Assembly (NCBI GenBank): GCA_012103315.1
Contig: WLWZ01000016.1
Span: forward strand, 6,288-70,287
Direction: 5' to 3'
Length of the DNA: 64,000 bases
Origin: Alphaproteobacteria bacterium
GTDB taxonomy: Bacteria; Pseudomonadota; Alphaproteobacteria; MPNO01; UBA2964
In this document: positions 1 through 64,000 of the stretch, piece after piece
How the letters are laid out: each line of letters starts with the position of its first letter
How positions within the stretch are numbered: the first letter of the stretch is position 1
Position numbers and translations under genes: made by a program
The notes under the pieces: model-generated
The model's database searches: none
The model's input: only the letters and a program-made list of their open reading frames with translations
What the model was told of the DNA's origin: nothing

Positions 1-1005
1 GAGGTCGCTGAAGCAATGGATGGCTATACCGTCATTGTAACGAAATCGACCGTTCCGGTTGGCACAGGGCGTGAGGTTAAACGTATTGTTTCTGAAGCGC
101 GCCCTGATGCAGAATTCGATATTGCTTCCAATCCTGAGTTCTTACGGGAGGGTGCTGCAATCAGTGATTTCATGCGCCCGGACCGGGTTGTTATTGGTAC
201 CGAGACTAAACGGGCAGCGGATGTTTTGAGCGAGCTTTATCGACCTCTCTATCTCCTTGAAACACCAATTGTTCAAACCACACTGGAGACCGCTGAGCTC
301 ACTAAGTACGCCGCGAACACATTCTTGGCGACAAAGATCACCTTCATTAATGAATTCGCTGATCTTTGTGAAAAGGTCGGGGCAAATGTTCAGGACGTTG
401 CACGGGGCATTGGTCTCGATGGACGGATCGGGAATAAGTTTTTGCATGCCGGGCCGGGTTATGGTGGGTCGTGTTTTCCAAAAGACACGCTGGCGCTGGT
501 TCAGACCGCGAAAGATGCCGGCGCTCCCATCCGGATCGTTGAAACGGTTGTTGATATTAACGAAAAACGTAAAACGCAGATGGCGGAGAAAGTTGTCGCG
601 GCTTGTGGCGGGTCTGTTGCCGATAAAACAATTGCTGTTCTCGGGCTTACTTTTAAACCAGATACCGATGATATGCGGGACAGTCCGAGCCTTGTCATCG
701 TTCCTGAACTTCAAAAAGCAGGAGCAACTATTCGAGCCTATGACCCTCAGGGGATGAAGGAGGCTGCTCACCTATTTGAAGATGTTGTATTTTGCGAGGG
801 ACCCTATGAGACAATGCAGGGCGCAAATGTTTTGGTGATTGTTACCGAGTGGAATGCCTTTCGCGCGTTAGATTTTGTGCGGGTCAAGAGCCTTCTGAAG
901 ACGCCGACGCTGGTTGATCTCAGAAATATTTATAATCTCGATGAGATGAAGCGTGCTGGGTTCTCTTATTACAGCGTGGGGCGCGAAGCCCTTCCGACTG
1001 AGTGA
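1..1005 (+). CDS. Nucleotide-sugar 6-dehydrogenase (UDP-glucose/GDP-mannose dehydrogenase family), C-terminal part; the N-terminus lies upstream of the window
   Basis: ORF 16..1005 is in frame with position 1. Motifs GPGYGGSCFPKD (catalytic Cys) and KPDTDDMRDSP are typical of the UDPGDH family. Confidence 0.85.
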   Translation, partial: EVAEAMDGYTVIVTKSTVPVGTGREVKRIVSEARPDAEFDIASNPEFLREGAAISDFMRPDRVVIGTETKRAADVLSELYRPLYLLETPIVQTTLETAELTKYAANTFLATKITFINEFADLCEKVGANVQDVARGIGLDGRIGNKFLHAGPGYGGSCFPKDTLALVQTAKDAGAPIRIVETVVDINEKRKTQMAEKVVAACGGSVADKTIAVLGLTFKPDTDDMRDSPSLVIVPELQKAGATIRAYDPQGMKEAAHLFEDVVFCEGPYETMQGANVLVIVTEWNAFRALDFVRVKSLLKTPTLVDLRNIYNLDEMKRAGFSYYSVGREALPTE

Positions 1006-2390
1006 TAGACATGGGTGGGTATCAGCTCGATCCGACAATTATACGCGAATATGATATTCGCGGAATTATCGATGAAACTGTAACGACTGAGGGTGCCCTC
1101 GCTATTGGTCGAGCCTTTGGCACGATGGTTATCGAGCAGGGTGGGCGTTCCGTTTGTGTTGGCTATGACGGTCGCTTGAGTTCACCTGATTTAGAAAAGG
1201 CGGTTGTCGACGGTTTGATGGCGTGTGGCCTGTCTGTTATCCGCGTAGGGCTTGGCCCAACGCCCATGCTCTATTTCGCCGTGAATACGGTTCCGGCAGA
1301 TGCCGGCATTATGATCTCTGGCTCACACAATCCACCTGAGTATAACGGTTTTAAGATGATGCTCGGCAAAGCACCGTTCTATGGCGAAGATATTCTCCGC
1401 CTGGGTGAGATTGCGGCGGCGGGTGACTACGCTGAAGGGATAGGCGAAAGTTCTGAGCATCCTGTCCATGACAAATATGTAGCGAGACTCGCTATCGATT
1501 ACAGTGGTTCGCGTTCGCTCAAAGTTGCTTGGGATGCTGGCAATGGTTCCGCTGGTGATGCGATGCGCGATCTTTGCGCTGTTCTGCCGGGCGAGCATAT
1601 TCTTCTCAATGAAAAAATCGATGGGACCTTTCCGGCACATCACCCAGATCCGACAGTCCCTGAGTGTCTCGAGCAACTTCAGGACGTTGTTCGGTCTGAA
1701 AACTGCGATTTTGGTATGGCGTTCGATGGTGATGGCGATCGCATTGGGGCAATTGATGGACAGGGTCGTATTCTTTGGGGCGACCAAATTATGATCTTGC
1801 TTGCTTCTGATGTTTTGAAAGAGATCCCCGGGGCAACGATTATCGCTGACGTTAAAGCCAGCCAAACGCTTTTTGATGAGGTTGGCCGGATGGGTGGTAA
1901 TCCATTGATGTGGCGGACCGGACATTCACTCATTAAAGCGAAAATGGCAGAAACGAAGGCGCCCCTCGCTGGCGAGATGAGTGGGCATATCTTTTTTGCC
2001 GATAAATATTACGGCTATGATGATGGACTTTACGCTGCGGTGCGGTTGTTGAATCACGTGGCAAATCAGGGCCTGTCCCTTGCGGAAATTCGCGACGGCT
2101 TGCCTCAACCCGTGAACACGCCCGAGCTGAGGTTCCCGTGTGGTGAAACTCGTAAGTTCGAAGTGGTGGAAGAAGTTTTGGAACGGGTGCGTGCGAAAGG
2201 TGCAGATATCAGCGACGTCGATGGTCTTCGAGTGAAAACAGATGACGGATGGTGGCTGCTTCGAGCGTCGAATACTCAAGACGTCCTGGTTGCCCGATGC
2301 GAGGCCAATGATAATGACGGGCTTGCTCGGCTCCGTGATGCTCTTGTTGCTGAGTTGACGGAAAGTGGCGTTCAACCACCTGACTTTTAG
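1002..2390 (+). CDS. Phosphomannomutase/phosphoglucomutase
   Basis: 462 aa. Active-site loop GIMISGSHNPPEYNGFK and the FDGDGDR metal-binding motif. Start overlaps the upstream stop by 4 nt (ATGA). Confidence 0.85.
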   Translation: MIDMGGYQLDPTIIREYDIRGIIDETVTTEGALAIGRAFGTMVIEQGGRSVCVGYDGRLSSPDLEKAVVDGLMACGLSVIRVGLGPTPMLYFAVNTVPADAGIMISGSHNPPEYNGFKMMLGKAPFYGEDILRLGEIAAAGDYAEGIGESSEHPVHDKYVARLAIDYSGSRSLKVAWDAGNGSAGDAMRDLCAVLPGEHILLNEKIDGTFPAHHPDPTVPECLEQLQDVVRSENCDFGMAFDGDGDRIGAIDGQGRILWGDQIMILLASDVLKEIPGATIIADVKASQTLFDEVGRMGGNPLMWRTGHSLIKAKMAETKAPLAGEMSGHIFFADKYYGYDDGLYAAVRLLNHVANQGLSLAEIRDGLPQPVNTPELRFPCGETRKFEVVEEVLERVRAKGADISDVDGLRVKTDDGWWLLRASNTQDVLVARCEANDNDGLARLRDALVAELTESGVQPPDF

Positions 2391-2393
2391 CGC

Positions 2394-3602
2394 CTAACGG
2401 TCTCCCTGTGAGACCGCATTTTCTTCCTTGATAACGAGACAGGTTATATTTCGTCGCTTGAGGACTCTGCACGCCTCACGGGCCTTCGCTTCGACCAATC
2501 CAACAAGCCGAGCTCGATAAATTCTCTTGCCGCGCGCAGCGCTGGATTTAACCGATATACGACTTCGTCTTAGTCCGGGTGCAATGCGAGAAGCCCGGGA
2601 AGCCGCTAAATGCGCCGGGGTGAACCTGTCAAAGGCGCCAACTTGAACACTCCAATGACGCGGTATCTTCTTAGCTTTTTTACGTTTATTGGCCGCTTTA
2701 CGTTTTGCAATCTGCGCCGGTGTTAAGCCTGCGAACGTAACCGGCAATCCACCATTTACTCCGGCAATATTACGCGTTCGGTCAGTCTTATCCATTTCAT
2801 CAAGCATTTTGAATGCCCGCTTAAATAGGGTGATCATATGGGTGTCGCGCTTGTTGCCTGATTTGCCGCCAAACACTGCTCCGATAAGCCGCCGCCTCTT
2901 ATATTTAAGGGATACGGCGATATTGAATCCAGAATCGCGAATGTAACCCGTTTTGATTCCGTCCGTGCCGGGTAGTCGTCGCAGTAGTTTATTGTGATTG
3001 CCGTGCGTACGACCGCGGTAGCGAAATTCCGTTGTCTTAAAATATTTGAATCGTTTGGGAAAATCCCGACGTAGGGCAATGGACAGCCTGGCCATGTCAC
3101 GCGCTGTCGTTACTTGCCTTTTATTTGGTAACCCAGAAGCATTTTTAAAAGTCGTTCGGGTCATACCGAGTTGTCGGGCGCGGTGGGTCATCATACGGGC
3201 AAATTTTTCTTCTGTGCCGCCAAGCCCTTCAGCAATAACAGTTGCGACGTCGTTAGCGGATTTTGTGACGAGTGCCTTGATTCCTTGTTGCACCGTAATT
3301 GTAGTGCCGCGCTTAACATATATCTTGGATTTTGGGCGTCTCGCCGCCCGCCGGGAAACCTTTAGGCGGGTGCTTAATTTCAGTTTTCCTGACTTTAGCT
3401 TCTCAAAGACCATGTAGAGGGTCATCATTTTTGTAAGCGAAGCAGGATATACCCTCCAATCGGGATTGACGGCATGAAGCACGGAGCCGCTTTTTTCATC
3501 CACAATAATAGAGGCGTAGCGCGCTGCTGAGGCTGGTGTGAGCTGAGTGAGGGTGACGACGATCAGGCCGGCAATTAGATGGAGACGCACATCGGCCCCC
3601 AT
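2394..3602 (-). CDS. D-alanyl-D-alanine carboxypeptidase (peptidase S11, PBP5/6-like) with C-terminal SPOR domain
   Basis: 402 aa. N-terminal signal-like segment; SLTKMMT (SxxK) active site. C-terminal WSVQVGAF...RARLVGL region resembles a SPOR domain. Confidence 0.75.
   Translation of the reverse strand: MGADVRLHLIAGLIVVTLTQLTPASAARYASIIVDEKSGSVLHAVNPDWRVYPASLTKMMTLYMVFEKLKSGKLKLSTRLKVSRRAARRPKSKIYVKRGTTITVQQGIKALVTKSANDVATVIAEGLGGTEEKFARMMTHRARQLGMTRTTFKNASGLPNKRQVTTARDMARLSIALRRDFPKRFKYFKTTEFRYRGRTHGNHNKLLRRLPGTDGIKTGYIRDSGFNIAVSLKYKRRRLIGAVFGGKSGNKRDTHMITLFKRAFKMLDEMDKTDRTRNIAGVNGGLPVTFAGLTPAQIAKRKAANKRKKAKKIPRHWSVQVGAFDRFTPAHLAASRASRIAPGLRRSRISVKSSAARGKRIYRARLVGLVEAKAREACRVLKRRNITCLVIKEENAVSQGDR
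2399..2426 (+). terminator. Rho-independent terminator candidate after the manB-like gene
   Basis: GGTCTC-cctgt-GAGACC hairpin followed by gcATTTTCTTCC. Confidence 0.45.
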
Positions 3603-3953
3603 ATTCGATGGTATGCTTGATGCGCCATATCGAAACTTGTTTGCCCGCCAATCCGGAAGCTATTGAATCTAAAGAGATTCTAATTCAAAGCCGTTCAAAA
3701 GTCTATTTTGGTCTTAATAATTTAAGGCTCGATTAACCCTAATTAAATCGACCGTAACCGATTGTAATCTAGTGGTCTTTAAAAACTCTGTCGGAATTGT
3801 GATGTTGGCGTGGCGAATCATAGGTTAAAGGCCGCCAGGAATTACATTGTTAGGGGTAGTTTGTTCTTTAAACATATGTACCCTATCTAATAACATATCC
3901 ACTTACTTAGCATTGAAGTCTTAAGCCACAGATTAGAGAACTTTCGAAGAACG

Positions 3954-4292
3954 ATGAGCGATAAAGAGACAGACCGGCCGCCTGGCGGAGACGACGACAC
4001 CAATGTTGGTGTCGTTGTCAGAACTAAGCCAAAAACCCGGAAACCGTCGATGTACAAAGTCATTATGTTGAATGACGATTACACGCCGATGGAATTCGTC
4101 GTGTTGGTGCTAGAGCGTTTCTTTAGCAAAAACCACGAAGAAGCCATAAACATCATGCTTCATGTGCATCAGAAGGGTGTTGGTATTTGTGGTGTCTTTA
4201 CCTATGAGGTCGCAGAGACCAAAGTAACCCAAGTGATGGATCTGGCGCAGGAGCACCAGCATCCTTTGCAATGTACCCTCGAGAAGGAGTAA
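3954..4292 (+). CDS. clpS: ATP-dependent Clp protease adaptor ClpS
   Basis: 112 aa. [17 protein letters not shown] core matches ClpS. Immediately followed by clpA. Confidence 0.9.
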
Positions 4293-4295
4293 CGC

Positions 4296-6662
4296 ATGTT
4301 GTCGCGGAATCTCGAACGTAGTCTTCATCAAGCGTTGTCATGTGCGCGTGAGCGCCACCATGAATACGCAACGCTTGAACACTTATTGTTTGCGTTGATC
4401 GAAGATCAGGATGCAATCGCGGTATTGCGCGCTTGCGGCGTTGATATTGATAAGCTCAAAGAAGATCTCGTTGATTATCTTGATAACGAATTAGGCAATC
4501 TTGTTGTTAATCGCGACGAGGACCCGAAACCCACCGCGAGTTTTCAACGTGTCGTTCAACGTGCTGCAATTCATGTTCAGACAGCGGGTCGTCAGGAAGT
4601 TACTGGCGCCAATGTTCTGGTTGCGATGTTTTCTGAGCGTGAATCTCATGCGGTTTACTATCTCCAAGAACAAGAGATGTCACGGTTCGATGCGGTCAAT
4701 TATATCTCTCACGGTATCGCTAAAGTACCAGGTCGCTCAGAGCCGAAGCCGGTTGAAGGTGCGGAAGGTGATGAGGGAGATGAGACCGATATCAAGGAAG
4801 GGCATGAAGCGCTTGATGCGTACTGTGTTGATCTCAATCAAAAGGCCAGTGAGGGCAAGATTGATCCACTGATTGGCCGAGCAGCAGAGATCGAACGCAC
4901 CATTCAGGTCTTATGCCGTCGTACAAAGAACAACCCACTTTATGTTGGCGATGCTGGCGTTGGTAAGACAGCATTGGCAGAAGGGTTGGCCAAGCGCATC
5001 GTCGATGGGGAAGTCCCTGAAGTGCTCGCCGATGCAACGATCTTTTCTTTAGATATGGGCGCGCTGCTCGCAGGAACCCGTTATCGCGGTGATTTCGAAG
5101 AGCGCCTTAAGGCCGTTGTCACAGAGCTGGATGCTTGTGAAGGCGCCATCCTGTTTATTGATGAAATCCATACGGTAATCGGTGCTGGGGCGACCAGTGG
5201 TGGCTCGATGGATGCCTCTAACTTGCTCAAGCCTGCACTGCAGAGTGGAACGTTACGATGCATGGGGTCGACGACCTATAAGGAATATCGGTCCTACTTT
5301 GAAAAAGACCGGGCATTGGTACGCCGCTTTCAGAAGATTGATGTCATCGAGCCATCAATTGAGGATGCGGTTAAAATTCTGCGAGGCTTGAAACCTTACT
5401 ACGAAAAACATCACCGCGTCCGTTACACCGCGGAAGCGATCCGGACGGCGGTGGAGCTTGCAGCCCGCTATATCAATGATCGTAAACTTCCAGATAAGGC
5501 AATTGACGTCATTGATGAAGTGGGCGCTGCGCAGATGCTGCTGCCGGAAGGTAAACGCCGCAAGATGATCACGGTAAAAGACGTCGAGGATGTCGTTGCC
5601 AAAATCGCGAGAATACCGCCAAAAAGTGTTTCTCGGGATGATCAGGAAACGCTTAAGACGCTCGGCGACGATCTAAAGCGCGTCGTCTTTGGACAGGACG
5701 ACGCTATTGCCGCCTTGTCGTCAGCGATCAAACTCTCACGGGCGGGTCTCCGCGAACCCGAAAAACCGATTGGGTCCTATTTGTTCTCAGGTCCAACTGG
5801 CGTGGGTAAGACAGAAGTGGCCCGTCAGCTCGCCAATACGATGGGTATCGAGCTGATCCGATTTGATATGTCGGAATATATGGAACGCCATACGGTTTCG
5901 CGTCTCATCGGTGCGCCACCTGGGTATGTCGGGTTTGATCAGGGCGGATTGCTGACCGATGCGATTGATCAGCACCCCCACGCGGTCCTGTTGCTCGATG
6001 AAATCGAGAAGGCGCATCCTGATCTGTTCAACATCCTGTTGCAGGTCATGGATCATGGCCGCCTGACGGATCATAACGGCAAGAACGTGGACTTCCGGAA
6101 TGTCATCTTGATTATGACAACCAACGCCGGGGCTGCTGATATGGCCAAAGAAGCCATTGGTATTGGTCGTACGAAGCGTGAAGGCGATGACGAAGAGGCT
6201 ATTAAGCGCATGTTTACGCCTGAATTCCGCAATCGTCTCGATGCCACGATTGGCTTTGCTGGTCTCTCGCCTGAAATCGTCTCACTGGTTGTCGATAAGT
6301 TTGTCATGCAGCTAGAAGTCCAGCTCGAGGATCGTAATGTGACGATCGAGTTGGATAAAGACTCCCGGAAATGGCTTGTTGAAAAAGGTTATGACGAACA
6401 TTTCGGAGCGCGCCCGTTGGGTCGCCTCATTCAGGAGAGTATTAAGACGCCACTGGCTGATGAGTTGCTGTTCGGCAAGCTCGCAAAAGGCGGCGTGGTT
6501 AATGTCTCAGTGAAGGACAAGGAGCTGACCTTCGATATCCGACCCGAGGACCCGAAAAAGAAACCAACCAAGCTTAAAGCGAAAGCAAAAGGTAAAGGTA
6601 GGGGTAAAGACTCCGGGAAAGACAATGGTGACGGCAAGAAAACACCGGAACTTGTTAAATAG
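4296..6662 (+). CDS. clpA: ATP-dependent Clp protease ATP-binding subunit ClpA
   Basis: 788 aa. Two AAA+ modules (GDAGVGKT and GPTGVGKT Walker A motifs); clpS-clpA order; Lys-rich C-terminal tail. Confidence 0.9.
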   Translation: MLSRNLERSLHQALSCARERHHEYATLEHLLFALIEDQDAIAVLRACGVDIDKLKEDLVDYLDNELGNLVVNRDEDPKPTASFQRVVQRAAIHVQTAGRQEVTGANVLVAMFSERESHAVYYLQEQEMSRFDAVNYISHGIAKVPGRSEPKPVEGAEGDEGDETDIKEGHEALDAYCVDLNQKASEGKIDPLIGRAAEIERTIQVLCRRTKNNPLYVGDAGVGKTALAEGLAKRIVDGEVPEVLADATIFSLDMGALLAGTRYRGDFEERLKAVVTELDACEGAILFIDEIHTVIGAGATSGGSMDASNLLKPALQSGTLRCMGSTTYKEYRSYFEKDRALVRRFQKIDVIEPSIEDAVKILRGLKPYYEKHHRVRYTAEAIRTAVELAARYINDRKLPDKAIDVIDEVGAAQMLLPEGKRRKMITVKDVEDVVAKIARIPPKSVSRDDQETLKTLGDDLKRVVFGQDDAIAALSSAIKLSRAGLREPEKPIGSYLFSGPTGVGKTEVARQLANTMGIELIRFDMSEYMERHTVSRLIGAPPGYVGFDQGGLLTDAIDQHPHAVLLLDEIEKAHPDLFNILLQVMDHGRLTDHNGKNVDFRNVILIMTTNAGAADMAKEAIGIGRTKREGDDEEAIKRMFTPEFRNRLDATIGFAGLSPEIVSLVVDKFVMQLEVQLEDRNVTIELDKDSRKWLVEKGYDEHFGARPLGRLIQESIKTPLADELLFGKLAKGGVVNVSVKDKELTFDIRPEDPKKKPTKLKAKAKGKGRGKDSGKDNGDGKKTPELVK

Positions 6663-6688
6663 TTCGGTGATAGCTGCTTCGTGTTGAA

Positions 6689-7852
6689 TTAAAGCTCGAA
6701 GTCTTTCCGATAGGGCGAACGTTCGTCTTCAAGGACGTCCATTTCCCATTCGGTTTCACGTTGTTCACTCTTCAGGAACTTAGCCACTGCGTCCCTGAAT
6801 GCGGGGTCCCGTATCCAGTGCGCACTATAAGTTTCTGAGGGCAAATACCCTCGGCTGATCTTGTGTGGGCCCTGAGCGCCCGCTTCAACCCGTGCAAGGC
6901 CGTTATCAATGGCGTATTCAATCGCGCGGTAAAAGCATGCTTCAAAATATAACATGCGATAGCGAGGGGAGCCGCCCCAGTTGCGCCCATACAACGTATC
7001 TGAGCCGCGTAGGTTAAGCGCGGCGCCAACATACTCCCCGTCGTCGCTGGCCATGATCATGACGACTTTGTCGGCCAGTCTCTCCTGCATCAGCATAAAG
7101 AAGTCACGATTGAGATAGGCGTGCGCCCACTTCTTTTCGACCGTCGTGAGATAGAACTCGTAGAACGCCTCCATATGCTCCGGTTTCAGGTCGTCACCCG
7201 TGAGCACTTCAATATTGGCATCCTGATTTGCAAGCTTGCGTTCTCTACGGATGGCTTTTCGTTTGCGGGAATTTAGGGCCCCAAGAAAGTCTGCAAATGT
7301 TTCATATCCCCGATTGTGCCAATGGAACTGTTTGCCGAGCCGCTTGAGAAACTCCTGGCCTTCTAAAAGGTCTCGCTCTTCCTTTTCACAAAAGGTGATG
7401 TGGAGCGATGACACCTCATGTTGATTGGCGAGCTCCCTCAGTCCAGAAACAAGAATATGTCGGGTCTTGTCACCGTCAGGGCCAGGACGGACCAATAAGC
7501 GAGGTCCTGTAACGGGAGAGAAGGGAACTGATATCTGGAGTTTGGGATAGTATTTGCCACCGGCGCGTTCGAACGCATCGGCCCAGCCCCAATCGAAGAC
7601 ATATTCGCCGTAAGAGTGGTTCTTGAGATAGCAAGGTACCGCACCGACCAATTGCCCTGAAGCATCTTCCAACAATAGATGTTGTGGCAACCAGCCAGAC
7701 TCAGCGCAGGCCGCCCCACTTTCCTCCAGTATGTCGAGAAACGCATGGCTGACGAAAGGATTGTCAGCCCCTGCGCAGGCATTCCATTCCGCCGCATCAA
7801 TCTCGGCGATACGGTTAGTCACCTTTACGGCTATGGCGTCTCCATCAGGCAT
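6689..7852 (-). CDS. FemAB-like / BioF2-like N-acetyltransferase family protein (COG3146/DUF482)
   Basis: 387 aa. The family N-terminal signature AEIDAAEWNAC...NPFVSHAFLDILEESG is present. Confidence 0.6.
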   Translation of the reverse strand: MPDGDAIAVKVTNRIAEIDAAEWNACAGADNPFVSHAFLDILEESGAACAESGWLPQHLLLEDASGQLVGAVPCYLKNHSYGEYVFDWGWADAFERAGGKYYPKLQISVPFSPVTGPRLLVRPGPDGDKTRHILVSGLRELANQHEVSSLHITFCEKEERDLLEGQEFLKRLGKQFHWHNRGYETFADFLGALNSRKRKAIRRERKLANQDANIEVLTGDDLKPEHMEAFYEFYLTTVEKKWAHAYLNRDFFMLMQERLADKVVMIMASDDGEYVGAALNLRGSDTLYGRNWGGSPRYRMLYFEACFYRAIEYAIDNGLARVEAGAQGPHKISRGYLPSETYSAHWIRDPAFRDAVAKFLKSEQRETEWEMDVLEDERSPYRKDFEL

Positions 7853-7935
7853 AAGTTGAGACTAGGGGAGGGGTTGGAAACGGACAAGACAACGTCACGG
7901 TCACCTTCGAAATGCAAATTTTTCTTGGGGTGTCT

Positions 7936-8400
7936 CTACTCAACCTCAAAGATACCGTCGACTTCTACAGCGGCGCCTTGTGGGAGCGACGCCGTTGCGA
8001 CAGCAAAACGGGCATGACGTCCCGCATCACCGAATATTTCAACCATTAAGTCTGACGCGCCGTTCATGACGGTCGGTGGGCCGATAAAATCAGGCGTCGC
8101 ATTGACGAAACCGCCGAGTTTAACGACCCGTTTGACGCGGTCCAGATCACCGCTACAGGCGACCTTGAGTTGGCCGAGTAGATTGAGGCCGCACGCCCGC
8201 GCTGCCTGTTGGCCGGTTTCCACGTTGACGTCTTCACCAAGCTTTCCAGCGATGAGTCCGTCTGCGGCCATGGATACCTGGCCGGACACAAATATCAAAT
8301 TCCCGGTTTGGACGAACGGTATGTAGTTTGCGGAAGGGGTACGAGGTTCGGGGATGTTGATGCCCAGCTCGGCAACGCGTGCGTCGATCTTTCCAGCCAT
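7936..8400 (-). CDS. ridA: RidA/YjgF family reactive-intermediate deaminase
   Basis: 154 aa; similarity to the YjgF/TdcF endoribonuclease L-PSP fold. Confidence 0.8.
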   Translation of the reverse strand: MAGKIDARVAELGINIPEPRTPSANYIPFVQTGNLIFVSGQVSMAADGLIAGKLGEDVNVETGQQAARACGLNLLGQLKVACSGDLDRVKRVVKLGGFVNATPDFIGPPTVMNGASDLMVEIFGDAGRHARFAVATASLPQGAAVEVDGIFEVE

Positions 8401-8496
8401 TTTCTTTCCTGTCGGTTTGAGAATTCAGTAATACCAGCCTAGCGATAGAGCCTAATCATCGCTAGGGGGAATTCTTAAATTTGAGCTGGATTATCC

Positions 8497-8528
8497 AAAA
8501 AATGCGGGGGGTGAATTTCACCCCCCGC
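8497..8528 (-). terminator. Strong rho-independent terminator (minus strand) ending the nrdJ-like transcription unit
   Basis: Perfect 12-bp GC-rich inverted repeat GCGGGGGGTGAA-t-TTCACCCCCCGC, followed on the minus strand by CATTTTTTGG. Confidence 0.8.
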
Positions 8529-8547
8529 AGTTCAGGGAGACGCAACG

Positions 8548-8820
8548 TCAAAGATGCCGTTGCTCGACAGCAGCGTCCGGTGAGGAAGAACCGGGCGCTG
8601 CACTCCGTGCCGTATCCGATGCAGAACGGCGCGAAGTTCCTGCATCACCTTTGGTTTTTTCTTCCAAGGTGATGGCTGTCTGGTTTTTACCGGGCGGTTC
8701 TTGAATAGGTGTCCGCTCAGTAGATAATCCGCGGGTGGCATGGGCGAGGGCCAATGCCTGTGACATCTCCGCAGGAGATGCATTGTTAGAAAATTTTGGG
8801 ACGTGTGTCGTAGGTTTCAT
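8548..8820 (-). CDS. Hypothetical small Ser/Ala/Thr-rich protein (90 aa, probably disordered), translationally coupled to the nrdJ-like gene
   Basis: Its ATG directly abuts the TAG stop of the upstream gene (TAGATG). It lies before the terminator hairpin. Sequence is low complexity, so it could be a non-coding 3' region. Confidence 0.3.
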   Translation of the reverse strand: MKPTTHVPKFSNNASPAEMSQALALAHATRGLSTERTPIQEPPGKNQTAITLEEKTKGDAGTSRRSASDTARSAAPGSSSPDAAVEQRHL

Positions 8821-11445
8821 CTAGGCCATTACTCCCGTTTTTGCCGAGGATTGCCCACCCTCAATGACCGTGAGGGGCGGACTGGTGGGTCGTGCATTCT
8901 CAGTGCTGACGTCGTTTGCGTATGTAGCCGTTGGGTTGAATAAATCGGAATAGTCGAATTCGTCCCGGTACAGGCAAAGTGATTTAAGGCCGAGGCGCCA
9001 GCCAGTCAGCAAAAGGACATGGAAATCTGCAACGGAGGTACTTCGCGGTAGCGCAAGAGCATGGCCTATACCGCCGGAGATCATCGGTTGAGTCGCTGCC
9101 ATCATTCGAATGATAGCATTGGTGTGATGTATTTTTTGGGTCGAGGTATCCCCGGTGACGAATACAACGGCATGGGCGAGATCGCGATACGGAAGTTCTG
9201 TCTCTGCCTGGTTTCCAAAGCAATAGCGGTTACATTCTTCGATGGCAGCATCGCTAAAGCCCATTGCTGCAAGTAGATCGAATTCAGGATTCTCTAGTTC
9301 CCCGCTATCTACGCCTAGAAGTTCGACACATTTCTCAACACCGAGTATCCATGGATTGAAGACTTGAGATAGATCAACAGCATTGGGCAGTGCGTCTTCA
9401 ATTTTATCAATAAGGTCTCCGTTGAAGCCTCGTTTCCGAAGTGTTTCGTAGTTAATGGCTGGAGCCCCTTTGAGTGACCGCCTTCCTAGAAGGGATTCGA
9501 TAAAGGTCTCGGCTTCCCTGTCGTTATAACCGAGGGCCGCTAAACCCAGGCGGACAGCCGCTGGAATAGTCGGCTGATATTCACCGTGATCGTCAACCTG
9601 TTGATGACAAAGGGTGGCCATGGGTTCTAGTCCAAACGAATGGCTATCAAGAATGGAGCTGGCATTGAGGTCAGGTGAAACAAGAGTGACTTGTGCATTG
9701 CGGAAACCGAATATTTCACCTTGGCGCTCCGCCTGCTTCCAGGCGTTAACTGTAGCGGCGTATAGGTCAGGAAGCGCTCGGCGCGGATTAATAGGGTGTG
9801 GCACCCATCCCAGTCCTTCATAGCCACCGATTTCACAGTCGGTCGCTCGTCGGTGATTGCGAATGACGCGCAACATGGAGTTCTTATTGATTTCAAAGCT
9901 CGGAAATGCGCCCATTTCTGAGGCTAAATCCGCAGACTTCTTATATGCTATTGCGGTTATCAAAGAACATATTATCGCGGCGATGGCACGGGCATCCTCG
10001 CTGTCGTAGGGCAAACCGTACGACATAATAAGTTCAGCGATGCCAGTAACAGAAAGGCCAAGCGGTCGATAGTTCCAAACTCGGTTGGCAGTTCGAGGGG
10101 TTATCTGCGCGCTATTGGTATGACCGATATCCAAAGCCAGGGTAATGAGCTCAACAGCGTAACGAAGATCGTCGACGGCCAATCCAAAATTGCCATCACG
10201 AAATGCTGTGCAGTTGATTGTCGCTCTGTTGCATCCTGTATCGTCTAGAAACAGAAAATCGCCATTGTCTGAGGCAGCATCAATTTCGCCGCCATCGGGA
10301 CAGGTATTCCAGCCCCCAACGGTCGTTGCATAATGGATACCTGTTTTCCGACCCGTCCAAGCCCCATAAGCAATTGCATCGAAGAGTTGATAGGCCTGGG
10401 CATTACCATCTACCGCGAGATCGATTGGTCCATCATCAAGGCGAACCATGGTGACGTCATTGTCGCTATTCGCTGCGTCTAAATCGTCGCCCGGCGGTGG
10501 GCCCAAAATGTCTGATGCCCTGACCTCGCAATTTTGTTCAATGAGTTCTAGCGTTCGATCAATGATGTTCTCTGGAACCTGGGCGCCACGGGCGGACTGA
10601 ATAGCCAACCGCAAGGCTGCGCTCATTGTACCGGTTGTTTTTCGGGATATTTGGCACTCCCTGTAGGCGTCGATCATCCCCTGGATATGTCGGGTTGCAA
10701 TGGAATACCCCATTAAGTGCGTTGCACTTTGAGCGTCAGCGGTACTATCCGCCCAGAGATCATCAAGCGTTCCGGGATCTGACCCATCGAGGGTCGTGCG
10801 TTTCAACGAGGGGGGCATTGGACGTTTGGGCGGTGCGACGTCATGTGTTTTGCTGCGGCGTACTAAACCAGTTTGGAAATCAGTGACAAATGTTTCAGGC
10901 AGCACCGTCTCTAGGCCATATGCCCAGTACACGCCGGTCTGTTGCCACTGCATCAGTTCAGGCGTAAATCGTCGGTGACACAACATCCACCGCGCTTCGT
11001 CATAAAACGATTTTGCGTCCTCTTCCGAATCGAAATAGCCACCTTGCCAACCGAGATAGGTCCAGCCGCCGGCCAATCGATCAATGGCGGTCCGGATACT
11101 GTTTTCACCGTGAAAAGCATCTTCACTGTCAGGTCTAGACAAAGAGGATGGATTAACAGCTTTTCGCCACAGCCACGTTGGGACTTCAGCCTCTTCAACT
11201 GAAATCAGTTGGCACGATGGTAAATCTGTAACCAAACAATTTTGGACAAAAAATGAGCAAACTTCTATCGGCCAGCTCGAAGGGACTTCGACGGCAGAGG
11301 CGTGATCTGAGTTTGTTGCTGAGAAGCGTTGATTCGTTTGTGGATCAAAAAACGCAAATTCCACGCCTTCATAAGGCGTGCTATCGGGTCGCGTATTACG
11401 TCGGGCAATTCTCACAGGTGCCCCCCGACTTCTATGCTGGACCAC
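8821..11445 (-). CDS. Class II (adenosylcobalamin-dependent) ribonucleotide reductase NrdJ homolog, apparently catalytically degenerate
   Basis: 874 aa, GTG start. The N-terminus matches alphaproteobacterial NrdJ: RIARRNTRPDSTPYEGVEF, EVPSSW, GGWTYLGWQGGYFDSEEDAKSFYDE, QWQQTGVYWAYG. The core LFDAIAYGAW...FLFLDDTGCNRATINCT matches the NrdJ segment around the radical Cys. The C-terminal IIRMMAATQPMISGGI...GWRLGLKSLCLYRDE matches the NrdJ C-terminus. However NPCxE is replaced by DNGDF, and the N-terminal active-site ACF and the GGGTGFSF / GGRRRGA / HPDI motifs are absent. Confidence 0.7.
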   Translation of the reverse strand: MVQHRSRGAPVRIARRNTRPDSTPYEGVEFAFFDPQTNQRFSATNSDHASAVEVPSSWPIEVCSFFVQNCLVTDLPSCQLISVEEAEVPTWLWRKAVNPSSLSRPDSEDAFHGENSIRTAIDRLAGGWTYLGWQGGYFDSEEDAKSFYDEARWMLCHRRFTPELMQWQQTGVYWAYGLETVLPETFVTDFQTGLVRRSKTHDVAPPKRPMPPSLKRTTLDGSDPGTLDDLWADSTADAQSATHLMGYSIATRHIQGMIDAYRECQISRKTTGTMSAALRLAIQSARGAQVPENIIDRTLELIEQNCEVRASDILGPPPGDDLDAANSDNDVTMVRLDDGPIDLAVDGNAQAYQLFDAIAYGAWTGRKTGIHYATTVGGWNTCPDGGEIDAASDNGDFLFLDDTGCNRATINCTAFRDGNFGLAVDDLRYAVELITLALDIGHTNSAQITPRTANRVWNYRPLGLSVTGIAELIMSYGLPYDSEDARAIAAIICSLITAIAYKKSADLASEMGAFPSFEINKNSMLRVIRNHRRATDCEIGGYEGLGWVPHPINPRRALPDLYAATVNAWKQAERQGEIFGFRNAQVTLVSPDLNASSILDSHSFGLEPMATLCHQQVDDHGEYQPTIPAAVRLGLAALGYNDREAETFIESLLGRRSLKGAPAINYETLRKRGFNGDLIDKIEDALPNAVDLSQVFNPWILGVEKCVELLGVDSGELENPEFDLLAAMGFSDAAIEECNRYCFGNQAETELPYRDLAHAVVFVTGDTSTQKIHHTNAIIRMMAATQPMISGGIGHALALPRSTSVADFHVLLLTGWRLGLKSLCLYRDEFDYSDLFNPTATYANDVSTENARPTSPPLTVIEGGQSSAKTGVMA

Positions 11446-11646
11446 ATCTTTTGTCTGGTCCTGCTAAATCACCAACACCAGATCGTCCCAGTGTACCCAG
11501 ACGATTTGGTCCCCCCAGATGGATTTGCCACCCCAACTAAACTTCATATACGTAACGCTACTATACGAACGGGGTTTTACAGCGTGCCCCAAATCTGGGG
11601 GGCGTATAATATTTAATCCCAATATATTGAAAAAGCAACAATATTC

Positions 11647-11692
11647 TGTGTATTGTCATATTATTGCCACAATATTCGGTGTGGTTTTCAAT
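11647..11692. promoter_or_regulatory. Tandem 16-nt imperfect direct repeats 30 nt apart in the divergent intergenic region; candidate NrdR-box-like operator pair
   Basis: Repeats CAACAATATTCTGTGT and CCACAATATTCGGTGT. Each is a partial ACA..TAT..TGT palindrome, and the spacing corresponds to about 3 helical turns. Confidence 0.3.
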
Positions 11693-11850
11693 TCTTTGTT
11701 TGTTTATTGCTTTACAGGCTGGTGACAGAAAGGGCTGCGCCGCCTATATGATAAAGTGGTTTGCTCAGCGAACTGCACATGGTTAACAATGTGCTAAGGT
11801 AGTTGGCGGATAGTAGTGGTCAGGTTGAAACAGTCATGGCGGCAAGATAG

Positions 11851-12207
11851 ATGACAATTGGAACGCGCCTTTATACGTTTTTAAAAGGACGGCAAGTCGG
11901 AAGCGACTCGATTGGTAACAGGTATTACGTCGAGCGCAGCCCGGCAGAAGACCACAAGCCTAAACGGTGGGTGCTGTATAGAGGGGCCGCTGAGGCCTCA
12001 GAGGTTCCCGCTGCGTGGCATGGCTGGCTGCATGGTCGAACCGACGAAATGCTGACAGCTGAAACTGAAAAGAAATATGACTGGCAGAAGGATCATTTGC
12101 CAAACCAAACTGGGTCGGCGAATGCTTATAGACCGCCCGGTCATGTGCTAAGTGGTGGACAGCGCGCAAAGGCAACTGGCGATTACGAACCTTGGCAGCC
12201 ATCCTGA
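11851..12207 (+). CDS. NADH:ubiquinone oxidoreductase subunit NDUFA12 family protein
   Basis: 118 aa. GNRYYVE...KRWVLY...VPAAWHGWLH motif is typical of the NDUFA12/B17.2 family. Confidence 0.8.
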   Translation: MTIGTRLYTFLKGRQVGSDSIGNRYYVERSPAEDHKPKRWVLYRGAAEASEVPAAWHGWLHGRTDEMLTAETEKKYDWQKDHLPNQTGSANAYRPPGHVLSGGQRAKATGDYEPWQPS

Positions 12208-12233
12208 AAAGCCTGTGAAGTGGAGTAGTTTTT

Positions 12234-12716
12234 ATGGGTAAAAATCTTGCGGAAACATTACTGGGTGCAGTCGTTTTAGCGGGTGCCGTGATTTTTTTAA
12301 CCTTCGCATATTCTAAAGGTGGTCTCAAAACCGTCGACGGTTATCAGGTCTTAAGCAAATTTGATCGTGTTGACGGCCTGGCTGAAGGCAGCGATGTCCG
12401 AATGAGTGGGATCAAAATTGGTACAGTTATTTCCCAGAAACTTGATACCAGGACATACCTCGCTGTCTTGACGATGAATGTTCAAAACGATGTTAAGTTG
12501 CCGCGGGATAGTTCCATTAGGGTGGCATCCAACGGCCTGCTTGGTGACAAATATTTGTCTATTACGCCCGGTGCTGAAGATGAAATGCTCAAACCGGGTG
12601 GGGAAATCACCCATACCCAAGGATCGGTCGATCTATTGTCTCTCGTTGGACGCATGATATTTAGCCAGACCGGCGACAAGAAAAAGGCAGCAGACAAGAA
12701 AGATGGACCGAACTGA
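12234..12716 (+). CDS. mlaD: MCE-domain protein, MlaD-like (outer membrane lipid asymmetry maintenance)
   Basis: 160 aa; N-terminal TM helix followed by an MCE domain. Confidence 0.7.
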   Translation: MGKNLAETLLGAVVLAGAVIFLTFAYSKGGLKTVDGYQVLSKFDRVDGLAEGSDVRMSGIKIGTVISQKLDTRTYLAVLTMNVQNDVKLPRDSSIRVASNGLLGDKYLSITPGAEDEMLKPGGEITHTQGSVDLLSLVGRMIFSQTGDKKKAADKKDGPN

Positions 12717-13488
12717 CGAGTCGTCGACCCTGCAACAACGATGGTTTGCCGACCGTTATGCTGAAAATGCCCGGTTTGTCTCGGATCGGGCAGAACCTCT
12801 CATTGAACTTTTGGCACCTACGAATGACGAGATTATCCTCGATCTCGGTTGCGGAGATGGTGCGCTAACCAAACTGATTGCGGACGCTGGTGCTACTGCC
12901 ATAGGGGTAGATGCCAGTGTTGACCAGATCATTGCTAGCAGAAATTTGGGAATCCCCTCTGCCGTCATGGATGGTCATAATTTGGCCTTTAACGAAGTGT
13001 TCGATGCAATTTTGACGAATGCGGCTCTGCATTGGATGACCTCACCGAACGAGGTCATTGATGGAATGTGGAATGCTTTGAAACCCGGCGGGAGAGTGGT
13101 TGGCGAAATGGGTGGTGCCGGAAATATTGCCAAGATTACCCGCGCCCTTACGAAGGCGCTGGAAAGGCGTAACCTTCACAAGAAGGTCGTATTTCCTTGG
13201 TTTTTTCCGAGCGAAGCAGATTATCGGCAACGACTAGAGGCCCGTGGTTTTATCGTCGACTACATGGCGTTAATTCCGAGGCCGACGGCGCTGCCGGGCG
13301 AGTTTACTGCTTGGCTTGATACGTTCGCCGAACAGTTTCTGTTTCTTGTTCCTAAGAAAGAGCGGGTAGCCTTTAAGGAAGAGATTTCAGATGCCGTGCG
13401 GCCAGATCTGTTTGATCCGCATGGTTGTTGGGTTGCCGATTATGTCCGGCTGCGGTTTTCTGCGACCCGTCCGGAAAAGGACTCCTAG
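12703..13488 (+). CDS. Class I SAM-dependent methyltransferase (Tam-like)
   Basis: 261 aa with the LDLGCGDG SAM-binding motif. Confidence 0.7.
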   Translation: MDRTDESSTLQQRWFADRYAENARFVSDRAEPLIELLAPTNDEIILDLGCGDGALTKLIADAGATAIGVDASVDQIIASRNLGIPSAVMDGHNLAFNEVFDAILTNAALHWMTSPNEVIDGMWNALKPGGRVVGEMGGAGNIAKITRALTKALERRNLHKKVVFPWFFPSEADYRQRLEARGFIVDYMALIPRPTALPGEFTAWLDTFAEQFLFLVPKKERVAFKEEISDAVRPDLFDPHGCWVADYVRLRFSATRPEKDS

Positions 13489-13895
13489 TGTCACGAAATT
13501 CCCTTCGTCAGATTTTTCGCGCTATGGCGCTTTCAGTTGTTTGCCTTAGCGGTGGCAATGCCCAGGCTGCTTCTGATGGCGCAGTTTTGCAGGGTCTAGA
13601 CAAGGTAACTGCGCGCATCCAGACCTTTGACGCGCCAATCGATAAGCCTGTCGCGTTTGGTAGCCTTCGGGTACGTGTGCGGACATGTGAGAAAAGACCA
13701 CCGGAAGAGCCGCCTGAGAGCGCCGCCTTTTTGGAAATTACAGATGAGCGGCCTGGTGAAGCTGTGAAACGGGTTTATTCAGGCTGGATGTTTGCTTCGA
13801 GCCCGGGGCTCTCGGCGATGGAACATCCTGTTTACGATGTTTGGGTGGTCGATTGTATGAAAGACTCCAGCTCGGATCCTTCTATTTCCCGATGA
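13488..13895 (+). CDS. DUF2155 domain protein (secreted)
   Basis: The track ORF starts at 13425 and overlaps the upstream gene. An in-frame GTG at 13488 gives a signal peptide ([26 protein letters not shown]). The body matches DUF2155. Confidence 0.6.
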
Positions 13896-14482
13896 AACTT
13901 GGCGGTTTTGTCCAAAGCAGATGACAGGAGCTGTCGATAGCCGCTGCGATGAATCTCGACGGCACCAAATTGATTGAGGTGATTGGTAACAAACTGGGTG
14001 TCTAACAGCGTGAAATCGCCTTTTTTAAGGCGGGCAACCAAATGAACTAAAGCGACTTTGCTTGCGTCAGTAACACGACTAAACATGCTTTCTCCAAAGA
14101 AAGCCCCCCCGAGCGCTACGCCGTATAAACCACCGACCAGTTGTTCATCGAGCCAGCATTCCACGCTATGCGCTCGTCCAATCTCAAATAAATCGACATA
14201 GAGTTTTATGAACTCCTCGTTGATCCACGTCTCTTTGCGGTCGTCTGCCGGTGTCGCGCAAAGGCGTATGACGTCCTCAAAAGCAGAGTCGCATTTAATT
14301 TCAAAGCATTGTCGACGAACGGTTTTTCTTAACCGACGCGGAATCCGGAAACGATCAAGTGGTAAGATTCCTCGTTTTTCAGGGTCAATCCAATAGAGCG
14401 TAGGGTCGTCGTGATGTTCGGCCATCGGAAACAGTCCGACGGCGTAGGCGCGGAGCAATATGTCAGGACTAAGTCCAACCAT
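13832..14482 (-). CDS. aat: Leucyl/phenylalanyl-tRNA--protein transferase
   Basis: 216 aa; [12 protein letters not shown] and [19 protein letters not shown] motifs. Confidence 0.85.
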
Positions 14483-14485
14483 TAG

Positions 14486-15835
14486 CTAGCCGTTATTGCG
14501 GGCCTCAACAAATTTCTCAAGCCAGTGAATATTATAATCGCCATTTACGAAATCAGGATCCTTTATAATTTCCTGATGCAACGGGATCGTCGTTTCGATG
14601 CCGGTAATTACATATTCCTCGAGGGCCCGATGCAAACGCATCAGGCATTCATTTCTACTCGCGCCATAAACAACGAGCTTGGAAATTAGACTGTCGTAAT
14701 GCGGGAGAACCGAATATCCGGCGTACAGTGCCGAGTCGACACGGACCCCCAACCCTCCTGGTGGATGATAGGTATGTACCTCACCGGGCGATGGTGTGAA
14801 GTCTTGCGATGATTCAGCGTTGATCCGGCATTCAATCGCATGGCCCGCAAACGTGACATCTTCCTGTGAAAACGACAAAGGCGCCCCACTTGCCAACCTG
14901 ATTTGTTCCCTAACGACATCGATGCCCGTTATCGCTTCGGTAACAGGATGCTCGACTTGCAAGCGAGTATTCATCTCAATGAAATAAAATTCACCGTCCT
15001 CATATAAGAACTCGATCGTACCAGCGTTCCGGTATTTCAATGTCGAGAGCGCTTTGCAGGCGACGTCGCCGATCGCGTCACGTCCGTCTGCGTTAAGGGC
15101 AGGGGAACCTGCTTCTTCCAAGATCTTTTGATGTCGGCGTTGCAGTGAGCAGTCGCGCTCACCGAGATGAACAACCTGTCCATTGCCGTCACCCATAACT
15201 TGTATTTCGATATGACGCGGCTTTTGTAGAAATTTTTCCATATAGACAGCGTCGTCACCGAAAGCGGCCAGCGCTTCCGTGCCGGCCTTCCGAATGGCAT
15301 TTTCAAGTTCTGACCGTTCTTGAACAATTTGCATGCCGCGACCGCCACCACCGGCAGAGGCCTTGATCAAAACTGGATAGCCTATTTCTTCTGCTACGTC
15401 CTTGGCGAGGTCTATATCCTTCACGGCACCGTCAGACCCAGGAACTACAGGAATTCCGAGTTCTTCGACTTTGGTCTTTGACGCAATCTTGTCGCCCATC
15501 AAGGCAATATGATCAGACGTTGGCCCAATAAAACAGATGCCGTGTTCCTCGACGATGGAAGCAAAGTTTGCATTCTCGGACAGGAATCCATAGCCGGGAT
15601 GGATGGCATCGGCGTTGGTTACTGTGGCCGCTGTTATGATCGCCGGTATATTGAGATAGGACTCTGTTGCAGGAGCAGGTCCGATACAGACGCTTTCATC
15701 TGCCAGCCGGACATGCATAGCATTGGCATCGACTGTGGAATGGACAGCAACCGTTTTGATTCCCATTTCCTTGCAAGCTCGGTGCACCCGCAAGGCGATT
15801 TCACCACGGTTGGCGATGAGGATTTTGTCGAACAT
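14486..15835 (-). CDS. accC: Acetyl-CoA carboxylase biotin carboxylase subunit
   Basis: 449 aa; MFDKILIANRGEIALR start, ATP-grasp fold, located downstream of accB. Confidence 0.95.
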   Translation of the reverse strand: MFDKILIANRGEIALRVHRACKEMGIKTVAVHSTVDANAMHVRLADESVCIGPAPATESYLNIPAIITAATVTNADAIHPGYGFLSENANFASIVEEHGICFIGPTSDHIALMGDKIASKTKVEELGIPVVPGSDGAVKDIDLAKDVAEEIGYPVLIKASAGGGGRGMQIVQERSELENAIRKAGTEALAAFGDDAVYMEKFLQKPRHIEIQVMGDGNGQVVHLGERDCSLQRRHQKILEEAGSPALNADGRDAIGDVACKALSTLKYRNAGTIEFLYEDGEFYFIEMNTRLQVEHPVTEAITGIDVVREQIRLASGAPLSFSQEDVTFAGHAIECRINAESSQDFTPSPGEVHTYHPPGGLGVRVDSALYAGYSVLPHYDSLISKLVVYGASRNECLMRLHRALEEYVITGIETTIPLHQEIIKDPDFVNGDYNIHWLEKFVEARNNG

Positions 15836-15845
15836 TAGTCAGTCC

Positions 15846-16295
15846 TTACTCGAGAATTACGAGTTCCTCACCAAACTCCACGGGGGATTTGTCTGGTACC
15901 GCAATTTCAACGACCTTTCCGGCCCGAGGTGCGCGTACCGGATTGAAAGTTTTCATCGCCTCAATCAACAACAAGGTTTGCCCTTCTGAAACTGTATCGC
16001 CTGGCTTTACGAATGGCGGCGCACCGGGCTCAGGCGAAAGATAGACGACCCCGACCATGGGGGCTGTCACGGCGCCTGCTCGCGGTCCGGCGTCCGCTGC
16101 CGGTGTATCAGCAGGGGGGGGTGGTGCGGAGCCAGGCATAGGTGCGGACGCTACCAGTTGACCGGATGATCCACGGGAGACCCGAACGGCATGTTCACCG
16201 ACCTTGTATTCGATTTCGGTCAATCCAGTTTCATCAAGAAGCTCGGCAAGTTTGCGGACCATTGCTTCATTTACGTCGAACTCTGCCATCAACAT
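15846..16295 (-). CDS. accB: Acetyl-CoA carboxylase biotin carboxyl carrier protein
   Basis: 149 aa; Pro/Ala linker and the EAMKT biotinyl-lysine motif. Confidence 0.9.
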
Positions 16296-16774
16296 TCCTC
16301 TTTCTCAGAAACCAGTCGTGAAATTGCATCTAGCGCTAACAAATACCCGTGTGCGCCGAATCCGCAAATCACACCGTTCGCAATCGACGAAACATAGGAG
16401 TGATGTCGAAACGGTTCCCGACTAAATATATTGGAAAGATGCAATTCAATAATTGGACATCCAACCTGCTTGAGGGCATCTAAAATTGCGATAGAGGTGT
16501 GGGTATATGCAGCAGGATTAATGATTATGCCGTCTGTCGTTCCGGCGGCATTCTGAATCCAGTCAACGATTTCTCCTTCGCTGTTACTTTGGCGGAAGTC
16601 GATACTCGTTCCAATTTCCTTTCCACGTTGGCCACATTTCTTTTCGATATCCGAAAGGGTTTCGTGACCATAGATTTTAGGCTCACGGGTTCCTAAGAGA
16701 TTTAAGTTAGGGCCGTTCAGGATCAGTATTTTAGGCATTTCGTCTGACGGATTACTTATACGTCCAATATTCAC
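16289..16774 (-). CDS. aroQ: Type II 3-dehydroquinate dehydratase
   Basis: 161 aa; [15 protein letters not shown]...YGH signature; aroQ-accB-accC gene order. Confidence 0.9.
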
Positions 16775-16965
16775 GTTGACTAACGGTTATCGTACCAAAG
16801 CAACGTACGCAATGACCGTGTAGCTTGTAATAATAGTCTATACGCCAATGCAAACGAATCGATTTCAGCATTTATTAATCATTTCCCGGAAAAATATAGT
16901 CTACAAAATTTAACTAAACCCATTCTGGCAGTTGGACCTCGACCAAACAAAGGGTCGGAATATCT

Positions 16966-17400
16966 ATGCGGTCATATGAGATACAGGTCTTTAAAGCGGG
17001 TAAATGGGAGTTCGACTCCTATTTTGAGGATCGCGAAAGTGCGATGTTTGATGCTGACCAACTGGTTGCCGATGTTCGCATCCAGGGAGTGCGGGTTTTA
17101 AAAGAGAATTACAATCAAGAGTCCAATATCGCGAAATGTGATGTCATCTTTACGCGTATGCGCAATAAGAATGGTCCGGGCGACTGGCGAAATAAAGCGC
17201 GGAAAAAGAGTGAAAATACTACGGCACCATCGGTAAGACATGAACGGGCACGACAGCCAGTACGCCGTAAAAAGCCCGTAAAAAAGCGTAATAGCCCAGT
17301 TTTAGCTCTCGTGACGTTTGCTCTAATTCTTCTCGTTGGCGGTATGGCGACTTTGTATGGACTAGGTGGATTCCCAGAATTTGCTGTCCCTTGGCTCTGA
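16966..17400 (+). CDS. Hypothetical tail-anchored membrane protein (paralog 1)
   Basis: 144 aa. N-terminal roughly 70-aa domain (MRSYEIQVFKAGKWEFDS...GVRVLKENYNQES), a Lys/Arg-rich linker, and one C-terminal TM helix. Confidence 0.5.
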   Translation: MRSYEIQVFKAGKWEFDSYFEDRESAMFDADQLVADVRIQGVRVLKENYNQESNIAKCDVIFTRMRNKNGPGDWRNKARKKSENTTAPSVRHERARQPVRRKKPVKKRNSPVLALVTFALILLVGGMATLYGLGGFPEFAVPWL

Positions 17401-17488
17401 AAAAGGACTTGCCAGTCGACTTCTGTATTTACCGGTTATTAAGGTTAATCAGTAACCCTGTCCGCTTAATATTGATCTGTGGATAGTT

Positions 17489-17989
17489 ATGACGGAAAGT
17501 ATTCCAGGTAGCGTCAGCCGCGCGGAAATCAAAGAAGAACTGCCTCAAGGGATGGAGCGGCGACTTGTTTTGCGACTTCTCACCCACTGGCGAGCAATCT
17601 GTGGCGACCGAGATTTCCCCTCATTTTCTGAGGTGGAACCGAATGATATGCCGGATATGTGGCATAGCTGCTTTGTGTTGGAAGTCGTCGGGCACGAAGA
17701 TGATCCAGTGTTCCGAACTGCTGGCGGTGAGATTTTCAGCTATGCGCCTGGTTCGCTCATTGGAACGCCTGTTTCAAATTGGACGCCGGATACGCTGATC
17801 GGCGTTGCTGTTCGTCATACGCATGGCGTTCTGCGCAAACGTGTGCCGATGTCTCATGGCGATGAGTTTGTAAAAATCGACGGTACCCGAGTTCTCTATC
17901 GAAGCATCCTGTTACCCATGAGTGATGACGGCGAAACTATAAGCGGTCTTCTTGGCGCGGCGAACTGCCGGGAAGTTCACGAGGAATAA
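17489..17989 (+). CDS. PAS_5-like PAS-fold protein (alphaproteobacterial family)
   Basis: 166 aa. Pattern L..W.......FP....V.P.DMPD....CFVLEV......VFR..G.....Y....L.G. Confidence 0.5.
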   Translation: MTESIPGSVSRAEIKEELPQGMERRLVLRLLTHWRAICGDRDFPSFSEVEPNDMPDMWHSCFVLEVVGHEDDPVFRTAGGEIFSYAPGSLIGTPVSNWTPDTLIGVAVRHTHGVLRKRVPMSHGDEFVKIDGTRVLYRSILLPMSDDGETISGLLGAANCREVHEE

Positions 17990-18025
17990 ACTGGAATCCT
18001 GAAATTCCAGTTTATGTAGCGATTT

Positions 18026-18442
18026 ATGAGAGCATTCGAGATACACACATTCCGGGGCGGCAAGTGGAAGATCGACTCCGTCTTTGACGATAAAGACTTA
18101 GCTCTTTTTGAAGCGCGCCGGATGGATCAAAGCTCGCGTTACTCTGGCGTGCGGGTCATCGAAGAACACTATAACGAAACGAGCGATGAAACGGTTTCCC
18201 GAACAATTTTCAAGGGTGGCCGAGCCGAAAAACAGGCCTCGCCCAGACAACAAGATGCCAAGAAGGAAAGCAAGGCGCCGGTCCGGCGAAAGGGTGCCGA
18301 AGGCCGCAAAGGCAGACGCAAACGTCCCGTACGGAAGAAAAAGAAATCCGGCTTAATGGTACCACTTACCATTCTTTTTGTGATTGTGATCGTCGGTCTC
18401 GGTGCAATGTTTGGTTTGCAGCATCTATCCATTCTTCAATAG
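18026..18442 (+). CDS. Hypothetical tail-anchored membrane protein (paralog 2)
   Basis: 138 aa with the same architecture as the 16966 ORF (MRAFEIHTFRGGKWKIDS...GVRVIEEHYNETS, basic linker, C-terminal TM). Confidence 0.5.
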   Translation: MRAFEIHTFRGGKWKIDSVFDDKDLALFEARRMDQSSRYSGVRVIEEHYNETSDETVSRTIFKGGRAEKQASPRQQDAKKESKAPVRRKGAEGRKGRRKRPVRKKKKSGLMVPLTILFVIVIVGLGAMFGLQHLSILQ

Positions 18443-18559
18443 GTCGTATTTAAGCCTAACAGGCGAACGATTTGTCTTCCGCAACGTCATTTCTATGTGT
18501 AAAAGCGCGTCCCTATAGAGCGTTCGGCCGACCTGCTGACGATTTTTGGATTTGCGCCT

Positions 18560-19690
18560 ATGACACCGAAGATTGAACGATTTCTTATCGAGCGGAAGCC
18601 AGACACTCCTTGTTTGGTTGTTGATCTCGATGTTGTCTCGGCGAATTTTCAGCATCTTGCTGATGAGTTGCCCGGTGTCGATATTTATTATGCCGTTAAG
18701 GCCAATCCGGCAGAGCCTATTTTGACGCGGTTGCGCGATCTAGGTAGTCATTTTGACACTGCGAGTATTTATGAGATCGATCAATGCCTGGCACTCGGTA
18801 TCGCGCCGAACCGGCTTTCATTTGGTCATACGGTAAAAAAAAAGAGACATATCAACCGGGCGTTTGATGCGGGTATCCGTCAGTTCGCATTCGACAGCAT
18901 AGATGAGTTGGAAAAGCTTTCGAGAGCGGCGCCTGGTGCTTTCGTGTTTTGCCGCTTCCTGACGTCGAACGATGGGGCTGATTGGCCGCTTTCCGACAAA
19001 TTTGGCTGCGAGCCAAACTACGCTGCAGATTTATTGTGTCGTGCGGCTGATATGGGCCTTGTGCCGTCAGGCGTTTCTTTCCATATCGGGTCACAGCAAC
19101 GTAACGCTGATTCCTGGGACTCTGCCATATTCATCGCCGCTAATATTTTCTCTAAAGTGGCTGATCGGGGCTTGGAGCTTTCGTTACTCAATATCGGCGG
19201 TGGGTTTCCGTCACGCTATCGGACGCCGATGAGCGAGTTGCCCATTCATACCGCTGCTATCAAACAAAGTTTGCAACACCGCTTTGGGGACAATCAACCA
19301 CAGATCATTGTTGAGCCGGGGCGCTATATCCCCGGTGATGCCGGGATTATTCAAAGCGAGGTCGTTTTGGTTTCGCGTAAGTCACCTGATGCAGAAAAAC
19401 GATGGGTCTATTTAGATATTGGAAAATTCGGCGGGTTACCTGAAGTTCTTGATGAGGCGATCCAATATCGCATACGGACGCCACATGATGGAGGCAAGAC
19501 GGGCCCAGTTGTGCTCGCCGGTCCAACCTGCGATGAGGTTGACGTTATTTACGACGCAGCCGCCTACGAACTGCCCTTGGATTTAGGGAGCGGTGACCGC
19601 ATTGAGATACTGAGCGCTGGCGCATATACCGCGAGTTATTCGTCGGTTGGGTTTAATGGCTTCCCACCCCTGAAAGAGTATTATATCTGA
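18560..19690 (+). CDS. Type III PLP-dependent ornithine/lysine decarboxylase (Orn/DAP/Arg decarboxylase family 2)
   Basis: 376 aa. YAVKAN PLP-lysine motif and GGG glycine loop, with a C-terminal beta-sandwich domain. Confidence 0.8.
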   Translation: MTPKIERFLIERKPDTPCLVVDLDVVSANFQHLADELPGVDIYYAVKANPAEPILTRLRDLGSHFDTASIYEIDQCLALGIAPNRLSFGHTVKKKRHINRAFDAGIRQFAFDSIDELEKLSRAAPGAFVFCRFLTSNDGADWPLSDKFGCEPNYAADLLCRAADMGLVPSGVSFHIGSQQRNADSWDSAIFIAANIFSKVADRGLELSLLNIGGGFPSRYRTPMSELPIHTAAIKQSLQHRFGDNQPQIIVEPGRYIPGDAGIIQSEVVLVSRKSPDAEKRWVYLDIGKFGGLPEVLDEAIQYRIRTPHDGGKTGPVVLAGPTCDEVDVIYDAAAYELPLDLGSGDRIEILSAGAYTASYSSVGFNGFPPLKEYYI

Positions 19691-19707
19691 ACGTGGGTCG
19701 GCTTATT

Positions 19708-19727
19708 TAGGGCCCTAGGGCTTTTTG
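19708..19727 (+). terminator. Weak terminator candidate after the decarboxylase gene
   Basis: GGCCCTAGGGC short palindrome followed by TTTTT. Confidence 0.3.
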
Positions 19728-19750
19728 AATTTTAACAGGAACCAGAACGG

Positions 19751-20401
19751 ATGATGAAACTATACGGGTATTTTCGGTCTTCGGCGGCTTTTAGAGTACG
19801 TATCGCCCTCAATCTGAAAGGCCTTGAATATGATACGGAGCTTGTGAATCTGTCGACAGGTGACCATCTTTCTGACGATTTTAGACGCATCAATCCGCAG
19901 GGCCGAGTTCCTGCCTTGGTCGTTGATGGAAACGTTCTATTACAGTCGCCAGCAATTATGGAATATTTGGAGGAAACTAATCCAACCCCGGCTTTATTGC
20001 CAAAGGGTCCTGAGGCGCGGGTACGGGTCCGGGCGATTGCGAACATTGTGGCTTGCGATATTCATCCCCTCAATAATCTTGCTATTCTCAACTATTTATC
20101 TGGCCCGCTGGCCGCGAGCGACGACCAAAAAACAACTTGGTATCGACACTGGGTTGCCGAAGGTTTTAACGCCGTTGAGCCTTTGCTCGCCGGAAGTTCG
20201 GATACCGGTAAATTTTGCCATGGAGATATACCAGGAATAGCTGATATCTGTTTGGTGCCGCAGGTGTTCAATGCGCAGCGATTTGGTTGTGATTTGTCCG
20301 CCTATCCGACGATAGAACGAGTCTTCTCAGCCTGCATGGAGCATGAAGCATTTGACGCTGCCCAACCATCCAAGCAGCCGGAAGCAGCCAATATTGCTTA
20401 A
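19751..20401 (+). CDS. maiA: Maleylacetoacetate isomerase (GST zeta)
   Basis: 216 aa; KLYGYFRSSAAFRVRIALNLKG start. Confidence 0.8.
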   Translation: MMKLYGYFRSSAAFRVRIALNLKGLEYDTELVNLSTGDHLSDDFRRINPQGRVPALVVDGNVLLQSPAIMEYLEETNPTPALLPKGPEARVRVRAIANIVACDIHPLNNLAILNYLSGPLAASDDQKTTWYRHWVAEGFNAVEPLLAGSSDTGKFCHGDIPGIADICLVPQVFNAQRFGCDLSAYPTIERVFSACMEHEAFDAAQPSKQPEAANIA

Positions 20402-20443
20402 GTGAAATTCTCGCGATGCTGATTTGACGTAATCAGAATAAAG

Positions 20444-21796
20444 CTATTTCTTGCGGTCGATCTCGTTCTTGATATCTTGCGCCCGTAACCAGCTTGGCGT
20501 ACCAACTTTGAGGATTTTCAAGGCCCGTTCAACCTGAACCCGCGCCAACTGTTTTCGGCCAATTAAGACGTTATATTCTGCCAGAGACCAGGCCGAGAGA
20601 CCGAACTGCTTTTTACGTCCATAAGCAGTTCCGGCCAGGCGCCAGGCGAGTGGCATGAAACGTTCGACCCGTAATGCCTCCTTGATGTTGGCCAATGCCA
20701 GGTCATTGAGCTCTGGCTGATTCATCTCGAGAATAACGTGAGCAAGACTGGTTCTGATGAGCGGTGCATCGGGTAAAAGACGAACCGCTTTCTGATAACT
20801 CTTCATCGCTTCTTTTAAGCGTCCGTTTTCGAAAAGCATTTGTGCTTTAAGCTCGACGAAATAGGGGTTTTTCGGAAAATCAGAGATCAGCGACTCTATA
20901 AGTGGCAAAGCTTTGCTAAGTTCAGCGAGCCGATAGGTTGCGATGGCGCGGGCATAACGGGCGGGGATTGACGTATCATTTGCTTTGTATTTTTCGAGTG
21001 TTCTTTCAGGCGCATCGAGAAAGCCATCCAGTTTGGCAACCAGCCGCAAATGTCTTTCAACAAATTGTGGTGGAAGCTTTTTGTTCGTCGCCGGCGATTT
21101 TGCGACATGATTCTCCATAAAACTGATCCGGGACCGGGTCAGCGGATGACTTCGTATATATGGATCCTGGTTAGAGGTTTGGAGAAATTCTTGCCCCGAT
21201 AAAATATTCAGAAACTCAAGGAGCCCCTTTCCGGAAATTCCAACACGGTCCAAATATCGTGCCGCCGCCTGGTCGGCTGATTGTTCTTGGCCTCGGCTAT
21301 AATTTAGAAATGATCGACCAGCGACATGCTGACCTCCTGAAATGATTGCAGCAGCACCCGCTGGGTTCTGAGCGAGCGCGCCAACGGCTAGTCCCAATAT
21401 TTGTGTTATAAAGGCTGCTTTTCCGGCTCTTTCGATGGCGCTGTGGAGTCGCGCAAGGTGCCCCCCAGCAATATGCCCGATTTCATGAGCCATAACCCCG
21501 AGAACCTGACCGGCATTTTTGCTTCGCCTCAGCAGGCCGGTGGTTAGAAACAACCTTTGACCGCGCGCAACGAAGGCGTTTAACGCGGAGTCCCTGACTA
21601 TGTGGATGCTAAAGGCCTCATCTTCGAGGCCTGCTGCGGTCAGGAGTGGCGCTGCATAGATGCGAATGGTAGTTTCAATTTCAGTATCGCGGATTAGGGG
21701 AACGGCTTCTGCTCTTGATAATCCCGGTCCTGTAAGGCACACAGTTGCTAGAAAGTGTATGCCTAAGATTGGAAGAATGGATTTGCGTATTTGCAC
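20444..21796 (-). CDS. M48 family metallopeptidase with TPR repeats (BepA-like), secreted
   Basis: 450 aa; signal peptide; HEIGH zinc motif (MAHEIGHIAGGH); C-terminal TPR repeats. Confidence 0.8.
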   Translation of the reverse strand: MQIRKSILPILGIHFLATVCLTGPGLSRAEAVPLIRDTEIETTIRIYAAPLLTAAGLEDEAFSIHIVRDSALNAFVARGQRLFLTTGLLRRSKNAGQVLGVMAHEIGHIAGGHLARLHSAIERAGKAAFITQILGLAVGALAQNPAGAAAIISGGQHVAGRSFLNYSRGQEQSADQAAARYLDRVGISGKGLLEFLNILSGQEFLQTSNQDPYIRSHPLTRSRISFMENHVAKSPATNKKLPPQFVERHLRLVAKLDGFLDAPERTLEKYKANDTSIPARYARAIATYRLAELSKALPLIESLISDFPKNPYFVELKAQMLFENGRLKEAMKSYQKAVRLLPDAPLIRTSLAHVILEMNQPELNDLALANIKEALRVERFMPLAWRLAGTAYGRKKQFGLSAWSLAEYNVLIGRKQLARVQVERALKILKVGTPSWLRAQDIKNEIDRKK

Positions 21797-21812
21797 AGTC
21801 AGTGTCCCCAGG

Positions 21813-23312
21813 ATGAATGGGAAAAGTAGGTACGGTAGGGCGCTGCGTCAATGTATCAGCGCTGCTGCTATTATGTTTATCGCGGCTTGTTCGGGAAGCG
21901 ACCCCGAACCCGTAGGGACAGTTGGTCATCTTAAATCTTATTTTGGGGGAGTAGCCGCTGACGAGGCGCGGGCGGCGCTTGTCGGTAGAGATGCTCTCTC
22001 CGCAGGTGGCTCTTCTGCTGATGCGGCCATTTCTATGGCCTTCGCCCTGATGGTCAGTCGACCTGATGCTGCGGGCCCAGGCGGAGGAGGCGTTTGCGTT
22101 CATTACGACAATACGACGAATAAAGCTGAGACTTTGGAATTTTTCCCTCAATTGCCAATTGCGGTCCCTCCAAAAGGACGTTGGCCAGCTGTTGTTCCTG
22201 GGAGCTTTCGTGGCTTGTTTGCCTTGCATGCTCGCTATGGAAAACTCAGATGGGAGCAGCTCGTGCAACCTGCAGAGCGAGCAGCTCGGTTTGGTTGGCC
22301 CGTTTCAAAAGGATTGTTGGCGGCCATCAGGGAACATGGTGGCAAGGCCATCAAAGACGTTCGTACCCAGAAGTTGTTTTCCGATTCCAAAGGAAAAATT
22401 TTGTCAGCAGGGCAGAACATCGAACAATTTGGGCTCGCAGGAACACTCGGTATAATTCGAGGCGTTGGGCCAGGAGATTTTTATTCGGGTCGTCTCGCGA
22501 AGGTTTATCTTGATGGTGTCAAAGAGGCCGGTGGTTGGCTGACCATTGATGATCTCCGTTCCTACCGGCCGGTCTGGAAAAAAACCGTACAAGCAGAAGC
22601 CGGAAACCATATTTTACATTTCCCATTTTCCAAGGCGTTAGGGACCGAACTCACTTTTGGTATCTGGGAACAGATCGGAAATAAAAGAGGGTTTTCGTCA
22701 TCTTCTGCGGCCGGTAAGGCTGCGTTGTTGGCCGCGGCAACACGGAATGTCGGTGGTGCGGGGGGAGCTGAATGGGCTGGTAGCGGTGGATCGGCAGGCC
22801 TTTTCGCGATTGATAGCGCTGGCAACGCGACGTCTTGTGTTTTGACAATGAACCGTCCCTTCGGCAAGGGCGTTACGGCGGGTGAGACTGGCGTTATTCA
22901 GGCTGCACCGGTAGCTGCCGGGACAGGCTTGAATATTGCGCCGGTTATTATGGCTAATCACAACGTGTCACAGGCGTACCTTGCCGCGACAGCGGCGAGA
23001 GACCGATATGCTGGGGTAGCACTCGCATCAACACTTATGCACCTGCTTGATGGCAAAACGCTCCTGGAAGACGCGCTTGCCAAACCACGTTATGCACCCG
23101 GTGTCGGCGCCGCGGATATATTGATTGAGCAGTCTCTACCAAAGAACCTTCAAGACGGGTTAGTTCGCAAGGGGCTTCAGCTTTATACGCGAAAAAGCAT
23201 CGGTCAAATTAACCTTATGTATTGCGACCGCGGAATCGTTATTCGCCCGGCAAACTGTGTCGTCCGAACGGACCCGCGAACCGCCGCCTATGGTGTTAAT
23301 TCGGAGCTTTGA
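21813..23312 (+). CDS. Gamma-glutamyltransferase family protein (lipoprotein)
   Basis: The track ORF starts at 21660 inside the convergent M48 gene. The in-frame ATG at 21813 gives a lipobox (FIAACSG). The body matches the GGT family (GGGGVCVHYD...). Confidence 0.65.
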   Translation: MNGKSRYGRALRQCISAAAIMFIAACSGSDPEPVGTVGHLKSYFGGVAADEARAALVGRDALSAGGSSADAAISMAFALMVSRPDAAGPGGGGVCVHYDNTTNKAETLEFFPQLPIAVPPKGRWPAVVPGSFRGLFALHARYGKLRWEQLVQPAERAARFGWPVSKGLLAAIREHGGKAIKDVRTQKLFSDSKGKILSAGQNIEQFGLAGTLGIIRGVGPGDFYSGRLAKVYLDGVKEAGGWLTIDDLRSYRPVWKKTVQAEAGNHILHFPFSKALGTELTFGIWEQIGNKRGFSSSSAAGKAALLAAATRNVGGAGGAEWAGSGGSAGLFAIDSAGNATSCVLTMNRPFGKGVTAGETGVIQAAPVAAGTGLNIAPVIMANHNVSQAYLAATAARDRYAGVALASTLMHLLDGKTLLEDALAKPRYAPGVGAADILIEQSLPKNLQDGLVRKGLQLYTRKSIGQINLMYCDRGIVIRPANCVVRTDPRTAAYGVNSEL

Positions 23313-23315
23313 TCC

Positions 23316-24473
23316 ATGGCGTTAAAGGTTTCCAAGCGCGGAGAAATTCCGCCATTTATTGTCATGGACGTTTTACGGGCGGCCAATCAGCGCCAGGCGG
23401 AGGGGAAAGACGTCCTCCATCTTGAACTAGGGCAACCAGCAACCGGCGCTCCAGCCGCCGTTATATCTACTGCCCATCAGATGCTCGACAATGATTTGCT
23501 GGGCTACACCGAAGCATTTGGCATCCTGTCTGTCCGTCAACGGATATCGGAATATTATACGCAACTACATGGCGTCAGCGTGGACCCTGAACGCATTGTG
23601 ATAACAACTGGGTCATCTGGCGGGTTTGTACTGGCATTTACGGCAGCCTTTGATATCGGTGACCGGGTCGCCATAGCAGACCCCGGCTATCCGGGGTCAC
23701 GCAATATTTTACTTGGGCTTGGAATAGAGCCGGTACTCGTGCCGACGGGACCCGAAACACGGTTCCAGCCGACTCCTGAATTATTGGATAAGGTCGATGG
23801 CAATCTTGATGGGTTGATCATTGCCAGCCCATCGAATCCGACCGGAACGATGTTGGGTGCAGATGAATTGCAGGCACTCAGTGCATATTGTCGGGATCGT
23901 GGCATTCGGTTGATCTCTGACGAGATCTATCACGGGATAACCTATGAACAATCGGGTGTCTCTGCATTGCGGTTTGATGAGAACGCCGTCGCGATAAATA
24001 GTTTCTCAAAATATTTTTCAATGACTGGCTGGCGCGTTGGCTGGATGGTTGTGCCAACCGATCTTCTTCGAAGCATTGAATGCTTGGCGCAAAACCTCTT
24101 TATTTCAGCGCCGACACTTTCTCAATATGGCGCTGGCGCCGCGTTTGATTGTACTGACGAGCTTGACGCAAACGTGGCGCGGTACGCTGAAAACCGTCGA
24201 ATCTTGCTTTCCGGTTTGCCTAAGGCGGGGTTTGACCGTTTAGCGCCGGTTGATGGCGCTTTTTATATTTATGCGGATATTTCTGGTTTGACGAATGACA
24301 GCGAAACGTTTTGTCGTCGCATGCTGGAAGATACAGGTGTGGCTGTGACACCGGGTACGGACTTTGATCAAGGACGCGGCAGTGCCTATATCCGCTTCTC
24401 ATTCTCGGGCCCGACAGCCAGTGTTACTGAAGCCGCAGAGCGGTTACAGCACTGGATGACAAAGACTGGCTAG
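23316..24473 (+). CDS. Pyridoxal-phosphate-dependent aminotransferase (class I/II)
   Basis: 385 aa. SFSKYFSMTGWRVGW PLP-lysine region. Lies 4 nt after the GGT-like gene. Confidence 0.8.
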   Translation: MALKVSKRGEIPPFIVMDVLRAANQRQAEGKDVLHLELGQPATGAPAAVISTAHQMLDNDLLGYTEAFGILSVRQRISEYYTQLHGVSVDPERIVITTGSSGGFVLAFTAAFDIGDRVAIADPGYPGSRNILLGLGIEPVLVPTGPETRFQPTPELLDKVDGNLDGLIIASPSNPTGTMLGADELQALSAYCRDRGIRLISDEIYHGITYEQSGVSALRFDENAVAINSFSKYFSMTGWRVGWMVVPTDLLRSIECLAQNLFISAPTLSQYGAGAAFDCTDELDANVARYAENRRILLSGLPKAGFDRLAPVDGAFYIYADISGLTNDSETFCRRMLEDTGVAVTPGTDFDQGRGSAYIRFSFSGPTASVTEAAERLQHWMTKTG

Positions 24474-24485
24474 GGGCACCACAGA

Positions 24486-27020
24486 TTATTGTGTGATGCG
24501 TTGCCACCAGCCGCGCTTCGGCGATGCCTCTGAATTCTCGGCCGGTTCTGCCGCACCGCCGGAGCTCTCTGATTTAGGTTCCGTTACGGCTTCGGGTTTA
24601 CTCTCAGATGCTGCAACAACGGGTGCGTTCGCACTTGCCCCCGTGTCCGTGTCTGTCGACGGCGTAGAGGACGAGGAGTCTCCGGTATTCGCGGAATCAT
24701 CGTTGTTGCTATCTGTGGATTGATCGCTGGCTTTGTTCTCATCTGAGGCATCTGTACGGGGTGTACGTTGATTGCGGCGGCGACCTCCCCGTCGCCCGCG
24801 TCTACGGCGACGCGGTGCGGCTTTTTCATCGCTCGCCTCGCTATTGGCCTCAGAGCTTTCTGCAGGTGAGGTGTCTGCGCTTTGTTCACTAGGAGTGCCT
24901 GCGGTGACGTTTTCGTCACTATTTTGTTTAGCATCATCGTTGTTCTTACGACGTCGTCTTGGACGTCGTTTGCGTGTGTTTTCCTTCGGTGCGCTGTCTG
25001 TGTCATCGGTTGAACTGTCGTTTGATGGTTCAATGACAACAGCATCACGAACAATCTCTTCGGTTTCCCCGGTAGCAGAACGACCCTGTAGTCGTTCGAG
25101 CCGCATGTCAGGTGGAACCAGACTGTTATCGCCGAGTACGTTGACGCGAAAATTGTACCGACCCTCAATTTGGGTCAATGAATCGCGTTTCTGATTGAGG
25201 ATGTAGAGAGCGATGGCTGTTGGGACCGTCACTGCAATTTCGCTGCTGCGATTCCGAATACCTTCTTCTTCTACAGACCGAAGGACATGTACTGCGGTTG
25301 ATTCGGTAGACCGCACGTAACCGGTCCCCTCACAATGTACACAGGTCTCCGTACTATTCTCGACAATACTTGGCCGCATACGTTGTCTAGACAACTCGAA
25401 TAATCCGAAATTGCTTATCCGTCCGAGTTGAATACGGGCACGGTCGGTTTTAACAGCTTCCTTAAGGCGTCGTTCAACGCCACGCTGATTACGAGACACG
25501 TCCATATCGATAAAATCGATAACAATTAGACCCGCGAGATCGCGTAGACGGAGTTGGCGTCCCACTTCGCTGGCTGCTTCAAGGTTTGTTTTATAGGCAG
25601 TTTCCTCGATATTTCGTTCGCGAGTTGAACGCCCGGAATTGACGTCGATTGCGACCAACGCTTCGGTCGGGTTAATAACGATGTAGCCGCCAGACTTCAG
25701 CTGTACGATTGGGCTGTGCATCGACTCCAGCTGGGTTTCAACTTGATAGCGATGATAAAGAGGTATCGTTTCGTCGCGGTAAGGTTGAACGCGTTTTGCA
25801 TGACTAGGCATCATCATCCGCATCAGCTTTTTAGCGGCGGTGTAGGCGTCATTGCCTTCAACAAGAATTTCTTCAATTTCTCGAGTATACAAATCGCGGA
25901 TAGCGCGTTTGATCAGGTCACCTTCTTCGTAAACCAGAGCTGGGGCAGCTGATTGCAAAGTCAGTTCACGAACGTTTTCCCAGAGGCGAGTCAAGTAATC
26001 GAAGTCACGTTTGATCTCAGACTTATTTCGCTCCATTCCGGCGGTGCGCATAATGACGCCCATACCCTCTGATACGTTCAAATTCTTCAGCAAATCCCGT
26101 AGCCGCCGGCGGTCTGCCGAGCTTGTGATCTTGCGGGAAACACCACCGCCACTGCGGGAAGTATTAGGCATCAATACGCAGTAGCGCCCGGCGAGTGACA
26201 TATAGGTCGTTAGGGCGGCGCCCTTGTTGCCGCGTTCTTCTTTGACGACCTGGACCAGTAATATCTGCCGCCGCTTGATAACTTCCTGAATTTTATAGCG
26301 GCGCATCGGATTTTCGCGGCGCTCGGATTTCTTAGCTTTGCTTTTACCCTCGGGGGCAGCGGCTTCCTCTGCGTCTGCCGTTTCTTTTGTATCAGCAGTA
26401 TCTACCGTTTCGGCACCTTCAGAGCTGTCTTCGGAGGCTTCGTCCGAACCACTATCGTCATCTGCCGTAGGCTCTGCATCACTTTCAGCAGGAGTGTCCT
26501 CAGATGTTTCTTCTTCTTCTGCGGTAGAAACGTCTTCGTCAGTCGTGTCCTCTGCTGACTGTTCAGCATCGCTATCATCGTCTGACGTTACACTCTCTTC
26601 AGTAGCGATAGCATCGGTCTCTTCAGTAGCGATAGCATCGGTCGCTTCTTCGTTGTCGTCGATGTCTCCGTCAACGTCGACATCGCCATCGATTTCGTCG
26701 ATGTGAGCCTGGGCTGCTGAGGCATTCGCTTCAAATTGGGCGACATCGCGTTTTAGCGCTTCACGGTCCTCCACAGGGATTTGATAGTAGTCGGGGTGAA
26801 TTTCGCTGAAGGCCAGGAAACCATGGCGGTTTCCGCCGTAATCGACAAAGGCCGCCTGAAGCGACGGTTCAACGCGCGTTACTTTAGCGAGATAGATATT
26901 GCCTTTGAGTTGGGTTTTAGTCGACGTTTCGACATCGTATTCATCAAGTCGATTGCCGTTCGTGATCACCACCCGAAGTTCTTCTGGATGGGTACCATCA
27001 ATTAACATTCGTTTCGTCAT
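24486..27020 (-). CDS. rne: Ribonuclease E
   Basis: N-terminal catalytic domain (MTKRMLIDG..., S1 domain, DNase I-like) followed by a long acidic/Arg-rich disordered C-terminal half. The start is placed at the internal ATG at 27020 rather than the track start at 27065. Confidence 0.9.
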   Translation of the reverse strand: MTKRMLIDGTHPEELRVVITNGNRLDEYDVETSTKTQLKGNIYLAKVTRVEPSLQAAFVDYGGNRHGFLAFSEIHPDYYQIPVEDREALKRDVAQFEANASAAQAHIDEIDGDVDVDGDIDDNEEATDAIATEETDAIATEESVTSDDDSDAEQSAEDTTDEDVSTAEEEETSEDTPAESDAEPTADDDSGSDEASEDSSEGAETVDTADTKETADAEEAAAPEGKSKAKKSERRENPMRRYKIQEVIKRRQILLVQVVKEERGNKGAALTTYMSLAGRYCVLMPNTSRSGGGVSRKITSSADRRRLRDLLKNLNVSEGMGVIMRTAGMERNKSEIKRDFDYLTRLWENVRELTLQSAAPALVYEEGDLIKRAIRDLYTREIEEILVEGNDAYTAAKKLMRMMMPSHAKRVQPYRDETIPLYHRYQVETQLESMHSPIVQLKSGGYIVINPTEALVAIDVNSGRSTRERNIEETAYKTNLEAASEVGRQLRLRDLAGLIVIDFIDMDVSRNQRGVERRLKEAVKTDRARIQLGRISNFGLFELSRQRMRPSIVENSTETCVHCEGTGYVRSTESTAVHVLRSVEEEGIRNRSSEIAVTVPTAIALYILNQKRDSLTQIEGRYNFRVNVLGDNSLVPPDMRLERLQGRSATGETEEIVRDAVVIEPSNDSSTDDTDSAPKENTRKRRPRRRRKNNDDAKQNSDENVTAGTPSEQSADTSPAESSEANSEASDEKAAPRRRRRGRRGGRRRNQRTPRTDASDENKASDQSTDSNNDDSANTGDSSSSTPSTDTDTGASANAPVVAASESKPEAVTEPKSESSGGAAEPAENSEASPKRGWWQRITQ
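26607..26654. repeat. 2 x 24-nt perfect tandem repeat inside the rne acidic tail (encodes TDAIATEE twice)
   Basis: tcttcagtagcgatagcatcggtc is repeated exactly twice in tandem. Confidence 0.8.
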
Positions 27021-27423
27021 AGAAACTGTATCTCCACGGTCGATGCAAACAGCCCGTGCGAACATCGGGCGGCATCAGACCGCTGTTATTCGAAGCCGGC
27101 GGCGCCTGCGTCAACCCAACTTCTAATTAGAAAACCGGTTACGGCTTTTCCAAGGGGGACGCGCTTATGCGGCCGCTGCGAGCTTCAAGTTTCTCCAAAA
27201 TAACCGTGAAATCAAAGCGCAAGCGCACGGGTCGTAACAGCATTTTGCCGTCTCGCCCGATTGTCGCGCTCCCAACCAAACAGTCTTTGTCGGTCAGATG
27301 CACACGGCCGTTCGCAACGTTGTAAGGATACGCCCCACGAACAAATACTACAATCAGTATCTTGACCGAGCGATCAGCGAAGATTGATCGGCGGATTTCT
27401 CAGGCTATGGTATCGTATATTGA

Positions 27424-28722
27424 TTGATGTTTCGGTCGAATAACCCTATATCTGGCGGCGCCATGGCAATGAGCCACAATATGTTCGGTATTCGAAAAAT
27501 CTATAGTCAACTTGGGTTAGTGGTGTTGTTGTTGGGCGCGCTTCTGGGAAACGCGTCGGCGATGCCGGTCGTCGACTCAGTGAGAATTGGTGATTATTCC
27601 GAAAAAACCCGATTTGTTATGGAGTTTGACAAACCCGTTAAATTCAACGTTTTTACGCTGGGTTCGCCTTATCGGGTTGTCATCGAGCTCCCGGAAGTAA
27701 CCTGGAAGATAAAGCCAAACGCTGTTCCTAGGGGCAAACGCATCACCGGCTATCGATTCGGGCTCTTTAGGCCCGGTCAATCACGGGTCGTCATTGACCT
27801 TAAGTCGCCAATTAAGGTCTCCAGGTCTTTTGCGCTGCCACCGAATAGTAAAAGCGGACATCGATTGGTTTTCGACATTGCGGAGGTATCTCCAGCCGTT
27901 TTCTCCGCGTTGCAGAAACGGCGACCTGTAACTCGATCTCCCGTGCCCCCACCCACACCAAAAGTCGCCCCTGTGGTAAGAGCACCATTTCCGCCGGTTA
28001 AGAAACCTAAACAGCGTCGCAAAGCGCAACGCCGTATAATTGTTCTTGATCCAGGTCATGGTGGAATCGACCCCGGTGCCCGCGGGCGCAGGGGAACTCA
28101 GGAGAAAAAACTCGTCCTCAATCAGGCGAAAGAGTTACGGCGCCAATTGTTAGCCACTGGGCGTTATCGTGTTGTTATGACCCGGTCACGCGATATCTTT
28201 GTAAGATTGCGTGAGAGAATAGCGATTGCTCAGCGGGCTGGCGGGGATCTGTTTATTTCTCTCCATGCAGACTCAATCGGTAACCGGCATGTTCGCGGCG
28301 GGTCGGTTTATACTCTGTCGGAGCGGGCATCGGATAAAGAGGCGGAAGCCCTGGCGCGTCGCGAGAATAAATCCGACATTATTGCGGGCGTTGATTTAAA
28401 CGACCAAAGCAAGACGGTTGCTAAGATCCTCATCGATTTGCGTCAACGGTTGACCAAGAATGATTCCGTCGCTTTTGCAAAAACACTGGTTAACCAACTT
28501 AGTAAAAAGACCCGCATGTTGCGACGTAAACACCGGTTTGCCGGATTCGCAGTTCTTAAAGGGCCCGAGATACCTTCTGTTTTGATCGAAATGGGGTATC
28601 TGTCCAACGTCCAGGATGAGCAGCTGCTGCGCCGATCCTCTCATAGGCGTAAGATTGCTAGCGCGATTGTCCGAGCAATTGATAGTTATTTTTCTCGCCA
28701 ACAGGCTTTAAGACAGCCATAA
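27424..28722 (+). CDS. N-acetylmuramoyl-L-alanine amidase (AMIN domain + Amidase_3, AmiC-like)
   Basis: Signal peptide; Pro-rich linker; VLDPGHGG...LFISLHAD amidase_3 motifs. The start is ambiguous among several Met codons. Confidence 0.85.
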   Translation: MMFRSNNPISGGAMAMSHNMFGIRKIYSQLGLVVLLLGALLGNASAMPVVDSVRIGDYSEKTRFVMEFDKPVKFNVFTLGSPYRVVIELPEVTWKIKPNAVPRGKRITGYRFGLFRPGQSRVVIDLKSPIKVSRSFALPPNSKSGHRLVFDIAEVSPAVFSALQKRRPVTRSPVPPPTPKVAPVVRAPFPPVKKPKQRRKAQRRIIVLDPGHGGIDPGARGRRGTQEKKLVLNQAKELRRQLLATGRYRVVMTRSRDIFVRLRERIAIAQRAGGDLFISLHADSIGNRHVRGGSVYTLSERASDKEAEALARRENKSDIIAGVDLNDQSKTVAKILIDLRQRLTKNDSVAFAKTLVNQLSKKTRMLRRKHRFAGFAVLKGPEIPSVLIEMGYLSNVQDEQLLRRSSHRRKIASAIVRAIDSYFSRQQALRQP

Positions 28723-28787
28723 AACGGCCAATATCTGATAGTGTACTGGATTTATCGAGAGCCGGCTGGGTCTGGCGATAGAGTTGG

Positions 28788-31262
28788 TTGATGAAGAAGC
28801 TATTTAAGTTTTTGGCGGCATTAAGCGCCTTAACACTCGTCATGGGCGTCATTGGCGTTGCGGTGATCGTTGGTGTGTTCTGGCATTTTGGCCAGGGCCT
28901 GCCTGACTATAAGCAACTTGCCAGCTATGAGCCGCCAACAGTGACCCGTATTCATGCCGGCGATGGAAGCCTGCTTGCGGAGTTTGCTAGGGAGAAACGT
29001 GCCTTTGTCCCGATCGGTTCAATTCCAAAGGCCGTGGTAAAAGCGTTCCTCTCGGCTGAAGACAAAAAGTTTTATGAGCATTCCGGTGTCGATTTCATTG
29101 GCATAGCCCGCGCCGTGATCACCAATGTGCGTCGGTTCGGAACCAACCAGCGGCTCGTTGGGGCGTCGACGATCACCCAACAGATTGCCAAGAATTTTCT
29201 TTTGACCAACGAGGTCTCAATCGACCGCAAAGTTAAGGAGGCGATTCTAGCTTTCAGGATTGAACGCGCGTTGTCGAAAGACAGAATTCTCGAACTTTAT
29301 CTCAACGAAATCTATCTTGGCATTGGTTCTTATGGCGTTGCAGCAGCGGCACTGAACTATTTTGATCGCTCGCTGGACGAGCTGACCTTGCCGGAAATTG
29401 CGTATATCGCCGGGTTGCCAAAAGCTCCGAACAATTATCACCCGACACGGAAACCGGATGCGGCAAAAATCAGAAGGAATTATGTCGTCGGCCGCATGCT
29501 CTCAGACGGCTATATCACACCGGAATCGGCCGAAGCGGCAAAGAACGCGCCCCTTATTGTTCGCAAACGCAGTGGCGCTGCAGTCGCGCAGGCGGATTAT
29601 TTTGTTGAAGAGGTGCGGCGCGAGCTTACAGATCGCTATGGCGACAAACGGCTATATGGCGGCGGTCTTTCGGTTCGCACGACGCTTGATCCTCGATTGC
29701 AGAGAATTGCCGAGAAATCGTTACGGGAAGGTTTAATTGCCTATGACCGGCGTCATGGTTGGCGCGGTCCTTTAGCACAGCTCGATACGGCGAATGACTG
29801 GCGGAGGCAACTGGAAAAGGTTGCTTTGCCAGAGGGGCTGGCCGACGCGCGCCCGAGTTGGCGAAAAGCTCTGGTTCTGGCTGTCGACGCCGACAAAGCA
29901 GATATAGGTTTTTCTGATGGAGGACGCGCTTATATTCCTCTTAAACAACTAAGGTGGGCCAGAGCGTGGCTCAAGGAACAAAAACGCGGCCCGCGAATTA
30001 GAGCTCCCGATGAAGTCCTGAATGTTCTGGACGTCGTTTTGGTCGAGAAGTTGCTGCCCGACGAAAAAGGCAAAGAGCCACCTGACGGGGCGTTTGGCCT
30101 GCGGCAAATTCCTGACATTGATGGTGCTGTCGTCGCGATGAATCCTCATACCGGTCGCGTGCTGGCGATGAGCGGTGGATTTTCCTACGGCAGAAGTGAA
30201 TATAACCGTGCGACCCAGGCGAAACGTCAGTCCGGATCGGCTTTTAAGCCCTTTGTTTATCTGGCAGCGATGGATAACGGTTATACACCGTCAAGTATTG
30301 TCCTGGATGCGCCATTTGTTATTGATCAAGGGCCTGGGATAGGGCTTTGGAAACCAGCGAACTATACCAAGAAGTTTTATGGGCCGAGCCCTCTTCGTCT
30401 TGGTGTCGAGAAGTCCCGAAATTTGATGACTGTGCGATTGGCGCAGGTAATTGGAATGGACAAGATCTCGGGCTATGGCGAAAAGTTTGGCATCGTTCGT
30501 AATATGCCCGAGTTGTTGTCATCGTCGTTAGGCGCAGTGGAATCAACCTTGCTGAATTTGACGACAGCGTATGCGATGCTGGTTAATGGTGGAAATCGAA
30601 TTACGCCAACACTGATCGACCGAATACAAGGTCGTCATGGACGAACTGTGTTCCGACATGAACGCCGATTGTGTTCCTTTTGCAGCAACATTGAGTGGGA
30701 CGGTCAACCGGTTCCGGAAGTCCCTGACAACCGCGAGAAGATTGCTGACCCCGTCAGTGCGTATCAAATTGTCTCGATGCTTGAAGGGGTCGTGCAGCGA
30801 GGAACCGGGCGACGGATCAGGGCAGTGGGCAAACCTTTGGGCGGTAAAACTGGGACAACCAATAAGAGTTTCGATACCTGGTTTATTGGGTTTTCTCCTG
30901 ATTTAGCAGTTGGTGTTTTTGCTGGCTTTGATAAGCCTCGCTCGTTGGGACGACGGGAAACAGGGTCTTCGGTTGCAGTCCCTATTTTTCGTGATTTTAT
31001 GGCAGCGGCATTAAAGGATCAGCCCCCGATCCCATTCCGTATCCCCAAAGGGGTGCGTTTAGTACGGGTCAATGCGAGTACAGGGAAACTCGCGCGCGCC
31101 GGTGAAAGACACGTCATTTTTGAAGCTTTTAAGGCGGGAACCGAGCCCAAAGCCGAAACCATTGCCCCAATACTTCCTGTCATCGGAGCACCGACCTCAG
31201 ATAGGTTGACCACACCAAAAATTTCGACACCACCGGTTGGCGACGTTCGAGGATTATATTAG
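28788..31262 (+). CDS. mrcA: Penicillin-binding protein 1A (bifunctional glycosyltransferase/transpeptidase)
   Basis: 824 aa. N-terminal TM; GT51 motifs (EDKKFYEHSGVD, RKAKE-like region); SGSAFKP (SxxK) and KTGT motifs. Confidence 0.9.
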   Translation: MMKKLFKFLAALSALTLVMGVIGVAVIVGVFWHFGQGLPDYKQLASYEPPTVTRIHAGDGSLLAEFAREKRAFVPIGSIPKAVVKAFLSAEDKKFYEHSGVDFIGIARAVITNVRRFGTNQRLVGASTITQQIAKNFLLTNEVSIDRKVKEAILAFRIERALSKDRILELYLNEIYLGIGSYGVAAAALNYFDRSLDELTLPEIAYIAGLPKAPNNYHPTRKPDAAKIRRNYVVGRMLSDGYITPESAEAAKNAPLIVRKRSGAAVAQADYFVEEVRRELTDRYGDKRLYGGGLSVRTTLDPRLQRIAEKSLREGLIAYDRRHGWRGPLAQLDTANDWRRQLEKVALPEGLADARPSWRKALVLAVDADKADIGFSDGGRAYIPLKQLRWARAWLKEQKRGPRIRAPDEVLNVLDVVLVEKLLPDEKGKEPPDGAFGLRQIPDIDGAVVAMNPHTGRVLAMSGGFSYGRSEYNRATQAKRQSGSAFKPFVYLAAMDNGYTPSSIVLDAPFVIDQGPGIGLWKPANYTKKFYGPSPLRLGVEKSRNLMTVRLAQVIGMDKISGYGEKFGIVRNMPELLSSSLGAVESTLLNLTTAYAMLVNGGNRITPTLIDRIQGRHGRTVFRHERRLCSFCSNIEWDGQPVPEVPDNREKIADPVSAYQIVSMLEGVVQRGTGRRIRAVGKPLGGKTGTTNKSFDTWFIGFSPDLAVGVFAGFDKPRSLGRRETGSSVAVPIFRDFMAAALKDQPPIPFRIPKGVRLVRVNASTGKLARAGERHVIFEAFKAGTEPKAETIAPILPVIGAPTSDRLTTPKISTPPVGDVRGLY

Positions 31263-31319
31263 CTTGCGGCGCGACCAGACTTTGAGCCGGTCATATCAAT
31301 TCCATAGGATAAGAAGTTT

Positions 31320-32451
31320 ATGCGTGCGGAGACCCAGACACTAATAGATGAAATCCAGCAGTCGATTATACTGCTAAGGAGGCATCTTTGACTGGGATAA
31401 CGCCCTCAGACGTCTTGATGAGCTGAACGCGATCGCTGAAGATCCTGACTTGTGGTCCGATCAGGCGAAAGCGCAAGGTATCATGCGTGAGCGTACGCAA
31501 CTTGAACAATCAATTGAAGAAGTGACAGCCATCGAGCAGGAGCTCGAGGACAGCAAGACCCTTATCGAGCTCGGCGATGCTGAGGGCGATGATAGCGCCC
31601 TCGACGAAGCCGACGCAATGTTAGAACCTTTACGCACCCGCGCAGCCAAACGTGAGCTTGAGACCCTCTTGTCAGGTGAGGCAGATAGCAATGATTGCTT
31701 CCTCGAAGTGCATGCTGGCGCCGGCGGCACAGAATCCCAGGACTGGGCGCAGATGCTTACGCGGATGTATGTGCGCTGGGCAGACGCTCACGGCTATAAG
31801 GTTGAATGGCTGGAGGAAAGCGCAGGCGAAGAGGCTGGTATCAAATCTGCGACGATTAAGATTTCCGGGCACAACGCTTATGGTTGGTTGAAAACCGAGT
31901 GCGGCGTACATCGGCTGGTTCGAATTTCACCGTATGATTCAGCCGCCCGACGGCATACCAGCTTTTCAAGTGCCTGGGTGTATCCGGTGATTGATGATTC
32001 AATTGAAGTGGATGTCGAAGATAAAGATCTGCGGGTTGATACTTATCGGGCATCAGGGGCCGGTGGGCAGCACGTTAACAAGACAGATAGTGCTATCCGG
32101 ATAACGCATATTCCGACAGGGATCGTGGTTCAGTGCCAGAATGATCGTTCGCAACATCGCAATCGTGCAGCAGCAATGGATATGCTTCGCGCGCGGCTCT
32201 ATGAGCGTGAGTTGCAAATCCGCGAGGAACAGGCGCAGGCCGAACATGATGCCAAGACGGAGATCGGTTGGGGGCATCAGATCCGGTCTTACGTTTTACA
32301 GCCCTATCAGATGGTAAAGGATTTACGGACCGAGATTGAAACCAGTAACACCCAGGGCGTACTGGATGGTGATCTTGATGAATTTATGGCGGCGTCCCTA
32401 GCGCAGCGGGTAGGGGCCAATGCCGAAGAGGAAGCAGAGGTAGTAGAATGA
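31320..32451 (+). CDS. prfB: Peptide chain release factor 2, with programmed +1 ribosomal frameshift
   Basis: Frame-0 [26 protein letters not shown] stops at TGA within CTT TGA C at 31386..31392, preceded by AGGAGG. The +1 frame continues [22 protein letters not shown]..., with the SPYDS, GGQ and rest of RF2. Confidence 0.9.
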
Positions 32452-32765
32452 TTGTACAGAAATCTATTGAAGACAAATTGCAGGGCGGTCTCGATCCATC
32501 TTACTGCGAGGTGCTCAATGAAAGTCATATGCACAGTGTGCCAGCAAATTCCGAGACCCATTTCAAAGTCATTGTCGTGTCTGAGAGTTTCGGCGGACAA
32601 AGCCGTGTAGCCCGTCATCAGCTGATTAATGGCATTCTGGCAGATGAGATCGCTGGGCCGGTTCACGCGTTGTCCATTCAGGCCCATACGATGGAAGAAT
32701 GGCAAAAACGCGCTGGCGCAGTGTTAGAGTCCCCCGATTGTATGGGCGCAAACAAAACCCATTAG
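32448..32765 (+). CDS. bolA: BolA family protein
   Basis: 105 aa; LNESHMH...HFKVIVVS motif; overlaps the prfB stop by 4 nt. Confidence 0.8.
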
Positions 32766-32768
32766 CCG

Positions 32769-33713
32769 CTATAACAAAGCTGTTAGAGTTTTCGCCCAGG
32801 GGAATGTGGCGCCAATACCACCATTATCTTCGATTTTGCGCTGAATTTGCGATATCCGACCCTGCGAAACGTCCGCCAGCTCAGCAACATCTCGTAAAGG
32901 CAAATTGCTCGCGCGGCGCAGCAGATAAACGGTCGCCTGAAAGGCATCGGGCGCCGCCTTCCGATTAAGTAAAAGATCCTTCGACGTTCCTGATGCGGTC
33001 GCAACAGTTTGCAGAACGTTCTCCGCAGTTGGTCTTGCCGGATTGATGACTTTCGCTGAGACTTGGTCCAATGGAAGCCTGCAAATTCGGTCAGCAATGG
33101 CTTCGAGAAAACTTTCATCCCCGAGATAGTGTCCGGCACGTAAGTTGTCCCAGGGCGACGGTGCGTCCAGTCCCTCACTAACATAATTCTGCCAGGCGTC
33201 TGCCTGATCGGCTCTTTCGGACGAGAGTTGATCTAACAGCCAATCGCGATGCAGCCATGATGGTTCAATTTCATCGAAGGCGAAGGGGCGATAGCTCGAC
33301 CATTTCCAGTGATCGACGCGGTTGACCGCCTGTACTCGCACCGGGTTCAAGGCAACATGACGGCAAACCTCCAGCAAATGGCGTTCTTTTTGGAGGATGA
33401 TCGATTTGTATCGACCGTGAAAAAGGTGCCCGGGCTGATCATACTGGCGTCCAAACCATTGGGAATAGGCCATGTTCAGACGTCCCATGCCACGACCAAG
33501 GTTGGCTTCTGGTGTTTCTATGACCAGATGGTAATGATCTTCTAATAGACAGTAGGCGTAGCAGATCCATCGATGTTGAGCGATCTCGCGCGCTAGTAAG
33601 TCAATGAAATAGCTGCCGTCTTTGATGCAGGTGAATAGCTGCTGTCGGCCATTGGCACGTGCCGTTACATGATAAACAGCACCGGGATATTCTATTCTGA
33701 GCGGGCGCGACAT
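32769..33713 (-). CDS. IS200/Y1-transposase-like (HuH, COG1943) protein fused to a C-terminal DnaA-domain-IV-like HTH; apparently domesticated
   Basis: N-terminus YHVTARAN...DHYHLVIET (HxH motif) with a conserved Tyr region. The C-terminus resembles the DnaA C-terminal DNA-binding domain. The gene is packed between bolA and DUF455 with no room for IS ends. Confidence 0.65.
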   Translation of the reverse strand: MSRPLRIEYPGAVYHVTARANGRQQLFTCIKDGSYFIDLLAREIAQHRWICYAYCLLEDHYHLVIETPEANLGRGMGRLNMAYSQWFGRQYDQPGHLFHGRYKSIILQKERHLLEVCRHVALNPVRVQAVNRVDHWKWSSYRPFAFDEIEPSWLHRDWLLDQLSSERADQADAWQNYVSEGLDAPSPWDNLRAGHYLGDESFLEAIADRICRLPLDQVSAKVINPARPTAENVLQTVATASGTSKDLLLNRKAAPDAFQATVYLLRRASNLPLRDVAELADVSQGRISQIQRKIEDNGGIGATFPWAKTLTALL

Positions 33714-33757
33714 GCGTAAGCATACCCGAATCAGTATTAACAAGTAAAGTAATGACC

Positions 33758-34528
33758 CTATTCTGTTTTTGGGGCATAGAATGATCGAGGGATTCCTGCC
33801 AATTGCCGCGCTTCGTCATTAAAGGGTGGTTTTAACGCGCCTTTAAAGTGCTTTCTCACCAGCTTTCGCCATGTTTCTTCGGGGTCTTTGTCTTGTTCCT
33901 TGCAGATATATTGAAACCAACGCTGCCCAATTGCTACATGGCCAATTTCGTCGCTATAAATCCGCTCCAAAATTTCGGTACTAGGGATATCTCCTGCTTT
34001 GCGGAGGTTTTTTATCATTGTCGGCGTGACATCGAGACCCCGAGCTTCGAGCACGAGAGGAACAATCGCCAGTCTGGCCAATAAATCATGGGCAGTTCCT
34101 TGCGCCGCTTCCCACAGACCATCATGCCCAGGGAGGGCACCATAAAAACTGTCGAGGTCACGTAGGCGTTTCGCGAGTAGCGAAAAATGTAGCCCCTCTT
34201 CCGATGCAACTTTTACCCAGTCATCGAAGTAATATTGAGGCAAATCGTGCGTGGAAAACCGCGCAATAATATCGCAAGCAAGGTCGATGGCGTTGAGTTC
34301 GATATGAGCCAGAGCATGGAGGAGAGCGATACGGCCTGTCGGGCTCCCAGCCTTACCCCGTTTTGGCATATCGCGAGGTGCTAATAATTCGGGTTCGCGG
34401 GGCCGGGCCGGGCGGTCTGGCGGTGAGGCAATACCGATCTCTGAAATTTTACCGTCATGCCAAGACGGGGCCAGCTGCTGCACGAGGGTAGCTTTGTCAT
34501 CGGCATCCGCACAGCTCAGCACCGACAC
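33758..34528 (-). CDS. DUF455 ferritin-like domain protein
   Basis: 256 aa; ALAHIELNAIDLACD...EARGLD pattern. Confidence 0.6.
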   Translation of the reverse strand: MSVLSCADADDKATLVQQLAPSWHDGKISEIGIASPPDRPARPREPELLAPRDMPKRGKAGSPTGRIALLHALAHIELNAIDLACDIIARFSTHDLPQYYFDDWVKVASEEGLHFSLLAKRLRDLDSFYGALPGHDGLWEAAQGTAHDLLARLAIVPLVLEARGLDVTPTMIKNLRKAGDIPSTEILERIYSDEIGHVAIGQRWFQYICKEQDKDPEETWRKLVRKHFKGALKPPFNDEARQLAGIPRSFYAPKTE

Positions 34529-34578
34529 CGCTGCGGCAGACAGCGACGCGCAGTTGAGGTCAATGGAATTCGTTGCCG

Positions 34579-35043
34579 TCAGAGCTTTTGTGCCTCTTCA
34601 AGCACTTTTTCGACATGCCCCTTGACCCGCAGGTTACGCCATACCGCTGCGACCTTGCCTTTCTCATCAATCAAGAAGGTCGAACGCACTATGCCCATAT
34701 AGGTTTTGCCGTAGTTCTTTTTCTCCTGCCAAACGCCGTAGGCTTCGCACAATTTGCCATCTTCATCGGCAGCGAGAGCAAAGGGTAGTTCGTACTTTTC
34801 CTTGAACTTGTCGTGTCGTTTCACACTATCTTTGGACACGCCAATGATTTCAGCGTTGATCTTTGAGAAATCAGGATGCGCATCACGGAACCCACAGGCT
34901 TCGGTTGTGCAACCGGGTGTCATGTCTTTGGGATAGAAATACAGGACAAATTTTTTGCCCTTGAGGTCCTTGAGCGAAATCGTGCCATCGCCGTCCGTAG
35001 ACGCCAAGAAACTCGGTGCCTTGTCTCCAACATCAATCGTCAT
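34579..35043 (-). CDS. bcp: Thioredoxin-dependent peroxiredoxin Bcp
   Basis: 154 aa; FYPKDMTPGCTTEACGFRD active site. Confidence 0.85.
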   Translation of the reverse strand: MTIDVGDKAPSFLASTDGDGTISLKDLKGKKFVLYFYPKDMTPGCTTEACGFRDAHPDFSKINAEIIGVSKDSVKRHDKFKEKYELPFALAADEDGKLCEAYGVWQEKKNYGKTYMGIVRSTFLIDEKGKVAAVWRNLRVKGHVEKVLEEAQKL

Positions 35044-35051
35044 TTTGGGTT

Positions 35052-35432
35052 CTACTCGAGTGTGTATGTTCCGGTAGAGAATTTAACATTGATGTTGAAT
35101 CCTCCTTCATTGACTTCCCAAGCCTGGATACGAAATGTCCGGAACCCTTGTTTGTGGAAGGGGTCGGCTTCGGCGACGCGCTTGGCTTCGGCCATTGATT
35201 TGGCGCGGATAACGATCATGCCGGGGCCTTGTGGTTTTCCTTTGCCATCTACAAACGGTCCGGCGGCAAACAGGATATCCTTTTTCTCAATCTCGAGTTG
35301 ATAGGCAATATGTTTCGGGAAAACCTTGCTGCGGTCCCCGGCCTTGTCTGTTGGTTCGGAGAAGATCACGTAAAGCCGCTTATGCAGCATTTTATCATGT
35401 AGATCATGAACCTGTTTCGCCGTTAATGCCAT
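35052..35432 (-). CDS. YciI-like family protein
   Basis: 126 aa with a Dabb/YciI-like fold pattern. Confidence 0.5.
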   Translation of the reverse strand: MALTAKQVHDLHDKMLHKRLYVIFSEPTDKAGDRSKVFPKHIAYQLEIEKKDILFAAGPFVDGKGKPQGPGMIVIRAKSMAEAKRVAEADPFHKQGFRTFRIQAWEVNEGGFNINVKFSTGTYTLE

Positions 35433-35607
35433 TTCTTCAAATCCTCTAGTGCTGAAAATACGATCTAAATTGGTTCGAGAATATGACGCCCGTGATCTAA
35501 GTCGACAAGATAAATAAGCCCGCGGTCATCCCGGTCACGTCACCGGAGTCCACGCTATTGAAATCAATGCGTCAAAAATTCGTTGGGTGAAACAGCGGCG
35601 CTGCCGC

Positions 35608-38600
35608 TTAACTGTCGGGAAGCTCTGCGGCAGGCAATTCAATGATGTCCTGGTAAAGGTGATAGATCGTTGCGGCGGTATCCGAGACTTGCTCCTTGAG
35701 CGCCGCAATATTGTCTGCCTTGCAGGCCGTGAGGAGCATTGCGCAGTTTCCGCTCGTGGCGGTTTGGTCATCGAAGTTATCGCCCGCTGTCAGCCTGACA
35801 ATACCTTGGAGGTTTCGCCATAGCTGCAGGGCCGCAAAAAGCTGATCCGCTGATCGGTCATCAAGGGCACCTTGGCTCTTTAAATTTTGCAGGGCCGTAG
35901 CGGTGTCCTGGTTTAGAACATCTGCATTTCGGTACGCGTGAAGGAGTTGCAGATATTGCGCGATAAACTCGATGTCAATTATGCCGCCGCGGATATTCTT
36001 GATATCCCAGGGACCAGAAGGGGCTCGACCATTTGCCAGTCGAACCCGCATCGCGGCGACATCCTTGAGGAGGGAGTTCGGATCTTGCGGTGTGGTGAGG
36101 ATTGATTGGATTGCGGTTTCTAATTTGGATCGCAGCTCGTCGCCAGCATTGATGACACGAGCGCGCGTGAGGGCCATTCGCTCCCATGTCCAGGCGTCAT
36201 TCTCATAATATTGAACGAAGGATTGATAGGCGCTGGCAAGGGGTCCTGCATTGCCCGAGGGACGCAGCCTCATATCAACCTCGTAGAGCGGTCCTTCAGC
36301 CGTTGGGGCGGTCAACGCGCTCAAATAGCGCTGTCCTAATCGCGTGAAATAGGGAATTGATGTTAGTGGCTTCACGCCATCTGATTGGTCACCTTTGGAA
36401 TCATAGATGAACAGCAAATCGAGATCCGATCCGATGGTCATATCCCGGCCGCCGAGTTTCCCCAGGGCGACAACTGCCATACCGCCGCCGGGGAATTTGC
36501 CATGCGCCGTCTTAAACTCGTTCTGGACCGCCGGACACAGTATGTTGACGGTTGCATCGGCGATATTTGCGATGGCGTTGCCGCTACCTTCCGGTGACAG
36601 ATACTGCCGAATGATTTGAACGCCGACCTGGAACAATCGATCATTGACCTGACGCCGTACGACATCAAGAACGTCCTGGAAGTCCTCAGCTTTTTGCGCA
36701 ATATCGGTCTCAATTTCTGCTGCAACCTGTTCGGCATCGGGCATTGCATCAAAGAAGTCTGCCGTAAGAACGGCATCAAACAGAATTGGGTGTCGTTTTA
36801 AGGTGTCGGCGATTTTGGGTGCACTTCCCATAATTTCCGCCAACAATTCTAGAAGTCCTGGGTTGCTGTTAAACAACGAGAAAAGCTGGACCCCAGCGGG
36901 CAGACCCTGCAAGAATTCGTCAAATCCCAAAAGCGCCGTATCCGGGTTCCCGGTTTTCGAAAATGCCGTTAGCAGTCCTGGCATCAATTCTGTGAGGAGT
37001 TCTTTGGAACGTGTGCTCCGCGTTGCACGGTAACGACCATGATGCCAGGTGCGTATTATCGACGAGACGGTTGAGGGGTCTTTGAAGCCAAGCGAGCTTA
37101 ATGTTTCCAACGTATCCGGATGATCTTCTCCACCAGTAAAAACCAATGTTCCGGGACCCCCGAGATCGGACGATTCCTCAAATAAGGCGGCGTAATGACG
37201 TTCGACTATTTTCAATTGTTCAGAGAGTGCTTGAGCAAACTCTTCGGCGTTCTCGTGCCCCATAAAGTTTGAGAACGCTTCGAGTTTCTCTGCGTCCGAG
37301 GGCACTTCGTGTGTTTGTTGGTCATCGATCATTTGAAGTCGATGTTCAACGCGTCTTAAGAACACATAGGCTTGTTGAAGTTGTTCTGCGACCTCGCTTG
37401 TGAAGTGCTCCGCCTGCGCGAGCAGAGGGAGGGCCTCGCACGTCTTCTTTGTCCGTAATGTCGTGTCGCGGCCACCCCAGATCAGTTGTTGGGTTTGCGC
37501 ATAAAATTCTATTTCCCGAATACCGCCGCGACCGAGCTTGACGTTATGTCCGGCCACGGCAATTTCACGACCACCCCGATGGACGTTGATTTGCCGTTTG
37601 ATGGAGTGGATGTCTTCAATTGCAGCAAAGTCGAGGTTACGGCGCCAAATAAAAGGACGCAGATAGTTGAGAAAGTCATCTCCGGCTTTGATATCGCCAG
37701 CGATCGGTCGGGCCTTGATCATCGCCGCTCGTTCCCAATTTTGTCCTGCCGTTTCGTAATATGTTTCTGCGGCGAGGGTCGAGATTACGGCTGGTGTCGA
37801 TCCAGGGTCTGGGCGGAGGCGTAAATCTGTACGGAAGACGTACCCGTCCGCGGTTCGTTCTTCCAGAATTTTAACCAGGTCGCGCGCGAGTCGGACAAAG
37901 AACTCCTGGGCTGTCCGTTTACCGGTATATTGGGTCTTTTCGCCGTCAAAGAGCAGGATGAGGTCGACGTCGCTGGAGTAGTTGAGTTCACCGGCACCGA
38001 GTTTGCCCATGCCTAGGACGATGAACCCGGACTCATTTGACGGTTGGTCGGAGTCTGGGAGCTCGATCTCTCCTGTTTTGTGACCTTGATGGAGAAGATT
38101 GGATACCGCAGCGCATATAGCTTTTTCCGCGAAGACGCTCAGGGCTTCAATGATTTCGTCTAATGACCATTGTCCTGTGATGTCAGCCATCGCAATTGCG
38201 AACGCACAGCGGCGTCGTGCGATTCGAAGTGTTGTCATCAACAGGGATTGGTCTTGTGTCGTGAGAGCAGGGTCACTGACGGTTTCTATGATGTTGCTAT
38301 AGGCGGCGCGAGGACCCAAATGGAAGACTTCGCGGGCAAAATCCCAATCATTGACTAGAGAATGGGTGAGAAAAGGACTATTGCCGAAAATCCCGTCCAG
38401 CAATGGCTTTAACGCAGCGTCGCTGTCGCACGTGGTGATATATTTTCTTAAAATTTCATCGTCGTTATGGTCGGCAACATCACGCCAACGATCCCATCCG
38501 GCGGCAACAGCGTCCAAATTGCCTGGAAGTGGCAATGGATTGGTAAGTTCAATTCCTTTTTCTGCCATATCGACCAATTGTTGCGTTCCATCTGGCTCAA

Positions 38601-38613
38601 TTTTGCCGCACAC
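35608..38613 (-). CDS. glnE: Bifunctional glutamine synthetase adenylyltransferase/adenylyl-removing enzyme
   Basis: 1001 aa. Two nucleotidyltransferase domains (GKLGGRDMTIGSDLDL and GMGKLGAGELNYSSDVDL). Confidence 0.9.
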   Translation of the reverse strand: MCGKIEPDGTQQLVDMAEKGIELTNPLPLPGNLDAVAAGWDRWRDVADHNDDEILRKYITTCDSDAALKPLLDGIFGNSPFLTHSLVNDWDFAREVFHLGPRAAYSNIIETVSDPALTTQDQSLLMTTLRIARRRCAFAIAMADITGQWSLDEIIEALSVFAEKAICAAVSNLLHQGHKTGEIELPDSDQPSNESGFIVLGMGKLGAGELNYSSDVDLILLFDGEKTQYTGKRTAQEFFVRLARDLVKILEERTADGYVFRTDLRLRPDPGSTPAVISTLAAETYYETAGQNWERAAMIKARPIAGDIKAGDDFLNYLRPFIWRRNLDFAAIEDIHSIKRQINVHRGGREIAVAGHNVKLGRGGIREIEFYAQTQQLIWGGRDTTLRTKKTCEALPLLAQAEHFTSEVAEQLQQAYVFLRRVEHRLQMIDDQQTHEVPSDAEKLEAFSNFMGHENAEEFAQALSEQLKIVERHYAALFEESSDLGGPGTLVFTGGEDHPDTLETLSSLGFKDPSTVSSIIRTWHHGRYRATRSTRSKELLTELMPGLLTAFSKTGNPDTALLGFDEFLQGLPAGVQLFSLFNSNPGLLELLAEIMGSAPKIADTLKRHPILFDAVLTADFFDAMPDAEQVAAEIETDIAQKAEDFQDVLDVVRRQVNDRLFQVGVQIIRQYLSPEGSGNAIANIADATVNILCPAVQNEFKTAHGKFPGGGMAVVALGKLGGRDMTIGSDLDLLFIYDSKGDQSDGVKPLTSIPYFTRLGQRYLSALTAPTAEGPLYEVDMRLRPSGNAGPLASAYQSFVQYYENDAWTWERMALTRARVINAGDELRSKLETAIQSILTTPQDPNSLLKDVAAMRVRLANGRAPSGPWDIKNIRGGIIDIEFIAQYLQLLHAYRNADVLNQDTATALQNLKSQGALDDRSADQLFAALQLWRNLQGIVRLTAGDNFDDQTATSGNCAMLLTACKADNIAALKEQVSDTAATIYHLYQDIIELPAAELPDS

Positions 38614-38668
38614 TGCGGCAAGCCGATGGACCGGTCAAGCGGTGCGGAAAACGAGACTGTCGAGTTAA

Positions 38669-41600
38669 ATGCTAGGACGATGTACCCGGATTTTATGTGA
38701 GGTAGCAGCCCTTACGGCGCTTGCGCTTCTTCTGCTTACCGGTGTTGCAACCTGGCGGTTATCACAAGGGCCAGTGCCCCTTAACTTTCTGACAGGTCAC
38801 ATTGAAAATGCTCTCAATGATATGGTTCGTCCGGTCCGTATTTCCCTGCAGGGGACCAATCTTGCTTGGGCGGGGTGGGAACGGACGCTCGACATTCGGG
38901 TGGTGGGGACGAAAATTTCTGGCGCTGACGGTGTTACAATTGCCAAAGTGCCCGAGATGTCTGTTAGTTTTAGTCTACGGGCATTGCTACGTGGGGTTGT
39001 TGCGCCGACCAATCTTGATCTAATTGGACCACGCCTACAGGTGGTGAGGAACGAGAACGGAAAGTTCGCTTTTACACTTGAAGAAACCACGAACCTTCCA
39101 ACCGATACTCTTGGCGGCGTGCTCGCTGCTCTTAGCGCGCCAAAGCAAGACAATGGCATCCTGCGATATCTCAAGCAGGTGAGTATTCTGGATGCCAATC
39201 TTGTTGTCGATGACCGCGTCACAGGTATCAATTGGGGCGCACCGCAAGCTGATCTTGTTGTCATTCGCGAGGATGATGAAATCCGCGCTTCGCTCTTCGC
39301 TGATATAGATGCTGCCGGTAAACCTGGACGCCTCATCGCAAAAGCCAGTCTACCCTCAGGCGCTCAGGATGTCGGCGTTGACCTGGCAATTGAGAAATTT
39401 CCAATAGATCGATTAGCAGCAACCATACCGGGCCTCGAAGTCTTAAAATCAGTCCGCGTTGCGGTAAGCGGCGATGTCGCAACCCGTGTGTCCTTTAATG
39501 GTGCTATTCAGAACATGAAATTCGCCTTTACCGGAACCTCAGGCCATATCGAAAAGGGTGACCTGTGGCCTAAGAATGTTCCGGTCAAACAAATGAACTT
39601 CAAAGCGAGCTATGAAAACAATCCTGCCTCACTCGACATAGAACGATTTGATCTCAATGTTGGTGGTCCGACAATTTCACTTTCCGGATCAGTAATAGGT
39701 GTTGGCGATCAGGTGACGATTGTCGGGCGTGCTGGTGTCGAAACTGTTCAGTTGTCGCGCCTGAAGGATTTTTGGCCAATAGGATTTGGCAAAGTCGCTC
39801 GCAAATGGGTTCTCGGGAACATGCAAAAAGGCCAAGTGGAAAACGCCCGCGCGTCATTTTCGCTGCGCATTCCGGACACCCAAAAATCGGACATTCTAGT
39901 TGACTCGTTTGGCGGAAAATTACGCCTGAGAAACACCACGGTTGGTTTTAACGAGAATTTCCCGAAGGTTGAAAAGGTTGAGGCGACGGCGGTATTTTCC
40001 AAGGACCGCTTTGTAGCCTCGGTTACATCGGGAGACTTGAAAGGTCTCACTGTTGTTTCAGGCCAGGTTCGCTTGCTGGATTTGGACACTGACAAAGAGA
40101 ATGCAAATATTGATGTAACAGTCTCCGGTCCTTTGAAGACCGCTCTAACGATTGCGGACAACAAGCCACTGCTATTGGTGTCGAAGTTCGGTATCAATGC
40201 CAAGAACGTCAAAGGCTGGTCCGAAACGGATCTGAATTTTAAGTTTCTGTTATCGGGGGCCCTAGAGCTCTCTGATGTCTTGGTTGGCGCCCAGTCGCGG
40301 ATCGCCAATGCACTTTTGCCACAATCTCCTCTTGGGAAGCCGATCAGCGCTGGGAGTTTTTCTCTGCAAATAGATGACAAAGGGCTTCTGTTGAGCGGCG
40401 ATGCATCTGTGGCGGGGACACCCGTAAATCTAAAATGGATAGAACGGTTTGAAACGGAACGAAAATTTGTCCGGCGCTATGAGCTCAGTGGCAAGATGGA
40501 TGCAACGGCGCGAAAACAGGTTTTGAATCTGCCCGAACTGGCTCCTTACGTTGAGGGCGCAATTGATCTGGATTTGTCCTTGGTTGAGAGGGATACCGGC
40601 GAAAAAGAGATCGCTGCGAAAGGATCCCTGACCGAGGCGACGTTAAACATTCCGCCTTTCGGATGGCATAAGACCCCTGGTGGTGCTGGAGTGGCCTGGG
40701 TTTCTCTCGTCGTCCACCCGGATGGCGCTACAGATATACGGAACCTGGATATTCAGGCGCCAGGGCTGCGGGGAACAACGAGCCTGCGTTTCGACCGGGG
40801 TGGCAAGTTTATTGAGGCGGAGCTTAAAAAGCTTCAGCTCGGGCGGTCCGATTTTAAAGGCAAAATCAAGGCCGGTGCGGACGGAGGCTATGAAGGCACC
40901 GTAAAGGGGGCAGCGCTCGATCTTGTTCCGTTATTGGCGCGAGCTGATGTCGATCAAGAAGCATCGTTTCCACGGATGACGCTGGCAACAGATGTTCAAA
41001 CCGTCTGGTTTGACGCAGAAGTCCCGGTGAAAGCTTTGAAGGGGACCCTGTCCCATGATGGCGAAGATTGGGAGGCCGCCAATCTAACAGGTGTTGTCGG
41101 GAAGAATCGGCCTTTCACTTTCGAATTGAAGCCCATCGCAGATAAGCGCCGCTTTACGCTGCAGGCAGAAGACGCGGGTGGTGTCCTTGCCGGTTTGGAT
41201 ATTGCTGATACATTTCGAGGCGGAAAACTCATCCTCACTGGGGATAAGACACGGGGGAGCGGCAATCCCTGGCAAGGTAGTTTGTCGATCTCAGATTATA
41301 CTATTGTTGGGGCACCGAACCTCGCCCGCATTTTGACCTTGGCGTCTTTGACGGGGATAGTGAATACCCTCAGCGGAAAAGGGATCAGCTTTGCCCAGCT
41401 GAATATTCCGTTTTCATATATCGATGGGAAAGCCAGTATCCGCAATGCACGGGCGGTCGGGTCACAACTTGGTCTGACCGCAGATGGTGTCTTGAACTTG
41501 GATAAGAAGATGGCGGATGTAAAAGGAACGATTGTTCCTGCATATTCCATAAACAGTGCGTTGGGTAATATTCCTATTATCGGAAAAATATTTACTGGCA

Positions 41601-41785
41601 AAAAGGGTAGTGGAATATTTGCCGCTACCTACGGTATCTCCGGGAAACTCGCAAAACCAAAAATCACGGTGAATCCGCTCGCCGCGTTGGCGCCGGGCTT
41701 TTTGCGCGATCTAATTGGTATTCTTGGGAGCAAGCCTAAAGGTAAGCCACCCTCTAGTGACGTTGTTGAACCCGGGACCCAATAG
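38669..41785 (+). CDS. AsmA family / DUF3971 large envelope protein (YhdP-like)
   Basis: 1038 aa; N-terminal TM; long beta-rich body; AsmA-like C-terminal region. Confidence 0.65.
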   Translation: MLGRCTRILCEVAALTALALLLLTGVATWRLSQGPVPLNFLTGHIENALNDMVRPVRISLQGTNLAWAGWERTLDIRVVGTKISGADGVTIAKVPEMSVSFSLRALLRGVVAPTNLDLIGPRLQVVRNENGKFAFTLEETTNLPTDTLGGVLAALSAPKQDNGILRYLKQVSILDANLVVDDRVTGINWGAPQADLVVIREDDEIRASLFADIDAAGKPGRLIAKASLPSGAQDVGVDLAIEKFPIDRLAATIPGLEVLKSVRVAVSGDVATRVSFNGAIQNMKFAFTGTSGHIEKGDLWPKNVPVKQMNFKASYENNPASLDIERFDLNVGGPTISLSGSVIGVGDQVTIVGRAGVETVQLSRLKDFWPIGFGKVARKWVLGNMQKGQVENARASFSLRIPDTQKSDILVDSFGGKLRLRNTTVGFNENFPKVEKVEATAVFSKDRFVASVTSGDLKGLTVVSGQVRLLDLDTDKENANIDVTVSGPLKTALTIADNKPLLLVSKFGINAKNVKGWSETDLNFKFLLSGALELSDVLVGAQSRIANALLPQSPLGKPISAGSFSLQIDDKGLLLSGDASVAGTPVNLKWIERFETERKFVRRYELSGKMDATARKQVLNLPELAPYVEGAIDLDLSLVERDTGEKEIAAKGSLTEATLNIPPFGWHKTPGGAGVAWVSLVVHPDGATDIRNLDIQAPGLRGTTSLRFDRGGKFIEAELKKLQLGRSDFKGKIKAGADGGYEGTVKGAALDLVPLLARADVDQEASFPRMTLATDVQTVWFDAEVPVKALKGTLSHDGEDWEAANLTGVVGKNRPFTFELKPIADKRRFTLQAEDAGGVLAGLDIADTFRGGKLILTGDKTRGSGNPWQGSLSISDYTIVGAPNLARILTLASLTGIVNTLSGKGISFAQLNIPFSYIDGKASIRNARAVGSQLGLTADGVLNLDKKMADVKGTIVPAYSINSALGNIPIIGKIFTGKKGSGIFAATYGISGKLAKPKITVNPLAALAPGFLRDLIGILGSKPKGKPPSSDVVEPGTQ

Positions 41786-41789
41786 GGAC

Positions 41790-43046
41790 TTAAACGGGGC
41801 GCGCGAGAACGTGCCGTTTCTTACCAGCGGAGAACTTGATGTCGCCGTCAGCATTTACATCGGCCATGTTGATGGTCTGGCTCTCGTCAGTGATGACCAC
41901 ATCGTTCACGCGACCACCGCCACCACGGATGAGGCGCCGGGCCTCACCGTTACTGTTGGCGAGGCCAGCCTTTGCCATCGCTACAAACGCCGGCATGCCC
42001 GCTATTAAATCGGCTTCTGCTATTTCTACAGTAGGTAGCGCCGCGCCCTGGCTGCCCTCTTCAAAGGTAGCTTTGGCTGTATCGCCTGCTTCTATAGCGG
42101 CGGCTTCACCGTGACAAAGCATCGTAGCTTCATGGGCGAGAATTTTTTTGGCTTCGTTGATCTCGGCATCTTGTAGCGCTTCGAGCTTAGAAATTTCGTC
42201 GAGCGGTAGTTCCGTAAATAAACGCAGGAAGCGACCAACGTCGGCATCGGCAGTGTTCCGCCAGAACTGATAATACTCATAAGGCGACAGTCGGTCGCTA
42301 TTGAGCCAGACTGCGCCACCGGCGGTTTTGCCCATCTTCTCGCCTGCGGAGGTCATGATGAGTGGAGATGTTAGGCCGTAGAGCGCAGTGCCATCGACAC
42401 GGCGACCGAGTTCGACACCATTGACGATATTGCCCCATTGATCCGATCCGCCGATCTGCAAAACACAGCTGTCGCGGCGGGACAGTTCGAGGAAATCATA
42501 TGCCTGGAGGATCATGTAGTTGAATTCCAGGAAACTAAGAGGTTGTTCGCGTTCGAGTCGAAGTTTTACAGAATCGAATGACAGCATCCGATTGACTGAG
42601 AAATGCTTTCCGAATTCACGCAAAAACGGGATGTACTCCAACGCGTCCAGCCAATCGGCATTGTTGACCATCAGCGTATCGGTTGGGGCATCCCCGAAAC
42701 TCAGGAATTTCTCAAATGTTCCTTTGATCCCTGCAATATTTGCCGCGATGGTTTCTTCGGTAAGGATTTGCCGCGACTCGTCCTTGCCGGATGGGTCACC
42801 GACCTTGGTCGTGCCGCCGCCCATCAAAGCAATCGGTTTGTGACCGCAACGTTGATACCAGCGCAGCGTCATGATCGGCATCAAGTGGCCGATATGGAGA
42901 GAGTCAGCCGTGCAATCAAAACCCGCATAGGCAACCGCGATCTCGTCGTTGCCTAATATTTCATCGAGCGCCGCGTCATCAGTGCATTGATGAATAAAAC
43001 CGCGTTCCGAAATAGTTCGGAGGAATTCTGATTTATATGTCGTCAT
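41790..43046 (-). CDS. tyrS: Tyrosine--tRNA ligase
   Basis: 418 aa; HIGH motif (LHIGHLMPI); KMGKT (KMSKS-like) motif; C-terminal S4 domain. Confidence 0.9.
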
Positions 43047-43135
43047 CGTGTTTCAGGCTATCAAAGCCGCCCCTGCCAGTCTTCGCGGCGGTGTTTAACA
43101 CAGTGGCGTGGGCTCTGGCGAGAGAGGAAACGCTG

Positions 43136-44221
43136 TTAGCCGTTATCGACTGACAGGACGGTTTCGCGTGGCTCATCACCCCAGCGTCGGATAAAGGCAT
43201 TTAACTTGGCGGTATTTTCCGGCACGTCGTCATAGGAAGGCGTAAAAAGCAGCATCCGAATGAGATGGCGGCGGCACTCGGCTTCCTCGTAATCCTCATA
43301 GTCGGTTCGGCTATGGATGGTGTAGTGATTGTTGAGGAACTGCATATCGCCGCGTTCGAATTCCATATCGAGCCGGATCTCGGCGCTTAAGGCCAACTCG
43401 CTGACCAAATTCATTGCCTCAGTTTGGGCCTCGGATAGACGGGGCACTTGTGGAAACCGTTGCGCGCTTTCGACATATTTCTGTCCGAAGCGTGAAAAGA
43501 ACCGTCCTTTGTGAATTGTGAAAACCTGCGCAACGTAAAACGGGTCTTCACCGTCAAACTCTTCGCCTCGGTGATCAATGCAAAATGGTTTGTAGAGTTC
43601 CGGCAACAGATCGGGGCGTGTTCGGAGGATTTCGTTATGGATTGCAATGGTACTGGCGAACGAGCTGGTGCCGCCCGACTTGGCTGTTTGCATGCATAGC
43701 AATCCGACGACATCAGACTTGTCGCAATGAAAGGGCAGATGAACCGGAGTTTGATAACCCCTCAGATTGAAGTTCTGATCCCAGTTGGCTCCCACAGCTT
43801 TGACGTGGCCGAGAAGCTCACCCATCATATTTTGAGCAACGGCCGTGCCGAGGTATGTGCCGATCCCCCAATAAATTGCCGTCGCATCCTTTTCTCCGAG
43901 TCTTTCCACCGGAAGACCGCGGATTAATTTTGCTCCCCTTCCATGCTCCAATTCCTGCAGGATTTTAGCGAGGGTAATTGCCAAATTTGGCAGCGGAAAG
44001 TCGGCTTGTGAAATATTGGGAATCTTCAAACCCTGTGATTTAACGTGCGCCAGCGCGCTATCGAGTTCCGCGATATCGTCATCTGTCAGCACATATATCC
44101 AGTCGCTAGAGCTTGCGAGCTCGGGGCCTTTCCAGCCCGCCTCCGATTCATAGGGTCGATCCAAGACATTGCTCGTCATAGATTTCACCATTCCAATGTT
44201 TTCAGTTTGAACAATTACCAA
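43136..44221 (-). CDS. TauD/TfdA family Fe(II)/2-oxoglutarate dioxygenase
   Basis: 361 aa; HCD (HxD) and downstream His motifs in a clavaminate synthase-like fold. Confidence 0.6.
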   Translation of the reverse strand: MVIVQTENIGMVKSMTSNVLDRPYESEAGWKGPELASSSDWIYVLTDDDIAELDSALAHVKSQGLKIPNISQADFPLPNLAITLAKILQELEHGRGAKLIRGLPVERLGEKDATAIYWGIGTYLGTAVAQNMMGELLGHVKAVGANWDQNFNLRGYQTPVHLPFHCDKSDVVGLLCMQTAKSGGTSSFASTIAIHNEILRTRPDLLPELYKPFCIDHRGEEFDGEDPFYVAQVFTIHKGRFFSRFGQKYVESAQRFPQVPRLSEAQTEAMNLVSELALSAEIRLDMEFERGDMQFLNNHYTIHSRTDYEDYEEAECRRHLIRMLLFTPSYDDVPENTAKLNAFIRRWGDEPRETVLSVDNG

Positions 44222-44265
44222 GTATCGGTTCCAATGACCGGGAATGCAAACAACAGATAGCTTTT

Positions 44266-45342
44266 ATGACTAAGCCTCTCCTGGCGCTCGGCCTTATGAG
44301 TGGGACATCGCTCGATGGTATCGATGCAGCTTTAGTTCGAACGGATGGTGGTTCCATTGTTGAACCCGGGGCGCATGTGAGCATTTCCTATAAAGACGAT
44401 TTCCGCGAACTGTTGCGGTCAATGCTCGGCGGCCACGGGCCTGTCGAAGAGACAGAGCGAAAGCTTACAGAGCTTCATGCCGATGCAGTGCGGTCACTAA
44501 TCGCTGAGGCGGGAATTCAGAGGTCCGATGTCGATCTGATCGGATTTCACGGTCACACGGTGTTGCATGATCCGGCACAATCACGAACCTGGCAAATCGG
44601 CGACGGGGCGTTGCTCGCTAAAGAGACTGGTATCGATGTTGTCTGCGACTTTCGCAGTAATGATGTCGAGCAGGGTGGCCAAGGAGCACCGCTGGTGCCG
44701 ATATATCATCTTGCGCTTGCCGCCGGTTTGAAGACACCACTTGCTGTTTTGAATATTGGCGGTGTGGCGAATGTCACTTATCTGGATGATGAGGAGAAAT
44801 CTCTTGTCGCCTTTGATACCGGACCGGGTGGGGCGTTGGTTGACGATTGGGTTAACCGAAAGCTGGGCAAACCTTATGACGACGGTGGGATTATTGCCGC
44901 AGCGGGCGCTATTTCTGAGACGGTGTTGATGCAGTTATTCGGTTCGGCCTATTTCGACAGATCACCGCCGAAATCCTTAGACCGGGATGAGTTTGATACT
45001 CGCGCAGTACAGCGTTTATCGTCGGAAGATGGTGCTGCGACGCTGACTGCCTTTACCTTAAAGTCCATTGTACGAGCGGTTGATCATTTGCCGATGCGAC
45101 CAGAACGCTGGCTGGTTACCGGGGGCGGTAGAAACAATACGTTCTTGATGGCGCAGCTGAGGCGTGATCTGAGCGTCCCCGTAGACCCCGTCGAAAGCGT
45201 TGGCTGGCAAGGAGATGCACTAGAAGCACAAGCCTTTGCATACCTTGCCGTTCGTAGTCGACAAGGTTTACCACTGACGTTTCCAGGGACAACTGGTGTC
45301 AGTGAGCCTCTGTCAGGTGGCGTGTATTACTCTAAACCTTGA
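44266..45342 (+). CDS. anmK: Anhydro-N-acetylmuramic acid kinase
   Basis: 358 aa; LGLMSGTSLDGIDAALV N-terminus. Confidence 0.85.
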   Translation: MTKPLLALGLMSGTSLDGIDAALVRTDGGSIVEPGAHVSISYKDDFRELLRSMLGGHGPVEETERKLTELHADAVRSLIAEAGIQRSDVDLIGFHGHTVLHDPAQSRTWQIGDGALLAKETGIDVVCDFRSNDVEQGGQGAPLVPIYHLALAAGLKTPLAVLNIGGVANVTYLDDEEKSLVAFDTGPGGALVDDWVNRKLGKPYDDGGIIAAAGAISETVLMQLFGSAYFDRSPPKSLDRDEFDTRAVQRLSSEDGAATLTAFTLKSIVRAVDHLPMRPERWLVTGGGRNNTFLMAQLRRDLSVPVDPVESVGWQGDALEAQAFAYLAVRSRQGLPLTFPGTTGVSEPLSGGVYYSKP

Positions 45343-45352
45343 GCAAGCAGCG

Positions 45353-46018
45353 TCAGGTACTTGTCGACGCAGCCTCAATGGCAGGAATCTGAGTTTCCAG
45401 ATAAGCATCAACATGGGTCGTTAATTCATCGACCCGGTCATGAAAAAAGTGGTTGGCGCCATCAATAATCTTGTAATCGATCGTAATCCGCTTTTGCGCC
45501 TGTAGCTTTTTCGCCAGCGTTTCAACCGAGTCTTCCGGCACCATCGTGTCATCAGCACCATGGACAAAGAGTCCGGAGGCTGGACATGGCGCGAGGAAGG
45601 TGAAGTCGTACTTGTTGGCGGGCGGCGCCAAGGCAATAAAACTATCAATTTCGGGCCGCCGCATCAGAAGTTGCATACAAATCCAGGCGCCAAAAGAAAA
45701 TCCACCGACCCAGCATTGCTGGGCATCGGAATTCGCTGATTGCAGCCAATCGAGGGCGGCAGCGGCGTCGCTCAACTCACCCATGCCTTCATCATATTCG
45801 CCCTGCGAACGGCCAACACCGCGAAAATTGAATCGCAGAGTCGAAAATCCGCGTCTTGCGAAGGTTTGATAAACTTCAAAAACGACCCGATTATTCATCG
45901 TGCCGCCTTGTTGTGGATGCGGATGAAGGATTAGCGCAATCGGCGCATTTTCAACGCGCGAATGGTGGTAACGGCCTTCGAGCCGCCCGTCTGGACCGTT
46001 AAAAATGACCTCAGGCAT
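45353..46018 (-). CDS. Alpha/beta hydrolase (COG2945-like)
   Basis: 221 aa; GFSFGA nucleophile elbow. Confidence 0.6.
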   Translation of the reverse strand: MPEVIFNGPDGRLEGRYHHSRVENAPIALILHPHPQQGGTMNNRVVFEVYQTFARRGFSTLRFNFRGVGRSQGEYDEGMGELSDAAAALDWLQSANSDAQQCWVGGFSFGAWICMQLLMRRPEIDSFIALAPPANKYDFTFLAPCPASGLFVHGADDTMVPEDSVETLAKKLQAQKRITIDYKIIDGANHFFHDRVDELTTHVDAYLETQIPAIEAASTST

Positions 46019-46250
46019 GAGGAAGAAATCTCCTGATAAATTTATACTGGCTAGAGCCCAAACCGGTTATTGACGCACCCGGTTGCGCCACATACATTCC
46101 CGGCGCTGAATAACTCAGATAAGCCAATATGTATTAAGCGCGCGAATATAGTGAATTGCGCCATCAAATTACAAGCTTCTCGATAGCAGGGCACCAATAT
46201 AATTGGACAATAATTTAAAATTTGAACTTTAGTGAGGATAATTAAGCGTT

Positions 46251-46703
46251 ATGAGAGTCGGTAGTAAGGGAAGATACGCAGTCACGGCCGTCATATTTTT
46301 GGCGCAGCAGGACAAGAGAATGCCGATGCCCCTAGCGGATATTGCGAGCCTGCACGAAATTTCCTTGTCATATCTTGAGCAGTTATTTGCAAAATTAAGG
46401 CGCGCGGGGCTTGTAAAGAGCGTCCGCGGCCCCGGTGGTGGGTATATGCTGAGCAGAGCTTCGGATAAAATCCTCGTTTCAGATGTCATTGCTGCTGTCG
46501 AGGCTCCAACAGCCCGCGAGCGCAAATCAGCGACCAAAAGTGCGGTCGATGGGTCGGAGACGCAGGCTCTTTGGGAAGCATTGGGCAATCAGGTCTTCGG
46601 CTTTCTTAGCTCAATCTCGGTTGCCGATGTTTGCGAACGTCGTATCGAGCCGGCCGGACAGTCGAGTGGCCAGCCGGCACGGTCGCAAGCCGCCGCCAGC
46701 TAA
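46251..46703 (+). CDS. Rrf2 family transcriptional regulator
   Basis: 150 aa; N-terminal wHTH (MRVGSKGRYAVTAV...). No three-Cys cluster, so more CymR-like than IscR-like. Confidence 0.8.
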   Translation: MRVGSKGRYAVTAVIFLAQQDKRMPMPLADIASLHEISLSYLEQLFAKLRRAGLVKSVRGPGGGYMLSRASDKILVSDVIAAVEAPTARERKSATKSAVDGSETQALWEALGNQVFGFLSSISVADVCERRIEPAGQSSGQPARSQAAAS

Positions 46704-46718
46704 CATTATCGGACGCGC

Positions 46719-47828
46719 GTGACTTCCCGAAGCTATCTGGATTTCAACGCAACCGCGCCAACTAGGCCGGAGGTCATCGACGCGGTCGCTGAGGCCATGC
46801 GGGAAGGTGGCAACGCTTCCTCGGTGCATGCCGACGGCAGGGCAGCGCGTACGCGTGTGGAAAAAGCGCGGCAACATGTTGCGGCCTTAGTCGGAGCTGA
46901 CCCAACTGGCGTTATTTTTACTGGCAGTGGCACGGAAGCCAATAATCAGGCACTCCGTAGTGACAATATCGAACGGCTCATCGTCTCGGCAATCGAACAT
47001 GAATCAGTGTTACAGGCGCGTAGCGATGCGGTTATTTGCCCCGTTTCCCCCGAAGGTCTTGTTGATCTTGATGCGTTGATGCGCCTTTTGGCGGAAAGTG
47101 ATGCACCGACGATGGTGTCCATCATGTTGGCCAATAACGAGACCGGCATTTTGCAGCCGATTCCCGAAGCGGTACGGTTGGCGCATGACGCAGGGGCGCT
47201 GTTTCATTGCGATGCGGTTCAGGCTGCCGGGAAAATTCCCGTTGATACGCGGGCGCTCGGCGTTGATAGCCTGGCCCTCTCGGCACACAAGATTGGCGGA
47301 CCGCAGGGAGTAGGGGCGTTGATCTGCAAGACCCCGTCAACGATGCCGCGCTTTGTCCATGGTGGTGGGCAGGAGAGTGGGCTGCGGGCAGGGACCGAGA
47401 ATGTTCCGGGCATTGTTGGCTATGGCGTCGCCGCAGAAAGTGCTCTGGCTGGATTGAACGAATTTGGTGCTCTGGCGGAATTGCGCGACGATCTTGAAAG
47501 CAAGGTTCTGGCGATTGAGCCGACCGCCCGTATTTTTGGCAAAGATCTCGACCGACTGCCCAATACCTCGAAATTCGCCACCAAAGGTCTCACCAGCGAA
47601 GTGCAAGTCATGGGGCTTGATCTAGATGGTGCCTCGATCAGTGCGGGATCAGCCTGTTCGGCGGGTCGGGTTGAAACACCCTATGTTTTGGCCGCGATGG
47701 GGGTGCCAGACGAGCTTGGCCTCTGTGCGGTTAGAGTTAGTCTTGGCTGGACGACGACGTCACAGGATGTCCATGGCTTCATTACGGCCTGGCAGAAGCT
47801 GCATGACCGTAAGCTCAGTCAGGGTTAA
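46719..47828 (+). CDS. Cysteine desulfurase (NifS/YrvO-like class V aminotransferase)
   Basis: 369 aa; SAHKIGGPQG PLP-lysine motif; SAGSACS active-site Cys loop. Confidence 0.85.
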   Translation: MTSRSYLDFNATAPTRPEVIDAVAEAMREGGNASSVHADGRAARTRVEKARQHVAALVGADPTGVIFTGSGTEANNQALRSDNIERLIVSAIEHESVLQARSDAVICPVSPEGLVDLDALMRLLAESDAPTMVSIMLANNETGILQPIPEAVRLAHDAGALFHCDAVQAAGKIPVDTRALGVDSLALSAHKIGGPQGVGALICKTPSTMPRFVHGGGQESGLRAGTENVPGIVGYGVAAESALAGLNEFGALAELRDDLESKVLAIEPTARIFGKDLDRLPNTSKFATKGLTSEVQVMGLDLDGASISAGSACSAGRVETPYVLAAMGVPDELGLCAVRVSLGWTTTSQDVHGFITAWQKLHDRKLSQG

Positions 47829-47836
47829 GGGCTGAC

Positions 47837-48169
47837 ATGCCTACTGTTGCTTTTATATTGGCAGATGGCTCCCGCCGCGAATTCGATGTCGAGGATGGCA
47901 AGTCGCTGCTCGACGTTGCCTGGGACAACAAGCTGGATGTCGAAGGTGCCTGCGGTGGTGTAATGGCCTGTTCGACCTGCCACGTGGTTGTGGACCCGGT
48001 CTGGATCGGCAAGTTGGCTGACCCCAGTGAAGAAGAGGAAGAGATGCTCGATCTTGCCTGGGGCCTCATCGAAACATCGCGTCTTGGCTGTCAGATAACC
48101 GTCTCCGAAGCGCTTGATGGGCTGGTTGTTAGCCTGCCGTCCGAAACCCGAAATCTGCTCGACGGTTAA
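47837..48169 (+). CDS. fdx: [2Fe-2S] ferredoxin, adrenodoxin type
   Basis: 110 aa; CGGVMACSTCHV...C cysteine ligands. Confidence 0.85.
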   Translation: MPTVAFILADGSRREFDVEDGKSLLDVAWDNKLDVEGACGGVMACSTCHVVVDPVWIGKLADPSEEEEEMLDLAWGLIETSRLGCQITVSEALDGLVVSLPSETRNLLDG

Positions 48170-48223
48170 TCCAGACCGAAAAAATTCCTTTCCCTGCGCA
48201 GTTTGCGCTCTATATTCCGCCGC

Positions 48224-49351
48224 ATGAACACATTGGTCACCCATAAAGCGCCCGAGGAGACGCGTATCGTCGTTGCCATGTCAGGCGGCGTGGATTCATC
48301 GGTGACGGCCGCTTTGCTGGCAGAGCAGGGCTATGACGTCGTCGGGGTGACGCTGCAACTTTATGACCACGGTGCGGCGGTTAGCAAAAAGGGCGCTTGC
48401 TGTGCCGGACAGGATATTGCCGATGCCGGGCGTGTCGCGGAGACCATCGGTATTCCGCATTATGTGCTCAACTATGAAAGCCGTTTTCGTGAAGACGTGA
48501 TTGATGTGTTTGCCGATGCCTATGTACGCGGCGAAACACCGATCCCTTGCGTGCTATGCAATCAGACGGTTAAGTTCCGTGATCTCATGGGGGTTGCCCA
48601 AGATCTCGGTGCCGATGCGCTGGCTACAGGTCACTATATCCGGCGGGTTGAAACAGAAGATGGTGTTGAGCTGCACCGCGCCGCCGATGAAACTAAGGAC
48701 CAGAGCTATTTCCTGTTTGCGACAACCGGAGAACAGCTCGATTATCTGCGCTTTCCGCTGGGCGAACTGACCAAAGACGAGACCCGCAAGCTGGCCTCGC
48801 GATTTGATTTGCCCGTAGCTGCCAAGCCCGATAGTCAGGATATTTGTTTTGTGCCGCAGGGCCGCTATGCCGATGTGGTATTGAAAATACGCCCCGATGC
48901 AGCGGAAGCCGGCGATATCGTTGATCTCGATGGCGCTGTGTTGGGCCAGCATGATGGCATTATTCATTACACAATTGGCCAACGTCGCGGCCTGCATCTC
49001 GATGCCGCCGAGGATGCGCTCTATGTCATCCGCATCGATCCCGAGGCTAAGCAGGTCATCGTTGGTCCGCGTGAGGCTTTGGCTACGACGACTGTGCGCC
49101 TTAATAATGTGAACTGGCTCGGGGGTGATGTCTCTGGCGGGGCTATCATTGACTGCGAAGTAAAGGTCCGTTCGATGCGCCCGCCGGTGGCAGCGTCGCT
49201 ACGACTGCTTGAGGATGGTTCGGCGACGGTCGAGTTGGCGGCGGCAGAGCATGGCGTGGCACCCGGTCAGGCTTGCGTATTTTATGACGGCGAGCGGGTG
49301 CTCGGCGGTGGCTGGATACAGCGCGAAAAAACCTCGACTGAAGCGGCGTAA
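48224..49351 (+). CDS. mnmA: tRNA 2-thiouridine(34) synthase MnmA
   Basis: [13 protein letters not shown]-loop and catalytic Cys residues. The in-frame ATG at 48224 is preferred over the TTG at 48203. Confidence 0.9.
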
Positions 49352-49433
49352 TACGTCGCGTAATACTTGACGAGGTGGGGGCGGAAGTCCTATACGGCTC
49401 GTTCTCGCGGCCCGATATGCGGCCCGAAAATGT

Positions 49434-49510
49434 GGCGGGGTAGCTCAGCTGGTTAGAGCAGCGGAATCATAATCCGCGTGTCGGGGGTTCAAGTCCCTCT
49501 CCCGCTACCA
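49434..49510 (+). tRNA. tRNA with CAT anticodon (elongator tRNA-Met, or tRNA-Ile2 if lysidinylated)
   Basis: Cloverleaf can be folded: acceptor GGCGGGG/TCCCGCT, D-arm GCTC..GAGC, anticodon stem GCGGA/TCCGC with loop ATCATAA, T-arm GGGGG-TTCAAGT-CCCTC, 3' ACCA. It lacks initiator features (no 3 G:C pairs in the anticodon stem). Confidence 0.85.
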
Positions 49511-49532
49511 TTTTCCTTCTTAATATTCGAAG

Positions 49533-50378
49533 TCAATCCACGAACATCGGTCCGGGTTTCTCGTAGAGATCGTCGTAATCAACGAGCGCTGGTCGGCCAG
49601 AGAGCGGCTGGGAGACGCCGTTGCGGAATGCCCATTCACCGCGATCACTATTCTCGGCAATTACATAGTCATTGATATAAAAGCGCCGGTCCGTGTTGGA
49701 ACGATTAGGGCCGGAGCCGTGCAATGTGTGGACCGACCAGATGGCGACATCGCCGGGTTCCATTTCAAGCGTCACGGCTTTGTCTGGATCGAGACCTAGA
49801 TGCTCCAGGTCGTTTTCGTCCAGTCGTTGATCCATAGCAACTTCCTCGGAATTGAGGGGTAGTTCTCCCAGCGTTTGGCTGCCGGGATAAACCACCATGG
49901 CGCCATTGTTGGCATCTTGCGCATCGATTGCGATCCCGGTCGAGATGTTGGAGTTAGCGAGATCGCGAAAGGCATCACGGGGGATATGCGATCGAGAGTC
50001 CTGATGATAGCCAAATTCCATATGAGCAGTGCCGGGGTGCTTCCAATGCATCTGATTGGTGAATTGCTTGAGATTGATTCCTAGCATCGGCGCAAGAAGT
50101 TTGAGAATTCGTGGGCTGCGGCGATAGCGATCAAGGGTGCGGTTGAAGTAGCTTGGCCATTGCACATAGCGCACGACAGGGCGTAGGGCATCATCATTGG
50201 TGATCTTGAAGAATGCGTTCTGTAGACGGTAACTACGCCCCAGCATCATGGCTTCGTTGTGGACCCGTTCAAAGGCGTGAGTTAGCTCTGCGACTTCATA
50301 GGGATCAAAAACCCCACGCGCCACGGCGTACCCATTCTTACGATATTGATCTAGTAAGCCTTCTGAATCTTGGGCCAT
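49533..50378 (-). CDS. Phytanoyl-CoA dioxygenase (PhyH) family protein
   Basis: 281 aa; Fe(II)/2OG HxD...H pattern in a PhyH-like fold. Confidence 0.7.
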   Translation of the reverse strand: MAQDSEGLLDQYRKNGYAVARGVFDPYEVAELTHAFERVHNEAMMLGRSYRLQNAFFKITNDDALRPVVRYVQWPSYFNRTLDRYRRSPRILKLLAPMLGINLKQFTNQMHWKHPGTAHMEFGYHQDSRSHIPRDAFRDLANSNISTGIAIDAQDANNGAMVVYPGSQTLGELPLNSEEVAMDQRLDENDLEHLGLDPDKAVTLEMEPGDVAIWSVHTLHGSGPNRSNTDRRFYINDYVIAENSDRGEWAFRNGVSQPLSGRPALVDYDDLYEKPGPMFVD

Positions 50379-50551
50379 CTAATTGCAGTCGTACGGCTGT
50401 CCCAGGCCCGATGCCCAAAACCCAATAAAGTAACAAACGCGACAATTTAAATCAGCTTTGAGGCCGAGGGTGTGCGGCAGCGCACAACCACTTACTTTTT
50501 GTGACAATTAAATGATATGAATTGTGGATAGGTTTGGAACGCGACAGGTGA

Positions 50552-51091
50552 ATGTCTATGGCGCTAATGGATCGTCGGAAAATTCTACGTCTCGGTGTCG
50601 CCGGTGTTTGTACCCTGGCAGGCGCTCCGGTGTTCGCCGCGACAACGCAGCGCCGTTTCCTATCGTTTGAACATCTCCATACCGGCGAGAAGGATACGAT
50701 TACCTATTGGGAAGACGGGGCCTATGTCTCTGATGCTCTTAAATCGTTGGATCATTTGCTGCGCGATCATCGTACCGATGAGGTGTTGAGCATTGATCGC
50801 GACCTATTTGATCAACTACACCGTCTGCAGCGGCTGGTCGGCAGCAATCAAACATTTCAGGTTATATCCGGGTATCGATCTCCGCGGACCAACGCCATGC
50901 TGGCAAGGCGCAGCGGTGGTGTTTCAAAGCGCAGCTATCACCAGTTCGGAATGGCGATTGACGTGCGTCTACCTGGAACAGGTTTGCGAGACCTCAAATC
51001 AGCGGCTTTGTCGATGAAAGCTGGCGGTGTTGGTTATTATCCGCGTTCGAACTTTGTACATCTCGATACGGGACGTGTTCGTTTTTGGTAG
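50552..51091 (+). CDS. DUF882/YcbK (MepK-like) Tat-secreted peptidase M15 family protein
   Basis: 179 aa; twin-arginine signal MDRRKILRLGVAG...AA; DUF882 core with SYHQFGMAIDV. Confidence 0.75.
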   Translation: MSMALMDRRKILRLGVAGVCTLAGAPVFAATTQRRFLSFEHLHTGEKDTITYWEDGAYVSDALKSLDHLLRDHRTDEVLSIDRDLFDQLHRLQRLVGSNQTFQVISGYRSPRTNAMLARRSGGVSKRSYHQFGMAIDVRLPGTGLRDLKSAALSMKAGGVGYYPRSNFVHLDTGRVRFW

Positions 51092-51161
51092 CGGTGCCCG
51101 TCGCGCATCGTGAATTGGCCTGCTAGACTTCCTGAAACCTTGATGACAGGGAGCATAGAAA

Positions 51162-52055
51162 GTGGCGAATATTAAAGACCACAAATACTTCAAATCAAAA
51201 TGCGTCTATCGCGATTACACTCAGGATGAACTGAACGTTCAGTATAGCGCGCGCGGCACCGCCCCCGATGGCGATGTGTACCGGGATTTTATTTCCGAAA
51301 ATAGTGCCCGGGTGCGGGACGAGATGGAATGCCAAATCGATGTCCCCTATGGACCAACCGCTGCTGAGGTGGTCAATGTCTTTCCTGCCGAAAAACCGGG
51401 TTCACCCATCGTCTATTTCATTCATGGCGGCTACTGGCGGTCATCGAGCCAGAAGGATGTTGATCTCTATGCCGAGGCCTTGGTCCCAGCCGGCTGCGCT
51501 TATGTAACAGTGAATTATCTGCTGGCCCCGGAAGCCACGCTTGATGAGATCGTGCGTCAGTGCCGTGCTGGCCTCGCCTGGGCCTATAATAATGCCGAGA
51601 GCTTCAACGGCGATCCCAATAATGTTCATGTTGTCGGAAGATCAGCCGGAGGACATCTGACTGGTATGATGCTGGCCGATGGTTGGCGCGAGGAATTTGG
51701 CTTGCCAGATGATCTGATTAAGAGTGCCTGCGCTTTGTCAGGCCTATTTGATCTCGAGCCGGTTCGGCTGTCTAAAGTCAATGAATGGGCCAAGCTCGAT
51801 AAGGAAGCCGCCAATCGCAACAGCCCGGTTCATCATATGCCCAAGGTTTCATGCCCCATCATCATCGCCTGGGGAGAAAACGAAACCGATGAGTTTAAAC
51901 GTCAATCCGATCTGTACCGCATTGCTTGGCAGTCGCGGGGTTGGCCGTGCCAAGTCATGGAATTTGCAGGCAAGCATCATTTTGCCTCAATGCCGGACCT
52001 GATGTATCCCGACGAACCCTGTACCAAAGCGCTACTGGCGCAAATCGGGCTCTAA
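51162..52055 (+). CDS. Alpha/beta hydrolase, arylformamidase/kynurenine formamidase-like esterase
   Basis: 297 aa; HGGYW oxyanion motif; GRSAGGHL nucleophile elbow. Confidence 0.65.
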   Translation: MANIKDHKYFKSKCVYRDYTQDELNVQYSARGTAPDGDVYRDFISENSARVRDEMECQIDVPYGPTAAEVVNVFPAEKPGSPIVYFIHGGYWRSSSQKDVDLYAEALVPAGCAYVTVNYLLAPEATLDEIVRQCRAGLAWAYNNAESFNGDPNNVHVVGRSAGGHLTGMMLADGWREEFGLPDDLIKSACALSGLFDLEPVRLSKVNEWAKLDKEAANRNSPVHHMPKVSCPIIIAWGENETDEFKRQSDLYRIAWQSRGWPCQVMEFAGKHHFASMPDLMYPDEPCTKALLAQIGL

Positions 52056-52061
52056 GCAATC

Positions 52062-53426
52062 ATGACAGATATAAAAAACTGGACCCCGCCTGAGGAAATA
52101 GAACGCGCCCAATGCGTTGCGGAGTCAGATGACATCGCCGCCCGGCCCGATATTCCTTTCACCGAGCATGAAGATCTATTCCGCATCGAGGTGGTCGGGA
52201 TGGAGTGGGATATCGGTGCACAGATCTATGAGCCATTCGATCCGTCGCAAATAGCGGTCGGCGCCGACGGCAAAAAAATTGGCGTCTATCTATTATCGGG
52301 CGGTGATGGTGATTTTAAAACCATGGCGCCGGTGGCAAAGCTGCTATGCAGTAAGTTCGGTTTCAAAGTCACCACCATGACGTATCCAGGGCGTCTCTAC
52401 CTCGATGACCCGTCTCGGCACTGGCCAGGCGATACAATCAACGCAGATGGGACAATCCGTACTCCGCAATGGTTGACCGGAGAACACATTACCCCAGATC
52501 AGTATGAGGTGGTTACCGATACCTCGATCCGTGAACGCTACGGCACCCGGACTGTCTTGCACGCCAAGCCGGGAAGCACTTTTTGGTATCGTATGGCAGG
52601 CTGGCCAGCCGCATTTGAGCGTGGCGGGATCGAGGCAATGGCGCGCAATATGCCGGAAGACGAATACTCGATTTATGTCCACGGCCACTCAACCGGCGGT
52701 CCCTTCGTCTTCATGCTGTCGCAGCGCGTGCCGAATGTCGCGGGGGTCATGGCGATTGAGAACTCTGCTTTCGGTTATATCAATGAAGCCAAGCTGGCGA
52801 AGCAAGGCTCCCTTGGAGCAATTGGTGATTTCGACCAAGTTGTTACCGAAACACAACGCACCGATCCGTTCTATGAGCTCTATATCCGCACCTGGCGCGA
52901 TAAGGCACGCTATCTTGGACCTGAAAAACTTGGGCAGGACGGGCCGGTCGCCCTCATGCGCCTACCGTCTCTGATTGAGGAGGTCATGGCGGCGTGGGAT
53001 GCGGCGAAAAACGAGCCGCAGTTCAAATGCGAATACATCGTCAGCACAAATATCGAGGCATCTCTTGAAGAAGGCGCGCGCGTCACGGCTGAACGTATGG
53101 CGTTGGGAGGCAATGAAACTGAAGTTCTGATCCACCAATTCCTGGGCTATGGCCGCGAACTTAAGGGGTCAGATGTCAAGCCGGTTCCGCCGGTTCTTTT
53201 CTGTGTTTCGAAAGACAGCCGTGATCATAGTGCCGATAGCTACCGGACAATGGTCGTGCCGAAATATGCCGAGATGGACCCAGCCCCTAAAACAGCTTTG
53301 GTCCATTTTCAGGCGGGTGTGCATTCCTACTGGTGGGCGGAAGACGGCCTGCCAAACGGGATCGCGCCCTCGGTTGCCCAACTAATGCATGATGCCGTGA
53401 TGGGCGGGTATTTCTTGGGGGACTAG
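52062..53426 (+). CDS. Alpha/beta hydrolase domain protein with an uncharacterised N-terminal extension of about 200 aa
   Basis: 454 aa; GHSTGG nucleophile elbow near residue 215; no signal peptide; 6 nt after the previous gene. Confidence 0.5.
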   Translation: MTDIKNWTPPEEIERAQCVAESDDIAARPDIPFTEHEDLFRIEVVGMEWDIGAQIYEPFDPSQIAVGADGKKIGVYLLSGGDGDFKTMAPVAKLLCSKFGFKVTTMTYPGRLYLDDPSRHWPGDTINADGTIRTPQWLTGEHITPDQYEVVTDTSIRERYGTRTVLHAKPGSTFWYRMAGWPAAFERGGIEAMARNMPEDEYSIYVHGHSTGGPFVFMLSQRVPNVAGVMAIENSAFGYINEAKLAKQGSLGAIGDFDQVVTETQRTDPFYELYIRTWRDKARYLGPEKLGQDGPVALMRLPSLIEEVMAAWDAAKNEPQFKCEYIVSTNIEASLEEGARVTAERMALGGNETEVLIHQFLGYGRELKGSDVKPVPPVLFCVSKDSRDHSADSYRTMVVPKYAEMDPAPKTALVHFQAGVHSYWWAEDGLPNGIAPSVAQLMHDAVMGGYFLGD

Positions 53427-53437
53427 TCTAGCCGTCT

Positions 53438-54337
53438 CTATCCCTCGACGGAGTCGTGGACGTTATTGCGCAGGATTTCGAGGAATGAATTCGTGGCGAT
53501 AGATTGCGCAACGCGCGTATTCACCAAGGTCGCAACGATGCGGGTGATTGGCGGGTCGGTGGGGCGAAAGACGATATTGGCGTTGGGAAAGTCTGCAGCG
53601 GTTGTCCGGTCAACGAGGGTTATTCCCGCGCCGGCCTCGACCATCTTGCAAAGCGAAGTATGGGTGCGTGCTTCGCCGACCACGATGGGTTCGACTTTTT
53701 GTTTGCGTAGTGCCTTCCAGATGACGGAGCCGTATTCGCTATCTTCGGGAAGGACGACCATGCGACGGCCATTTAGTTCTCGTAAATTGACGACCTTTTG
53801 GCTCGCGAGTGGGTCACCGGCACCCATCGCCAGCAAGACGCTGGTCTCAAACAGCGGTTCAGCCTTGATAAGGGCGTCGCATACGGTCGCCGAGGCAATT
53901 CCGACATCGAAGGTTTGCGATGCGATGCCTTCGACGACACCGGCTGTGCCGGAGCTCTCAAGCTCGACCATGATCCCGGGGTTGTCTTTGAGAAATTGAC
54001 CAATAATGCTGGCGACAAACCCGTCAGCATATTTGGATAATGCGATCACACGGACGGTGCCGGTGGCCTTTTCACGGATTCCTGTAGCGACCTGGCCAAT
54101 TCTATCGAGCCCGACGAAGGAGCGTTTGACCTCATCGTAAAGCGCATGAGCATCCTGGGTTGGTACCAGGCCGCGCGCTCGACGCTCAAAAAGCTGAAAC
54201 CCGACATTAGCCTCAAGATCGCTCAGCAACCGGCTGACGGCAGGCTGGGTGACATGCAGGACTTCGCTGGCTGCGGTAGCGGAACCAAACTCCATGGCAG
54301 CCCGAAATGCTTCTATTTGTCTGAGATTAATACGCAT
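53438..54337 (-). CDS. LysR family transcriptional regulator
   Basis: 299 aa; N-terminal HTH (MRINLRQIEAFRAAMEFGSATAASEVLHVTQPAVSRLLSDLE) and a C-terminal LysR substrate-binding domain. Confidence 0.9.
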   Translation of the reverse strand: MRINLRQIEAFRAAMEFGSATAASEVLHVTQPAVSRLLSDLEANVGFQLFERRARGLVPTQDAHALYDEVKRSFVGLDRIGQVATGIREKATGTVRVIALSKYADGFVASIIGQFLKDNPGIMVELESSGTAGVVEGIASQTFDVGIASATVCDALIKAEPLFETSVLLAMGAGDPLASQKVVNLRELNGRRMVVLPEDSEYGSVIWKALRKQKVEPIVVGEARTHTSLCKMVEAGAGITLVDRTTAADFPNANIVFRPTDPPITRIVATLVNTRVAQSIATNSFLEILRNNVHDSVEG

Positions 54338-54476
54338 TATTCAACTATAACATTTAGGTATGGAAAGTGAAGATAATAGAATTCGCTATTATTTCTTGGA
54401 GTCGACAGAATAGCGTCATAGCACAACAGTTTGACTAAGATTTCTGCGCAATTCGATCTAATTTAGGGGATTTAAA

Positions 54477-55412
54477 ATGATCACACTAAGACTCGAAAGT
54501 ACTTCACCTTTTCAGGGACTAGCGGAGCTTGTCGCTGATAAAGAGGGCCTGTTTGAAAAAGAAGGCATCCACATCGAATGGATAGACCGTGATAAGGGCG
54601 TCAAGAAAGAGATTCGCACCGACATCACCAGTCCGGACGAGCTCGATCCACATGTAAGCCATGGCAAGGCGTTCGAGCAGGGCAAGGCTGATATGTATAA
54701 CGCCTGTGAATGGGGCAATTACTGTCGTGTTCAGGATACCAGCGTCCAATCTGGCCGCCAGGTTGGCCGCCGTGCTATCGTGACCTTCGCAGGTTTGGTT
54801 GTTCGGCCAGAGTCGGACGTGTACACGCCGCAGCAACTTGCCGGTAAAACGGTTGGTGTGCCGTTCTACTTTGGAACGCATTATCTTGCATTGCATATGC
54901 TGGAAGGTTTCTTGCCACGCGACCAAATCAATGTCTGTAGTGCGCCAAATGGTTCTCGTATGCGCTATGATGCGATGATGTCAGGCGAGTTGGAAGCAAC
55001 AACACTGACCGAGCCCTATCTGTCATTGGCTGAAAAGAATGGTTGTCGCGTTGTCGCGACCGCGTTCTACCACGGGACTGAAGTGGCTTCTGACAAGGTC
55101 GATACGGAAACCTATGCCAAGTTCAACCGTGCGGTTAAAGAAGCCGTTATCCGGATCAACGCCGACAAGACGAAATACCTTCAATACTTCATCGATTGTC
55201 ACAAGGACAAAGACCCTGAAGTCGGTGAGCTGACCATTGCCGATTTGCAGGCCAGCCGTATCGTGGTCGTTGACCCTGCAGCAATTCCTGCTGAGGAATT
55301 GGCTCGCACAGCGGACTGGATCAAGAGCTGGGGCATGTTGACCGAGACAGACGATCATAACGATCTGGTCAATATGGAAGTTCAAGAAGGTGCTCACGCG
55401 GCGGCTGAATAA
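54477..55412 (+). CDS. NMT1/THI5/SsuA-like periplasmic-binding-protein-fold protein lacking a signal peptide (paralog A)
   Basis: 311 aa; TSPFQGLAELVADKEGLFEKEGIHIEW N-terminus typical of the NMT1/THI5 family; invariant SHGK...YNACEWGNYCRVQD. Confidence 0.6.
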   Translation: MITLRLESTSPFQGLAELVADKEGLFEKEGIHIEWIDRDKGVKKEIRTDITSPDELDPHVSHGKAFEQGKADMYNACEWGNYCRVQDTSVQSGRQVGRRAIVTFAGLVVRPESDVYTPQQLAGKTVGVPFYFGTHYLALHMLEGFLPRDQINVCSAPNGSRMRYDAMMSGELEATTLTEPYLSLAEKNGCRVVATAFYHGTEVASDKVDTETYAKFNRAVKEAVIRINADKTKYLQYFIDCHKDKDPEVGELTIADLQASRIVVVDPAAIPAEELARTADWIKSWGMLTETDDHNDLVNMEVQEGAHAAAE

Positions 55413-55483
55413 CAGCTGACACTACTTCGAATTATGGGTGGGGATGTGTGTCTCCACCCATTCGCCTTTACAGGGAGGTCGTT

Positions 55484-56416
55484 ATGAAGAAGTTGGTTTT
55501 AGAAACCACAGCACCGTTTCAGGGGCTGGCAGAGTTGGTGGCGGATCGCGAAGGACTTTTTGCCAAAGAGGGCATTGAAATCGAATGGGCAGATCGTGAA
55601 AAGGGTGTCGATAAAACAGTCCAGAAGGACGTAACGAGCCCGGAGGGTGTTAATCCATTCGCCAGTCACGGCAAGCTCTTCGAAGAGGGTAAGGCGGATA
55701 TGTATAACGCCTGCGAATGGGGCAACTACTGCCGTGTTCAGGACACCAATCAGGGCGGTCGCCAGCTCGGTCGTCGTGCCATTGTTTGCTTTGCTGGGCT
55801 TTATGTCCGACCAGACTCTGAGGTCTATACCGCGCAACAACTGGTCGACAAGGATGTCGGAGCGCCGTTCTATTTTGGAACCCATTACCTCATCTTGCAT
55901 ATGCTGGAGGGCTTTATGAAGCGCGACCAGATTAAGCTTGTGCGGGCACCTAATGGGTCGCGTTATCGCTATGACGCGTTGATGGCTGGTGAATATGAAG
56001 CGACCTGTTTGACGGAGCCGTATGCGTCGCTGGCCGAAAAAGAGGGATGCCGGTTGGTAACTTCTTCGTTCCTGCATGGCACTGAAGTGGCTTCTGACAA
56101 GGTCGATACCGAGACCTACACCAAGTTCAATAGGGCTGTGAAAGAAGCGGTCAAACGGGTCAATGCTGACCGGTCCGCCTATATGCATTACTTCATCGAT
56201 TATTACAAAGATAAGGATACTCGGATTGCTGACATGGATATCAGCGATCTCATGGAATCCCGTGTCGTGTTGGTTGATCCAGCACCAATTCCGCAGGAAG
56301 AAGCTGATCGTACAGCTGCCTGGATCAAGAGTTGGGGCATGCTGGCGGAAACAGGTGAAGCCTCTGAGCTTATCAATATGGAAGTTCAGGACGGCGCCCA
56401 CGCTGCTGCTGAATGA
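55484..56416 (+). CDS. NMT1/THI5/SsuA-like PBP-fold protein lacking a signal peptide (paralog B)
   Basis: Start moved to MKKLVLETT (RBS AGGGAGG). Roughly 65% identical to paralog A, with the same CEWGNYC motif. Confidence 0.6.
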   Translation: MKKLVLETTAPFQGLAELVADREGLFAKEGIEIEWADREKGVDKTVQKDVTSPEGVNPFASHGKLFEEGKADMYNACEWGNYCRVQDTNQGGRQLGRRAIVCFAGLYVRPDSEVYTAQQLVDKDVGAPFYFGTHYLILHMLEGFMKRDQIKLVRAPNGSRYRYDALMAGEYEATCLTEPYASLAEKEGCRLVTSSFLHGTEVASDKVDTETYTKFNRAVKEAVKRVNADRSAYMHYFIDYYKDKDTRIADMDISDLMESRVVLVDPAPIPQEEADRTAAWIKSWGMLAETGEASELINMEVQDGAHAAAE

Positions 56417-57348
56417 AGAAGCTCACTCTTGAGACGACGGCTCCCTTTCAGGGGCTACCGGAACTCGTTGCTTATGACGAGGGCCTCTTCGAGGCTGAAG
56501 GCATTAAAGTGGCCTGGGCGGACCGTGATGCTGGTCCGAAGCCGGGAACCCAGAAAGACGTCAATACACCGGTTGGCGTTGACCCGTTTGCCAGCCACGG
56601 CAAGCTGTTCGAGCAGGGCAAAGCGGATATGTATAACGCCTGTGAGTGGGGGAATTACTGTCGCGTGCAGGATTCTGATTCAGGCGGAAAACAGGTTGGT
56701 AGACGGGCAATAGTCGCCTTTGGCGCGCTGGTTGTACCACCGGACTCGACCGCTTATACGCCCCAGCAGATGGCCGGCAAGGTTGTTGGGTTACCGTATT
56801 ATTTTGGTACCCATTTTCTGGCCCTGTTGATGCTTGAAGGCTTTTTGCCGCGTGATCAGATCAAAACCTGCAAAACTCCCAACGGCTCACGGCGCCAATA
56901 TGATGCGCTACTGCGCGGTGAATATGACGGCGCTTGTCTAACGGAGCCCTATATCTCGCTTGCGGAAAAGCAAGGCTGTCGGGTTTTGGCGGCGGCGTCT
57001 TTCCATGGCACCGAGGTCGTGTCTGACAAAGTCGATGTCGAGACCTATGCGGCATTCAATCGGGCTGTGACTGAAGCAGTGCGGCGGATCAACGCCGACA
57101 AGCAAAGCTATATGCATTACTTCATCGATTATTATAAGGATCGCGATCCCGAAGTTAGCGCGGTTCTGACAGTGGATGATTTGCGGCCAAGTCGGCTGAT
57201 TGTTCAAAAGCCAGGGCCGATCCCAACCGAAGAACTGGACCGTTCCTATGAGTGGATCAGAAGCTGGGGGATGCTGGCTGAGACGACTGTTGCCGCCGAT
57301 CTGGTCGATATGGAATCCCAGGACGAAGCGCACGCTGCGGCGGAGTGA
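56413..57348 (+). CDS. NMT1/THI5/SsuA-like PBP-fold protein lacking a signal peptide (paralog C)
   Basis: 311 aa; MKKLTLETTAPFQG; overlaps the paralog B stop by 4 nt; same conserved motifs. Confidence 0.6.
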   Translation: MKKLTLETTAPFQGLPELVAYDEGLFEAEGIKVAWADRDAGPKPGTQKDVNTPVGVDPFASHGKLFEQGKADMYNACEWGNYCRVQDSDSGGKQVGRRAIVAFGALVVPPDSTAYTPQQMAGKVVGLPYYFGTHFLALLMLEGFLPRDQIKTCKTPNGSRRQYDALLRGEYDGACLTEPYISLAEKQGCRVLAAASFHGTEVVSDKVDVETYAAFNRAVTEAVRRINADKQSYMHYFIDYYKDRDPEVSAVLTVDDLRPSRLIVQKPGPIPTEELDRSYEWIRSWGMLAETTVAADLVDMESQDEAHAAAE

Positions 57349-57453
57349 TTGCAGGTTAGCATTTTTTTATTTGATTCCCGGTATGGAGGGGATACAACCG
57401 TCGCCGTTGCGGTGATACGGTCTACCAATATTATTGAAGTGGGTTTTTGAGCA

Positions 57454-58689
57454 ATGTCGAAAAGCGTAAACGGGATTCAGCGCCGCGAAAGCGTGCCGGT
57501 AAAAGTCGGTAACGTCACAATCGGTGGTGATGCTCCTGTTGTGGTGCAGTCGATGACCAACACCGATACGGCGGATATCGCGTCGACGACAGAACAAGTA
57601 GCCCAGCTTGCCGAGGCAGGATCAGAAATAGTTCGGATTACGGTTGATCGGGAAGAAGCCGCCGCAGCCGTACCTCATATTCGCGACGGGCTGGCCAAGC
57701 AGGGTGTTGATGTGCCGCTGGTCGGCGATTTCCACTATATTGGCCACCAGCTTTTAACCAAATACCCAGATTGCGCCGAGGCCCTGGCGAAGTATCGGAT
57801 AAACCCTGGCAATGTTGGATTTCGCGAAAAGCGTGATCTGCAATTCTCCACCATGATCGAAGTTGCGCTTAAATATGATAAGCCGGTCCGCATCGGCGTG
57901 AACTGGGGAAGCCTTGATCAGGAATTACTTACCCATTTGATGGATGAGAATGCGAATTCTGATACGCCGAGAGAAGCAACGGATATTACCCGAGAGGCGA
58001 TGATCCAGTCAGCATTGCTATCAGCGGAACGTGCCCATGATCTCGGTATGGGGCCCGAGAAGATCATCATCTCCTGTAAGGTCTCCGAAGTGCAGGATTT
58101 GATCGGTGTCTATGCTGATATTGCTCAGCGCTGTAACTATGCGCTGCATCTTGGCCTGACGGAGGCGGGGATGGGTTCGAAGGGCATCGTCGCATCGACC
58201 GCTGGCATGGCTGTGCTGCTGCAACAGGGTATCGGCGACACCATTCGTGTCTCGCTAACACCTGAACCCGGCGGGGATCGTTCACGTGAAGTGATTGTTG
58301 CCCAGGAAATGCTGCAAACCATGGGGTTACGCTCATTCCTGCCTCTCGTGACGTCTTGCCCGGGCTGCGGTCGAACCACCAGTACGGTGTTTCAGGAACT
58401 CGCTAGCAAGATCCAGACCTACATCCGTGAACAGATGCCGGAATGGCGTGAAAATTATGATGGTGTCGAGGACATGGCCGTCGCAGTTATGGGCTGCATC
58501 GTCAACGGGCCTGGCGAAAGCAAGCACGCGAATATTGGGATTAGCTTGCCTGGCACAGGTGAGGAACCCGCAGCACCAGTCTTTATTGATGGTGAAAAAG
58601 CAATGACCCTACGCGGGCCTGGAATTGCCGAAGAGTTCCAGCAGATTGTCGATAAATATATCGACAGTCACTATGAGAAGCGCGCCTGA
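57454..58689 (+). CDS. ispG: 4-hydroxy-3-methylbut-2-en-1-yl diphosphate synthase (flavodoxin)
   Basis: 411 aa; TIM-barrel N-domain; C-terminal [4Fe-4S] Cys ligands (SCPGCGR...). Confidence 0.9.
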
Positions 58690-58708
58690 TTTTCATCAAG
58701 GGATAGCG

Positions 58709-59632
58709 TTAAGAGGGGGCCTCCGAGGATGCTTTGTTGACCTCTTTGTCTTCTGCCTCCTTCTTGGTTAGCAGGACCGATGAGGCGACAATAACGATAC
58801 TGCCAATCCATACCCAAATTGCCGGCCACTCGTTAAACACCGCCAGCCCAATGAGGGCGGCTACTGGCAGCCGAATGAAGTCGAGCGTGATGACCACAGT
58901 TGCATCAGCGGCATGGAAAGAACGTGCTAGAGCGCGTTGGGTCAGCGCCCCAAAGGCACCGATGAGAAGCAGCCAAGCGAATTGCTCCATAGTCGGCGTT
59001 TTCCAGACGAAGACGGCGACTGCTAACGCATAAGGCGCGACAAACACCGCCTGGTATATGGCTATGCTATCTGGATGCTCTGTCCGAGACAGATACTTGA
59101 TCATGATGGAATTGCAGACGCTGAGCAGAACGGCTGTCACGGCAAACAGGATGCCGGGATTCATTTCCTGAAAGCCGGGACGGACAACGATCAACGCGCC
59201 AACGACGCCAATGGCGATGGCAATCCAGCGCCGCGAGCGGGCCAGTTCACCGAGGATCAGGATCGCAGCGATACAAGCAAAGACGGGGCGGGTAAAGCCG
59301 ATGGCGGCGATATCACCGAGCGGAATATAGGTCGCTGCGAGAAAGAAGAAAGTCACGCTGAGATAGGCTGAAACACCACGGATGGCGTACATCGGAATTT
59401 TGTTGGTTCGGAGCCGTGCGCCACCATTGGCAAAGGCGGTCGGCAGCAGGAACATCAACCCAAAAATTGCTCGGAAGAAGACGACGACAAGAATCGACAA
59501 TTCTGGCGATAGCGTACGGGCGATGGTCATCATGCTGGTGAAACACGCACCGGCACAGGTGATCCAGAACCCCGCGCGGATCGCACCCGGCAAGGAATCG
59601 AACCACACGCCAAGGGGTTGGAAAATCTGCAT
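58709..59632 (-). CDS. DMT superfamily (EamA-like) transporter
   Basis: 307 aa; roughly 10 predicted TM helices in a duplicated EamA-like arrangement. Confidence 0.7.
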   Translation of the reverse strand: MQIFQPLGVWFDSLPGAIRAGFWITCAGACFTSMMTIARTLSPELSILVVVFFRAIFGLMFLLPTAFANGGARLRTNKIPMYAIRGVSAYLSVTFFFLAATYIPLGDIAAIGFTRPVFACIAAILILGELARSRRWIAIAIGVVGALIVVRPGFQEMNPGILFAVTAVLLSVCNSIMIKYLSRTEHPDSIAIYQAVFVAPYALAVAVFVWKTPTMEQFAWLLLIGAFGALTQRALARSFHAADATVVITLDFIRLPVAALIGLAVFNEWPAIWVWIGSIVIVASSVLLTKKEAEDKEVNKASSEAPS

Positions 59633-59684
59633 GGTTCGTTATAGGTGGCGGTGAAGAACGGCGCTAGGGCGCAAGGTAGAATAA

Positions 59685-60116
59685 ATGGCTGTTCAGGATA
59701 TTCAGATCGGACAGGTTGTGATCCCGGCGGATACGCTGGTGTTCAACTATATCCGGGCGTCTGGCCCTGGCGGGCAGAACGTTAATAAGGTGTCGTCAGC
59801 CGCGCAGTTGCGTTTCGATGCAGCAAATTGCCCATCGATTCCAACGGATGTTTTTACGCGGCTGCGTGGGATAGCGGGACAACGCATGACCCAGGCAGGC
59901 GTAATTGTAATTACGGCCCAACGTTTCCGATCACAGGAGCGCAATCGCGAAGATGCTATCGCGCGTCTCTCTGAAATGCTCCGCGCTGCGATCCATCGCC
60001 AGAAATTCCGTCGACCGACGCGTATTGGCAAGGGTGTGAAGAAACGACGTCTTGATAGCAAACGTCGTCATAGCAATATCAAAAAGAACAGGGGCCGGGT
60101 GCGGGGCGATGATTGA
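59685..60116 (+). CDS. arfB: Alternative ribosome-rescue factor ArfB (peptidyl-tRNA hydrolase, GGQ family)
   Basis: 143 aa; GPGGQNVNKVSSA motif and a basic C-terminal tail. Confidence 0.85.
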   Translation: MAVQDIQIGQVVIPADTLVFNYIRASGPGGQNVNKVSSAAQLRFDAANCPSIPTDVFTRLRGIAGQRMTQAGVIVITAQRFRSQERNREDAIARLSEMLRAAIHRQKFRRPTRIGKGVKKRRLDSKRRHSNIKKNRGRVRGDD

Positions 60117-60168
60117 TCTGTTCAATTATTTCCGGCAGCATCTGTTTTGAAATTCTGGAGTAAGAGAC

Positions 60169-60579
60169 ATGACCGACAAAATCGAAAAAACTGACGACGA
60201 ATGGCGCGCAGAGCTGACGCCGGAACAGTTTCACGTTTGCCGCGAAGCCGGAACAGAACGGCCCTTTAGCGGTAAATATAATGATTTCAAGGGCGTCGGA
60301 ACTTTTAACTGCTCGTGTTGTGGCAATCCCTTGTTTGACTCCGAAACCAAGTTCAATTCCGGTACCGGGTGGCCGAGTTTTTTTGCGCCTTTATCAAAGG
60401 GTGCTGTTAAATTGAAGGATGACTGGGCAATGTTTATGAAGCGCACGGAAGTGATCTGTGCGAAGTGTGACGCTCATCTCGGGCATGTCTTTCCAGATGG
60501 ACCGGCGCCGACTCATCAACGCTTTTGCATGAACTCAGTGGCTCTTGATTTTCAGGATAAAGAAGACGCTGACGGGTAA
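60169..60579 (+). CDS. msrB: Peptide-methionine (R)-S-oxide reductase
   Basis: 136 aa; two CxxC motifs; catalytic RFCMNS. Confidence 0.9.
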
Positions 60580-60585
60580 CGGCGC

Positions 60586-61008
60586 TTAATACGCCTGATA
60601 GGATTTCTCTTCGGTAATAGCGGCACCAAGCAATTCGTTGATCTGGGATTTCAACTCAGCTCGCCGATCATTGGTTTTATAAACAGCGCGAGCGCAGGTG
60701 ACGAACCGCTTATTAAAATCGAGGTCTCGCTCGCGATCTCGAATTTCGTCTTCAATATCCCATAGCTTGACGTTGATCGCCTTGAGGTCAGTCGCTAACC
60801 GACTGAGTTCTGGGCTCTCGCCGATTGCCGCATCGCGTACCGCACACAAGGCTTCAAGTTCACGGCGGACATTCGTAAGTTTCATTTTGTCTTCAATGCG
60901 CTTTTCCTTGATTTCCAGGATGGAGATCTTGTCGATCAGCTCTCCGAGAGATATCTCCACCTGAACTGATTCAACATTCCGGATGTGGGGTCTGGGTTGC
61001 GCACTCAT
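60586..61008 (-). CDS. Hypothetical coiled-coil protein (140 aa), translationally coupled to the upstream TPR-GT9 gene
   Basis: The track ORF extends to 61164 inside the upstream gene. The internal ATG at 61008 overlaps the TPR-GT9 stop (ATGA). Sequence is charged and helical (ELIDKISILEIKEKRIEDK...). Confidence 0.45.
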   Translation of the reverse strand: MSAQPRPHIRNVESVQVEISLGELIDKISILEIKEKRIEDKMKLTNVRRELEALCAVRDAAIGESPELSRLATDLKAINVKLWDIEDEIRDRERDLDFNKRFVTCARAVYKTNDRRAELKSQINELLGAAITEEKSYQAY

Positions 61009-62615
61009 GAGCGTCGCTCCTTTAGGTCGTATGCCATTTTGTTGAAAACACTGGCCCAGTCGCCGTGCTGGGGCTGGCGGTAAAGCGTCATCGAAGGATA
61101 CCAAGGTGTCTCTGTGCCGCTGAGCCCCCAGCGCCAGTCGGGGACGAAGGCGAGGGCGAGCCAAGTTTCCACGCCCAAAGCGCCGCCGAGATGCGCCATT
61201 GCAGTATCAGAAGTGATCAATAAGTCGACGGATTTTAAAATTGCAGCGGAGTCGAGGAACGCGCCCTCTAGGTCGATATCATTGCCCAGGGAAACGACAT
61301 CGAATCCCCAAGGCTGGTTGCCGAGCCCCTTCGTTGCGTCGCCCTGTTGCAAGCTGATCAATCGAACATAGGGTAGCTCAGCAATGGGCGCAAAGGCTTC
61401 TAGCGGGACCGAACGGCTGGTATCAGCCCGGTAATCGGGATTACCCTGCCAGCAGATCGCTACTCGTTGTTTTCCATCTGATGGAAGACGTTCCTGCCAT
61501 TCAATGACACTGTATTCTTCCGCTGAGAGATATGCTCCAGTAGACGGAAAAAAGGGCTCTGCGGGTCCGATTAAATCAGGCAAAGACAGGAGCGGTGCTT
61601 GGAAATCGCAACGTGGTTTTTCCGCAACAGCAACGTGGTTTTCACTTGTCGGGAGACTGGAGAGCAGCGGTAGCAGTTTTTCCGGCACCTCAATGACGTA
61701 GTCAATGTCACTTTCGACGAACTGACTGAGATAACGACAAAACTGGATGGTATCGCCGAGCCCTTGTTCTGCATGAATCAAGAGTTTCCCGCCTTCGCGA
61801 CTGGTCCCGTTCCAACTTGGCTTGTCTTGATGCCGAATGGCAAACCCCGGCAGGGAGCGTCGCGCCTCATAGGCTGCCCAACCACTTTGATAGTCACCTA
61901 GGCTTAGGAGCAGGAGCGCCTCATTCCACAATATTTCGGGGTTTGCTGGCGCTAGCATCGCGGCGGCTGCAAGGGTTTTCCCGGCATCGGATAGGCGACC
62001 TATTTCCTTTTGGGCCGACGCTAGATTGATTTGCGCCTTTAGGTGATTTGGCGAGAGCTCAATTGTATGTTCATAAGAGGTGATGGCCGTATTCAGCTCA
62101 CCTTGAGCGAGATGAGCGTTGGCCTGATTGAAATGAAATTCTGGTTCCAAGGGATTGAGATCGATTGCCCGCGACAGAGCGCGGACCGCTTCTTCGTATT
62201 GCCTAGCCGCATTGAGTGCTGTCCCGAGGTTTGACCAAGCCGGCGCGGAGTCGGGCAACAGGCTGCAAACACGTCTTTGGCAAGCGATTGATTTGCCGTT
62301 ATTGCCCTGATTTTTGTATAAAAGTCCCATATCGCAAAGAATAGGGGCCGAATGTGGCGACAGTTCGGCTGCCTTCTCTATAAGCTGTAACGCCCGTTTA
62401 ATCCTTCCACGATCACGGGCGATGAGCGCTGCCTGATGATAGGTGTCGGGGTCGTCTGGGTAACGTTTTAAGGCGAGTTTGATTTGTTTTTCAGCTTTTT
62501 CGAGCTTGCCGTTCTGGCGTGCTTCTGCCGCTGCCAACAACGCCAGGTTCGAGGCAGGTGTTTGATTTACTTGAGTTTTACGTGTAGCTGTAGAAATTAC
62601 GAACTCTCCAGTCAA
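61005..62615 (-). CDS. TPR-repeat protein fused to a glycosyltransferase family 9 (heptosyltransferase-like) domain
   Basis: 536 aa. N-terminal TPR repeats of about 250 aa. The C-terminal half, RVAICWQGNPD...LLITSDTAMAHLGGALGVETWLAL, matches the GT9 fold. Confidence 0.7.
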   Translation of the reverse strand: MTGEFVISTATRKTQVNQTPASNLALLAAAEARQNGKLEKAEKQIKLALKRYPDDPDTYHQAALIARDRGRIKRALQLIEKAAELSPHSAPILCDMGLLYKNQGNNGKSIACQRRVCSLLPDSAPAWSNLGTALNAARQYEEAVRALSRAIDLNPLEPEFHFNQANAHLAQGELNTAITSYEHTIELSPNHLKAQINLASAQKEIGRLSDAGKTLAAAAMLAPANPEILWNEALLLLSLGDYQSGWAAYEARRSLPGFAIRHQDKPSWNGTSREGGKLLIHAEQGLGDTIQFCRYLSQFVESDIDYVIEVPEKLLPLLSSLPTSENHVAVAEKPRCDFQAPLLSLPDLIGPAEPFFPSTGAYLSAEEYSVIEWQERLPSDGKQRVAICWQGNPDYRADTSRSVPLEAFAPIAELPYVRLISLQQGDATKGLGNQPWGFDVVSLGNDIDLEGAFLDSAAILKSVDLLITSDTAMAHLGGALGVETWLALAFVPDWRWGLSGTETPWYPSMTLYRQPQHGDWASVFNKMAYDLKERRS

Positions 62616-62825
62616 CCGTCCTAATTTAACGGAACCGACGCTATAGAATATTGGTTGAAAAAGGGTTGAGGTTTATTGGTTGAAAACTCCAAAACCTATA
62701 AAGTAAATTAATGACACCGTTTATTCGTTTGTCGGAAAAAACGCCCAAGTTAAGTGAATTAAGGGCGTGTTTGATCCTCGAAACACCGGTATTGTCCGTC
62801 CATATCTTAAAAAGGGGGTTGGGCA

Positions 62826-63692
62826 ATGATTTTGGTTACTTGTGCAGGGGGTAAAACGGGCAAGGCGATTGTCAACGCGCTGGTCGCCAGCGGGCAGGCT
62901 GTACGAGCCATGGTCCGCAGCGAGACTTCAGCAAACAACATAAAGGCGATGGGCGTTGCAGAGACCGTAACGGGCGACCTTGCTAATGCCGAGGATGTTA
63001 TTCGTGCGACAAACGGCGTAGCCGTCGTTTACTACATCGCCCCCAACATGGATCCGAATGAACGTCTAAACGGCGATAACGTAATTGCCGCCTGCCAATC
63101 GGCAAATGTCTCGCGTCTGGTGTTTCACTCAGTCCTTCATACCCAGCTTGAAGCCTTGCCGCATCACTGGGAGCGCCATTTTGTCGAGCAGTCGATCGTG
63201 AATTCAAAGCTGTCATTCACAATTCTTCAGGTCGGGTCTTATATGCAAAACATGTTGCCAGCCTGGGAAAAAATGGTTGAAACCGGTGTTCACCGGATGG
63301 CTTATGACATTGATGCACCGATGAGCCTTGTCGATTTAAGTGATGTTGCGGAGGCTGCCGTGAAAGTCATCGCCGATGATGGCTATGCGAACGGTATGTT
63401 TGAAGTTGCGGGACCGGTGATCTCGCTTAATCAAAAAGTTGCTATCTTATCAAAGGTACTTGGCAAGGAGATCGTCGCCGAGAAGGAGCCGCTGGATGAC
63501 TTCCTGGATCATGGGAGAGCCATAGGCTTTAGCGACTTCACCTTGGCAACAATGGCAAAGATGTTCCCTTATTATGATGACCACGGGCTGGTCGGTAGCG
63601 ACAAGGCCCTTGGCTGGATTCTGGGGCGGGCACCGACAGATTTTGAAACTTTCGCCCGCAGAACTGCTGCAGCCCTAAATCAAGGCTCGTAA
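62826..63692 (+). CDS. NmrA-like NAD(P)-binding protein (atypical SDR)
   Basis: 288 aa; MILVTCAGGKTGKAIVNAL Rossmann motif. Confidence 0.75.
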   Translation: MILVTCAGGKTGKAIVNALVASGQAVRAMVRSETSANNIKAMGVAETVTGDLANAEDVIRATNGVAVVYYIAPNMDPNERLNGDNVIAACQSANVSRLVFHSVLHTQLEALPHHWERHFVEQSIVNSKLSFTILQVGSYMQNMLPAWEKMVETGVHRMAYDIDAPMSLVDLSDVAEAAVKVIADDGYANGMFEVAGPVISLNQKVAILSKVLGKEIVAEKEPLDDFLDHGRAIGFSDFTLATMAKMFPYYDDHGLVGSDKALGWILGRAPTDFETFARRTAAALNQGS

Positions 63693-64000
63693 ATCATCGC
63701 TTGAATGGGCTGACCGAACTCCGGTGCTGCTAAGTCAGGGCAAGCGCTGGCTGCGACGGCTAGATCCATCTCCGCCCGAAAATCGACATAGATTGGGTCT
63801 TTTGGTCGGTTAGGGGTGTGTTTGATCTCGCCAGACGCGGTATCGATATCGACATGCTGAAAAATATTAAGCGGGCTCGGGATTAATTCCGGCGGGACGT
63901 TCCAGGCGCTAAACCCATCAATGAGGTTTTCCCAGCAGCCGCGATGAGGCACAGCAATATCGTCTCCGTGATGATACTGGTTTAAGCGGCCTTCCTCCTT
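63680..64000 (-). CDS. Hypothetical protein, C-terminal part; the N-terminus lies beyond the window end
   Basis: The minus-strand open frame runs off the window edge. I did not recognise the family. Confidence 0.4.
   Translation of the reverse strand, partial: KEEGRLNQYHHGDDIAVPHRGCWENLIDGFSAWNVPPELIPSPLNIFQHVDIDTASGEIKHTPNRPKDPIYVDFRAEMDLAVAASACPDLAAPEFGQPIQAMIYEP

Follow-up and report, generated by a model that had tools for sequence, protein, structure and literature searches.

The locus described here raises the question of why a homolog of the vitamin B12-dependent ribonucleotide reductase (RNR) NrdJ is present as an intact gene without the cysteines on which catalysis depends, and of what it might have been kept for. 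The gene was studied in a stretch of DNA of 64,000 nucleotides (the window), and its carriers are uncultured marine Alphaproteobacteria, represented by UBA2964-type and “Rhodospirillaceae” MAGs.

Identity of the gene and loss of catalytic parts

The intact NrdJ homolog of 874 codons reported in the earlier note was confirmed, and its main features are as follows.

8821..11445, minus strand: pseudo-NrdJ ORF, 874 aa from GTG 11445, TAG at 8821-8823
10801..10824, minus strand: RPMPPSLK, aa 208-215, site of the lost PHACF Cys
10255..10275, minus strand: ASDNGDF, aa 391-397, finger-loop remnant that replaces SNPCSEY
9658..9681, minus strand: VSPDLNAS, aa 589-596, replaces the substrate-phosphate loop IAPTGTIG

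The probable start is GTG 11415, as judged from the database protein P0001 and the N-termini of homologs, which gives a protein of 864 aa. A second assembly (L001) differs by 1 nt in 4596 and has the same TAG before the tail described below. The ORF contains the Pfam domains Ribonuc_red_lgC (PF02867; 9e-38) and Ribonuc_red_2_N (PF08471, the class II N-terminal domain; 2.6e-14), and among solved structures it best matches R. sphaeroides NrdJ (7b9p, E 1e-119). The score against the NCBIfam NrdJ equivalog NF005736 is 523.5 bits, about 30% of the cutoff of 1737. Membership in NF005401 (“ribonucleotide reductase-like protein”, PRK06948), an RNR-like family named as non-canonical, was rejected, the match being far under the cutoff (68.6 bits as compared to 906) and covering 66 residues only.

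NDUFA12 and RidA flank the dead gene in the window and in L002-L004, L009-L012 and L169-L172, while a canonical nrdJ follows NDUFA12 in L007 and L008. A canonical nrdJ of 1244 aa also occupies the matching syntenic slot in Dongia soli and in one Rhodospirillaceae MAG. Since the canonical gene is found in the same slot, the window gene is nrdJ itself, turned non-catalytic in place (hereafter pseudo-NrdJ); it is a positional ortholog of nrdJ and not the paralog that it had been taken for. No second RNR was found among the large ORFs of the 64-kb window.

Residues were mapped by three alignment methods, phmmer, MAFFT and hhalign (hhalign probability 100, E 6e-137), all of which align the canonical SNPCSEY to ASDNGDF, with Asn replaced by Ser, the radical Cys by Asn and the Glu by Asp. 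The replacements proposed previously, Cys to Gly and Glu to Phe, are one register off. A thiyl-radical Cys with the catalytic Asn and Glu was not found in the finger loop of any clade member. The PHACF segment of betaA with the first redox Cys is absent from the window protein by all three methods, having been deleted or rewritten, and the RPMPPSLK at this site is also the junction of a deletion of about 100 aa that removed loops 1 and 2 (GSGTG...GGTTRRAA). Both the N-terminal Cys segment and the GGGTG/GGRRRGA-type block are thus missing, as the earlier note had stated (MAFFT, hhalign). Further along the protein, APTGT has become SPDLN and SKTIN has become GHALA (MAFFT, hhalign). Neither PF12637 (TSCPD/IscU-like) nor the CxxC Zn-finger motifs of a C-terminal reductant shuttle were detected in the window protein; an IscU-like domain and a tail with Zn-finger Cys pairs are features of long alphaproteobacterial NrdJ (PMC9669993). 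The second redox Cys, that of the ACN segment of betaF (here DDTGCN), is kept in the window clade and lost in P0013 and P0018. The catalytic loss read from the sequence in the earlier note is hence upheld by the three methods, none of which places a Cys-Glu pair or an N-terminal Cys at the catalytic positions, but this loss does not include the second redox Cys.

In summary, the window protein shares with canonical NrdJ (R. sphaeroides 7b9p; NF005736) the genomic slot, PF08471, the barrel, a helical insert and homologous NrdR operators and leader, but it lacks the radical Cys, the first redox Cys, the Asn and Glu, the PTGT loop, loops 1 and 2, the IscU-like (TSCPD) domain and the Zn-finger tail. 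With canonical NrdJ it shares 34% identity, and its evolution has been much faster. Because these catalytic parts are lost, the known mechanism of ribonucleotide reduction is not available to the pseudo-NrdJ, judged by its aligned residues.

Fold, selection and other cysteine-less NrdJs

The structure prediction suggested as a check in the earlier note yielded a confident RNR barrel (AF2; pLDDT 80.9, pTM 0.83), with 7b9p as a Foldseek match (TM 0.72, E 3e-51). According to this model and the Pfam matches, the pseudo-NrdJ still has the ten-stranded alpha/beta barrel of RNRs along with the N-terminal domain of class II. The most constrained segments include the flanks of the finger loop and betaJ (pN/pS 0.12-0.19). 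In class II RNRs, the adenosyl pocket is lined by these segments (10.1101/2022.04.23.489257).

Omega for the body of the ORF is 0.12-0.17 at dS values of 0.5-1.5, with constraint distributed across the whole fold. The frame is open across about 15 diverged lineages and extends for 870-1000 codons in lineages with identities as low as 34%. These values indicate that the pseudo-NrdJ is under purifying selection in the marine clade, and together with the confident barrel model they bear out the earlier view of a maintained gene rather than a pseudogene.

Several signs of dispensability were also observed. The gene is the fastest-evolving of its block, with 70% identity as compared to 78-93% for its neighbours, and 34% as compared to 53-86%. 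The length of the ORF shrinks stepwise, from 1244 to 990, 950 and 872 aa. In L013 the gene is cut by an IS/RM insertion; a test for relaxed constraint in this truncated copy gave only a modest excess of dN to the outgroup (0.38 as compared to 0.32-0.34). In Hankyongella, the gene is broken into three ORF fragments. The rapid evolution, the truncation in L013, the progressive shortening, the fragmentation and the tail stops described in the next section count against the explanation that we favour below, as do the 14-bp operator linkers of two loci and the sub-threshold scores of the 3'-end RNA to known sRNA families.

Cysteine-less NrdJs were also identified in Paracoccus aestuarii and in Sphingomonadales. 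The P. aestuarii protein, WP_272835829, is encoded by an ORF of 889 aa without the 3'-end RNA described below. In a neighbor-joining tree, 51 of the 52 dead NrdJs fall into one clade, while the nearest relatives of the P. aestuarii protein are canonical Paracoccus NrdJs. These relatives speak against a single origin of all dead NrdJs, for which reason the single clade probably reflects long-branch attraction. Dead NrdJs are likely to have had at least two origins, and the loss of the Cys in P. aestuarii was apparently independent of that in the marine clade.

Catalytically inactive homologs of the RNR large subunit are known from betaherpesviruses, where M45/UL45, which are derived from class I enzymes, persist in a non-enzymatic role. 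Like the product of the window gene, they are RNR alpha-type proteins without the catalytic residues. However, M45/UL45 are viral, act via added host-interaction motifs and have no evolutionary link to the bacterial class II gene in the window, which is set apart also by its embedded RNA. No paper describing a selected cysteine-less bacterial NrdJ was found in the literature, in line with the earlier note, the author of which was not aware of a described inactive NrdJ paralog.

Upstream region and the RNA at the 3' end

The region upstream of the gene contains the following features.

11636..11682, minus strand: NrdR-type operator 1, box A ACACCGAATATTGTGG at 11667-11682 and box B ACACAGAATATTGTTG at 11636-11651, 15-bp linker
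11586..11632, minus strand: NrdR-type operator 2, box C TTTCAATATATTGGGA at 11617-11632 and box D CCCCCAGATTTGGGGC at 11586-11601, 15-bp linker
11606..11633, minus strand: candidate sigma-70-like promoter TTTTCA-16-TATTAT from a consensus scan only, overlapping box C, with an inferred transcription start
11416..11602, minus strand: conserved leader of about 185 nt with invariant complementary blocks CCCCCCAGA at 11594-11602 and UCUGGGGGGACCAA at 11506-11519

An NrdR site consists of two 16-bp boxes (C4, A6, A8, T9, T11, G13) separated by a linker of 15-16 bp (PMC13584703). Of these conserved positions, operator 1 has 5/6 in each box and operator 2 has 6/6 in each box, and the two operators are the only sites in the 64-kb window with this spacing (16+15/16+16) and with C4 and G13 in both boxes. 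Operator 1 is positionally conserved in L009-L012, L170 and L171, and operator 2 aligns with a 6/6+6/6 site ahead of the canonical nrdJ in L007 and L008 as well as with its counterparts in L012 and L170-L172. In L004 and L169, the linker between the boxes is 14 bp, which is outside the published 15-16 bp. Predicted NrdR operator pairs have been retained upstream of the dead gene. The leader gave no match in Rfam, whether to a B12 riboswitch or to any other family, and since its closing helix is invariant, alifold finds no covariation either way.

Downstream of the TAG, the following features were identified.

8548..8820, minus strand: severed C-terminal tail, 90 codons, with an ATG directly after the TAG
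8489..8697, minus strand: structured RNA of about 200 nt and five helices at the 3' end of the transcript
8643-8675, minus strand: SL0, helix of the 3'-end RNA
8603-8636, minus strand: SL-A, helix of the 3'-end RNA
8570-8601, minus strand: SL-B, helix of the 3'-end RNA with the C/U-rich loop UCUUCCUC
8542-8563, minus strand: SL-C, helix of the 3'-end RNA that includes the TGA of the tail
8531-8541, minus strand: GUCUCCCUGAA, invariant CU-rich single strand of the 3'-end RNA
8497-8529, minus strand: intrinsic terminator, last helix of the 3'-end RNA

The tail is fused in-frame to the gene in most relatives and was split off in the window by a lineage-specific TAG at a Gln codon. The coupled downstream ORF, read previously as an operon partner, is the ancestral tail of the same gene; the terminator of the same reading (8497-8529) is real. 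Independent in-frame stops upstream of the 3'-end RNA were observed in two lineages (TAG in the window, TGA in the UBA2964 lineage), and the frame beyond them is still open.

The conserved block in the tail shows no wobble at third codon positions, and its conservation continues through the stop codon. The RNA fold has a z-score of -6.4 in the window and of -5.0 in L004, and 23 of the 49 pairs covary, as compared to 10.3 in shuffles, in agreement with an independent alifold prediction. In P0049, a different frame is used through the block, and L013 keeps the RNA at full score (245 bits) despite its truncated gene. We conclude from the covariation and the fold statistics that the tail is conserved mainly at the RNA level, as a predicted five-helix RNA with a terminator. 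It is this RNA, rather than a peptide motif, that accounts for the downstream ORF as well as for the conservation of the tail.

The RNA model weakly matches the 3' coding sequence of the canonical nrdJ in L007 (18.5 bits). A frameshifted Zn-finger was considered as a possible origin of the tail nucleotides: an alternative frame of the tail gives C[GR]NFAP, a motif shared with the intermediate P0013, but the protein-level scores are within those of shuffles. A scan for E. coli-type sigma-70 promoters, which is weak evidence in an alphaproteobacterial host, detected no internal promoter ahead of the 3'-end RNA on that strand.

Among known sRNAs, the full-length model of MmgR/SuhB (RF00519, alpha-r8) matches three divergent copies, with scores of 22.7 bits in the window, 21.1 in L171 and 17.9 in L172, all under the cutoff of 41. 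The 3' module shares the layout of MmgR, namely a small hairpin, a single-stranded ..CGUU..CUCCCU..ACU.. and a terminator hairpin. However, MmgR, an Hfq-dependent sRNA with a promoter of its own, is an intergenic gene of 77 nt, whereas the window element belongs to a long ORF, at or within its 3' end, and has three extra helices upstream. Neither an mmgR element nor RNA model R1 was found near canonical nrdJ or in Paracoccus-type loci. The CcsR1-4 “CCUCCUCCC-motif” sRNAs of Rhodobacter (RF02791) likewise consist of tandem hairpins with C/U-rich loops, and the score to this family is 22 bits as compared to a cutoff of 65, in one copy only. CcsR sRNAs originate from the 3' ends of coding transcripts, a position similar to that of the window RNA, but the upstream gene is different. 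The 3'-end RNA thus weakly resembles the MmgR and CcsR sRNAs.

Explanations for the retained gene

The explanation that we consider probable is that nrdJ degenerated in place and was kept under NrdR control as a pseudo-NrdJ with a 3' RNA. The locus would still be a member of the NrdR regulon, transcribed at low dATP/ATP, and would give two products. The first would be a folded, non-catalytic NrdJ scaffold; its constraint is strongest in the second half of the barrel, betaI-betaJ and the former adenosyl pocket, which suggests that a binding role has been kept. The second would be a stable 3'-end RNA, the exposed GUCUCCCUGAA of which could base-pair with ribosome-binding sites rich in G, as has been proposed for the MmgR and CcsR sRNAs. 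The synthesis of dNTPs would be supplied by another RNR elsewhere in the genome.

A more specific reading, which we put forward tentatively, is that the locus reports on dNTP status: an NrdR-gated scaffold, possibly binding cobalamin or a partner, and an sRNA derived from what used to encode the C-terminus would together couple replication demand to the translation of other genes. The route from enzyme to pseudoenzyme would then have been repeated within the Alphaproteobacteria, in the marine clade, Paracoccus aestuarii and Sphingomonadales.

Alternatively, the ORF may be a translated carrier without a function of its own, the selected product being the 3' RNA transcribed from the NrdR promoter 2.9 kb upstream. 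Since premature stops and frameshifts in the body would lead to transcriptional polarity, erosion could proceed only in-frame. The progressive in-frame deletions, the fastest evolution in the block, the lack of a sigma-70-like internal promoter in the consensus scan, the location of both lineage-specific stops near the RNA in a poorly conserved linker, and a conservation of the RNA that exceeds that of the protein are all as expected. We nevertheless regard a mere carrier as unlikely, because the omega of 0.12-0.17, the fold-wide constraint and the confident barrel point to selection at the amino acid level. A deletion that joins the promoter to the RNA would have been expected over such a time span, P. 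aestuarii keeps its dead NrdJ ORF without such an RNA, and L013 has kept the RNA without the upstream promoter.

The earlier note had proposed a repurposed cobalamin-binding protein, which might sense, store or chaperone AdoCbl. The barrel retained in the model and the constraint on the segments that line the adenosyl pocket (10.1101/2022.04.23.489257) would fit such a role. It seems rather improbable, given that the finger loop itself has been rewritten, that neither a B12 riboswitch nor B12 genes are located nearby and that dNTP status is a better match to NrdR control than B12 status is.

A relic in slow decay, on its way to becoming a pseudogene and with no function left, would account for the loss of every functional motif, the TAG in the window and the TGA in the UBA2964 lineage, the IS disruption in L013 and the three fragments in Hankyongella. 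At saturated dS and identities down to 34%, however, neutral drift would have filled some 900 codons with stops and frameshifts, whereas the frame is kept in about 15 lineages at an omega of about 0.15 and the upstream operators and leader are conserved. This very improbable reading is already largely refuted by omega and the integrity of the ORF. That the protein is a still-active RNR with non-canonical residues, as the annotation in P. aestuarii and the retained NrdR operators might suggest, is scarcely credible in view of a finger-loop tip that lacks a Cys in three alignment methods, the missing substrate-phosphate loop, specificity loops and reductant tail, and the loss of the remaining Cys in some clade members (P0013, P0018).

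The favoured explanation, a pseudo-NrdJ kept in place, has consequences for how RNR genes are read in genomes. RNRs are regarded as a universally catalytic family with an invariant finger-loop Cys, and a selected bacterial NrdJ without this Cys comes as a surprise. The versions in P. aestuarii and in a Sphingomonadales MAG are labelled “vitamin B12-dependent ribonucleotide reductase” at NCBI, and other cysteine-less NrdJs are labelled “ribonucleoside-diphosphate reductase alpha chain” at JGI. Where dead NrdJs carry the names of active enzymes, genome-based inference of B12 dependence or RNR repertoires will miscount. The copies in the marine lineages are labelled only “hypothetical protein”, and a risk of miscounting there is an extrapolation. 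As Paracoccus aestuarii is a cultured carrier, the question of the protein is open to experiment. At the other end of the gene, a coding 3' end appears to have been reused as a structured RNA under retained NrdR control. If confirmed, this would be a clear case of an enzyme gene exapted for regulation, and possibly a link between dNTP status and riboregulation.

Catalytic residues and predicted fold

The ORF proposed in the earlier note, for a homolog of the class II, B12-dependent ribonucleotide reductase (RNR) NrdJ, is real. Translation probably begins at the GTG at 11415 (VRIARRNT...), as indicated by homolog N-termini and an identical database protein (P0001, 864 aa). The features are:

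8821..11445, minus strand: ORF of the NrdJ homolog ("dead NrdJ"), present in the sequence
11416-11602, minus strand: conserved leader of ~185 nt, from cross-locus alignment

The protein matches two Pfam domains, the RNR barrel (PF02867, 9e-38) and the N-terminal domain of class II enzymes (PF08471, 2.6e-14); with NF005736, the alphaproteobacterial NrdJ equivalog model, it reaches 523 bits, short of the 1737-bit cutoff. Of solved structures, that of NrdJ from Rhodobacter sphaeroides is nearest (7b9p, E 1e-119). The catalytic columns were read from three independent alignments: phmmer to 7b9p, MAFFT with canonical NrdJs, and hhalign of the dead-clade profile against the canonical NrdJ profile (prob 100, E 6e-137). 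All three place A-S-D-N-G-D-F opposite the canonical finger loop S-N-P-C-S-E-Y, and the catalytic Asn is thus replaced by Ser, the thiyl-radical Cys by Asn and the Glu by Asp. The claimed loss of catalytic residues therefore holds; the substitutions originally named (radical Cys to Gly, Glu to Phe) were off by one register. The PHACF cysteine and a ~100-residue block with GSGTG...GGTTRRAA (specificity loops 1 and 2) are absent. Also missing are the IscU-like TSCPD domain and the C-terminal Zn-finger/Cys tail, a feature of long class II enzymes (PMC9669993), and SPDLN and GHALA replace the APTGT phosphate loop and SKTIN. The second redox Cys (DDTGCN) is the only catalytic Cys kept, and it is gone as well from the remoter relatives P0013 and P0018.

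Among the cysteines of the dead clade (C63, C70, C156, C613, C706, C742, C824; window 8821-11415, minus strand), many are invariant there and lack a counterpart in canonical NrdJ (e.g., LCLYRD vs ALYRD). In a 13-sequence alignment of dead forms including P0013, P0018 and P0029, C706 never varies, and C63 and C742 hardly do. These cysteines could form a new metal or redox site.

An AlphaFold2 model from a 36-sequence alignment (pLDDT 80.9, pTM 0.83) has disorder confined to linker loops and residues 830-874. Foldseek ranked 7b9p first (TM 0.72, E 3e-51), NrdJ of T. maritima next and class I alpha subunits after that. To the question raised earlier, whether the RNR barrel persists, the model thus answers with a predicted RNR fold that is kept. 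The finger-loop Cys is conserved in all characterised RNRs according to passages of the RNR family surveys (10.1101/2022.04.23.489257, PMC9669993), and those passages make no mention of a cysteine-less NrdJ. A full-text literature search returned nothing relevant on RNR pseudoenzymes. Inactive RNR homologs are known from herpesviruses.

Orthology, selection and distribution

The database search yielded a compact clade, P0001-P0010 (864-996 aa at 56-100% identity, each named "hypothetical"), beyond which identity falls sharply to 34% (canonical 1244-aa NrdJs). Wherever the context of a clade member is available (the window, the L002/L003 scaffolds of TARA, P0003, L004, P0013, the GTDB MAGs L009-L012 and, more divergent, L169-L172), the gene is embedded in one and the same block: M48 peptidase ... 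AroQ-AccB-AccC-Aat-DUF2155-methyltransferase-MlaD-NDUFA12, the NrdJ-like gene, and RidA-FemAB-like-ClpA-ClpS. Canonical nrdJ takes the same slot after NDUFA12 in Dongia soli and one Rhodospirillaceae MAG, so the dead gene is nrdJ degenerated in place, an ortholog by position and not the candidate inactive paralog of the earlier note. Directly downstream of canonical nrdJ in that MAG (L007, 13923-18830), genes for a TIR-domain protein, a SIR2-like protein and a HerA/DUF87 ATPase look like an anti-phage defence island. Elsewhere in the window, a 454-aa ORF (52062-53426, plus strand) matches no Pfam family at E<=1e-5.

Dead NrdJ is the fastest-evolving gene of its block, with 70% identity between the window and L009 (neighbours 78-93%), 56% for L002 (73-96%) and 34% for L004 (53-86%). 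In the body of the gene, before the C-terminal tail, omega is 0.12-0.17 at dS 0.5-1.5 (Nei-Gojobori), and 0.15 at dS 0.47 for the L011-L091 pair; pN/pS is 0.12-0.39 over the entire fold, and constraint is tightest in the second half of the barrel and around betaI-betaJ. The reading frame is open across 870-1000 codons in ~15 lineages with saturated synonymous sites, which together with omega rules out a neutral pseudogene, as had been argued before. A catalytically dead, positionally orthologous NrdJ is thus kept by purifying selection. In the first ~40 codons (11300-11415, minus strand) pS is 0.30, about half the value elsewhere in the body (about 0.62), which suggests that the nucleotide sequence near the translation start is itself constrained.

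Other observations point to dispensability. In a closed 4.15-Mb MAG (L013, OX638326.1), the gene is interrupted at ~residue 469 by an insert (7463-9959) coding for a 318-aa transposase of IS type, a 306-aa DNA methyltransferase and a 207-aa putative restriction enzyme, and the 3' half, fused tail and RNA element are intact beside RidA. Hankyongella ginsenosidimutans has a related dead NrdJ broken up over three neighbouring ORFs (E6W36_15320/25/30), and length declines across forms from 1244 to 990, 950 and 872 aa.

Searching 1.84 billion cluster representatives with a profile of the dead members gave 13,869 NrdJ-type matches. Among the best 150 of these plus earlier hits, NPCxE was absent from 98 of 185 full-length sequences (approximate regex); in a separate count, all five scored catalytic motifs were absent from 62 of 191. 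The dead NrdJs of Paracoccus aestuarii (WP_272835829) and a Sphingomonadales MAG (TXG83006) are labelled "vitamin B12-dependent ribonucleotide reductase" by NCBI; these and the Hankyongella form belong to clusters P0055 / P0213-P0216 and P0208. Among the 120 matches listed for the P. aestuarii protein, the closest are canonical Paracoccus NrdJs at just 47-49% identity and none is a canonical P. aestuarii NrdJ, which points to independent degeneration. An NJ tree in which the dead forms come out nearly monophyletic therefore probably reflects long-branch attraction. At the Paracoccus-type locus L005 (6911-9691), dead NrdJ follows a suhB-like inositol monophosphatase gene, mgtE and the gene for a 5-formyl-THF cyclo-ligase, and neither NrdR boxes nor the RNA element (model R1) were found there, a context unlike that of the marine clade.

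The C-terminal tail and a structured RNA

The 90-aa ORF previously described as a coupled downstream ORF is the C-terminal tail of the same gene, fused in-frame in P0003-P0010 (...GAMTQMKP...). The window's TAG (GCC TAG ATG AAA) stands at the relatives' Gln codon and recurs in a second assembly with 1 base different in 4596. In the UBA2964 lineage, three diverged sequences (L009, L089, L090) share a separate in-frame TGA elsewhere, just 5' of stem-loop SL0 (GKD*T vs GKDRT), with the frame beyond open to the conserved end ...QQRHI. In the same three, the end of the tail, near-invariant elsewhere, has 5 substitutions, and the terminator stem contains an expanded G-run (up to ~20 G).

Synonymous divergence in the tail is 2-3 times below that of the body, and omega is higher (0.3-0.96). 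In the last ~35 codons the codon positions are about equally conserved (variable 0.32/0.21/0.26 vs 0.51/0.34/0.89 in the body), nucleotide identity does not break off at the stop codon but extends to the terminator, also in L004 with a protein just 34% identical, and the C-terminus of P0049 (...SSNGMFDVASP) is the same DNA block in the +1 frame. The tail is thus conserved at the nucleotide level.

A covarying structured RNA overlaps this former tail. Single-sequence folds of the window and L004 have the same architecture (z = -6.4 and -5.0), which RNAalifold orders as SL0, SL-A, SL-B, SL-C, single-stranded GUCUCCCUGAA and a terminator hairpin. Across 8 sequences, 13 pairs had both sides changed, as compared to 3.6+-1.5 in shuffled alignments (0/500) and 0-3 with slid partners. 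With four more divergent loci added (covariance-model matches at 86-149 bits), 23 of 49 pairs covaried vs 10.3+-1.8 shuffled (0/500; slid 2-7), with 91.7% of cells paired, and an independent MAFFT+alifold alignment found the same helices again. The model matches each clade locus and elsewhere only, weakly, the 3' CDS of canonical nrdJ in L007.

In three divergent copies, RF00519 (MmgR/SuhB) matched the SL-C/CUCCCU/terminator module at full length (22.7, 21.1 and 17.9 bits, cutoff 41), and CcsR1 matched SL-A/SL-B of L172 (22.1 bits, cutoff 65). By these sub-threshold matches the element is like the alphaproteobacterial CU-rich sRNAs, and by Rfam criteria not a member. MmgR is a 77-nt Hfq-dependent trans-acting sRNA (PMC7143759, PMC8401924). 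Ahead of the RNA, a simple scan of its strand gave no sigma-70-like promoter, and derivation from the transcript 3' end is therefore the simplest reading.

Proposed upstream control and interpretation

NrdR sites consist of two 16-bp boxes with conserved C4, A6, A8, T9, T11 and G13 and a linker of 15-16 bp (PMC13584703). A first screen, requiring at least 63% AT between C4 and G13, identified exactly one site within the window, ACACCGAATATTGTGG-15-ACACAGAATATTGTTG, ~190 nt upstream of dead NrdJ and kept in L009-L012. A second pair, TTTCAATATATTGGGA-15-CCCCCAGATTTGGGGC, has 6/6+6/6 conserved positions, and its box D (62.5% AT) passes at a 60% threshold only. This pair overlaps a predicted sigma-70-like promoter and aligns with a 6/6+6/6 site of canonical nrdJ in L007/L008. 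Box pairs precede every marine-clade gene and occur nowhere else in those loci; L004 and L169 have a 14-bp linker, beyond the published range, and Paracoccus-type loci have no box pairs. Judged by these motifs, putative NrdR-type operators are retained upstream of dead NrdJ. The leader contains invariant complementary blocks, CCCCCCAGA (also NrdR box D) and UCUGGGGGG, and a conserved GTAGTAGCGTTGAGTA motif; blocks CCCCCCAGA and UCUGGGGGGACCAA are ~95 nt apart. The leader has no Rfam match and may be a structure or switch.

Other readings can be considered. That the ORF is a translated carrier for the RNA, with the nucleotide-level conservation of the tail for it and the low omega of the body against it, seems unlikely. 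A role as cobalamin binder, for which the retained barrel could speak, is unlikely too. A decaying relic, for which the interrupted and split copies could speak, is improbable under purifying selection, and a cryptically active enzyme, with no Cys at the finger-loop tip, hardly deserves credence. We favor a locus that would still be under NrdR regulation and would give a non-catalytic scaffold protein together with a 3'-end sRNA-like RNA. The dNTPs would be supplied by another RNR, of which there is none among the large ORFs of the 64-kb window. The RNA component of such a locus is unexpected.

Follow-up and report, generated by a model that had tools for sequence, protein, structure and literature searches.

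The window, i.e., the whole stretch of 64,000 nucleotides (64 kb) that was analysed, carries three tandem, co-oriented paralogous genes (PBP1, PBP2, and PBP3) next to a divergently oriented lysR gene. The genes and sites considered here are as follows.

51162-52055, + strand: esterase of the hormone-sensitive-lipase/BD-FAE family, with an HGGYW oxyanion motif
52062-53426, + strand: 454-aa protein with a GHSTGG (GXSXG) motif; gene convergent with lysR
53438-54337, - strand: LysR-family regulator (Pfam HTH_1 and LysR_substrate), divergent from PBP1-3
54338-54476, no strand: putative lysR-PBP1 control region, from an alignment of 8 orthologous intergenic regions
54345-54361, no strand: conserved block CTATAACATTTAGGTAT, an ATA-N9-TAT dyad and candidate LysR site
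54373-54392, no strand: conserved block ATAATAGAATTCGCTATTAT, from the alignment of the 8 intergenic regions
54384-54395 / 54404-54415, no strand: imperfect inverted repeat inside the lysR-PBP1 control region
54477-55412, + strand: PBP1, 311 aa; ORF call with a GGGGA ribosome-binding site upstream; identical to NKB22344.1
54657-54737, + strand: SHGK...CEWGNYCRVQD motif in PBP1, from the alignment
55484-56416, + strand: PBP2, 310 aa; ATG start with a GGGAGG ribosome-binding site; NKB22345.1
55664-55744, + strand: SHGK...GKADMYNACEWGNYCRVQD motif in PBP2, from the alignment
56413-57348, + strand: PBP3, 311 aa; ORF call; NKB22346.1; the sequence used for the AlphaFold model
56593-56673, + strand: SHGK...GKADMYNACEWGNYCRVQD motif in PBP3, from the alignment
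56641-56643, + strand: codon of the invariant Cys77 in PBP3

The sequence-only reading had described three tandem, co-oriented, signal-less paralogs of about 60-70% identity. The coordinates agree, and our alignment gave pairwise identities of 65-71% (i.e., 71% for PBP1/PBP2, 66% for PBP1/PBP3, and 65% for PBP2/PBP3). For PBP2, the ORF listing also offers a GTG start at 55448 (322 aa); we prefer the ATG at 55484, because it is preceded by the GGGAGG ribosome-binding site and yields 310 aa, which is the length of NKB22345. The PBP3 ATG overlaps the PBP2 stop codon as ATGA, and PBP3 is translationally coupled to PBP2. All three proteins (3/3) share the motif SHGK(A/L)FE(Q/E)GKADMYNACEWGNYCRVQD, and their C-terminal AHAAAE is identical. 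Compared with the closest genome, the paralogs had dN/dS values of 0.02-0.03 (0.024 for PBP1), with synonymous sites near saturation; PBP1-3 are real genes, and all three copies are under very strong purifying selection. Consistently, three-copy relatives retain three orthologous clades in a tree that included 11 marine loci (L001-L009, L053, and L064, the last two with two copies seen).

The lysR gene adjoins the paralogs in all 10 multi-copy loci that cover the region upstream of PBP1 (L001-L005, L007-L009, L053, and L064), as well as in L084 and L091. This conserved synteny, together with the conserved intergenic blocks, bears out the earlier placement of a LysR regulator beside the triple, and LysR likely regulates the PBP1-3 operon. 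The control region also holds an AGGGG ribosome-binding site, and a promoter-like site was found on the - strand (54371-54344) at a level no more than chance expectation. By appearance, the operon in the window contains no genes other than the three paralogs, except perhaps ispG downstream, and no dioxygenase gene (Rieske genes included) lies beside it.

The two genes beyond lysR are uncertain parts of the PBP system. The esterase, previously proposed as a deformylase-like partner, belongs to the hormone-sensitive-lipase family and bears only modest similarity to kynurenine formamidase; nor is it a constant neighbour, being syntenic only in the closest relatives (L001-L005, L007-L009, L064, and L091) and replaced in L084. 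The 454-aa protein gave no match in Pfam, NCBIfam, and PDB searches. It has 1760 homologs, a few of which, among the 120 matches listed, are named carboxylesterase by JGI, and its sequence suggests that it is probably a divergent alpha/beta hydrolase; its homologs elsewhere are unlinked to the PBP family. In a further relative, a glyoxalase-family gene replaces the gene of the 454-aa protein. A marine relative with the same LysR-triple arrangement carries Rieske alpha/beta and Amidohydro_2 genes in the place of the esterase; the Amidohydro_2 gene overlaps lysR, and no adjacent gene matches a dehydrogenase family.

Fold, cellular location, and lack of transporter genes

Foldseek matched the AlphaFold model of PBP3 (pLDDT 90.4, pTM 0.89) to THI5, SsuA, TauA, ThiY, and DszB at TM 0.6-0.7 and 12-17% identity, and a family profile search matched E. 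coli SsuA (E=2e-8) and TauA (6e-6), with the homology lying over domain 2. Both results agree with the NMT1/THI5/SsuA fold proposed earlier, and PBP1-3 are predicted to adopt an SsuA/TauA/THI5/DszB-like type-II binding-protein fold of the SsuA/NMT1 branch. No curated model (Pfam, TIGR) was reached at its cut-off by PBP1-3. More specifically, the Pfam NMT1/NMT1_2 scores (18.6-21.1 bits) were under the curated cut-offs of 20.5 and 24.7, with NMT1 (PF09084) giving 18.6 bits for PBP1 against a gathering cut-off of 20.5 and leaving PBP2 and PBP3 unmatched; TIGR01728 scored 18-24 bits (cut-off 163.5) and TIGR01729 scored 19.8 bits (cut-off 304).

An N-terminal scan of PBP1-3 detected neither a signal peptide nor a lipobox or Tat motif. 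Within the first 45 residues, the 12-residue stretch of highest hydrophobicity reached a Kyte-Doolittle mean of 0.64-0.93, compared with ~2.5 by the same measure in two genuinely exported relatives. The in-frame codons upstream to the previous stop number 5 for PBP1, 25 for PBP2, and 0 for PBP3, and in the PBP3 structure model the first beta-strand of the fold already occupies residues 2-7. There is no room upstream of PBP1-3 for a signal peptide, and its reported absence held up also after the PBP2 start had been re-called. Likewise, 37 ORF products from 24.5-63.7 kb of the window were scanned and not one matched an ABC permease or ATPase family, in keeping with the earlier remark that none is nearby, and such genes are absent among the recurrent neighbour gene clusters of 80 related loci. 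PBP1-3 are cytoplasmic and stand outside any transporter; the general idea that they are cytoplasmic proteins, presumably enzymes, rather than transport proteins is supported.

It is very unlikely that PBP1-3 are genuine transport binding proteins, i.e., orphans of the SsuA/TauA type that are exported by a non-classical route or serve a permease encoded elsewhere. Public annotation as ABC or NitT/TauT substrate-binding proteins and the significant profile homology to SsuA and TauA over domain 2 would fit such a role, but the missing export signals and upstream room, the lack of a permease or ATPase both in the window and among recurrent neighbours, and the TIGR01728 score far under its cut-off all argue against it. 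In addition, a distant family member on a Geminicoccaceae plasmid adjoins a complete ABC system already equipped with an exported binding protein; therefore, the family member is not the binding protein of that system. In public data the family runs to >4,000 sequence clusters, most of which derive from uncultured Alphaproteobacteria of sea and soil; they are annotated as hypothetical, ABC, or NitT/TauT substrate-binding proteins. The transporter label of this family is almost certainly wrong on both location and function, and such mislabelling leads metagenome surveys to overcount transporters of sulfonate, taurine, and nitrate.

Conserved residues and gene contexts of the family

A wide alignment of 21 sequences, including 18 relatives (17 of these at 27-36% identity), was used to define the conserved positions. 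In relatives at 27-38% identity, C77, G80, R84, G132, G143, P179, A184, G188, and A222 are invariant, and W79 and E178 are nearly so. The motif C77-x-W-G-x3-R84 is carried by PBP1-3 and 27 core members; it is all that distant relatives, including those of haloarchaea and actinomycetes, retain, and it also occurs in a Geminicoccaceae and a Mesorhizobium plasmid protein. Thus, the strict conservation of a two-Cys motif and an HGK, as claimed from the sequence, stands for PBP1-3 and the core family and fails in the distant relatives: HGK and the second cysteine (C83) are confined to the core, and in the wider family C77 alone of the two proposed signature cysteines never varies. No His or acidic partner of Cys77 is invariant across the 21 sequences. 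In the PBP3 model, C77 ends the strand at residues 73-77 and is followed by a helix at 78-87. The proposed C-x-W-G-x3-R family is one of signal-less SsuA-fold proteins (~290-315 aa overall, 288-292 aa in distant members) whose junction between strand 3 and the following helix carries Cys77, Trp79, Gly80, and Arg84. Several of the invariant residues, as read from type-II topology and secondary structure, would lie on the loops lining the cleft. Three tandem signal-less NMT1-like genes are also seen in haloarchaea, and the first gene of these trios has the variant C-K-W-E-x3-R.

The same positions bear on the thiamin or pyrimidine role suggested earlier, in which PBP1-3 would be THI5-like single-turnover HMP-P synthases or thiamin/pyrimidine salvage enzymes, with three copies kept because each molecule is consumed. 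The yeast THI5 family is multicopy, which the multiple PBP copies recall; THI5 ranks high among the structural matches (TM 0.63-0.66) and is the best profile match (hhalign probability 92%). However, hhalign placed THI5 Lys62 opposite A76 (C77 being the next column) and His66 opposite C83; residues 17-47 of the THI5 query match the PDB alignment, and its numbering fits the literature. The HGK residues (62-64) lie in a different, upstream loop, away from the Lys62/His66 site. The region aligned to the THI5 CCCXC motif reads GCRVLAAASF, and its single cysteine is not conserved in distant members. Neither a TPP riboswitch in the 64 kb window nor a thiamin gene among the neighbours examined, in the window and at related loci, was found; the NMT1 Pfam score is below its cut-off for PBP1 with none for PBP2 and PBP3, and in most genomes the family is represented by a single gene, located in an aromatic-catabolism cluster. 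The THI5-like reading is largely refuted, and we regard it as scarcely credible.

The marine lineage shares 65-70% identity with proteins of soil Alphaproteobacteria bins (several assigned to Xanthobacteraceae), and of the three paralogs PBP2 is closest to the soil single-copy ortholog at 60/71 loci (67-71% identity). A Rieske oxygenase alpha gene lies within 300 nt in 37/71 and a LigB-type dioxygenase gene within 3 kb in 45/71 soil single-copy loci, counts that are not independent events because the soil loci come mostly from one lineage (Xanthobacteraceae-like genome bins). In the same set, 30 loci encode a homolog of 4,5-dihydroxyphthalate decarboxylase (PDB 9JP7, E=4e-92) within 3 kb, and 40 have UbiD within 10 kb. 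At the 34 loci where the Rieske alpha gene was called by gene clustering, it follows the PBP-family gene on the same strand with one outlier, and the two are separated by short gaps or overlap.

Outside this lineage, related contexts recur, among them the marine LysR-triple with its Rieske and Amidohydro_2 genes. On another contig, a LigB-like gene and a PBP-family gene form a pair amid housekeeping genes; other members directly precede hydantoinase A/B genes, and these LigB-like or hydantoinase contexts have no Rieske gene. For one distant member, the neighbours are MFS and Amidohydro_2 genes. Across members the contexts differ widely, with hydantoinase genes, beta-RFAP-synthase-like with SAICAR-synthase-like genes, and peptide ABC systems, and no single reaction fits all.

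Possible functions of PBP1-3

On balance, we think it probable, if only somewhat so, that PBP1-3 are cytoplasmic, cofactor-independent enzymes under LysR control, with anionic intermediates derived from aromatics as their substrates. They would likely be lyases, decarboxylases, or isomerases that work without a cofactor on an anionic aromatic or ring-derived carboxylate bound in the cleft between the two domains. Cys77, at the classic anion-binding spot of the fold, may hold the anionic group together with Trp79, Gly80, and Arg84, and may donate or accept a proton or make a nucleophilic attack. The three paralogs would be ancient isoforms, each conserved in its own right, that share a single operon controlled by the divergent LysR; they may differ in substrate preference or form subunits of a hetero-oligomer. 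In favour of this explanation are the cytoplasmic location, the fold and its distant homologies, the invariant residues, the dioxygenase-rich contexts of the soil loci with their recurrences in other lineages, the precedent of DnpB, and the very strong purifying selection. Several points count against an enzymatic role: (i) no dioxygenase gene lies beside the operon in the window; (ii) a cleft with a conserved cysteine fits a non-catalytic ligand-binding protein equally well; (iii) Cys77 is without an invariant His or acid partner in the wider family; and (iv) the contexts of members differ widely, such that no one reaction suits all.

A more specific version of this explanation is that the proteins are aromatising lyases, which would dehydrate and/or decarboxylate the cis-dihydrodiol product of an adjacent Rieske dioxygenase and so replace an NAD-dependent diol dehydrogenase. 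Fold-related prephenate/cyclohexadienyl dehydratases, chorismate dehydratase MqnA, and DnpB would be the analogues; cyclohexadienes are known substrates of enzymes with a binding-protein fold, MqnA among them. The apparent PBP-Rieske alpha-Rieske beta operon of the 34 soil loci, with its short gaps and with no SDR-type diol dehydrogenase found within 8 kb by a motif heuristic only, is consistent with such a lyase, and so is the marine relative whose Rieske alpha/beta genes stand beside the LysR-triple with no adjacent dehydrogenase-family gene. DnpB, moreover, carries out a cofactor-free rearomatising elimination (bioRxiv 10.1101/749879). However, the operon in the window has no Rieske gene near it, other members accompany LigB-like or hydantoinase genes instead, and a dehydrogenase could equally be encoded elsewhere, because ferredoxin and reductase genes are also missing from the PBP-Rieske clusters. 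We consider this version decidedly improbable. It is likewise doubtful, though conceivable, that the family is a new class of cysteine-dependent, cofactor-free SsuA-fold enzymes partnering ring-oxidising dioxygenases, with the three marine isoforms, like the haloarchaeal trios, being hetero-oligomeric; possible activities of such a class are an aromatising cis-dihydrodiol dehydratase/decarboxylase or a ring-fission polycarboxylate isomerase/decarboxylase.

Alternatively, and with a minority but appreciable chance, PBP1-3 are non-catalytic cytoplasmic binding proteins by which an anionic metabolite or metal is buffered, handed to partner enzymes (i.e., of Rieske, LigB, or hydantoinase type), or sensed, after the model of the NrtA-like regulatory domain of CmpC/NrtC ATPases. 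The fold is primarily a binding fold, of which cytoplasmic regulatory copies exist (9UAK and 9UAI, TM 0.68-0.71); the varied neighbour enzymes are easier to reconcile with a general role in assistance or delivery than with a single fixed reaction, Cys77 has no invariant catalytic partner, and the three-gene operon in the window comes without another enzyme. Against this, an invariant cysteine at the anion site and 65-70% identity between marine and soil proteins are more typical of enzymes, those stand-alone cytoplasmic members of the fold branch that have been characterised (DszB, THI5, 4,5-dihydroxyphthalate decarboxylase, and DnpB) are enzymes, and no transporter or signalling domain is fused or adjacent.

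If PBP1-3 are enzymes, as we favour, they add one more family to the short list of binding-protein-fold catalysts, and may fill an unassigned step of aromatic-acid breakdown in abundant soil bacteria. If they are non-catalytic, they would still be out of the ordinary, as free-standing cytoplasmic binding proteins that serve oxygenases. The single invariant cysteine lends itself to a simple mutational test.

Comparison with known systems

With SsuA and TauA, PBP1-3 have in common the two-domain type-II fold (Foldseek TM 0.62-0.68) and the (D/E)-P hinge motif; they differ in being only 13-17% identical and in having no signal peptide, permease, or ATPase. Their A-C-E-W-G turn, as read from the topology, appears to lie at the usual anion-binding place of the fold. 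The C-terminal regulatory domain of CmpC/NrtC (PDB 9UAK, 9UAI) is a cytoplasmic NrtA-like fold whose TM values are among the highest (0.68-0.71); there, fusion to a transporter ATPase goes with a role as nitrate or bicarbonate sensor, whereas PBP1-3 are stand-alone and ~14% identical to it.

THI5/NMT1 HMP-P synthase of yeast (PDB 4H67, 4ESX) is, like PBP1-3, cytoplasmic, multicopy, and of the same fold. Its catalytic residues occupy the same strand-end/helix-start site as the conserved PBP motif, but Lys62, His66, and CCCXC are not kept in PBP1-3 (identity ~14%). DszB (2'-hydroxybiphenyl-2-sulfinate desulfinase; PDB 2DE2, 2DE3; TM 0.59-0.63, hhalign probability 87.5%, identity 12-13%) is a cytoplasmic cofactor-free enzyme of the same fold, which employs a cysteine and whose substrate is an aromatic anion. 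Its catalytic residues are Cys27, His60, and Arg70. Cys27 is in the loop after strand 1, which in the PBP proteins reads T9-A10-P11-F12-Q13-G14, whereas the PBP cysteine follows strand 3; the hhalign alignment with DszB begins after Cys27 and is gapped around Arg70. No dsz gene context was found around PBP1-3.

4,5-Dihydroxyphthalate decarboxylase (PDB 9JP7) is a cytoplasmic protein of ~330 aa with a binding-protein fold and an aromatic polycarboxylate substrate, and a homolog is encoded in the same soil clusters as the PBP ortholog. Against the PBP family it gave an hhalign probability of 84%, a similarity on a par with the distant homology to SsuA, TauA, THI5, ThiY, and DszB; the alignment spans 220 columns and pairs Arg84 with an Arg of the decarboxylase. 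It has S-E-L-S-F-S-S-Y-I-R where the PBP family has N-A-C-E-W-G-N-Y-C-R, and therefore no counterpart of Cys77. PBP1-3 were rejected as members of the decarboxylase family itself: 9JP7 was not matched from the PBP family by phmmer or hmmsearch, whereas the true soil homolog scores E=4e-92, and the two are separate families.

DnpB of Paraburkholderia sp. KU-46 (288 aa) was annotated as a nitrate ABC binding protein, and the purified protein eliminates nitrite from reduced dinitrophenol in a cofactor-independent manner (bioRxiv 10.1101/749879). Compared by its published description alone, it matches distant PBP-family members in length (288-292 aa); no Paraburkholderia protein was among the homology search matches, and DnpB (LC496529) was compared by fold class. 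The PBP family may have taken over the SsuA/NMT1 solute-binding fold for intracellular work by the same route as DszB, THI5, 4,5-dihydroxyphthalate decarboxylase, and DnpB.

Three tandem genes, their fold and their cellular location

The sequence-only reading had placed three co-oriented ORFs in tandem, coding for SsuA/NMT1-fold paralogs, and all three are present at that position in the window:

PBP1: 54477-55412 (+), ORF of 311 aa
PBP2: start best placed at ATG 55484 (+), with a GGGAGG ribosome-binding site upstream; 310 aa, the length of deposited NKB22345
PBP3: 56413-57348 (+), ORF of 311 aa; start codon and PBP2 stop codon overlap as ATGA

The source is a metagenome-assembled alphaproteobacterium, in which PBP1-3 are deposited as NKB22344-NKB22346. 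Alignment of the products gave pairwise identities of 65-71%, and, with coordinates checked, SHGK(A/L)FE(Q/E)GKADMYNACEWGNYCRVQD is common to all three, as is the C-terminal AHAAAE. Relative to the closest genome, dN/dS was 0.02-0.03, with synonymous sites near saturation; PBP1-3 are real genes under constraint.

Scores of PBP1-3 against the Pfam NMT1 and NMT1_2 models and the NCBIfam SsuA/TauA models all fell below the curated cut-offs. A first structure model relied solely on close homologs and gave pLDDT below 50 in the motif region; a second, built on a diverse alignment, resolved it (pLDDT 90.4, pTM 0.89). The SsuA/THI5-type fold proposed earlier was borne out by a Foldseek search of the PDB, which returned THI5, SsuA, TauA, ThiY, DszB, PqqT and a CmpC domain (i.e., its cytoplasmic regulatory domain) at TM 0.6-0.7 and 12-17% identity, with none standing out. 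The family profile matched E. coli SsuA (E=2e-8), and profile-profile comparison gave 92% for THI5, 87.5% for DszB and 84% for a 4,5-dihydroxyphthalate decarboxylase homolog. Given these fold and profile matches together with the below-cut-off curated scores, PBP1-3 are a separate family inside the SsuA/NMT1 branch of the type-II binding-protein fold.

As read from the sequence, PBP1-3 have no signal peptide: maximal hydrophobicity over 12 residues near the N-terminus is 0.64-0.93, compared with about 2.5 for two exported relatives. Re-calling the start codons of PBP1-3 uncovered no hidden signal peptide; an in-frame stop precedes the start by 5, 25 and 0 codons in PBP1, PBP2 and PBP3, respectively, and in the structure model the first strand of the fold already spans residues 2-7. 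The absence of a nearby transporter likewise held, since Pfam searches with the products of 37 ORFs lying from 24.5 to 63.7 kb yielded no ABC permease or ATPase family. The surroundings are mainly housekeeping (mnmA, a tRNA-Met gene, ispG, arfB, msrB, tyrS, glnE and others). The proteins might nonetheless be true transport receptors, but they lack the signal peptide, transporter genes and curated score of SsuA and TauA, and we regard this reading as very unlikely. On a Geminicoccaceae plasmid, a family member lies directly upstream of a complete ABC system; the latter comes with an exported binding protein of its own, which argues against the family itself being the transport receptor. This locus (L088 7995-11793; Geminicoccaceae bacterium SCSIO 64248 plasmid p1) encodes the signal-less member (YRACEWGQVRR) and, downstream of it, an exported SsuA-like binding protein, permease, ATPase and IclR regulator; a single cluster holds both cytoplasmic and transport copies of the same fold.

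Copy history, regulation and gene neighbourhoods

In a neighbour-joining tree, PBP1, PBP2 and PBP3 formed three orthologous clades across related marine genomes; thus the triplication is old and every copy has been retained. Two loci, L053 (a short contig) and L064, show only a PBP1-type and a PBP2-type copy, and PBP2 was the best match for 60 of the 71 soil single-copy loci. In the marine relative L084 (7242-8519), a Transposase_mut gene sits between the second and third paralogs, and all paralogs are full length (310-311 aa) despite this insertion. A single operon would fit the gene order and the overlapping PBP2 stop and PBP3 start. The LysR-family gene noted next to the paralogs (lysR, 53438-54337, -) proved to accompany them, in divergent orientation, in all related loci extending far enough. 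Within the 139-bp lysR-PBP1 intergenic region, two blocks are conserved, including an ATA-N9-TAT dyad; we infer that LysR regulates PBP1-3. Promoter and terminator scans gave matches no more frequent than chance.

Among the closest marine relatives, the esterase/454-aa protein/LysR/PBP1-3/ispG block is syntenic, and the genes upstream of lysR are variable: one relative carries genes for the alpha and beta subunits of a Rieske oxygenase together with an Amidohydro_2 gene overlapping lysR, and in another the esterase gene precedes a glyoxalase-family gene. A tRNA-Met gene (anticodon CAT; 49434-49510, +) lies between mnmA and an accessory block (49533-54337) that includes PhyH dioxygenase, DUF882 peptidase, esterase and 454-aa protein genes. 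Which genes it holds varies from one close relative to another (in L003, neither PhyH nor DUF882 was matched; Rieske and Amidohydro_2 genes instead in L084; 2OG-oxygenase, BLUF and glyoxalase genes in L091). The block has an unremarkable GC content and appears to be a flexible region adjoining a tRNA gene. The esterase had been read as deformylase-like, which did not hold up: its similarity is of the generic lipase/esterase kind (kynurenine formamidase, E=2.5e-11), and it is not a constant neighbour. The 454-aa protein (52062-53426, +) has a GHSTGG (GXSXG) motif, no Pfam, NCBIfam or PDB match, and at least 1,760 homologs. Identity remains as high as 57-60% in a Deltaproteobacteria bin, and JGI occasionally gives homologs the name 'pimeloyl-ACP methyl ester carboxylesterase'; the 454-aa protein is a well-conserved uncharacterised family in its own right. 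It was rejected as a functional clue because homologs elsewhere occur in unrelated contexts, and the NMT1 protein adjoining one such homolog is a regular exported binding protein.

Elsewhere in the window, a TauD/TfdA-family dioxygenase gene (43136-44221, -) lies between tyrS and anmK, 10 kb upstream of PBP1-3, and we found no link between them. The N-terminal part of a 324-aa ORF (32769-33743, -) adjoining a DUF455 gene (33758-34528, -) contains an IS200-like Y1 transposase domain, beyond which lie about 200 unexplained extra residues. The ORFs for a DUF6165/DUF4254 protein (60586-61164, -) and a 536-aa TPR protein (61005-62615, -) overlap by 160 nt; because the DUF6165 match starts at residue 68, the true start of that ORF is probably further downstream. 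This gene pair is again found beside msrB in the relative L083.

Neighbours were counted at the single-copy loci, which come mostly from soil Xanthobacteraceae-like bins.

Genes near the family member at 71 single-copy loci
Rieske oxygenase alpha subunit, within 300 nt: 37 of 71
LigB-type extradiol dioxygenase, within 3 kb: 45 of 71
4,5-dihydroxyphthalate decarboxylase homolog (E=4e-92 to PDB 9JP7), within 3 kb: 30 of 71
UbiD decarboxylase, within 10 kb: 40 of 71

FAD monooxygenase, MFS and GntR genes also recur at these loci. Intergenic gaps were short in the 34 loci where gene clustering called a Rieske alpha gene, and a motif heuristic detected no SDR-type diol dehydrogenase within 8 kb in the same 34 loci. 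An aromatising lyase acting on the dihydrodiol of the neighbouring Rieske enzyme is an attractive but weakly supported idea; this version, counted within the broader enzyme reading, we judge improbable. Outside the soil lineage, we observed an isolated pair of a LigB-like gene and a family gene, a family gene followed directly by hydantoinase A and B genes, and a distant member with MFS, Amidohydro_2 and gamma-glutamyltransferase genes. At another locus (L090), a 354-aa gene just downstream of the family member matched no Pfam family and was not significantly similar to the LigB-like gene of L085; visual inspection shows a resemblance to TctC/Bug-type binding proteins.

Spread of the family

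In a collection of 5.8 billion proteins clustered at 90% identity, more than 4,225 clusters matched the family. Not one of the 120 matches listed carried a precomputed Pfam domain, and these were named only 'hypothetical protein' or 'NitT/TauT family substrate-binding protein'. We found no described member in the literature; mis-annotation of the family is widespread. Clustering at 50% reduced the core family to essentially two full-length clusters, followed by about 1,000 representatives that are more distant. Even between marine Rhodospirillaceae-like and soil Xanthobacteraceae genome bins, core members share 65-70% identity. Distant members (27-38% identity) occur in cultured organisms, on plasmids of a Geminicoccaceae strain, Mesorhizobium, Aminobacter, Neorhizobium and haloarchaea, as well as in Streptomyces, Saccharothrix and Microbacterium.

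Two haloarchaeal plasmids, of Haloterrigena turkmenica (pHTUR02; L093 6950-9805) and Halococcus dombrowskii (L094 6950-9800), each carry a tandem trio of genes (298-328 aa) that overlap or lie close together. All are annotated 'ABC transporter substrate-binding protein', and inspection by eye revealed no hydrophobic leader at the N-terminus. Each trio comprises three different NMT1-like subfamilies, of which the first alone has a C-K-W-E-x3-R motif variant, and is accompanied by cupin, VOC and xanthine-dehydrogenase-family genes, with no adjacent permease or ATPase gene; it may form a three-subunit cytoplasmic complex. A distant subfamily, 37-41% identical to protein P0170 or PBP3, occurs in Streptomyces (L100 5834-10023) and on a Mesorhizobium sp. 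L-2-11 plasmid (L089 1345-8867) near a GHMP-kinase-like/beta-RFAP-synthase-family gene, a SAICAR-synthase-like gene and a sugar kinase. The recurrence of these neighbours in an actinomycete as well as on a rhizobial plasmid hints that this branch has a different, biosynthetic role.

Conserved residues, candidate function and known systems

Alignment of the core family identified H62, G63, C77-D87, G132-H134, N157/S159/R160, E178-P179 and H198-E201 as invariant. Only C77, G80, R84, G132, G143, P179, A184, G188 and A222 are also invariant in distant relatives, with W79 and E178 nearly so, and the wider family keeps C-x-W-G-x3-R. The conserved His-Gly-Lys and two-Cys motif reported from sequence stands for the core family, to which H62, K64 and C83 are confined. 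In the structure model, C77 closes strand 73-77 and helix 78-87 comes next; this junction of strand end and helix start we take to be where the fold binds the anionic group of its ligand.

The profile alignment set Lys62 of THI5 opposite A76/C77 and His66 opposite C83, such that the CEWGNYC motif, rather than HGK, occupies the place of the THI5 Lys/His pair. THI5 catalytic residues and its CCCXC motif are absent from the family in the same alignment. The suggested thiamin-type role was rejected: PBP1-3 share the THI5 fold but lack Lys62, His66, CCCXC, a TPP riboswitch in the window, a score above the Pfam cut-off and a thiamin context, leaving a THI5-like function with hardly any probability.

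The most economical reading, which we hold to be somewhat more probable than its negation, is that of cytoplasmic enzymes built on a binding-protein scaffold and acting on anionic aromatic or ring-derived substrates, which Cys77 and Arg84 would hold at the anion site. Its main rival, a non-catalytic cytoplasmic binding or delivery protein, is kept in play by the diversity of partner enzymes and the missing second invariant catalytic residue, and we consider it unlikely, though deserving of real weight. A minor share of the probability lies outside all these readings and is left unassigned.

For the enzyme reading, the fold offers several precedents. DszB is a cysteine-dependent desulfinase, its cysteine lying in the loop after strand 1, where PBP1-3 have no Cys, and THI5 is an HMP-P synthase; 4,5-dihydroxyphthalate decarboxylase has the same fold and is encoded in the same soil clusters as the family. 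The finding is an uncharacterised, widespread family among binding-protein-fold proteins that work in the cytoplasm, with an invariant cysteine as a clean handle for experiments. DnpB, annotated as a nitrate ABC binding protein and compared here by its published description, eliminated nitrite from the hydride-Meisenheimer complex of 2,4-dinitrophenol as a purified protein with no cofactor (bioRxiv 10.1101/749879); plasmid tblastn and protein searches placed no sequence of its host genus, Paraburkholderia, in the family. OpaO, a 300-aa hypothetical protein with haloarchaeal homologs encoded in the o-phthalate operon of Pseudomonas PTH10 (PMC6362003), is, judged by its description, a tempting candidate member. 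This fold is known to have been recruited for catalysis before, and the function of the present family is a candidate one.
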